Program-made: the position numbers and the translations under genes | The notes under the pieces: model-generated | What the model was told of the DNA's origin: nothing | Database searches by the model: none | The model's input: only the letters and a program-made list of their open reading frames with translations | Shown here: positions 1-4,755 of the stretch, piece after piece | Numbering within the stretch: position 1 is the first letter of the stretch | How the letters are laid out: each line of letters starts with the position of its first letter | IMG/VR virus record: IMGVR_UViG_2609460218_000013 | DNA from: a virus | Taxonomy: Duplodnaviria > Heunggongvirae > Uroviricota > Caudoviricetes | Reading direction: 5' to 3' (one strand) | Length of the DNA stretch: 4,755 nucleotides

Positions 1-254
1 CAGGGTCGCGTTTCTGGCAACAGCTCGTCCCCTTCACATAACCCGGCAGCAACATCCAGGAAGACCTGTCTGATGCTCCTTCTGGCTGCTGCCTCATAAA
101 ACTCCAGCGCGGCACCTTCAACATGGTCCAGCGAGATGTCCAGGTCAAAAATTTCACCGTCAAAGCGTTCTTTGTCCCGTAACGCTAAAGTTACCGTAAC
201 TTTATTCTCAAAATTGCGGATCCCTTTCACAATCAGTTCATATTTTTGAGTCAT
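1..254 (-). CDS. Small conserved prophage lysis-cassette protein (YdfR/DUF1327-like), 3' partial; C-terminus lies beyond the left window edge
   Basis: Reverse-strand ATG at 254..252, 4 nt after the holin stop (TAA, 261..259), with an SD-like GGGGAGAG inside the holin 3' end. Frame is open for 84 codons to the window edge (MTQKYELIVKGIRNFENKVTVTLALRDKERFDGEIFDLDISLDHVEGAALEFYEAAARRSIRQVFLDVAAGLCEGDELLPETRP...). Absent from the ORF track because it runs off the window. Family assignment is from memory of the small ORF between holin and endolysin in Qin-type prophages and is unverified. Confidence 0.5.
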   Translation of the reverse strand, partial: MTQKYELIVKGIRNFENKVTVTLALRDKERFDGEIFDLDISLDHVEGAALEFYEAAARRSIRQVFLDVAAGLCEGDELLPETRP

Positions 255-258
255 TGAA

Positions 259-474
259 TTACTCTCCCCGTGCAGCCTTACGCTTGTCTTCTTTAATCTT
301 GAAATAAAGGTTTGTCAGATACGTCAGCATGCCAAATACCAGACTACCCAATACACCTATTGCCGCCCACTGTGAGGGCGTGACTTTATCGAGCAACTGT
401 AAAAACCAGTAGCCAGCACTGCCTGCAGAGGTGCTGTAGGCGATGCCCGTTGTTAACTTATCCATGGATTTCAT
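259..474 (-). CDS. Class II holin / pinholin, phage 21 S21 family (EssD/EssQ-like), 71 aa
   Basis: Translation [71 protein letters not shown] matches the S21 pinholin family in length and sequence: two TM segments, a small-residue-rich first TM, a charged C-terminal tail and the Met1-Lys2-Ser3-Met4 dual start. Strong SD GGAGGTGAGG (486..477) sits 7 nt upstream of the ATG at 474..472. The 99-aa track ORF (259..558) is an upstream over-extension with no RBS. Confidence 0.9.
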
Positions 475-564
475 AGCCTCACCTCCGCAGATAACGGATG
501 GTGTACACGGTTTGGTTCGAAGAAGGAAAGAAGTTACATTAGCGTAAGGCCCGAACATCTATTC

Positions 565-596
565 AAAAAGAAAAACGCCAGCAATTATTCTGGCGT
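565..596 (-). terminator. Rho-independent terminator downstream of the AraC-like gene
   Basis: Perfect 7-bp inverted repeat ACGCCAG (575..581) / CTGGCGT (590..596) with an 8-nt loop. On the reverse strand the hairpin is followed by TTTTTCTTTTT (+ strand A-run 565..575). It lies about 68 nt past the AraC-like stop at 665. Confidence 0.55.
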
Positions 597-664
597 AGCT
601 AAAAATATCGTATAATCTTACACTTCAAAAAATAACTTTATAAAATGCCATCACATCATATCTT

Positions 665-1380
665 CTAAGAAAATCTTGATAAATATTGGTGCGGAGGCAC
701 ACCAAAATATCCTCTAAAAACACTTACAAAATATGATGCATTGTCATACCCGCATATTCCCGCCACCTTGCCGACAGTATGGTTACTGTAGATCAATAAT
801 CTTTGCGCCATCATCATTCGTTCTTCAAGAATTAATTTACTAAACGATAATCCTTCGTCTTTTAATTTTCTTTTTAACAAACTCTCGCTCATATATAATC
901 TTGAAGATATATCACAAAGTCTCCATGACGCTGAGATATCCGAGTGAATAATAGCCTTAACTTTACAACCTAAGCTATTAAGACTTCCGAACAAAAAACT
1001 TTGCACTATTTTCTCTGAAGATAAGACAGCAAGACATGCAAGTGATATTTGATTTCTAACTACATCCACGGTTTTGCTATCACAATTCAAGCATGCAACC
1101 AAGTTCTTTAACAATGAAAAATCTTCACATTCTACTATCAAGTATGACGGATAAAACCTTCTTACAGAAAAAGGATGAGAGTGTGTAGTTTTTAAAGAAA
1201 ATCATTAACTGTTTTCTCCTCAACATCTACGATCATTAGATGATCTGTATTTGACGAAAAAAGATCTTTTAAATTGTATTCAATGAGAACAGCATTTCCT
1301 TTTTTAAACAAAATATCTTCTTTACCAATTCGGACACCAAACGAGTTCAACACCAAAATGATAGAACATATGTATGGCAT
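665..1380 (-). pseudogene. AraC/XylS-family transcriptional regulator (AppY/EnvY-like), disrupted by a -1 frameshift
   Basis: Two track ORFs in different frames (1192..1389 and 665..1141) together give an AppY-like protein of about 238 aa. The N-terminal part (MPYICSIILVLNSF...ILFKKGNAVLIEYN...LMIVDVEEKTVNDF) aligns with the AppY N-terminus; the C-terminal part carries the AraC-type HTH (WRLCDISSRLYMSESLLKRKLKDEGLSFSKLILEERMMMAQRLLIYSNHTVGKVAGICGYDNASYFVSVFRGYFGVPPHQY). The frames join if one T is added to the reverse-strand T4 run (+ strand A4 at 1198..1201), changing NDFL-stop into NDFSLKTTHS. Likely start is ATG 1380..1378 (SD AGGTGG 5 nt upstream) rather than the GTG at 1389 used by the track. 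Confidence 0.75.
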
Positions 1381-1880
1381 ATTATCCACCTGATATCATT
1401 GGGGTTACACCAGGTAAGTATAGGTGGAAAATCAATATTCGCCAGTTCAACAATAAGGAAAATCTCATTGCATCACAACTATAAAACCATGTGTTTAACT
1501 CCAGTTATCGCTCGCCACGGGAATATCTGCGGCAGCAGGCCAGTAATGGGTTAAGTGATAACAGGTGTCTGGAAATATAGGGGCAAATCCAACTCACAAA
1601 AAACAAATCATTAAACTAATCTGTTATATTATAATATCTGCGTGCAATAATAATATTATATGCTCTTAATATTCACTTGAAATATCTTCATATAAAAACA
1701 GATTGAATAAAATCTTTTGGGGCTGGTATGTTTACCAACATTAAATTGCATCTCAATGTTTTCTTTAGCGTGAACAGGATTTTTATAAAAACTGACACTA
1801 TGAGCATCATAGCGTAGTTTTTACGATTGTAAATATCCTGCATACAGGAACTCATCACTTTCAGATGATATCGCATACAG

Positions 1881-2840
1881 TTAATTCACCATCAGTCTTA
1901 GAGCCAGTTCTTCCGGATAGGGATCGAAGTAATTCTGTGTAAGCAAGTAATCATTAGGATACTCACCCAGATAATGCTTCAGCAGAGTCAACGGCGCAAG
2001 AAGAGGCAATGTGCCAAAGCGATAGTTAAGTATAACCTCGCTCAACTCTTTACGCTGGCGTGTACTTAAGTAATTACTAAAATACCCCTGTATATGCATC
2101 AGCACATTCGTGTGATTTTTACGTGATGCTGGTTTTCTGAGAATCGCCATCAGATTATCACGATACACCTCAAAGTATGATTCAAGGTCCGCCCACTCGT
2201 GTATTGCAGCCACAAATGGTCCCATATCTTTATAGCCTGCCTGGCTATGCGCCAACAACTGAAGCTTATAACGACTATGAAAAGCTAATAACTCTCTTCT
2301 TGATAATTTCTCCTTGTAAAGGTGATTGAGCTCATGCAAAGCAAAAACTCTTTCAATAAAATTCTCACGAAGCACTGGATCATGTAATCGCCCATCCTCT
2401 TCAACCGGTAGCCAGGAAAACTTTTCCATCAAAGTGCTCGTAAATAGTCCCACTCCATCTTTACGACCTCGATTACCATTTTCATCATAGACACGCACGC
2501 GCTCCATGCCACAGCTGGGAGATTTAGCACAAACCACAAACCCCGATACATCCTTTAATTTGTCCATATAAGAACGACTAAACTCTGTCATTCTCTCTGT
2601 CACATCCTCATTCTGGTCGTGGCTGAAACATATCCGTATATTTCCTTGCTTCGAGCGCACAAGTCGTAGAGCAGGACGCGGAACTGGCAGCCCTATAGCC
2701 ATTTCCGGACATACTGGTCTGAATGTTACCCATTCCACTAATTTGTCCATTAAAAAGTCATCTCTTTTGTGACCACCATCAAAACGAACAGCAGAACCGC
2801 CCAAACAACCGCTGATCCCAATCACAGGTTTTTTTATCAT
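1881..2840 (-). CDS. DUF523-DUF1722 fusion protein (TudS/RudS-like [4Fe-4S] thiouracil/4-thiouridine desulfidase family), 319 aa
   Basis: Intact 319-aa ORF with SD GGAGG (+ strand cctcc, 2843..2847) just upstream. The N-terminal ~150 aa has Cys12, Cys44 and Cys104 (GISGCLGG, PVCPE, VVCAKSPSCG), spaced like the three cluster-ligating cysteines recalled for TudS-type DUF523 desulfidases, plus nearby Glu46 and Ser107/109. The C-terminal ~170 aa is alpha-helical and basic/aromatic-rich, consistent with a YbgA-like DUF1722 domain. Domain calls are by recall, not profile search. Confidence 0.8.
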   Translation of the reverse strand: MIKKPVIGISGCLGGSAVRFDGGHKRDDFLMDKLVEWVTFRPVCPEMAIGLPVPRPALRLVRSKQGNIRICFSHDQNEDVTERMTEFSRSYMDKLKDVSGFVVCAKSPSCGMERVRVYDENGNRGRKDGVGLFTSTLMEKFSWLPVEEDGRLHDPVLRENFIERVFALHELNHLYKEKLSRRELLAFHSRYKLQLLAHSQAGYKDMGPFVAAIHEWADLESYFEVYRDNLMAILRKPASRKNHTNVLMHIQGYFSNYLSTRQRKELSEVILNYRFGTLPLLAPLTLLKHYLGEYPNDYLLTQNYFDPYPEELALRLMVN

Positions 2841-3032
2841 TTCCTCCCCCTTGACTAATTCATTAACACATAAACTTTGTAGTGCACGGACTAAATTGCC
2901 TTTCTGGCTTCATCACTGACAATTTTTCTGTTATTGACTATTCCTAATATAGTAGGAAAGTTCTTTAAGTGATCGGTCGTACTCATCTATCTTTCATACT
3001 TACTCTCAACTATCAAAAGTACAGGATTTATT
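2841..3032. promoter_or_regulatory. Divergent intergenic / promoter region between the desulfidase-like gene (-) and the lipocalin gene (+)
   Basis: 192-bp non-coding spacer between divergent start codons. Contains a direct repeat of TTGACTA (2851..2857 and 2934..2940), a -10-like CATACT (2995..3000) about 30 nt upstream of the lipocalin ATG, and AGGA (3023..3026) as its RBS. No confident -35/-10 pair could be fixed by eye. Confidence 0.3.
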
Positions 3033-3557
3033 ATGAAGTTATGGCCTGTGTTGACTGGCATTGCACTCTCTTTCACTCTTATAGCATGTAAGGCCCCGAC
3101 ACCACCTAAAGGTGTGCAGCCGATTACAAATTTTGACGCCAACCGCTACCTCGGAAAATGGTATGAAATAGCTCGCCTCGAGAACTGGTTCGAACGTGGT
3201 CTGGAACAGGTCAGCGCTACTTATGAAAAACGGAACGACGGAGGGATTCGCGTACTTAACCGTGGATACGATCCAACGAAAAACAAATGGAGCGAGAGCG
3301 AAGGTAAAGCATACTTTACTGGAGATACTAAAACTGCAGCGTTGAAAGTTTCGTTTTTTGGCCCCTTCTATGGTGGCTATAATGTAATCAAACTGGATGA
3401 TGAGTATAAGTATGCTCTTGTCAGTGGTCCGAACAGAGAATACCTATGGATTCTGGCAAGGACCCAAACTATTCCAGATAATGTAAAAGCAGACTATGTG
3501 CGTACCGCTCAAAAGTTGGGATTCAATGTCAATGAACTATTATGGGTTAAACAATAA
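3033..3557 (+). CDS. blc: Outer-membrane lipoprotein of the bacterial lipocalin (Blc) family, 174 aa
   Basis: N-terminal lipoprotein signal with lipobox (MKLWPVLTGIALSFTLIAC, Cys19). Lipocalin motifs are present: FDANRYLGKWYEIAR (GxW), GKAYFTG, LKVSFFGPFYGGYNVI and YLWILAR. Roughly 55-60% identity by eye to E. coli Blc over the full length. Only + strand gene in the window. The symbol denotes the family; this is a prophage-borne copy, not necessarily the chromosomal blc locus. Confidence 0.9.
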   Translation: MKLWPVLTGIALSFTLIACKAPTPPKGVQPITNFDANRYLGKWYEIARLENWFERGLEQVSATYEKRNDGGIRVLNRGYDPTKNKWSESEGKAYFTGDTKTAALKVSFFGPFYGGYNVIKLDDEYKYALVSGPNREYLWILARTQTIPDNVKADYVRTAQKLGFNVNELLWVKQ

Positions 3558-3585
3558 AATCCCCACCCAAAATGATACTTATTAG

Positions 3586-3612
3586 AAAAAAACCAGCCTT
3601 TGGGGAGGCTGG
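3586..3612 (-). terminator. tR'-like rho-independent terminator downstream of Q (reverse-strand orientation)
   Basis: Perfect 7-bp inverted repeat CCAGCCT (3593..3599) / AGGCTGG (3606..3612) with a 6-nt loop. On the reverse strand it reads CCAGCCT-CCCCAA-AGGCTGG followed by TTTTTTT (+ strand A7 at 3586..3592). It lies about 100 nt downstream of the Q stop at 3713, where lambdoid phages place tR'. There is no U-run on the + strand side, so it is unidirectional. Confidence 0.65.
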
Positions 3613-3671
3613 CTAAATCAGGAAACAAGCTGTTATATGATAATAACTACGTTGCGATTCCAACATTTAAA

Positions 3672-3700
3672 ATGTTAGACTAATGAAAATCAGACAGCAA
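3672..3700 (-). promoter_or_regulatory. Candidate late promoter pR' (reverse strand TTGCTG-N17-TAACAT)
   Basis: Reverse-strand -35-like TTGCTG (3700..3695) and -10-like TAACAT (3677..3672) with a 17-nt spacer, immediately after the Q stop and about 60-80 nt before the terminator hairpin. Placement fits pR' but the hexamers are only moderate matches and alternatives exist. Confidence 0.25.
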
Positions 3701-3712
3701 CTTTTCCTTTAA

Positions 3713-4089
3713 TTATTTCGAACAATCAGCATCCATCTCCAATCGGAGATCCAACACCATCAGCATGCCCTCCACTACGCCCTCAGCTTTCTGGAGCATC
3801 CTGCCAACCCAACAATCAGATCGCCCATGCTTACGTGCAAGCGCCATAAAAGTCATGCCGCCGACATAATAGTCCACCAATAAATCATGTAAATCGCTGT
3901 TGTTTTTTTCAGGCGAGCCATACATTCACAAATGATCATCGCGTCATCGTCACAGCATTGCGGACGAGATCTTACTTTTGAAGGAATTAATCCCTTAAAA
4001 CCGGCGGCAATGGACGACCAGGTCACATCTTCATGATTATTAGCCGCCCATGCCCCCCAACGCTCAAGAACCATCTGAATATCACGCAT
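3713..4089 (-). pseudogene. Phage antitermination protein Q (short QuuD-type, ERWGAW motif), disrupted by a -1 frameshift in an A7 tract
   Basis: Two overlapping track ORFs (3853..4104 and 3713..3925) in frames offset by one. The N-terminal part ([62 protein letters not shown]) has the LERWGAW signature of the Q antiterminator family. The C-terminal part is [63 protein letters not shown]. They join into about 125 aa if the reverse-strand A7 run (+ strand T7 at 3903..3909) were A8. Likely start is ATG 4089..4087 (GGAG 7 nt upstream), not the TTG at 4104. Confidence 0.7.
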
Positions 4090-4106
4090 CAACTTACTCC
4101 ACAAAA

Positions 4107-4755
4107 TTAGGCCAGCACACCAATTGCCAGCGCGCGATCGATAAATCGAAAAATCAGCTCCAGTTGGGAGCCATACTTCTCTTCAAATGCCACGGTATCC
4201 GTATGCAACTCGTCGTGATGCTTTCTGCACAAAGGCAACACAAAGAGATCATGTGCTTTGGTTCCCATTCCGCCCTGCCCGTGACCAATCAGATGATGCG
4301 GATCGTCGGCTGGCATACCGCAGCAAGCACACGGCTGTGTCTTAACCCAGCGTGTGTATTTCTCCTTAACCCAACGGTGACGTTTAGGCAGCTTCATGAA
4401 AGATTCCGGAGACTCTGGATCAACGGTGATGCTTACCACCGTCTTTTCTTGTGATGGGTTTTGTTGCTGGTGGGCGTGAGGCAACGGTGCAAGATTTTTT
4501 GTGCGCTGTTTCAGTATGCTGGTGGCGGTCTGCTCTCCCGGTACGATGTCGCTTTCACGGTACATTGAGCGGATTTTTTCCGCACGCAACCCCAGCGAAC
4601 GACGTAATACCGCTTCCGGTAGCGCGTCCGCCACCTGATTGCGGACCGCCCACCAGGATAATTCAGCCAGAGATAATTCACGCTCCTGCGTACCGCTTAT
4701 TGCGTGACCGATGACGTCAATCATCCATGCTGACAGGTTTTGATGAGCTAGTTGC
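4107..4755 (-). CDS. Prophage protein with C-terminal Cys/His-rich HNH-like motif (DUF968/YdfU-like), 5' partial; N-terminus beyond the right window edge
   Basis: Reverse-strand frame is open from the window edge to TAA at 4109..4107; there is no in-frame stop between 4755 and the first ATG at 4724, so the 205-aa track ORF is probably a fragment. C-terminal motif is [44 protein letters not shown]. Sits directly upstream of Q, where nin-region nucleases sit in lambdoid phages. The overlapping + strand ORFs (4050..4454, 4451..4714) are treated as antisense artefacts. Confidence 0.55.

Follow-up and report, generated by a model that had tools for sequence, protein, structure and literature searches.

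The AT-rich island between the Q antiterminator and holin genes of this prophage is very likely a composite lysogenic-conversion (moron) cassette, of a kind that a family of lambdoid phages of E. coli carries between Q and the holin. The island covers positions 565-3612 of the 4,755 nt stretch of DNA analysed here (the window), and contains a blc lipocalin gene on the plus strand and two genes on the minus strand, one encoding a DUF523-DUF1722 protein (rudS) and the other an AraC-family regulator, with a QuuD-type Q gene at one edge and a class II holin gene at the other (Table 1). Domain searches supported the lipocalin, DUF523-DUF1722 and AraC family assignments of the original prediction. 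The GC content of the island is 0.385, compared with 0.477 and 0.486 for its flanks, as expected for the AT-rich insert first proposed, and all three cargo genes (araC 0.33, rudS 0.43 and blc 0.44) are below Q (0.47) and ydfU (0.54). The cassette is ordinary lysogenic-conversion cargo, and contributes little of a new kind.

Table 1. Features of the window, with coordinates (nt), strand and supporting evidence
Feature	Coordinates	Strand	Evidence or remarks
Holin essD/essQ, class II (P21-type)	259..474	-	Pfam Phage_holin_2_1, E 1e-33
Terminator (hairpin and U-run), after araC and just upstream of holin	575..596	-	-11.3 kcal/mol, z -2.7
AraC/XylS-family regulator, PatE/PsrA group, pseudogene in window	665..1380	-	Pfam HTH_18/HTH_AraC
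IS2-end stub with duplicated target, araC-rudS spacer	1502..1590		Extra 89 bases compared with L001
Long terminator (A-tract/hairpin/U-tract)	1785..1825	-	-17.1 kcal/mol, z -6.5
rudS, TudS (DUF523)-DUF1722 fusion, intact, 319 aa	1881..2840	-	Pfam 2-thiour_desulf and DUF1722
Putative divergent rudS/blc promoter region	2841..3032		95-100% conserved among phage alleles
blc-type outer-membrane lipocalin lipoprotein, intact, 174 aa	3033..3557	+	Pfam Lipocalin_2 (PF08212), E 7.5e-43
tR'-type terminator	3591..3614	-	-14.9 kcal/mol, z -3.9; identical in four alleles
Q antiterminator, QuuD type, frameshifted	3713..4089	-	Two Pfam Phage_antitermQ halves
ydfU (DUF968), truncated by window end	4107..4755	-	Pfam DUF968, E 1e-77

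The gene order is that of cargo in the Q-to-holin moron slot, in agreement with the original prediction: the genes are located between Q/tR' and the holin, with terminators of their own and putative promoters. The holin is the first lysis gene and forms the downstream edge of the slot, with essD/essQ annotated at the corresponding place in two Qin-like prophages (L001 and L002), and the ydfU gene, also annotated in both, marks a Qin-like backbone. Its cargo is dispensable for the phage, as phages with related Q genes hold either nmpC or an AraC gene alone at this position; nmpC fills it in DLP12, which has a Q protein with 86% identity, and lone AraC relatives do so in other phages. The K-12 Qin prophage has an unrelated 250-aa Q (ydfT) and carries the cold-shock genes cspB/cspF as slot cargo, while Stx phages have stx in the same Q-to-S slot, with cargo genes differing from those of the window, but the cassette shares with DLP12, K-12 Qin and the Stx phages the logic of own terminators and Q read-through. 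No repeat pair was found bracketing the island and no recombinase was present among the window ORFs, which rules out an independently mobile island such as a transposon or integrative element. The homologous region also takes in Q and the holin, which makes the Q-to-S block the exchanged unit, and the cassette would move together with its own Q and holin alleles as a single mosaic block.

The original prediction raised the question whether the three genes travel together, and they do. Of 5426 complete E. coli genomes, at least 880 have the entire island at one place, in the order Q-blc-rudS-araC-holin, with blc present in 1135, rudS in 1136 and near-alleles of araC in 922 of the 5426. The same order occurs on at least two prophage backbones, Qin-like (L001, L002) and lambda-like (L005), and in the cultured phages IdasGreatGrand (L003) and 1H12 (L013), as well as in Lambda_2E9 (L004), with identities across these loci of 91.5–97.5% for RudS, 96–98% for Blc and 74.5–84% for AraC. 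All three genes are under purifying selection, with dN/dS values across alleles of 0.06–0.19 (blc), 0.11–0.24 (rudS) and 0.22–0.26 (araC), at dS values of up to 0.58. The divergence profile showed that the histories of Q-blc-rudS and araC differ, with an indel-rich rudS-araC junction. The proposal that this is an undescribed module did not stand, as all three proteins match PHROG families over their full length, blc is a published moron (PMC6969025) and the RudS protein of phage 1H12 has been assayed (PMC11417400), although treatment of the blc-rudS-araC trio as one unit was not found in the literature searched. A paper on APEC prophages (PMC7724020) was considered as a source on the cassette and proved unrelated.

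The product of rudS is a predicted [4Fe-4S] tRNA 4-thiouridine (s4U) desulfidase. The PF04463 and PF08349 domains cover residues 7–149 and 192–309, respectively (both E ~1e-40), and the protein retains Cys12/44/110, Glu46, Arg55 and Ser107/109, corresponding to the [4Fe-4S] ligands and catalytic residues, at positions where mutation abolishes the activity of RudS_KT; the three cysteines are also reported for RudS_vir (PMC11417400). RudS_vir is gp66 (H3V29_gp66) of Escherichia phage 1H12, is 91.5% identical to the window RudS and likewise 319 aa long, and is encoded in the identical slot, Q-blc-rudS-araC-holin. Overexpression of RudS_vir in E. coli lowered tRNA s4U (Jamontas et al., NAR 2024, PMC11417400), although it was the less active of the enzymes tested despite good protein levels, and overexpression was the sole setting used. 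That study handles the RudS_vir gene alone, with the blc and AraC neighbours unmentioned, and describes E. coli as lacking RudS, whereas approximately 21% of complete E. coli genomes have a prophage-borne rudS; the statement holds for K-12, where the equivalent prophage slots contain other cargo. Since these prophage rudS genes look intact, natural isolates may vary in tRNA s4U content and in their response to near-UV.

The blc product passes the NCBIfam Blc subfamily model NF007786 (312.6 bits, cut-off 267) and matches the E. coli Blc structure 3MBT with an E-value of 8e-67. Its signal peptide (MKLWPVLTGIALSFTLIAC-K) has the lipobox LIAC with Lys rather than Asp at position +2, from which the Lol sorting rule would predict localisation in the outer membrane. 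Chromosomal E. coli Blc (PDB 3MBT, 1QWD, 2ACO) shares the fold family, lipoprotein signal and length with the window Blc, but the K-12 protein is only 62.6% identical, and the window protein is closer to lipocalins encoded next to rudS in Enterobacter, Leclercia, Lelliottia and Citrobacter sedlakii (76–80% identity at most of the linked loci, 68–70% at two). More than half of infant-gut lambdas have been reported to carry the gene as a moron (Mathieu 2020, Nat Commun, PMC6969025), and the phages of that study (1H12, Lambda_2E9 and the Lambda_ev series) carry the cassette of the window.

Species-representative genomes yielded 62 chromosomal RudS loci, with two further loci set apart as phage-type MAG fragments; 41 of the 62 had a blc homologue within 4 kb of rudS, and 36 of these 41 blc-linked loci also had a MerR-type regulator gene and a transthyretin-like gene. 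This conserved divergent pairing of blc with rudS on chromosomes of the Enterobacter type is newly described here; the literature searched contained no mention of a Blc-type lipocalin being paired on the chromosome with RudS under a MerR-type regulator. The locus is arranged as blc <- -> merR (MlrA-like)-transthyretin-like-rudS, with the divergent arrangement also seen in the phage and with shared motifs in the spacer, whereas the phage cassette lacks the MerR and transthyretin-like genes and its proteins are only 66–80% identical. Two chromosomal loci, L026 of C. sedlakii and L071 of Citrobacter sp., are likewise without these two genes. Salmonella SPI-2 ORF319 and its MerR regulator are counted with the Enterobacter-type chromosomal locus among the closest known counterparts. 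No donor species was clear, as the top chromosomal RudS match (75%, Citrobacter braakii/werkmanii) is encoded in another operon without blc; a blc gene was expected within the Citrobacter/Klebsiella RudS operon of the CFA-synthase type, but the 174-aa gene located there is unrelated, and the linkage was met in the Enterobacter-type locus instead. Conservation of the pair with MerR in chromosomes, and the absence of MerR in the phage, point to capture of a stress pair, which came to lie beside a regulator already resident in the phage. In the first part of such a cassette, the divergent blc-rudS pair would derive from an enterobacterial chromosomal locus without its MerR regulator, with RudS turning tRNA 4-thiouridine back to uridine, which would blunt the response to near-UV cross-linking of tRNA, and with Blc acting as an outer-membrane lipoprotein of the lipid-binding lipocalin family.

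The second part would be the AraC regulator, a PatE/PsrA-family protein that is often the lone resident of this slot: relatives with 60% and 50% identity, as well as PsrA, adjoin Q downstream without blc or rudS. The intact allele (WP_001146314.1, 237 aa) is a member of the PatE/PsrA-type group, whereas the copy in the window is frameshifted. It is 47.7% identical over 237 aa to ECs_0287 of strain Sakai and 38% identical over its full length to PsrA, as identified from PMC13502914, compared with 30% for AppY and 31% for EnvY, so that the AraC family originally proposed was correct but the likeness to AppY/EnvY was not. ECs_0287 is taken to be PatE, as the thrW prophage Sp1 contains no other AraC gene in the Sakai annotation; the protein names given by the source do not identify PatE or Psr clusters. 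The best PDB match was the DNA-binding domain of GadX, and the best NCBIfam match was YdeO, at 112 bits versus 348 and under every equivalog cut-off; AppY, YdeO and GadX are more distant relatives than PatE (z0321, OI-8), PsrA and PsrB, which are AraC/XylS proteins of ~240 aa from lambdoid prophages of EHEC O157:H7. Unlike these three, the AraC of the cassette is joined to blc-rudS. PatE and PsrB activate the acid-resistance genes gadE/hdeA, according to the summary given in PMC10877973, and the characterised relatives of the regulator switch on host acid-resistance genes; its own targets, the promoters of the cassette and any benefit to the host in near-UV, envelope or acid stress tolerance are inferred.

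A tentative further reading is that Blc and RudS constitute a two-gene damage-response pair, acting on envelope lipids and tRNA s4U, respectively, which was captured without MerR and is now present in about one fifth of E. coli. The stress would then probably be near-UV or photo-oxidative, and the cassette may be controlled by the PatE-like AraC or by Q-dependent late transcription. If this is true, s4U erasure is borne by prophages and varies between strains of a species from which it has been reported missing, and prophage induction by UV would be linked to de-modification of tRNA. The chromosomal Blc-RudS-MerR pairing also provides a lead toward the physiological role of Blc, and the cassette illustrates how cargo builds up in the Q-S slot, with a captured host stress pair placed beside a resident PatE-like regulator and a terminator for each.

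The intrinsic terminators originally proposed at both ends of the island are present as hairpins on the late (minus) strand, and a third hairpin, absent from that prediction, is located 56 bases past the rudS stop codon. All three fold better than shuffled sequence, and in a comparison of four divergent alleles the rudS hairpin is kept throughout, as is the one after araC despite the diverged spacer around it. The tR'-type hairpin lies ~100 bases past Q, and the convergent blc gene stops 34 bases from it. The rudS-blc spacer is homologous to the blc-merR spacer of the chromosomal loci, with motifs common to Enterobacter and Citrobacter spacers; a consensus promoter scan of this spacer found nothing, hence the two promoters are proposed solely from conservation and σS-like -10 motifs. 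A conserved promoter-like site (TTTACA-16-TATGAT, 1806–1833) overlaps the terminator after rudS. A 26-base repeat (1618–1643 and 3627–3652) suggested a second pR'-like promoter upstream of araC, which was rejected, and deletion of the repeat copy in phage 1H12 indicates that it is not essential. The araC-rudS spacer was also considered as a site for a hidden gene or RNA, but its 62-aa ORF (1688–1876) lacks a Pfam or PHROG match, and the sole Rfam match was sub-threshold (28.6 versus 50 bits) and on the tR' hairpin.

In the lysogen, blc runs counter to the late direction and would therefore need its own promoter, while closure of the pR' leader, rudS and araC by a terminator each would keep the lysis genes silent. 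After induction, Q-modified polymerase would pass all three terminators, and rudS and araC would be co-expressed with the late genes. This leads to an alternative which we consider unlikely, namely that the cassette, or RudS alone, serves the lytic cycle instead of the lysogen: the UV that induces the prophage also cross-links s4U8 in tRNA, with uncharged-tRNA signalling and growth delay as a result, and RudS made from the late transcript would erase s4U and so sustain translation of late proteins. The location of rudS and araC between tR' and the holin, in the sense orientation for late transcription, is consistent with this, as are the intact genes in the infectious phages 1H12 and IdasGreatGrand and the reduction of UVA-induced growth delay by RudS overexpression (PMC11417400). 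However, rudS has its own conserved terminator and shares with blc a divergent promoter region of chromosomal type, it is intact and under purifying selection in a cryptic prophage with a frameshifted Q, and erasure of s4U after a UV dose would presumably leave existing cross-links in place.

The original prediction also suggested superinfection exclusion or conflict based on tRNA modification. The link with tRNA modification was upheld, as RudS is a predicted eraser of tRNA s4U, but nothing pointed to conflict or defence, and a role of the trio in anti-phage defence or superinfection exclusion, via the tRNA change or remodelling of the outer membrane by Blc, is highly improbable. Prophage morons in the Q-S slot and elsewhere are often exclusion genes, such as sie, which is listed beside blc (PMC6969025), and the three PHROG families are all labelled 'unknown function'. 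Conversely, none of the three proteins had a PADLOC-DB match at E ≤ 0.01, Pfam and NCBIfam searches found no nuclease, toxin or abortive-infection domain, the blc-rudS pair is conserved with its MerR regulator in ordinary non-phage chromosomal settings, and the characterised AraC relatives control acid-resistance and virulence genes of the host, as far as summarised in PMC10877973.

The window shows a prophage in decay, in which Q and araC are disrupted and a remnant of IS2 is present, while blc and rudS are still intact. The Q gene, which in its intact form is 86% identical to QuuD, has a 1-base deletion compared with L001 (T7 instead of T8 at ~3903), and araC has two 1-base insertions (~1175 and ~1198) compared with intact copies such as L001, which leaves blc and rudS as the only intact cargo genes. 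The stub matches the final ~87 bases of a full IS that is inserted 4 bases from the stub site in strain MB20, and is missing from clean copies. Such damage, together with the interruption of the region by IS elements in many strains and the loss of most of the island in BL21-derived BAP1, where only a truncated copy of RudS is left, would fit a functionless island in slow decay that hitch-hikes with a successful Q-holin module. We regard this as improbable, because dN/dS is well under 1 for all three genes across the alleles compared, intact copies occur in cultured phages and most matches, and the terminators and promoter regions are conserved. In addition, the prophage Blc allele WP_000780581.1 has been detected in a proteome, with higher levels after meropenem (PMC13459554).

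The phage backbone in the window runs on the minus (late) strand from a DUF968 gene through the antiterminator gene Q to the island at positions 565-3612, and on to a class II holin gene (see the table below). The original prediction of an AT-rich three-gene island was borne out, as GC content was 0.385 within 565-3612 versus 0.477 and 0.486 in the flanks, and genes for a lipocalin (blc), a DUF523+DUF1722 protein (rudS) and an AraC-family regulator (araC) were present, with araC having the lowest GC content of the genes (0.33). Terminator hairpins also bracket the island as proposed, with a third located inside it.

Features of the island and its flanks; hairpins are followed by a U-run, with folding energy and z-score versus shuffled sequences
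Feature	Position	Strand	Remarks
ydfU (DUF968)		-	Backbone; truncated at window end
Q antiterminator		-	Backbone; between ydfU and island
Terminator hairpin	3591-3614	- (late)	~100 bases past Q; -14.9 kcal/mol; z -3.9
Blc-type lipocalin gene (blc)	3033-3557	+	Island
DUF523+DUF1722 gene (rudS)	1881-2840	-	Island
Terminator hairpin	1785-1825	- (late)	56 bases past rudS; -17.1 kcal/mol; z -6.5
AraC-family gene (araC)	665-1380	-	Island
Terminator hairpin	575-596	- (late)	Between araC and holin; -11.3 kcal/mol; z -2.7
P21-type class II holin		-	Backbone; past island, opposite side to Q

The DUF523-DUF1722 protein is RudS. Fusions of TudS and DUF1722 strip 4-thiouridine from tRNA and, upon overexpression in E. 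coli, lessen the UVA-induced growth delay (Jamontas et al., PMC11417400). Six enzymes were assayed there, among them RudS_vir, which is gp66 of phage 1H12, of which both the gene and the cassette match those of the window. The window allele retains Cys12/44/110, Glu46, Arg55 and Ser107/109, mutation of the equivalents of which abolishes activity in another RudS, RudS_KT (PMC11417400). Citrobacter braakii ATCC 51113 has a pair of RudS paralogues on separate contigs (L020 and L022), which share 74% and 75% identity with the window RudS. In Salmonella enterica (L008 6001-6960 and L009 3704-4663), a solitary RudS gene with a 72% identical product is flanked by ttcA, whose product is a tRNA 2-thiocytidine enzyme, and by a phage-type gene with DUF1367, with uspF and ompN nearby, in what looks like a prophage remnant at a Rac-type attachment region.

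The lipocalin cleared the NCBIfam Blc subfamily cutoff and matched solved Blc structures (E 8e-67), with a LIAC lipobox and Lys at +2. The blc gene was listed among the morons of more than half of the infant-gut lambdas in one study (Mathieu et al., PMC6969025), whose phages include 1H12 and Lambda_ev phages matched by our island search, and the prophage Blc allele WP_000780581.1 was detected in a proteome, two- to three-fold up after meropenem (PMC13459554).

In a Megablast search of 5426 complete E. coli genomes, blc matched in 1135, rudS in 1136 and araC (near alleles only) in 922, and at least 80% of the island was found in one place in 880 genomes. The order Q-blc-rudS-araC-holin was found in four settings: Qin-like prophages with ydfU upstream (strain 1585m1, L001, and a second copy, L002), a lambda-like prophage (L005) where rusA-ylcG lie upstream, the cultured phage IdasGreatGrand (L003), and phages 1H12 and Lambda_2E9 (L013, L004), where araC is annotated just as a hypothetical protein. 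The three genes travel together, and the initial reading of the island as cargo in the Q-to-holin moron slot is upheld. Identity to the window/L001 alleles was 91.5-97.5% for RudS, 96-98% for Blc, 74.5-84% for AraC, 95-98% for Q and 91.5-97% for the holin, and the three island genes are under purifying selection (dN/dS: rudS 0.11-0.24, blc 0.06-0.19, araC 0.22-0.26). Neither bracketing repeats nor a recombinase were found for the island, and the unit exchanged between backbones is the entire Q-to-holin block. The suggestion that the combination represents an undescribed module did not survive this comparison, since hundreds of genomes and several phages have annotated copies that are nearly identical, blc is a published moron, and the 1H12 rudS orthologue has been bench-tested; a literature search returned no study addressing all three genes jointly. 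Overall, the island is lysogenic-conversion cargo of an ordinary kind, and its biochemical core is known.

E. coli was described as lacking RudS (PMC11417400). In the laboratory strain E. coli BAP1, a BL21 derivative (L017 4001-4864), the phage blc is intact, rudS is cut by an IS3 to 147 bases and neither araC nor the lysis genes remain, and the equivalent slots of K-12 DLP12 and Qin hold other cargo and no rudS, which fits the published remark; it does not hold for ~21% of complete genomes. In E. coli strain 127 (L018 5638-6075), a Qin-like prophage has a truncated epoxyqueuosine reductase (queH) pseudogene immediately upstream of ydfU, which is one more tRNA-modification gene as prophage cargo. 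Short MAG contigs binned as Candidatus Nanosynbacter (L072, L077) carry E. coli phage-type alleles of rudS (92-96% identity), blc (97%) and araC (85%); mis-binning has almost certainly placed E. coli phage DNA in this Saccharibacteria MAG.

Many Enterobacteriaceae have chromosomal RudS homologues (66-75% identical). An operon with SnoaL, SDR, amine oxidase, DUF1365, CFA synthase, DUF2878 and DUF3833 genes has rudS as its last gene in Citrobacter braakii and Klebsiella, and does not include blc. A scan of species-representative genomes gave 64 RudS loci, two of them phage-type MAG fragments and 62 chromosomal, and 41 of the 62 had a blc homologue within 4 kb of rudS. In 36 of these 41, blc is divergent from a merR gene (MlrA-like, 241 aa) followed by a transthyretin-like gene and rudS, and a few loci, that of Citrobacter sedlakii (L026) among them, have the phage arrangement, with blc and rudS directly divergent. 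Phage Blc was 76-80% identical to most rudS-linked lipocalins (68-70% for two) versus 62.6% to K-12 Blc, and motifs are common to the phage rudS-blc spacer and the chromosomal blc-merR spacer. Allele identity was 97-100% over Q-blc-rudS and fell to 75-78% in araC and its downstream spacer, with an indel-rich junction at the rudS/araC boundary. Together, the linked loci, Blc identities, spacer motifs and identity profile point to a composite trio, in which a captured host pair without its MerR is joined to a regulator family that was already resident in the slot. The blc-rudS linkage is the sole modestly new point, as our literature search returned no paper joining lipocalins with RudS or DUF1722. 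The chromosomal blc-merR-rudS locus (L041 2021-4960, with 35 similar loci within L031-L083) was present in Enterobacter, Leclercia, Lelliottia and relatives; its MerR has MlrA_helical/MlrA_C domains, and the next gene is transthyretin/HIUase-like.

The regulator had been described as an AppY/EnvY-like AraC protein. The family assignment stands, with closer relatives elsewhere: the intact AraC (WP_001146314.1) was 30% identical to AppY and 31% to EnvY, versus 38% to PsrA (ECs_1087) and 47.7%, across the whole protein, to ECs_0287 of Sakai. Prophage Sp1, at thrW, has no AraC-type gene other than ECs_0287, from which we infer that this is PatE (z0321, OI-8). In other phages, PsrA and two relatives with 60% and 50% identity to the window AraC follow immediately after Q genes from other families, and neither blc nor rudS accompanies them. 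According to a review (PMC10877973), PatE and PsrB activate acid-resistance genes, and by analogy our best guess is that the window-type AraC may be such an activator.

All three proteins matched full-length PHROG families labelled 'unknown function', and PADLOC gave no model match for any of them. The proposed role in defence or conflict thus found no backing, and the chromosomal, non-phage setting of the blc-rudS pair argues for a stress function instead. Possibly RudS serves the lytic cycle after UV induction, in line with the position of rudS within the late transcript.

All three hairpins were kept in four alleles, also in places where the spacer around them diverges, and blc transcription converges on the hairpin following Q. 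A consensus scan yielded no promoter in the rudS-blc spacer, and the only signals upstream of blc and araC were conserved sigma-S-like -10 motifs, which may mark candidate promoters. In the lysogen, each unit would stop at its own terminator, leaving the lysis genes off, whereas upon induction Q-modified polymerase could pass all three terminators, and such readthrough would give sense rudS and araC and antisense blc. A sub-threshold Rfam match to Betaproteobacteria_toxic_sRNA (3584-3627, minus strand; 28.6 bits versus a gathering score of 50) coincides with the hairpin of tR', the terminator after Q, and most likely reflects generic terminator resemblance. The copies of a 26-base direct repeat (85% identical) lie in the variable junction upstream of araC (1618-1643) and in the Q-tR' spacer (3627-3652); the repeat persists in three alleles but has been deleted from phage 1H12, and may mark a scar where two Q-slot modules recombined.

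Compared with the clean copy of strain 1585m1, only blc and rudS are intact in the window. A T8 run in Q is short by one T (~3903), and araC has single-base gains at ~1175 and ~1198; these breaks are limited to the window, with both genes intact in the closest genomes (99.8-99.9% identical). Of the three single-base indels, two fall in homopolymer runs, so the frameshifts could be sequencing errors, and the differences from strain 1585m1 may represent either true decay or assembly/sequencing error. The araC-rudS spacer contains 89 extra bases (1502-1590), made up of the final ~85 bases at one IS2 end together with a duplicated target. The rest of the IS is absent, and may have been deleted internally or lost when a short-read assembly collapsed. 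In strain MB20, an IS from this family is present in full at a distance of 4 bases, and given this offset the two insertions are probably independent.

Follow-up and report, generated by a model that had tools for sequence, protein, structure and literature searches.

A RudS-type tRNA 4-thiouridine desulfidase as probable late-region cargo of a Qin-like lambdoid prophage of Escherichia coli

The stretch of DNA analysed here, 4,755 nucleotides in length and hereafter referred to as the window, contains on its minus strand (positions 1881–2840) an open reading frame, rudS, which runs uninterrupted from ATG to stop and encodes a 319-amino-acid fusion of a TudS (DUF523) domain and a DUF1722 domain. 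Judged from its sequence, the product of this gene is very probably a RudS-type tRNA 4-thiouridine (s4U) desulfidase, carried as late-region cargo by a Qin-like lambdoid prophage of E. coli. The first-pass annotation of this DNA had proposed the same frame, which is indeed real and intact, and had left out its strand. The molecular identity of RudS is itself already known: the family has been named, mutagenesis has been used to probe its mechanism and activity data exist for a phage orthologue encoded in the same cassette, so that the window presents nothing new at the level of the enzyme.

Domain organization, active-site residues and predicted fold

The name RudS was given by Jamontas et al. 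(Nucleic Acids Res 2024; PMC11417400) to TudS-DUF1722 fusions, i.e., proteins in which each domain is matched with E < 0.001 over more than 80 aligned residues and in which TudS precedes DUF1722. Pfam places the window protein within this definition: its N-terminal catalytic TudS/DUF523 domain (residues 7–149; positions 2394–2822, minus strand) matches PF04463 with E = 6e-40 and 137 bits against a cut-off of 34.7, while its C-terminal helical DUF1722 domain (residues 192–309; positions 1914–2267, minus strand) matches PF08349 with E = 4.8e-40 and 136.9 bits against a cut-off of 22.5. The DUF523-DUF1722 fusion that had been proposed from the letters of the sequence is thus borne out by HMM search, both Pfam domains being far above their cut-offs. 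TudS (6z92) is the sole PDB sequence match of the window protein (E = 6e-4), and residues 161–315 match the YbgA model PRK10167 (E = 4.7e-56, 189 bits), albeit below its equivalog cut-off of 237. YbgA (b0707 of E. coli K-12) is a stand-alone DUF1722 protein, which lacks the catalytic domain and has no s4U effect. The RefSeq name of the window protein, ‘YbgA family protein’, hides its desulfidase half, and the PHROGs family that it matches over its full length (phrog_3275, E = 8.5e-224) is labelled ‘unknown function’; both labels mask an identity that has already been published.

Five cysteines are present in the window protein, at positions 12, 44, 71, 104 and 110, and three of these, Cys12, Cys44 and Cys104, had been put forward in the first-pass annotation as cluster ligands. 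The first two of these assignments stand, whereas the third does not. In a HMMER alignment, Cys12, Cys44 and Cys110 lie opposite Cys10, Cys43 and Cys104 of TudS, with Cys110 situated within the motif S107-P-S109-C110-G (SPSCG). Conservation was assessed in a set of 137 sequences, comprising the window protein and 136 relatives (34–97% identical, mostly representatives of 50%-identity clusters), among which Cys12 is kept in 136, Cys44 in 135 and Cys110 in 134, as opposed to 12 for Cys104, where Lys is the commonest residue, and four for Cys71. Furthermore, Cys12, Cys44 and Cys110 are the residues tabulated for the phage and Salmonella orthologues (PMC11417400). On the basis of these alignments, the third predicted cluster ligand is Cys110 and not Cys104, the latter having been chosen because the TudS numbering was put on the wrong residue. 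The Glu and Ser residues that were also expected nearby correspond to Glu46 (136/137), Ser107 (136/137) and Ser109 (130/137), to which Arg55 (136/137) can be added.

With 32 close homologues, a first AlphaFold run gave a model of pLDDT 69 that fell below 50 in the active-site loops and matched TudS only weakly; it is superseded by a second run with the 137-sequence alignment (pLDDT 96.8, pTM 0.93). Structure superposition indicates that the predicted catalytic domain has the full TudS fold, and the DUF1722 region is modelled as all-helical; no specific PDB counterpart was found for the DUF1722 domain. Profile searches, the cysteine alignment and the TudS superposition all assign the protein to the RudS family, in agreement with the TudS/RudS-like identity originally suggested.

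Characterized relatives and the chemistry expected of the window protein

Overexpression in BL21(DE3) of each of six RudS proteins lowered tRNA s4U by 4.7- to 26-fold, and no such lowering was obtained with stand-alone TudS or YbgA (PMC11417400). TudS (PDB 6Z92/6Z96), which is 25–27% identical to the window protein, is a stand-alone DUF523 [4Fe-4S] thiouracil desulfidase that differs from RudS in lacking DUF1722; its substrates are free 4-thiouracil and s4UMP, and it does not lower tRNA s4U in vivo. The mechanistic reference is RudS_KT (PP_0741 of Pseudomonas putida KT2440), the enzyme that was purified and assayed in vitro (PMC11417400) and whose identity to the window protein, approximately 42%, is judged from a proxy homologue. 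This proxy was found by its residue fingerprint, with 19 of 36 published positions in common, and the resulting mapping equates C17/C49/C114, E51, R60, S111 and S113 of RudS_KT with C12/C44/C110, E46, R55, S107 and S109 of the window protein, and, again by way of the proxy, S243/R244 of the RudS_KT DUF1722 loop with S239/R240. RudS_KT mutants of the Cys residues, Glu51, Ser111, Ser113 and Arg60 are inactive, and S243, R244, T246, N202 and N203 make contacts with the anticodon region (PMC11417400). Binding of tRNA in the vicinity of the anticodon depends in part on the DUF1722 domain, which in RudS_KT is reported to bind the anticodon arm (PMC11417400), in line with the earlier statement that this domain has been reported as tRNA-binding in RudS enzymes. 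The RudS_KT gene is located within a light-regulated photolyase-LitR operon, and RudS_KT reduces UVA-induced growth delay (PMC11417400).

From the conserved residues and the predicted fold, we infer that the chemistry of the family carries over to the window protein. By this analogy, Cys12, Cys44 and Cys110 would hold a [4Fe-4S] cluster, the fourth (free) iron of which would bind the sulfur of a flipped-out s4U8, while Glu46, positioned by Arg55, Ser107 and Ser109, would activate a water molecule for the conversion of s4U to U, and the helical DUF1722 domain would hold the tRNA by its anticodon arm.

The closest assayed relative is RudS_vir, i.e., gp66 (H3V29_gp66) of Escherichia phage 1H12 (NC_049947), for which Cys12, Cys44 and Cys110 are reported (PMC11417400). 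Both proteins are 319 residues long and align without gaps at 91.5% identity, with the three cysteines in common and none of the 27 substitutions at a catalytic position. The 1H12 cassette is also the same as that of the window (Q, blc on the opposite strand, rudS, AraC-like gene, holin), yet 1H12 was deposited as a complete phage genome, whereas the rudS of the window belongs to a Qin-like prophage that is degraded, carrying a frameshift in Q as well as an IS fragment. Overexpression of RudS_vir lowered E. coli tRNA s4U, to a lesser extent than RudS_ST despite high protein levels, and in a uracil-auxotroph assay RudS_vir gave the shortest lag on 4-thiouracil among the RudS proteins tested (PMC11417400). 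The change in tRNA s4U and the detoxification of thiolated bases that had been envisaged for the window gene thus have published support, in the form of overexpression data for this 91.5%-identical protein. Further phage-type copies are close: the rudS of a prophage in E. coli 2013C-4282 is identical to that of 1H12 at all nucleotides (100%), phage IdasGreatGrand (a complete-genome record) encodes a 97.2% identical RudS in the same arrangement, and the RudS of E. coli 1585m1 is 99.7% identical, differing by one conservative change, M70I.

Chromosomal relatives are more distant. RudS_ST (ORF319, STM1389, of Salmonella enterica LT2) and the RudS proteins of Citrobacter, Klebsiella, Serratia and Enterobacter are also of 319 residues, are 70–75% identical to the window protein and share its domain order and Cys numbering, but these copies are chromosomal, whereas that of the window is phage cargo. 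The Salmonella gene is reported to be controlled by a MerR-family regulator (PMC11417400). In Citrobacter braakii, rudS ends a row of nine genes (SnoaL-SDR-amine oxidase-DUF1365-CFA synthase-DUF2878-x-DUF3833); the Citrobacter gene has a GC content of 54%, as compared to 43% for the window gene, at a protein identity of 75%. The idea that blc and rudS derive from a single chromosomal light-response operon was rejected on account of this row, the unannotated gene of which does not encode a lipocalin: its 175-residue product gave E = 1.8 in a BLASTP comparison with the window Blc, and a weak chalcone-isomerase-like match in Pfam.

Prophage setting, distribution and expected expression of rudS

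The window is a piece of E. coli chromosome, which matches that of strain 1585m1 in two blocks with 99.87% identity and of which at least 80% is present in 325 complete E. coli genomes. It spans the part of a Qin-like lambdoid prophage from which the late genes are regulated. In minus-strand order, it carries ydfU, the antiterminator gene Q, a terminator-like hairpin, rudS, an AraC-like regulator gene and a holin gene, with blc on the plus strand between Q and rudS. The ydfU (DUF968) gene is represented by its 3' part (positions 4107–4755, minus strand; PF06147, E = 1.2e-77), cut by the window edge, where its frame is still open, and equivalent to the C-terminal part of the 349-residue YdfU of 1585m1. 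Q (3713–4104, minus strand) consists of two open reading frames that each match one half of PF06530, the split being due to a run of T7 in place of the T8 found in intact copies, near positions 3903–3910, i.e., a single-base gap relative to the intact 125-residue Q of 1585m1. Just 3' of Q, a terminator-like hairpin followed by a T-run (3591–3614, minus strand; 9-bp stem with five GC pairs) would, by analogy with lambdoid late-region architecture, occupy the position of the lambda tR' terminator. In lambda, this terminator is overridden by Q.

The blc gene (3033–3557, plus strand), on the strand opposite to the late operon, encodes an outer-membrane lipocalin lipoprotein (PF08212, E = 7.5e-43; 312.6 bits for the NCBIfam Blc model against a cut-off of 267). 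The rudS start codon is preceded, at a distance of 2 nt, by a strong Shine-Dalgarno-like sequence, GGGGGAGG (2843–2850, minus strand). Beyond rudS, 290 bp downstream, lies an 89-bp IS3-family terminal fragment (1502–1590) that is absent from 1585m1 and returns thousands of matches annotated as IS3-family transposase elements; we presume that it resembles the right end of IS2. This fragment separates rudS from the AraC-family (YdeO/GadX/HilD-like) regulator gene (665–1389, minus strand), assigned at the family level by the Pfam HTH_18/HTH_AraC and NCBIfam models and split by two one-base insertions at about positions 1175 and 1198, the 1585m1 version being intact and of 237 residues. The last gene, which is the first of the lysis cassette, encodes a P21-type class II holin (essD-like; 259–474, minus strand; PF04971, E = 9.6e-34) and is annotated in 1585m1 as a 216-nt essD, the 99-residue frame of the window having its start further 5'.

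In 1585m1, the closest genome, the region beyond the holin contains lysozyme, Rz, terminase, portal, capsid and tail genes, with an IS inserted in the portal gene, while rem, hokD, relBE, dicB, exonuclease, excisionase and integrase genes are found before the matching stretch. The prophage-borne nature of the gene, as first proposed, is therefore well founded, considering the neighbouring ydfU, Q and P21-type holin genes and the lysis, terminase, capsid and tail genes of a near-identical genome. The frameshift in Q, the two insertions in the AraC-like gene and the IS fragment suggest that the prophage is probably defective, unless the indels are sequencing errors. Such errors are conceivable, as the frameshifts fall within or next to homopolymer runs. 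The rudS frame is intact beside these damaged neighbours. The GC contents of rudS (43%), blc (44%) and the AraC-like gene (33%) indicate that the cassette is foreign to E. coli.

When the window rudS is compared to the 1H12 allele, dS amounts to 0.29 and dN/dS to 0.144; dN/dS is 0.096 for blc and, between other alleles, 0.25 for the AraC-like gene. By this sequence measure, rudS is under purifying selection. A match to rudS with at least 90% nucleotide identity is present in 1136 of 5426 complete E. coli genomes, and at least 80% of the gene in 1064 of them; nearly all of the matches are chromosomal. About 24 of 30 evenly spaced sampled matches appear uninterrupted and full-length, and all four full-length E. 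coli copies whose surroundings were read lie in the late region of a lambdoid prophage. At each of six loci checked, rudS adjoins blc and lies downstream of Q, the neighbours differing from one prophage to another; the six include 1585m1 (the window's own match), 1H12, IdasGreatGrand and a truncated copy of the BL21(DE3) lineage. In other genomes, rudS is interrupted by IS1 or truncated by IS3; for example, Nico21(DE3), a BL21(DE3) derivative, retains Q and blc, with rudS reduced to a 147-nt 5' stump cut by IS3. Among 50,697 phage records, 12 contain a full-length rudS, all of them belonging to Escherichia lambdoid phages. According to both the 2024 paper (PMC11417400) and a review from 2026, RudS is missing from E. 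coli, which is true of laboratory strains but not of the species, as approximately 20% of complete genomes carry a prophage copy.

The rudS gene reads in the direction of the late operon and is placed between Q, with its terminator-like hairpin, and the holin gene; the order is the same in 1H12 and IdasGreatGrand. In Stx phages, the stx genes lie between Q and S, in a Q-dependent late-operon slot, and rudS has a corresponding location. Given its orientation and its place downstream of Q and a tR'-like terminator, late transcription of rudS is expected in an active phage, where induction should lead to its co-transcription with the genes for lysis and morphogenesis. Q-dependent read-through would then transcribe rudS and run antisense across blc. 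In the window, where Q is frameshifted, any expression of rudS would need a local promoter. A sigma-70 consensus scan of the blc-rudS intergenic region (2841–3032) returned no site with at least 9 of 12 matching positions, and the total of promoter-like sites in the window equals the chance expectation. Between alleles, conservation amounts to about 97% over the two-thirds of the intergenic region nearest to blc, but the 70 nt directly 5' of the rudS start have diverged to roughly the same extent as silent sites, a pattern that gives no indication of a conserved promoter private to rudS. A weak hairpin (1795–1815) is found downstream of the rudS stop codon.

No convincing LexA box was detected in the window, which contains three one-mismatch matches as compared to 1.3 expected, with 34 of 200 shuffles being as good; a LexA box tying rudS to the SOS response was rejected, the match near rudS being located inside coding sequence. 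At E ≤ 1, Rfam returned two sub-threshold matches only, both taken as chance, one of which overlaps the hairpin after Q and scores 28.6 bits, the gathering score being 50.

Alternative explanations and the possible role in the phage

An enzyme of this type could be employed mainly, in the manner of TudS, for the salvage or detoxification of free thiolated pyrimidines, i.e., 4-thiouracil and the s4UMP that arises from tRNA degradation. This would fit the full TudS fold predicted for the catalytic domain, as well as the short lag on 4-thiouracil and comparatively low tRNA desulfidation of RudS_vir (PMC11417400). Yet RudS_vir did reduce tRNA s4U, and the conclusion of the authors goes against such a use (PMC11417400); moreover, the protein keeps its complete DUF1722 domain, on which purifying selection acts, as would fit an enzyme with a macromolecular substrate, and we consider a main use of this kind quite unlikely. 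It is very unlikely, in our estimation, that the rudS of the window prophage is a silent, decaying passenger with no function in the cell. Such decay would agree with the frameshifted Q, the doubly split AraC-like gene, the IS fragment 290 bp downstream, the IS-interrupted portal gene of the closest genome and the IS1- or IS3-damaged rudS copies elsewhere, but the frame is intact with every catalytic residue in place and only M70I separating it from 1585m1, its dN/dS against the diverged allele is 0.14, the gene occurs in the complete-genome phage records 1H12 and IdasGreatGrand, and the frameshifts, being near homopolymer runs, are possibly sequencing errors.

The first-pass annotation had further envisaged a part for the gene in phage-host conflict over tRNA modification. 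In such a conflict, or in one between phages, erasure of s4U8 would alter the recognition of tRNAs by tRNA-targeting defence nucleases, or would destabilize particular tRNAs and thereby exclude other phages. The gene does lie where a temperate phage carries cargo (moron) genes, which is circumstantial, and according to the 2026 review, loss of s4U can expose some tRNAs of Vibrio cholerae to degradosome attack. Nevertheless, RudS, Blc and the AraC-like protein had no PADLOC match at E ≤ 0.01, no defence-type neighbours are present and a published link was not found in the literature, and this suggestion, which gains no support here, is highly improbable. A RudS-type tRNA s4U desulfidase carried as late-region cargo is the explanation that we prefer.

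In the host, s4U8 serves as a sensor of near-UV light, exposure to which cross-links s4U8 to C13 and causes growth delay. By lowering s4U8, the phage enzyme may, tentatively and by analogy with its chromosomal counterparts, prevent translation from being slowed by cross-linking and growth delay, either in the lysogen or during UV-triggered induction. It is conceivable, though rather doubtful, that RudS acts as a tRNA-modification eraser tied to the phage life cycle, which would be produced with the late genes after UV/SOS induction or, in small amounts, in the lysogen, and would strip s4U8 so that sunlight causes neither the tRNA cross-link nor a stringent-type growth delay and spares translation capacity at the time when the phage depends on it. 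The UV role is taken from chromosomal RudS enzymes encoded in light-responsive operons; the phage copy is without such neighbours. A literature search for a described function of RudS or DUF1722 in phages returned nothing other than the 2024 paper and reviews citing it, and the earlier remark that none had been described for this family still appears to be true.

The Q-controlled, stx-like slot of rudS and the purifying selection acting on it raise the question of why a temperate phage should carry an eraser of a tRNA modification. Given that approximately 20% of E. coli genomes carry the gene, as opposed to laboratory strains, near-UV physiology and s4U levels may differ in natural isolates; if the proposed role is true, about one in five E. 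coli strains would respond to near-UV light differently from K-12 and B, the strains that underlie the textbook picture.

Phage late genes around rudS

In the rudS cassette of this Qin-like prophage, the antiterminator Q gene (3713-4104, minus strand) is present as two overlapping ORFs, because a T run at approximately 3903-3910 comprises seven residues in the window, as compared to eight in the near-identical Escherichia coli strain 1585m1, whose Q gene is intact and encodes 125 amino acids. If the split gene is a genuine pseudogene, late transcription would be dead; the alternative is a homopolymer sequencing error. A minus-strand match to the Rfam family Betaproteobacteria toxic sRNA at 3584-3627, which at 28.6 bits falls below the gathering score of 50, coincides with a terminator-like hairpin 3' of Q, and is most likely explained simply by the hairpin and T-run in the short leader transcript from pR'. 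At the other end of the cassette, the holin ORF was mechanically called at 259-558 (minus strand; 99 amino acids), whereas its annotated essD homologue encompasses 71 amino acids and begins with MKSMDK, a start with two methionines as is characteristic of the S holin/antiholin pair of phage 21 (S21).

The lipocalin and AraC-family genes

The blc gene (3033-3557, plus strand), which encodes a Blc-type outer-membrane lipocalin and is antisense to the late transcript of the phage, accompanies rudS in all loci inspected and is under strong purifying selection (dN/dS of approximately 0.1). Between alleles that diverge by 5-8% in their coding regions, the 130 nucleotides 5' of blc remain approximately 97% conserved, and this higher upstream conservation suggests a conserved promoter that would be active in the lysogen.

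In the cassette, the gene after rudS is always that of an AraC-family regulator (665-1389, minus strand), with a low GC content of 33%. Its product resembles YdeO, GadX and HilD, and matches phrog_1450, a family labelled as being of unknown function. Compared to the intact version of 237 amino acids, the gene is broken in the window by two one-base insertions, near positions 1175 and 1198. By analogy with other prophage AraC-like regulators, the protein could control host genes.

Insertion sequences and loss of rudS

The spacer between rudS and the AraC-like gene contains an 89-bp fragment (1502-1590) that is shared with the termini of thousands of E. coli IS3-family elements and is missing from strain 1585m1, which is otherwise identical there. 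As complete copies of IS2, IS3 or IS1 occupy this site or its vicinity in other strains, the spacer is an insertion hot spot.

In the BL21(DE3)-derived strain Nico21(DE3) (NZ_CP053600.1), Q and blc are retained, while rudS is reduced to its first 147 nucleotides (4001-4147 of the extracted locus, L009), being cut by an IS3 element. Published RudS assays were performed in BL21(DE3) (PMC11417400), and this stump indicates that the background presumably lacks RudS through IS-mediated deletion rather than through never having possessed rudS.

rudS beyond the prophage cassette

Two of the 1189 rudS matches in E. coli genomes are located on plasmids rather than chromosomes, and may represent phage-plasmids or plasmid-captured prophage fragments. 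Among chromosomal homologues, the closest (75% identity) is that of Citrobacter braakii CP113163.1, where it comes last in a run of closely spaced genes (110-6960 of the extracted locus, L006) encoding, in order, SnoaL-like, SDR, amine oxidase, DUF1365, cyclopropane-fatty-acid-synthase-like and DUF2878 proteins, a 175-residue protein without clear family, a DUF3833 protein and RudS. The arrangement suggests that s4U erasure is linked to a lipid- or oxidation-related stress operon.

Follow-up and report, generated by a model that had tools for sequence, protein, structure and literature searches.

Divergent rudS and lipocalin genes in a lambdoid cargo cassette: a gene adjacency probably inherited from a chromosomal locus with a MlrA-type regulator

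In a 4,755-nucleotide stretch of viral DNA (IMG/VR record IMGVR_UViG_2609460218_000013, hereafter the window), a desulfidase gene and a lipocalin gene lie head-to-head across a short spacer. The locus raises the question of whether two such genes share one control region, as the initial annotation had proposed from their geometry and from a TTGACTA direct repeat between them, or whether the arrangement has another origin. As argued below, the pair probably belongs to a three-gene cargo cassette whose rudS–lipocalin adjacency was inherited and which has lost a regulator gene together with its operator.

The gene pair and its phage setting

The window represents the Q-to-holin cargo site in a decaying Qin-like lambdoid prophage of Escherichia coli (features are listed in Table 1), and some part of it is matched in 5388 of 5426 complete E. 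coli genomes. The head-to-head arrangement described in the initial annotation was borne out, and both cargo genes are intact. Compared with the intact relative L001, the adjacent Q and AraC-type genes are disrupted by 1-bp frameshifts.

Table 1. Features of the locus, in window coordinates
Feature	Position	Strand	Description
Holin gene (essD / P21 S type)	259..558	-	PF04971 and L001 annotation; first lysis gene downstream of the cargo
YdeO/GadX-like AraC-family regulator gene	665..1389	-	Third cassette gene; Pfam HTH_18/HTH_AraC
IS2/IS3-family end remnant	1497..1590		94 bp between araC and rudS; insertion relative to L001
rudS	1881..2840	-	319 aa, intact; TudS (DUF523) + DUF1722 fusion
Divergent spacer	2841..3032		Exactly 192 bp between the rudS and lipocalin genes
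TTGACTA copy 1	2851..2857	+	rudS leader, between candidate -10 region and Shine-Dalgarno sequence
Lipocalin-type promoter signature GATGAAG-N21-TGCACTACA	2878..2914	-	Points toward rudS
TTGACTA copy 2	2934..2940	+	Abuts the 18-bp palindrome
AT-rich 18-bp palindrome TTCCTAATA/TAGTAGGAA	2941..2958		Inverted repeat; -10-like hexamers on both strands
Candidate lipocalin -10 region TTTCATACTTAC	2992..3003	+	Distance to ATG equal to that of chromosomal TGCACTACACTTAA (alignment A2)
blc-like lipocalin gene	3033..3557	+	174 aa, intact; predicted outer-membrane lipoprotein
tR'-like intrinsic terminator	3591..3614	-	9-bp stem, U7; downstream of Q, cargo beyond the terminator
Antiterminator Q gene	3713..4104	-	PF06530 match divided between two ORFs; frameshifted, 1 bp missing from a T run at 3902 (vs L001)

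The identities first assigned to the two products, a member of an Fe-S desulfidase family and an outer-membrane lipoprotein of the lipocalin type, are supported by Pfam, by the Blc model and by the lipobox. Residues 7–149 of the desulfidase match PF04463 (2-thiour_desulf/DUF523; E 6e-40, 137 bits against a cut-off of 34.7), the C-terminal residues 192–309 match PF08349 (DUF1722; E 4.8e-40, 136.9 bits against a cut-off of 22.5), and phrog_3275 is matched over its full length. The protein is 91.5% identical to gp66 of phage 1H12 (RudS_vir), for which removal of 4-thiouridine from tRNA was reported in 2024 (Jamontas et al., NAR 2024, PMC11417400). Cys12, Cys44, Cys110, Glu46, Arg55, Ser107 and Ser109 are invariant in our RudS alignment (A1), and the window residues match the cluster ligands and catalytic residues named in that study (Cys12/44/110 of RudS_vir as [4Fe-4S] ligands; Glu51/Arg60/Ser111/Ser113 of RudS_KT). 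Every RudS variant assayed there lowered tRNA s4U, 1H12 gp66 being among those of lower activity (PMC11417400). Based on these matches, we conclude that the desulfidase of the pair is RudS, a predicted tRNA 4-thiouridine desulfidase. The same paper states that E. coli lacks RudS and mentions neither prophages nor lipocalin, and in the literature searched we found no link of RudS to either. The window rudS allele (97–100% type) is the commoner of the alleles in E. coli. In one E. coli B-derived strain that we examined, rudS is broken by an insertion sequence.

The lipocalin matches Pfam Lipocalin_2 (PF08212; E 7.5e-43, 146 bits) and passes the NCBIfam model NF007786 'outer membrane lipoprotein Blc' (312.6 bits against a cut-off of 267). 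It aligns along its whole length with the E. coli Blc structures 3MBT and 1QWD (E ~1e-66; 8e-67 for 3MBT), gives a full-length match to phrog_2809 and carries a lipobox, L-I-A-C with Cys19, read directly from the translation (MKLWPVLTGIALSFTLIA-C19). We therefore predict a Blc-type, periplasm-facing outer-membrane lipoprotein. Stress induces Blc, whose ligands include lysophospholipids and heme or hematoporphyrin (PMC8177097), and a lipid-modification operon of S. maltophilia controlled by sigmaE-ChrR ends in a lipocalin gene that is 165-fold up in a chrR mutant (PMC11832516).

The gene order Q, lipocalin, rudS, araC, holin is found in the intact prophage L001, in the sister phage loci L089 and L090, and in L172; isolated phages showing it include IdasGreatGrand and Lambda_2E9. 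In phage 1H12, gp65 ('Lipocalin Blc') adjoins gp66, and an AraC gene is present too. Among 80 IMG/VR viral contigs, the pair is kept in 79, with a spacer of 192 bp in 77 and of 191 bp in one. The AraC gene is complete in 74, and the full order is seen in 72, which split over two backbones upstream of Q (36 with ydfU, 36 without). At least 80% of the pair region is present in 1047 of the 5426 complete E. coli genomes (~19%). We conclude that the cassette is a lambdoid-phage moron, which occupies the interval from Q/tR' to the lysis genes and which the phage backbone can do without, and that the rudS–lipocalin pair is a real, ordinary cargo cassette built from known gene families. The 94-bp remnant between araC and rudS matches IS3-family element ends in 3346 plasmid records, and full IS2 copies are annotated inside the matched region in relatives.

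The third gene of the cassette is most similar to YdeO among NCBIfam models, below the cut-off, and its reading frame in the window is disrupted by 1-bp insertions at 1175 and 1198. Since this gene accompanies the pair in 72 of the 80 contigs and in isolated phages, its YdeO/GadX-like product might control the divergent genes, which would make the cassette a self-contained module of regulator and targets. The spacer is AT-rich and contains a conserved 18-bp palindrome, in agreement with such a role, and the prophage-borne AraC-like relatives PatE and PsrA/B are active transcription factors; their known targets, however, are host acid-resistance and secretion genes rather than neighbours (PMC10877973). 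The AraC gene is also absent from every chromosomal locus that holds the pair, its GC content (31–35%, against 41–47% for rudS and the lipocalin gene) suggests a separate origin, and in the window it is frameshifted while the pair is still intact. Control of the pair by this regulator thus appears improbable.

Chromosomal relatives and their operator

Conservation of the linkage had been suspected, and a neighbourhood survey confirmed that the adjacency is not unique to the window: besides the 79 viral contigs and 1047 E. coli genomes, it was found at 15 of 27 chromosomal loci. The chromosomal survey comprised 80 species-level rudS loci, 28 of them in a clade with 67–75% RudS identity and 52 in a rudS-photolyase clade with 56–63% identity; the presence of a lipocalin gene could be assessed at 27 loci of the former clade (Enterobacterales). 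In the 15 lipocalin-bearing loci, the lipocalin (73–80% identical) is encoded divergently within 0.1–7 kb, and the linkage recurs in at least six different flanking contexts, while a lipocalin gene was found at none of the 52 rudS-photolyase loci. With the lipocalin missing at 12 of the 27 assessable loci, the linkage is frequent but not obligatory, and since the species are related, the 15 loci do not amount to 15 independent events.

A merR gene is present in nearly all 28 loci of the 67–75% clade and usually lies between rudS and the lipocalin gene, as it also does in Serratia rubidaea; the lipocalin–merR spacer measures 112–118 bp in 12 of the 15 lipocalin-bearing loci. In the Kluyvera cryocrescens chromosome, the two genes form a direct head-to-head pair with no merR. 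The intervening regulator belongs to the MlrA family (Pfam MlrA_helical and MlrA_C); in the window, we detected neither an ORF nor a Pfam match for a MerR-type (MlrA/LitR) regulator.

Just upstream of the rudS operon, and always there, the chromosomal loci carry an operator, T(G/A)(G/T)ACA-N12-TGT(G/C/A)(T/C)A, with one exact match each in 26 of the 28 loci compared with 3 matches per 1.01 Mb in control loci. It matches the sites reported for class II LitR (PMC9758184) and for MlrA and BluR (PMC3509220). RudS genes have been placed in light-responsive operons under MerR/LitR regulators (PMC11417400). Chromosomal rudS, or its operon, stands behind this operator downstream of the intervening merR, and the chromosomal lipocalin gene has its own conserved promoter signature with a sigma-S-like -10. 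For the label 'sigma-S-like' we take the sigma-S -10 consensus as it is generally understood. No operator was found before the chromosomal lipocalin genes, which we count against our preferred explanation, as co-regulation with rudS is at most a conjecture even in these loci. These features suggest that rudS and the lipocalin gene have separate promoters in the chromosomal relatives, and with a predicted promoter for each gene, the idea that head-to-head geometry denotes one shared operator is unsupported.

The window spacer contains no match to the operator with two or fewer mismatches. The best operator-like site, TGCACT-N12-TGTTAA at 2863–2886, has 4 mismatches in 12 positions, which is about chance level, and a surviving MlrA/LitR operator was rejected. 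The same site bears on a reading in which the orphaned phage genes are controlled by host regulators of the MlrA family, either MlrA itself or the blue-light-controlled BluR/BluF pair. The lost regulator would have belonged to this family, and the GTACA-type sites recognised by MlrA and BluR in E. coli are similar to the rudS operator of the chromosomal loci (PMC3509220), but by our estimate ~0.5 sites with 4/12 mismatches are expected by chance in 192 bp, and none in the spacer comes within two mismatches of the enterobacterial consensus. We regard control by these host proteins as highly unlikely.

Signals in the 192-bp spacer

Two copies of TTGACTA exist in the spacer, as first annotated; the meaning attached to them did not hold up, since the repeat is within chance expectation and is not conserved. 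The proposal that both genes share one 192-bp control region, with the repeat serving as a binding site or as a pair of -35 elements, has in its favour the head-to-head geometry, the presence of the repeat and the resemblance of TTGACT to a -35 hexamer. In the window, however, 0.69 copies are expected, and 27 of 200 shuffles contain two or more; a -10 partner at 15–19 bp is lacking for both copies (for copy 2, no -10-like hexamer lies at that spacing), and copy 1 falls within the rudS leader. Both copies are altered in sister alleles whose two genes are intact (copy 2 is TGGACTA in L089 and L090, and copy 1 is TCGACTA in L089), and the chromosomal spacers have no counterpart. TTGACTA was accordingly ruled out as a -35 element or operator, and joint control through this repeat is scarcely credible.

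A consensus scan revealed no sigma-70 promoter on either strand of the spacer, and no structured RNA or tRNA was found in the region, where the single sub-threshold Rfam match corresponds to the terminator hairpin. Between the window and the 91.5% allele, spacer identity is 89.6%, compared with 79% and 89.5% at fourfold sites of rudS and the lipocalin gene, so any extra constraint is at most weak. Pairwise alignment of the spacer with chromosomal intergenic regions was not significant (z at most 2.1), and the signal of homology came only from the profile and exact-motif approach.

Two elements stand out. The 18-bp palindrome, which is conserved in sister phages and central in the spacer, is the positional counterpart of a conserved block, TCTCAATATACTACGAAT, in the chromosomal lipocalin–merR spacers (alignment A2), and it gives nhmmer matches on both strands. 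Candidate promoters at the palindrome read ATCACT-16-TATATT on the minus strand and TTTTCT-18-TATAGT on the plus strand. The second element is the lipocalin-type promoter signature, which the window matches once and the 200 shuffles not at all. Each chromosomal locus has a single occurrence, immediately ahead of the lipocalin gene and on its strand; in phage loci the signature sits on the rudS strand. A profile of chromosomal lipocalin-upstream regions (nhmmer) has its best match at this same place, on the minus strand, with a marginal E-value of 0.085 in the window. At its -10, the rudS-facing signature reads CTACAAA in the window, CTACACA in L089 and CTACACT in L090, and this -10 is defective in the commonest allele. 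On the lipocalin side, the candidate -10 region is weak and not significant alone.

How a lipocalin-type signature could have come to face rudS is suggested by un-inverting positions 2878–2998, which raises the profile score from 4.7 to 14.3 bits, with the best breakpoints exactly at these positions; random inversions score up to 11.9 bits. A 121-bp inversion is a tentative reading that may well be wrong, and an inverted duplication around the palindrome is an alternative. A rudS-upstream profile had no match to the spacer, as is or un-inverted.

The weakness of these signals bears on another explanation, in which phage rudS has no effective promoter of its own and is essentially a late gene, expressed like stx only by Q-dependent read-through after induction, the divergent geometry being incidental. 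rudS is co-oriented with Q and the lysis genes beyond a tR'-like terminator, the spacer lacks a consensus promoter, a promoter of the chromosomal operator type is unrecognisable there, and the rudS-facing signature has the -10 defect of the common allele. Nevertheless, a lipocalin-type promoter signature does face rudS, and the gene has stayed intact in the window despite a broken Q and is present in 19% of E. coli genomes, which suggests a benefit to the lysogen. We therefore consider it rather unlikely that rudS is a late gene only. Because the lipocalin-type signature faces rudS, co-regulation of the pair in the phage by a route other than TTGACTA is possible.

Proposed history and comparison with known systems

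In the explanation we prefer, the two genes would be the core of a cassette of blc-like lipocalin, rudS and YdeO-like AraC regulator in lambda-like coliphages, placed after the late antiterminator gene Q and its terminator and ahead of the lysis genes. The rudS–lipocalin adjacency would have been inherited and not created in the phage. In the closest chromosomal relatives, the lipocalin gene and a gene for a MerR (MlrA / class II LitR type) regulator diverge, and rudS stands downstream of the regulator, alone or last in a lipid-modification operon, behind the operator. Loss of the regulator gene and operator in the phage would thereby have left two genes head-to-head across 192 bp. The phage spacer would derive at least partly from the lipocalin/merR divergent promoter region, retaining the palindromic core and the lipocalin-type signature, the latter now facing rudS.

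We infer that in the lysogen each gene has its own promoter, the two standing back-to-back and being of a stationary-phase (sigma-S-like) type. During lytic growth, Q-modified polymerase would in addition transcribe rudS and araC, which share the direction of the late operon; the lipocalin gene has the opposite direction and, like lambda bor, would be expressed in lysogens only. Since Q and araC are frameshifted in the window, only lysogen-type expression could operate there.

RudS would remove the sulfur of 4-thiouridine, a tRNA base sensitive to near-UV light. It is conceivable, though doubtful, that the cassette acts as a phage-borne near-UV (sunlight) protection module. If so, lysogens would produce RudS, with more of it coming from late transcription once UV has triggered induction, and the enzyme would erase photo-crosslinkable s4U8 from host tRNA, so that translation, and hence phage production or lysogen growth, would escape UVA growth delay and the stringent response; in the envelope, lysophospholipids or photosensitising porphyrins would be bound by the Blc-type lipocalin. 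About one fifth of E. coli strains would then differ from K-12 in near-UV physiology through a prophage, and rudS would have exchanged light control for stationary-phase control through a promoter swap or inversion in the spacer. The prophage-borne rudS–blc pair region in ~19% of complete E. coli genomes stands against the 2024 statement of absence, and it is relevant to measurements of tRNA 4-thiouridine, UVA growth delay and solar disinfection in non-K-12 strains. The conserved lipocalin neighbour is a candidate new member of enterobacterial MerR/LitR-type stress loci, and the phage copy represents a natural experiment in which stress-locus genes are detached from their regulator.

Among known systems, RudS_vir (1H12 gp66) agrees with the window protein in its two-domain architecture, its 319 aa, Cys12/Cys44/Cys110, its genomic slot and its adjoining lipocalin. 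The window lipocalin shares length and lipobox with E. coli Blc (1QWD, 3MBT) but is an additional copy carried by a phage, and it is more similar to the chromosomal lipocalins linked to rudS in Enterobacter and Leclercia (78–80% identity). Its gene is not beside ampC, unlike blc on the K-12 map. The MerR (MlrA / class II LitR) loci of photo-oxidative or light stress include Pseudomonas phrB-litR-rudS, Salmonella ORF242-ORF319 and Enterobacter merR-rudS, and the chromosomal relatives of the pair are loci of this type, with a MlrA-type regulator and a TGTACA-N12-TGTACA-like operator before rudS; a lipocalin gene as divergent neighbour of a LitR-type regulator is mentioned in neither PMC11417400 nor PMC9758184. 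The phage copy differs from these loci in having neither regulator nor operator. With respect to its position, the cassette is comparable to other lambdoid cargo. Stx phages carry the Shiga toxin genes (stx) in the Q-to-lysis slot, downstream of Q and tR', and lambda bor is a lipoprotein gene running against the late operon. Like stx, rudS is co-oriented with late transcription, and like bor, the lipocalin gene runs against it; the cargo here, however, concerns stress physiology (tRNA de-modification and lipid or porphyrin binding), whereas stx and bor provide a toxin or serum resistance.

Gene content of the cassette

The 4755-bp window comes from a Qin-like lambdoid E. coli prophage and spans its late-regulatory and cargo region. 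Read along the minus strand, a DUF968 gene (ydfU, left incomplete where the window end cuts through it) is followed by Q, a strong intrinsic terminator, three cargo genes and the holin gene. Some part of the window was matched in 5388 of the 5426 complete E. coli genomes searched, and at least 80% of it is present in 325. The head-to-head geometry described in the initial annotation was borne out, with rudS and the blc-like lipocalin gene separated by exactly 192 bp. Both genes are intact, as had been stated, while Q and the AraC-type gene are frameshifted relative to L001, an intact prophage relative 99.9% identical to the window: Q by a 1-bp deletion and the AraC-type gene twice, by two 1-bp insertions. 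These indels could be genuine decay or homopolymer sequencing errors. The third cargo gene encodes a YdeO/GadX-like AraC regulator and has a GC content far below that of the pair. Between it and rudS lies a solo IS end, which matches the ends of IS3-family (IS2) elements in thousands of plasmids. Late transcription has to pass a terminator-like hairpin on its way to the lysis genes.

Table. Coordinates of features in the window and of an example operator-type motif in a chromosomal locus
Feature	Position	Strand	Description
Terminator-like hairpin	575-596	-	with T run; between AraC-type and holin genes
Single-base indels	1175, 1198		AraC-type gene; homopolymer runs
IS2/IS3-family end remnant	1497-1590		94 bp; inserted relative to L001
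rudS	1881-2840	-	319 aa; Pfam 2-thiour_desulf/DUF523 and DUF1722
TTGACTA copies	2851, 2934		
Central palindrome	2941-2958		18 bp; aligns with conserved block of chromosomal lipocalin-merR spacers
Lipocalin gene	3033-3557	+	174 aa; Lipocalin_2; lipobox LIA-C19
Single-base indel	3902		Q; homopolymer run
Operator-type motif	L018:9945-9968		example copy, chromosomal locus

The desulfidase is RudS, a fusion of TudS and DUF1722 by the definition of Jamontas et al. (NAR 2024; PMC11417400). Its cluster ligands Cys12/44/110 and catalytic residues Glu46, Arg55, Ser107 and Ser109 are all kept and, in the alignment, invariant. Overexpression of RudS lowered tRNA 4-thiouridine 4.7- to 26-fold and shortened the UVA growth delay, and a phage protein has already been assayed, since RudS_vir, among the proteins tested, is gp66 of Escherichia phage 1H12 (PMC11417400). 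This protein is 91.5% identical to RudS of the window, and its neighbours are the same: gp64 (Q), gp65 ('Lipocalin Blc'), gp67 (AraC-like) and gp68 (holin). The lipocalin scores above the cut-off of the NCBI curated Blc model (312.6 versus 267 bits), and solved E. coli Blc structures align with it over its full length. Blc is a stress-induced outer-membrane lipoprotein facing the periplasm, with lysophospholipids, heme or hematoporphyrin as reported ligands (PMC8177097).

Distribution of the pair

Analysis of neighbourhood conservation, the check proposed in the initial annotation, showed that the adjacency is not unique to this locus and recurs in phages, in E. coli and in one chromosomal RudS clade. 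Isolated phages, namely IdasGreatGrand (97%) and the Lambda_2E9/1H12 group (91.5%), bear the pair in the order Q, lipocalin gene (-), 192-bp spacer, rudS (+), araC, holin gene. Among 80 IMG/VR contigs, the lipocalin gene is found in 79, the sole exception being truncated, and the spacer measures 192 bp in 77; the gene upstream of Q differs in half of the contigs, and the cassette therefore moves between backbones. The pair was matched in 1151 of the 5426 E. coli genomes, with at least 80% of it held in 1047, contradicting a statement in print that RudS is absent from E. coli (PMC11417400). In the B-derived strain B-DolR (NZ_CP117044.1; L171:3001-5221), an IS3 element splits rudS, and the genes for the lipocalin, Q and the AraC-type regulator remain intact, a configuration relevant to laboratory B strains used in tRNA work. 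Proteus myxofaciens (L072:6373-12754) provides a second, independent prophage context for a rudS homologue (57% identity), in the order DUF968, Q, a 475-aa protein, the rudS homologue, an ADP-ribosyltransferase-toxin-like gene and two small secreted-protein genes, with no lipocalin gene present in this locus; rudS therefore arrived downstream of Q more than once.

A scan of Enterobacterales, with one genome per species, gave 80 rudS loci that fall by ORF clustering into two paralogous contexts. In the 56–63% identity group, rudS is followed by a photolyase gene beside kdp, and no lipocalin gene was found within 10 kb of rudS in any of the 52 loci. Phage rudS belongs to the 67–75% identity group (28 loci), in which nearly every locus encodes a MerR regulator that has MlrA_helical and MlrA_C domains. 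The long form of these loci is an operon of SnoaL-like, SDR, amine-oxidase-like, DUF1365, CFA-synthase-like, DUF2878 and DUF3833 genes with rudS last, and the short form consists of merR, a transthyretin-like gene and rudS. In short loci L018–L025, L035 and L046 the intervening gene is of the secreted transthyretin/HIUase family, and many Enterobacter-type short loci have a gene for an AAA_21 ATPase downstream of rudS. A divergent lipocalin gene (73–80% identical to the phage lipocalin) occurs in 15 of 27 assessable loci, at 112–118 bp from merR in 12 of them; Serratia rubidaea has the arrangement of this group. In Kluyvera cryocrescens (L031:9886-10000) the lipocalin gene and rudS are directly head-to-head across 115 bp, like in the phage, between yejH-like and yejK-like genes, and neither merR nor the operator described below was found at this locus. 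The adjacency is conserved in chromosomes within this one clade, and since at least six different left-flank gene arrangements exist, it represents a module and not a single inherited neighbourhood. Contigs of 'Candidatus Nanosynbacter' (L036) and 'uncultured Clostridiales' (L013) MAGs also carry rudS loci (92% and 73% identity), enterobacterial or E. coli-prophage in nature, and are probably mis-binned.

Candidate control sequences in phage and chromosomal loci

The TTGACTA direct repeat, put forward as a feature of the control region, found no support: two copies in the window are within the range of chance (27 of 200 shuffles), neither has a -10-like hexamer at 15–19 bp, and sister alleles with both genes intact carry TGGACTA at copy 2 and, in one allele, TCGACTA at copy 1. 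A consensus promoter scan of the spacer found none.

In the 67–75% group, T(G/A)(G/T)ACA-N12-TGT(G/C/A)(T/C)A occurs in exactly one copy in 26 of 28 loci, the others being L015, a truncated contig, and Kluyvera, which is without merR. This operator-type motif is always intergenic, just 3' of merR and 5' of the first rudS-operon gene, and overlaps a predicted TTGGAC / TAAGTT promoter; control loci gave 3 matches in 1.01 Mb. It agrees with the class II LitR consensus T(G/A)TACA-N12-TGTA(C/T)A (PMC9758184) and likewise with E. coli MlrA and BluR sites (PMC3509220). The window spacer contains no match at up to 2 mismatches, and the phage has lost both regulator and operator.

Chromosomal lipocalin genes have a conserved upstream signature of their own, consisting of the block TCTCAATATACTACGAAT, then (G/A)ATGAAG, then TGCACTACACTTAA. 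The sigma-S -10 consensus is CTAYRCTTAA with -13C. Judged by sequence, TGCACTACACTTAA looks like a stationary-phase promoter, in keeping with the stress-phase expression reported for blc (PMC8177097). The ancestral genes were thus neighbours with separate promoters; joint control of both by the MerR protein is no more than a possibility even in the chromosomal relatives. The Kluyvera spacer has a sigma-S-like -10 on both sides, CTACACTTAA facing the lipocalin gene and TCTATGCTTTA facing rudS.

A single match to the composite signature GATGAAG...TGCACTACA occurs in the window (0 of 200 shuffles), on the minus strand and facing rudS. The many phage copies that yielded the signature share this orientation; chromosomal loci have it on the lipocalin strand. 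Un-inverting 2878-2998, which are exactly the best-scoring breakpoints, makes the match to the profile of chromosomal lipocalin upstream regions contiguous again and raises the score from 4.7 to 14.3 bits. A moderately supported hypothesis is that the rudS-facing signature arose by a promoter-swapping inversion, or by an inverted duplication around the palindrome; we put it no more strongly because random inversions score up to 11.9 bits on the same profile and no pairwise alignment of the spacer with chromosomal intergenic regions was significant. The 91.5% allele has a complete -10 facing rudS (CTACACT), and in the window allele this element is degraded (CTACAAA). Conservation of the spacer is barely above that of silent sites.

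Proposed working and related systems

We propose that, in a lysogen, the lipocalin gene and rudS would be transcribed from separate back-to-back promoters of the stationary-phase type. During lytic growth, Q-modified polymerase would pass the terminator at 3591-3614, run antisense over the lipocalin gene and go on to transcribe rudS, araC and the lysis genes; in the window, Q-dependent read-through is dead because Q is frameshifted.

All parts of the cassette belong to known families, and the pair is part of a lambdoid cargo cassette, an already known kind of element. Four points seem to be undescribed in the searchable literature: the conserved lipocalin neighbour of rudS, the single-copy operator of enterobacterial rudS loci, the fact that the phage has lost both regulator and operator, and how common the pair is in E. 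coli. The linkage of a cytoplasmic Fe-S enzyme to an outer-membrane lipoprotein is best read as both belonging to a common set of light and oxidative-stress genes, and not to one pathway. A more speculative reading is that the cassette is a phage-borne near-UV protection module. RudS genes are found in operons that respond to light, accompanied by photolyase or by LitR regulators (PMC11417400). The long enterobacterial rudS operons encode lipid-modifying enzymes and are similar to the S. maltophilia operon under sigmaE-ChrR control, which ends in a lipocalin gene induced 165-fold in a chrR mutant (PMC11832516).

Follow-up and report, generated by a model that had tools for sequence, protein, structure and literature searches.

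The window, meaning the whole 4,755-nucleotide stretch of Caudoviricetes DNA analyzed here (IMG/VR record IMGVR_UViG_2609460218_000013), carries on its plus strand an open reading frame for a protein of 174 amino acids (3033..3557) that begins with ATG and ends with TAA. An AGGA sequence (3023–3026) lies six bases upstream of the start codon. The product belongs to the Blc type of bacterial lipocalins, with scores that are far above chance level. Specifically, it matches Pfam Lipocalin_2 (PF08212; E = 7.5e-43, 146.4 bits against a cutoff of 24), the NCBIfam model NF007786 “outer membrane lipoprotein Blc” (312.6 bits, above the cutoff of 267; residues 1–174 on a profile of 176 positions), and the Blc structure 3MBT in the PDB (E = 8e-67, residues 20–174 without gaps). 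The Pfam search returned matches to lipocalin families only, and the protein retains all 40 family positions that are conserved in at least 97% of sequences. Its PHROG, number 2809, is labeled “unknown function.”

The first 18 residues constitute a predicted lipoprotein signal peptide, which is followed by a cysteine predicted to be lipidated (3033..3089, plus strand; Cys19 codon at 3087–3089). A lysine at position 2 occupies the n-region, residues 3–18 form a hydrophobic core with a mean hydropathy of 1.86, and the sequence GIALSFTLIAC, ending in the lipobox L-I-A-C, fits a PROSITE-type rule. The residue at +2 after Cys19 is Lys, not Asp, and Cys19 is found in 194 of 200 aligned homologues. 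Thus, both parts of the first-pass annotation's description, a Blc-family protein and a lipoprotein, agree with the profile matches and with the lipobox rule. Judging from the sequence and from what is known of Blc, signal peptidase II would cut the precursor before Cys19, and this cysteine would be lipidated. Because residue +2 is Lys, the Lol system would then be expected to sort the predicted lipoprotein to the outer membrane.

An alignment with E. coli Blc, which had also been suggested as a check, is ungapped over residues 20–174 and gives 62% identity over the mature protein. This alignment to solved Blc structures assigns the protein to the lipocalin fold, predicted to comprise an eight-stranded antiparallel barrel and a C-terminal helix. 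Because this level of identity already fixes the fold, no fold search was needed. An AlphaFold2 model made from a 20-sequence alignment was too poor to be useful (mean pLDDT of 59.6) and was set aside. The ligand pocket is more strongly conserved than the rest of the protein. When the contacts are defined as the 19 residues within 4 Å of the ligand in a Blc co-crystal (PMC8177097), 18 are identical in the phage lipocalin, compared to 62% identity across the mature protein, and the sole difference is K77R. The barrel would therefore be expected to bind an amphipathic or hydrophobic ligand at the outer membrane, as suggested by analogy with Blc. Given a pocket that barely differs from the one in Blc, the candidate ligands are lysophospholipids, fatty acids, and tetrapyrroles such as heme or porphyrin.

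The closest relative of the window (L001) places it within a Qin-like lambdoid prophage. The flanking genes identified by Pfam searches all lie on the minus strand and encode a DUF968/YdfU protein, the Q antiterminator, an S21-type holin, and YdfR. The Q gene (3713..4104, minus strand; PF06530 type) is present as two open reading frames that match Pfam residues 1–64 and 63–118, having been split where a T-run near position 3902 has lost a single T; the relative carries an intact version of 125 amino acids. At the other border of the slot is a class II holin of 71 amino acids (259..474, minus strand; Phage_holin_2_1, 9.6e-34) that resembles EssD and is annotated as essD in the relative. Between these borders, other related phages carry different cargo, including OmpD or another porin, CspB, and DNA adenine methylase, which makes the interval from Q to the holin a true hot-spot for cargo. 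The lipocalin gene itself is bordered by conserved phage modules, is found in some related phages but not in others, and occurs on three lambdoid backbones (Qin-like, DLP12-like, and lambda-like). These findings bear out the earlier description of the gene as phage-borne and in a moron position.

Two additional cargo genes share this slot. One encodes RudS, a tRNA 4-thiouridine desulfidase of the YbgA family (1881..2840, minus strand) that matches the Pfam families 2-thiour_desulf (TudS/DUF523) and DUF1722. The other encodes an AraC-family regulator of the YdeO/GadX type (665..1389, minus strand; HTH_18 and HTH_AraC), which in the window is broken into open reading frames of 158 and 65 amino acids by single-A insertions at positions 1175 and 1198. 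The intact form of 237 amino acids in the closest relative matches models for YdeO, HilD, and GadX, each below its cutoff. A remnant of the right end of IS2 (1497..1590, strand unassigned; approximately 89 nucleotides, 95.5% identical) matches an IS2 end in locus L174, is flanked by the 5-bp direct repeat AACTC, and is missing from the closest relative. With its frameshifted Q and AraC genes and this IS2 remnant, the window represents a decayed copy of a Qin-like prophage. A search of the three cargo proteins against PADLOC defense models yielded no matches. Likewise, a tRNA scan of the window found no tRNA.

The lipocalin is not an isolated piece of cargo, but travels 1:1 with RudS. Among 5426 complete E. 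coli genomes, the lipocalin is present in 1135 (~21%) and RudS in 1136. Of 80 IMG/VR loci, 71 preserve the gene order holin-AraC-RudS-Blc-Q, which is also shared by the three lambdoid backbones. Third-position GC content (GC3) is 0.41 for the lipocalin gene and 0.40 for the RudS gene, while that of the AraC gene is 0.30 (overall GC of 0.33). In E. coli BL21(DE3), which encodes an identical lipocalin protein, the lipocalin gene is intact and the RudS gene is truncated by IS3, indicating that the genes do not strictly depend on each other. RudS function, as well as the membership of RudS genes in light-responsive MerR/LitR operons, has been established experimentally, and the orthologue from phage 1H12 (gp66) is the tested protein “RudS_vir” (PMC11417400).

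The relationship to chromosomal lipocalins indicates where this gene pair came from. The phage protein is 59% identical to Blc from E. coli K-12 and 70–80% identical to lipocalins from Enterobacter, Leclercia, and Buttiauxella. Wherever the genomic context is recognizable, lipocalins that are 56–64% identical to the phage protein occur in a frdD-(ampC)-blc-gdx setting, as in K-12. Members of a second lipocalin group are instead encoded divergently from a MerR-type regulator and/or RudS in 10 of 10 genome loci with recognizable context, and the chromosomal RudS proteins at those loci are 70–72% identical to the window RudS (72% for the YbgA protein whose gene adjoins that of the closest chromosomal lipocalin). 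Three metagenome contigs (L007, L177, and L178) show the same divergent lipocalin arrangement. An operon of SDR, amine oxidase, DUF1365, and CFA-synthase-like genes is headed by the same regulator in Cedecea and Scandinavium. In a neighbor-joining tree, the E. coli phage lipocalins nest within the MerR-linked clade, which is split from canonical Blc with a bootstrap value of 100/100.

Neither synteny (frdD-(ampC)-blc-gdx/sugE-ecnB) nor the tree grouping supports orthology to E. coli blc (b4149), and Buttiauxella carries both paralogues (L020 and L026). The phage lipocalin is a paralogue of blc and no copy of the chromosomal gene of E. coli. Thus, the comparison with Blc made in the first-pass annotation holds at the level of the protein family, but equivalence with the chromosomal gene does not, given the bootstrap value separating the two groups of orthologues. 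Because the lipocalin belongs to a separate orthologue group, knowledge concerning blc carries over by paralogy only.

These data show that the lipocalin and RudS genes entered the phage together, as a divergent pair, from a chromosomal locus in which the lipocalin gene faces away from a MerR/MlrA-like regulator, a transthyretin-like gene at some loci, and RudS. The regulator gene disappeared at the time of capture or later. Loci of the donor type are present in Enterobacter, Leclercia, Buttiauxella, and Raoultella, and are absent from E. coli. The GC3 values of chromosomal orthologues (0.57–0.78) differ from that of the phage lipocalin gene (0.41), and dS is saturated, which together imply that the capture is old and that these loci may not include the true donor. 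As noted from the outset, the lipocalin is the only gene on the plus strand, antisense to late transcription, and in RefSeq relatives it is likewise the sole plus-strand gene annotated over this stretch. However, because the pair was captured in its ancestral divergent arrangement, this orientation is inherited, and by itself constitutes weak evidence for expression in the lysogen.

Part of the intergenic region between lipocalin and RudS (2926..3032, plus strand) is homologous to the region between the MerR and lipocalin genes in the chromosomes of Enterobacter, Leclercia, Buttiauxella, Cedecea, and Scandinavium, and approximately 105 bp upstream of the lipocalin still aligns with it. Within this stretch is a conserved box, AATATAgTAgGAA, whose chromosomal counterpart is interpreted as the −10 element of the leftward promoter of the MerR operon. 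No palindromic operator of the MerR/MlrA type could be recognized by eye upstream of the lipocalin gene, either in the phage or across genera. The conserved boxes make a better fit as the −35 and −10 elements of the leftward MerR-operon promoter.

We propose a putative lipocalin promoter (2965..3000, plus strand) from alignment to the chromosomal regions and manual reading of the sequence. It would consist of a −35 element TTAAGT (2965–2970), a 17-bp spacer, and a −10 element TATCTT (2988–2993) with T and C at −14 and −13. This sigma-S-like −10 (T-C-TATCTT, followed by CATACTTA) resembles the K-12 blc motif TCTACACTTA. An alternative, overlapping −10 element, CATACT (2995–3000), aligns with the CTACACTTA −10 of chromosomal orthologues and K-12 blc. 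The sequence TCATCTATCTTT is constant in the 12 most frequent of 18 upstream variants (86 loci). A strict scan for the sigma-70 consensus called no promoter upstream of the lipocalin gene. With a conserved sigma-S-like −10 in place, expression of the lipocalin in the lysogen is plausible.

Beyond the gene, an intrinsic terminator (3581..3614, minus strand) has a 9-bp stem with five GC pairs (hairpin at 3614–3591) and a T-run. By its position we assign it as tR′ of the late promoter. The hairpin sits between Q and the lipocalin stop codon, 34 bp past the latter, and its T-run is found on the minus strand only, with none following on the plus strand; the lipocalin transcript probably ends at this hairpin as well. 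The stem is kept in the 10 most frequent of 19 downstream variants, except for one base in one variant, and an Rfam scan of the window gave a weak, subthreshold match on this hairpin only. A candidate for the late promoter pR′ lies just downstream of Q (3672..3700, minus strand), with TTGCTG (3700–3695), a 17-bp spacer, and TAACAT (3677–3672). We suggest this assignment on the basis of position, and the strict promoter scan does not call it.

The lipocalin gene shows signs of having been maintained by selection. Among phage alleles, whose lineages differ by up to ~0.2 substitutions per synonymous site, dN/dS ranges from 0.06 to 0.23. The open reading frame is whole in the window, whereas the Q and AraC genes are broken. 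It is also intact in 80 of 80 IMG/VR loci, but this sample is biased and was left out as evidence for selection because the loci were selected through a lipocalin match. The window allele has three substitutions of its own (R52W, G65E, and P145Q). These were rejected as marks of decay since the affected columns are variable in the family, and the protein breaks no column that is conserved in at least 90% of sequences in the homologue alignment. Residue R52 of Blc is located at the pocket entrance (PMC7026729), and R52W is noteworthy solely through the reported pocket-gating role of this residue.

The presence of blc as a phage moron is already published and represented in databases. Specifically, blc was reported as a moron in >50% of 19 lambda phages from the infant gut (Mathieu et al. 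2020, PMC6969025), and the lipocalin is also carried by free phages, for example 1H12 and IdasGreatGrand. The gene of the infant-gut coliphages, like 1H12 gp65 (“Lipocalin Blc”), is the same as the one described herein (96–97% protein identity) and occupies the same place, between Q and the RudS, AraC, and holin genes. What is new is its origin as one half of a pair with RudS from a light-stress locus of other enterobacteria, rather than as a copy of blc.

Comparison with other relatives sharpens this distinction. E. coli Blc (b4149; PDB 1QWD, 2ACO, and 3MBT) resembles the phage protein in family, length, lipobox architecture, and a similar −10 element. However, it belongs to a different orthologue group found in the order frdD-ampC-blc-gdx, whereas relatives of the phage-borne gene adjoin MerR and RudS, and it has Arg at position 52, where the window allele has Trp. 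The closest cellular relatives are the MerR/MlrA-linked lipocalins of Enterobacter, Leclercia, Buttiauxella, Raoultella, Cedecea, and Scandinavium (70–80% identity), which share the divergent pairing with RudS and an alignable promoter region. The phage locus differs from theirs in that the regulator and transthyretin-like genes are missing and the lipocalin gene is much more AT-rich. A lipocalin from Morganella phage IME1369_01 is likewise a Blc-family lipoprotein of a temperate phage encoded near the lysis module. However, it is 50% identical, groups with canonical Blc of the frd-gdx type, is co-oriented with the late genes, and lacks an adjoining RudS, and therefore represents an independent capture. 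Additional “phage” records from Salmonella and Acinetobacter that were matched by tblastn were set aside, as their annotations and sizes (~127–500 kb) would fit bacterial contigs or a plasmid better than phages.

Given these findings, several roles for the lipocalin can be considered. It might be a plain extra Blc that performs the same outer-membrane housekeeping with lysophospholipids and fatty acids in stationary phase, wherein the linkage to RudS is merely historical and light plays no part. The near-identity of the pocket (18 of 19 residues), the sigma-S-like −10 similar to that of K-12 blc, the loss of the MerR regulator in the phage, and the retention of the lipocalin without an intact RudS in BL21(DE3) all fit this possibility, and its likelihood is appreciable, if well below even. 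Yet the hosts already have a canonical blc, and redundancy alone fails to explain both the presence of the gene in 21% of genomes and purifying selection. Retention of both paralogues by Buttiauxella argues for nonequivalence, and linkage to MerR-type stress operons has been kept over two operon types. It is quite improbable that the lipocalin contributes nothing and is carried only through adjacency to a selected RudS or AraC regulator. Although the pair was captured as a single block and RudS activity has been demonstrated, the low dN/dS between phage lineages, the retention of every one of the most conserved family positions, the intact reading frame next to broken Q and AraC genes, and the intact gene in BL21(DE3) despite its truncated RudS are not expected of a passenger.

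Bor/Iss, Cor, and Llp are, like the lipocalin, lipoproteins of temperate phages that are encoded at cargo sites and presumably made during lysogeny. The first-pass annotation had raised the prospect of a similar role in superinfection exclusion or serum resistance. In this scenario, the protein would mask or inactivate a phage receptor, or would protect against complement. An outer-membrane-type lipoprotein in a cargo slot is compatible with such a function; related prophages carry Bor/Iss nearby as well, and membrane proteins predominate among lambda morons (PMC6969025). However, this proposal is unsupported by our analysis, and we regard it as quite improbable. The lipocalin has no sequence or fold kinship with these proteins, and Bor/Iss is a separate gene in the related prophages. 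Its similarity is to lipocalins only, without a match to any PADLOC model. Moreover, chromosomal orthologues outside phages are 76–80% identical and have the same pocket, such that no phage-specific function is needed to account for conservation, and a Blc-like anchoring on the periplasmic face, assumed by analogy, is not obviously suited to complement resistance. A function in the lytic cycle, for example buffering lysophospholipids released by envelope damage so as to prevent premature lysis, could be imagined for a gene that directly adjoins the lysis cassette, particularly as the Morganella phage lipocalin is located between lysis genes and terminase on the late-gene strand. We consider this highly improbable because in every E. 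coli phage examined the lipocalin gene lies antisense to the late transcript that depends on Q, such that late transcription would collide with its expression rather than drive it.

The explanation we prefer is that the captured lipocalin paired with RudS is an envelope protein expressed in the lysogen for the benefit of the host, although we consider this overall account about evenly poised between being right and wrong. The lysogen may transcribe the gene from its own candidate promoter of the sigma-S/sigma-70 type, independently of Q. The product may then guard envelope lipids in stationary phase and under near-UV or photo-oxidative stress, thereby complementing RudS, whose activity clears tRNA of the near-UV chromophore s4U.

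A more specific proposal, which we advance tentatively and think rather unlikely, is that the lipocalin and RudS form a two-gene phage module for near-UV and photo-oxidative protection that is otherwise missing from E. coli, wherein the lipocalin sequesters photo-damaged lipids or photosensitizing tetrapyrroles. Gene neighborhoods and one transcriptome from a distant phylum suggest the link between this lipocalin and light stress. Chromosomal orthologues share their control region with a MerR-type regulator and light-stress genes, and the phage has kept RudS without the regulator. Blue-light regulons under MerR control include CFA synthase and photolyase (PMC5241685), a gene for a lipocalin lipoprotein in Chryseobacterium lacus is induced by light (PMC7064467), and distant lipocalins adjoin photolyase genes in three loci (L060, L083, and L086). 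Because the MerR-type regulator is missing in the phage, any response to light would be constitutive or would occur via host factors.

The gene is common. It occurs in ~21% of the complete E. coli genomes, BL21(DE3) carries it, and in one study over half of the lambda phages from the infant gut had it. Its separation from blc calls for caution against the uncritical transfer of blc phenotypes, including control by RpoS, a role in LPE homeostasis, and the effects that the G84E variant has on the gut barrier. Viewing the lipocalin as a partner of RudS provides a concrete hypothesis that can be tested cheaply. If the two genes do form a photoprotective module, lysogens, which comprise approximately one in five E. 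coli, would better survive sunlit phases outside the intestine, and in Qin-type prophages the R52W allele would come with a changed ligand gate.

An open reading frame of 174 codons at 3033-3557 (+), with an ATG start, a TAA stop, and AGGA six bases 5′ of the ATG, had been read in the first-pass annotation as a phage-encoded lipocalin of the Blc family, and both the observation and the family assignment are correct. The protein matches Pfam Lipocalin_2 (E = 7.5e-43) and the NCBIfam model NF007786, “outer membrane lipoprotein Blc” (312.6 bits; curated cutoff 267), aligns to solved E. coli Blc structures over residues 20-174 without gaps (E = 8e-67), and retains all 40 positions that are conserved at ≥97% in an alignment of 200 homologues. 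Its N-terminus conforms to the lipoprotein rule, with K2, a hydrophobic stretch, and an L-I-A-C lipobox containing Cys19. The residue at +2 is Lys rather than Asp, and the protein is predicted to be lipidated and anchored in the outer membrane.

The phage lipocalin is a paralogue of chromosomal Blc, captured jointly with RudS from a stress locus under MerR control. Its identity to K-12 Blc is only 59%, compared to 70-80% for the lipocalins of Cedecea, Scandinavium, Enterobacter, Leclercia, Buttiauxella, Raoultella, and others. Every lipocalin in the 56-64% range with a recognisable context lies in the order frdD-(ampC)-blc-gdx-ecnB, as in K-12, whereas members of the 70-80% group are arranged head-to-head with a MerR/MlrA-like regulator. 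This regulator is followed either by (transthyretin-like)-YbgA (319 aa) or, in Cedecea and Scandinavium (loci L006 and L008, 1-5900), by SnoaL/SnoaL_2, SDR, amine oxidase, DUF1365, CFA-synthase-like, and DUF2878 genes. We take the latter operon to resemble clusters known from other proteobacteria that serve furan or modified fatty-acid synthesis and photo-oxidative stress, and the adjacent lipocalin may handle the lipid products of such clusters. Both paralogues are present in Buttiauxella izardii, and a neighbor-joining tree places the E. coli phage lipocalins within the MerR-linked clade, split from canonical Blc with bootstrap 100/100.

The partner gene, at 1881-2840 (-), encodes a YbgA-family protein 70-72% identical to the YbgA of chromosomal MerR-lipocalin loci, and about 105 bp 5′ of the phage lipocalin can be aligned with the intergenic region of those loci. 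GC3 is 0.41 for the lipocalin and 0.40 for RudS, and the two genes co-occur one-to-one in E. coli (1135 of 5426 complete genomes for the lipocalin, 1136 for RudS). Synteny, upstream alignment, tree, composition, and co-occurrence thus indicate that the divergent pair was captured as a block, with loss of the regulator. That the lipocalin runs antisense is therefore a legacy of its capture as part of a divergent pair. Synonymous divergence (dS) is saturated against all chromosomal relatives, whose GC3 is far higher than that of the phage gene. The third cargo gene, a YdeO/GadX-like AraC-family regulator at 665-1389 (-), is of separate origin; it is AT-rich (GC 0.33, GC3 0.30), occurs in 922 of the E. 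coli genomes, and is intact in 60 and disrupted in 12 of 80 IMG/VR loci. It may group with the prophage acid-resistance regulators PsrA, PsrB, and PatE.

YbgA-family proteins that are TudS+DUF1722 fusions are RudS, a [4Fe-4S] tRNA 4-thiouridine desulfidase (PMC11417400), and the full fusion encoded in the window identifies its product as RudS. Overexpression in E. coli of its orthologue from phage 1H12, gp66 (“RudS_vir”), lowers tRNA s4U, as does that of further enzymes; RudS reportedly also lessens growth arrest after UVA, and E. coli is described as being without it (PMC11417400). E. coli’s own YbgA is a stand-alone DUF1722 protein only. The phage RudS gene shares the late-operon orientation, so its expression is possible in lysogens as well as in the lytic cycle.

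RudS genes occur in light-responsive operons under MerR-family (class II LitR) regulators (PMC11417400), and photolyase and CFA synthase are among the members of blue-light regulons under MerR control (PMC5241685). The ties of the phage lipocalin to light are indirect. They comprise the conserved place of its relatives beside a MerR-type regulator in two operon architectures, the light-induced lipocalin lipoprotein gene that adjoins a carotenoid cluster in Chryseobacterium lacus (PMC7064467), and adjacency to photolyase genes. This last arrangement recurs outside Enterobacterales, where a photolyase homologue lies directly 5′ of a distant Blc-like lipocalin in three Bacteroidota loci (L060, L083, and L086; ~5600-7500). 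We tentatively propose, as a possibility, that the lipocalin is functionally paired with RudS against near-UV or photo-oxidative stress.

Blc binds fatty acids and lysophospholipids, and also heme (~1.4 micromolar) in the same cavity, and the authors of that study left open that the true ligand is another tetrapyrrole (PMC8177097). Of the 19 Blc residues within 4 Å of the ligand in this heme cavity (PMC8177097), 18 are identical in the phage lipocalin and its chromosomal relatives, the exception being K77R, against 62% identity overall between the mature proteins. It is thus very likely, judging from the pocket residues, that the phage protein binds the same ligand class as Blc, and it may handle amphipathic lipids or tetrapyrroles of the envelope. 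The Qin-type allele, found in the window, BL21(DE3), and strain 1585m1, carries R52W (codon 3186-3188) together with G65E and P145Q. Other phage alleles have Arg at position 52, as do 153 of 200 homologues (Trp, 1 of 200). In Blc, R52 is described as lining the pocket entrance, near the G84E variant tied to lower LPE binding (PMC7026729).

The first-pass placement of the gene in a prophage, antisense to late transcription, was also borne out. The nearest complete genome is 99.9% identical, and there the region is part of a Qin-like prophage. The minus strand carries, in order, DUF968/YdfU, Q antiterminator (PF06530 type), YbgA-family, AraC-family, S21-type holin, and YdfR genes. An intrinsic terminator with a T-run (3614-3591, -) that separates the stop codons of Q and the lipocalin is by its position the tR′ of the late promoter, with a candidate pR′ at 3672-3700 (-). 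Q-modified late transcription would therefore cross the lipocalin antisense and the YbgA-family, AraC, and holin genes sense.

Compared to its nearest relative, the window has lost one base from a T-run in Q near 3902, splitting the gene (3713-4104, -; intact at 125 aa in relatives) into ORFs of 83 and 70 aa, and has gained single A residues at 1175 and 1198 that break the AraC gene. A 94-base insertion at 1497-1590, absent from the relative, is a solo IS2 end remaining after insertion and deletion: ~89 nt match the IS2 right end (95.5% identity), bordered by a 5-bp direct repeat, AACTC. Because all three small indels sit in homopolymers, they could be sequencing errors, and the copy is either decayed or an assembly with such errors. 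The lipocalin ORF is intact despite the indels in Q and AraC.

The −10 element of K-12 blc is TCTACACTTA, and that of the MerR-linked orthologues is CTACACTTA. Upstream of the phage lipocalin are TCTATCTTT and then CATACTTA, with TTAAGT 17 bp 5′, and TCATCTATCTTT is constant in the best 12, by frequency, of 18 upstream variants (86 loci). A strict promoter scan did not call this putative site. The lysogen may make the lipocalin without any need for Q, from a weak promoter of the sigma-S/sigma-70 type.

A somewhat unlikely alternative to pairing with RudS is that the gene supplies a plain extra Blc with no connection to light. Loss of the MerR regulator agrees with this, as does BL21(DE3), which keeps the lipocalin and Q intact while IS3 has left only 147 nt of RudS (locus L004, 4469-6525, a stretch that is without the AraC gene, holin, and remaining lysis region). 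That the lipocalin is a mere passenger is very improbable, given its retention in decayed prophages and dN/dS values of 0.06-0.23 among phage alleles, which indicate purifying selection.

The first-pass proposal of superinfection exclusion or serum resistance, in the manner of Cor, Llp, or Bor, went unsupported and seems very improbable: the protein matches lipocalin families only, PADLOC returned no match, and related prophages carry Bor/Iss as a gene of its own. A role in the lytic cycle is the most doubtful reading, since the gene is antisense to the late genes, although the lipocalin of Morganella phage IME1369_01 (5001-5516) is co-oriented with them. That lipoprotein, encoded between lysis genes and terminase, is 50% identical and of the canonical frd-gdx type. 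It was acquired independently, and thus temperate phages have captured Blc-family lipocalins at least twice.

As an annotation and listing, the phage lipocalin is already known from databases and print; Mathieu et al. 2020 (PMC6969025) count blc among the morons, present in more than 50% of 19 lambda phages from the infant gut. The exact protein occurs on at least 1000 contigs, is identical in BL21(DE3) (B21_RS08030, WP_000780584.1), and the gene is found on 130 IMG/VR contigs and, among phages in culture, in IdasGreatGrand, Jouyvirus 1H12, and the Lambda_ev series, under the label “Lipocalin Blc”; PHROG 2809, to which it belongs, is labelled “unknown function.” A 2.1-kb contig from a MAG labelled Candidatus Nanosynbacter (JARKOR010000135.1) carries the lipocalin and Q, at 97% and 98% identity respectively, and this Saccharibacteria-binned contig is almost certainly a binning contaminant. 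Full-text literature searches found no functional test of the phage lipocalin, and BL21(DE3) offers a natural lipocalin-positive, RudS-negative strain for experiments. What this analysis adds is that the gene is a paralogue and shares with RudS an origin in a stress locus under MerR control, together with the testable hypothesis that follows.

Follow-up and report, generated by a model that had tools for sequence, protein, structure and literature searches.

The window, by which we mean the whole 4,755-nt stretch of DNA analysed here, carries on its minus strand a Q antiterminator gene of the QuuD/Q21 type that is split into two reading frames at a run of seven adenines (Table 1; sequence context of the run and of the ORF junction, CTGAAAAAAACAAC). 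No single uninterrupted frame covers the whole Q domain. The N-terminal ORF reads MRDIQ...CECMARLKK from ATG 4089 and then loses the frame after codon 62, with a TGA 16 codons further on. The C-terminal ORF (3925..3713, minus strand), counted from its first ATG at 3925, comprises 70 aa and ends in ...EMDADCSK.

Table 1. Position and strand of the interrupted Q gene, its parts and its neighbours in the window.
Feature	Position	Strand	Remarks
Q antiterminator gene, QuuD/Q21 type, PF06530	3713..4089	minus	split by a -1 deletion; intact allele 378 nt, 125 aa
N-terminal ORF, 78 codons	3853..4089	minus	62 native Q residues and 16 out-of-frame residues; TGA 3855-3853
C-terminal half of Q	3713..3904	minus	native residues 63-125 and stop; -1 frame relative to the N-terminal half
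A7 homopolymer	3903..3909	minus	T7 on the plus strand; one base is deleted here; the intact allele has A8
GGAG Shine-Dalgarno	4097..4100	minus	7 nt upstream of the Q start ATG 4089; read from the sequence
ydfU, 3' part (DUF968 / HNH-like)	4107..4755	minus	PF06147, E 1.2e-77; adjoins Q upstream, runs off the window end
essD-type class II holin	259..474	minus	PF04971, E 9.6e-34; first lysis-cassette gene downstream of Q
Intrinsic terminator-like hairpin	3581..3614	minus	AGCCAGCC...GGCTGGTT followed by a T-run; 9-bp stem, 5 GC pairs

The Pfam family PF06530 (Phage_antitermQ) matches the N-terminal ORF over profile positions 1-64 of 118 (E 1e-31, 109.8 bits) and the C-terminal ORF over positions 63-118 of 118 (E 1.8e-13, 50.9 bits). 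Both scores lie above the curated cut-off of 26 bits, and the two halves jointly span profile positions 1-118. Because they are adjacent parts of one PF06530 domain, we interpret them as one gene with a single-base shortfall and not as a chance juxtaposition. A preliminary description of this DNA had likewise reported two conserved halves of Q that are one base short of each other; the Pfam matches and an intact relative with eight adenines confirm this, all its coordinates are correct, and the full-length Q which it predicted across the junction matches the intact relative exactly (...RLKKNNSD...). Judged by its domain matches and its broken frame, the window Q gene is a member of PF06530 by descent and a pseudogene in its present state.

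With one A added, the window Q becomes a 125-aa protein identical to WP_001204787.1, an "antiterminator Q family protein". The intact form of this Q shares 86% amino-acid identity with QuuD of Escherichia coli K-12 over 120 residues, and it also matches the Q21 structures 6P18 and 6JNX (E 5e-9; query residues 8-90 against Q21 residues 20-103). Since a GGAG motif precedes ATG 4089, the truncated N-terminal product is probably translated; in the homologue of phage 434B, a ribosome-binding site is annotated at the equivalent position. By direct reading of catttgtgaATG, no Shine-Dalgarno sequence precedes ATG 3925.

The position of the gene corresponds to that of Q in a lambdoid late region, with ydfU upstream and with a terminator-like hairpin and a holin gene on the same strand downstream. 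In relatives, ydfU is annotated with 349 aa and essD with 71 aa. The hairpin with its T-run (3614-3591 on the Q strand) lies approximately 100 nt past the Q stop codon, tail to tail with a lipocalin gene. By analogy with lambdoid late operons we infer that it is a tR'-like target overridden by Q; expression of the holin-lysis cassette would require readthrough mediated by Q. Scans of the whole window with Rfam (E-value mode) and for tRNAs returned nothing relevant, with a sub-threshold match at the terminator hairpin. A late-promoter consensus scan from the Q stop to the terminator yielded a weak 9/12 site that overlaps the stop codon, and no promoter was assigned. A promoter-like TTTACA-16 nt-TATTAT (10/12; window 3866-3893, minus strand) is located inside Q just 3' of the A-run and may be due to chance.

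The gene order in the relatives is hokD, rem, ydfU, Q, lipocalin (opposite strand), a YbgA/2-thiouracil-desulfurase-like gene, an AraC-family gene, essD, ydfR, rrrQ, rzpQ and cspI, with relBE and flxA on the other side. Judged by this order, the layout of the locus is that of the Qin cryptic prophage, but with other cargo between Q and the holin. In the window, the cargo downstream of Q (1881-3557) consists of a Blc-like lipocalin gene on the opposite strand and the YbgA/2-thiouracil-desulfurase-like gene. The isolated lambdoid phages IdasGreatGrand and Lambda_2E9 (L101, L102) possess the same lipocalin and YbgA-like cargo at the same position. Because it is present in isolated phages, we regard this cargo as a phage-borne moron module that is not specific to cryptic prophages.

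Length variants of the adenine run

The 421-nt Q region has matches in 3561 E. coli records. Of the matches listed, one alone, NZ_AP027865.1, is 100% identical; the next-best 39 of the 3561 span 422 nt, i.e., one base more. Hundreds of E. coli genomes differ from the region by this single A and nothing else. A 79-nt query centred on the run leads to the same picture: it matched 429 complete genomes, and among the matches listed AP027865 alone is exact over the full length (A7), the 59 other matches listed all spanning 80 nt. The A8 version of the query recovered 370 records at an identity of at least 99% and 59 at 95-99%. A7 is found in 1 of the 426 complete E. coli genomes in which the site is covered. 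The identical A7 allele of AP027865 (NZ_AP027865.1) is annotated by RefSeq/PGAP as "antiterminator Q family protein, frameshifted", and among the matches listed this is the only complete RefSeq genome in which A7 was found. The comparison of A8 and A7 among orthologues, for which the preliminary description had called, shows A8 to be the norm and A7 a rare derived allele.

Look-ups of exact products in public contigs provide insight into the wider length spectrum of the run. The exact 78-aa product of the A7 allele is encoded on 77 contigs of NCBI, JGI, ENA and Logan, and all ten A7-product loci that were fetched carry A7. A8 was found on at least 1000 contigs, A9 on 27, A6 on two and A10 on one. 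This spectrum peaks at A8 and falls in both directions, and therefore fits undirected homopolymer slippage and not a selected A7 configuration.

The A7 allele occurs on at least six haplotypes, which are 0-34 SNPs apart. One A8 locus (L004) differs by 1, 2 and 3 SNPs from three different A7 haplotypes; from the window (1591-4755) it differs by 3 SNPs, with T8 in L004 at the site where the window has T7. Between the AP027865 haplotype and the window there are 20 SNPs in 3165 nt, and this haplotype has its own A8 neighbour with 99.9% identity, spanning 3166 nt. The haplotype comparison indicates that A7 alleles are recurrent, rare inactivating slips on different haplotypes. Recombination of a short A7-bearing patch could contribute to this recurrence, because the 421-nt Q segment is identical across haplotypes. 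In the lineage of L006 and L015, A7 is inherited together with a second lesion.

The run itself is interrupted in many relatives. K-12 quuD reads CTG AAA AAG AAC at the site, and IMG/VR relatives with proteins at least 98% identical (n=80) have AAAAAG in 50 cases and A8 in the other 30. In all three isolated phages the run is likewise interrupted, by AAAAAG in IdasGreatGrand and 434B and by AAAAAT in Lambda_2E9. The AAG interruption is synonymous, the AAT interruption non-synonymous. As these relatives indicate, the uninterrupted run is a polymorphic state of one allele lineage at a synonymous site and not a maintained slippery site.

A possible sequencing error and decay in the prophage

The missing A could be a homopolymer base-calling error, in which case the true genome would have A8 and an intact Q. 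We consider this unlikely for the window. In favour of an error, the site is an 8-nt homopolymer, and two assemblies, L009 (GCA_949813035.1) and L010 (GCA_025262425.1), display A7 amid 6 and 8 one-base deletions per 5 kb, respectively, located in homopolymers and CCWGG. Because this is a long-read error signature, the A7 and the other apparent frameshifts of L009 and L010 are probably artefacts, and because some public A7 calls are of this kind, there are fewer real alleles than the 77 contigs suggest. At positions 3900-9000 of these two chromosome-scale assemblies, deletions split several prophage genes.

Against an error in the window speaks an audit of indels in the A7 assemblies, made against an A8 reference, in which the run is the sole indel in 4-5 kb of L007, L008, L011, L013 and L014. 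On the evidence of this audit, A7 is a real allele in these five. One of them, L008 (GCA_037638355.1, a 28-kb draft contig), is a separate assembly that is 100% identical to window 1591-4755 (3165 nt), A7 included. Since clean independent assemblies carry A7, one of them with the exact haplotype of the window, the A7 of the window is probably not a private error. However, the AraC-family gene of the window has two private 1-nt insertions, which are present in none of the 11 related loci checked there. They therefore raise some base-level doubt, and we allow a small chance that the A7 of the window is an artefact. The other indels of the window are insertions, one of them outside a homopolymer, and are in this respect unlike the contractions of L009 and L010. 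The homopolymer error that the preliminary description had offered as one of the simpler readings hence applies to some public A7 calls (L009, L010), but probably not to the window.

Other parts of the prophage are damaged as well. The AraC-family HTH gene (window 665-1389, minus strand) encodes 237 aa in relatives and is present here as two ORFs of 65 and 158 aa, broken by the insertions at positions 1175 and 1198, which are 23 nt apart. Read on the gene strand, CTCACC becomes CTCATCC and T3 becomes T4; the two changes represent private mutations or, alternatively, errors in base calling. The identical 158-aa AraC fragment is also encoded on four ENA contigs, where the lesion is a different one, a 32-nt deletion; these contigs give no support to the insertions of the window. 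In an ENA metagenome scaffold (L097, 1820-2100), a 32-nt deletion in the AraC-family gene results in the identical 158-aa C-terminal ORF. Judged by these differing lesions, the AraC-family gene is broken independently in several lineages.

A 94-nt insertion in the window (1497-1590) is absent from the closest relatives, L004 and L008. Its sequence corresponds to the 3' ends of IS3-family elements found at thousands of sites in E. coli. AACTC repeats (1497-1501 and 1591-1595) border it on either side, and strain MB20 has a complete IS3-family element at the site. The insertion looks like a solo IS end that persisted after an internal deletion; alternatively, it is possibly an assembly collapse across the IS. 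Other strains show differing lesions in the YbgA-like, DUF968 and AraC-like genes, and the sequence pattern of scattered lesions fits a prophage region under weak or no selection. In NZ_AP027865.1, a second gene annotated as "frameshifted", of the DUF977 family (L001, 2334-2749), is situated 3.3 kb upstream of Q in the same prophage.

Switching, recoding and a split Q as unlikely alternatives

Alternatively, we have to consider that the run acts as a switch of Q. The A8 run that resulted from the synonymous AAG->AAA change might serve as a low-frequency stochastic switch with a sub-1% slippage leak in the OFF state, controlling the opening of the late operon, with OFF alleles selected to silence lysis; we regard this as very unlikely. 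If it were true, the late operon at stake would comprise the YbgA-like and AraC-like cargo and the holin-lysozyme cassette, and the repeated OFF alleles would reflect selection to silence a residual lysis module and not neutral decay. Evidence of selection for a silenced Q would make this locus a small further case of host domestication of cryptic-prophage lysis modules.

A related scenario, in which A8 is kept as a reversible ON/OFF toggle of Q and subpopulations differ in the expression of lysis cassette and cargo, appears highly improbable. In-frame and out-of-frame lengths do occur in natural populations as in contingency loci, such that ON (A8) and OFF (A7, A9, A6, A10) alleles coexist in the species, and the OFF alleles arose repeatedly on different haplotypes. 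But a run of 8 nt is short for high-frequency switching, and OFF alleles make up approximately 0.2% of complete genomes. In addition, the run is not maintained by selection across the family, most relatives examined having AAG or AAT, and the second lesion that accompanies A7 in L006 and L015 resembles decay and not toggling.

The preliminary description had also raised the possibility of a frameshift-gated Q, in which a -1 slip of tRNA-Lys or an A added by RNA polymerase makes full-length Q and thereby gates the late and lysis genes. Such programmed recoding is unsupported, and we rate it as extremely unlikely. If the ribosome slipped back by one base on the second AAA codon, or if one A were added, exactly the ...RLKKNNSD... 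reading would be restored. A_AAA is a recognised tetramer prone to -1 shifts (PMC4066793), and indels in homopolymers, including 8A runs, are partly bypassed in E. coli (PMC3812077). The zero frame at A7, CUG AAA AAA ACA, contains the A_AAA tetramer at the A site within the heptamer G_AAA_AAA, where a G occupies the P-site position and the base at the 3' end is A, not the efficient G. However, neither an SD-like element (GGAG/AGGA-like) in the 20 nt upstream of A7 nor a stimulatory structure 5-9 nt downstream was found. Folding yielded a weak helix near the site, the nearest stable hairpin begins about 40 nt after the A-run, and the 78-mer centred on the site is no more stable when folded than its shuffled versions (z = -0.02).

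The distribution of the run argues in the same direction. Neither the out-of-frame arrangement nor the slippery site is conserved among orthologues: the former is confined to 1 of the 426 complete genomes, and the run is missing from many family members, viable phages included. Programmed transcriptional slippage relies on a long, conserved out-of-frame run, and here the run is A7 only and its out-of-frame state is not conserved. Length variants occur in both the -1 and the +1 direction, and rescue of A9, A6 and A10 would have to work differently or would not be needed, so that no one recoding configuration is conserved.

Published rates are low as well. In E. coli, -1 motifs without stimulators shift at 2-10 times the background of 0.055% (PMC4066793), 0.39% of the transcripts of an A7 run contain a base inserted by RNA polymerase, and rescue of a GFP reporter is undetectable for A runs shorter than eight (PMC6260861). 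Going by these rates, we infer that the leak of full-length Q from the A7 allele would be well below 1% and without function. Any such leak would be unprogrammed, because nothing at the site is conserved. We found no precedent for a frameshifted or recoded Q antiterminator in a search of the literature.

There is practically no chance that the 78-aa N-terminal fragment and the fragment starting at ATG 3925 form a functional two-piece antiterminator, of which we know no precedent: both halves are still ORFs above the Pfam gathering threshold, including the 70-aa ORF from ATG 3925, but this ATG has no Shine-Dalgarno sequence, the two-ORF layout is the plain outcome of a 1-nt deletion and as rare as A7, gene callers report the 70-aa product on 7 contigs only, and the candidate was rejected as lacking both SD and conservation.

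The interrupted Q and known systems

The window Q is very probably the late-gene antiterminator of a Qin-like cryptic prophage that was inactivated by replication slippage at an A8 run. The defective cryptic prophage, which the preliminary description had named as another simple reading, is supported by the Qin-like layout, by A8 as the norm and by the PGAP "frameshifted" flag. One Q allele lineage gained an uninterrupted A8 run, CTG AAA AAA AAC, where other alleles have AAA AAG AAC. This run is a mutational hotspot, with A7 as the commonest length variant and A9, A6 and A10 also found. Loss of one A:T pair from A8, presumably by replication slippage, would have produced the allele of the window, from which translation starting at ATG 4089 is predicted to yield a 78-aa fragment. 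Because this fragment holds the first 62 native residues only, it lacks the C-terminal half of the Q domain. In the absence of Q, late-promoter transcripts would be expected to stop at the terminator-like hairpin and not to continue into the YbgA-like and AraC-like genes or the holin-lysozyme cassette.

Features of this kind are well known, and RefSeq already lists the exact allele as a pseudogene. The proper label for the "interrupted Q" is pseudogene and not recoding candidate, which is mainly a matter of annotation hygiene. A single synonymous AAG->AAA change made a homopolymer at which frameshifts have arisen repeatedly in E. coli and which long-read assemblies also miscall. The locus may likewise serve as a cautionary example, in that an A-run joining two conserved half-genes mimics programmed frameshifting and a comparison of orthologues decides the matter quickly.

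The resemblance to established recoding sites is considerable at first sight. In dnaX, in IS3/IS911 (A_AAA_AAG) and at slippage sites with long A or T runs, an A-rich run is likewise found where one shift, or one base, joins two frames. In contrast to dnaX and IS3/IS911, the site in the window has no conserved out-of-frame arrangement and neither an SD nor a hairpin, and its last base is A and not G. Compared with sites of programmed transcriptional slippage, the run is shorter, and its in-frame A8 version is the common allele.

Among antiterminators, Q of phage 21 belongs to the same Pfam family, PF06530. Q21 acts on RNA polymerase paused near the late promoter. The match between the two is distant, the window-type Q is shorter (125 aa against 162 aa), and the allele of the window can yield the first 62 native residues only. 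The closest known systems are found in cryptic prophages. QuuD (b0551), the Q homologue of the cryptic prophage DLP12 of E. coli K-12, occupies the same place before a terminator and an essD-type lysis cassette, and WP_001204787.1 is the intact allele of Qin-like prophages of E. coli B, HS and many others; in both types of loci, as in the window, Q is located after nin/ydfU genes. The gene of the window differs from both in being one A short and out of frame past residue 62, and K-12 quuD has AAAAAG instead of the A8 run. In its present state, the window Q is of the same kind as the homopolymer-indel pseudogenes of decaying prophages that NCBI PGAP labels "frameshifted", from which it differs in nothing substantive; the single notable point is that one site was hit repeatedly.
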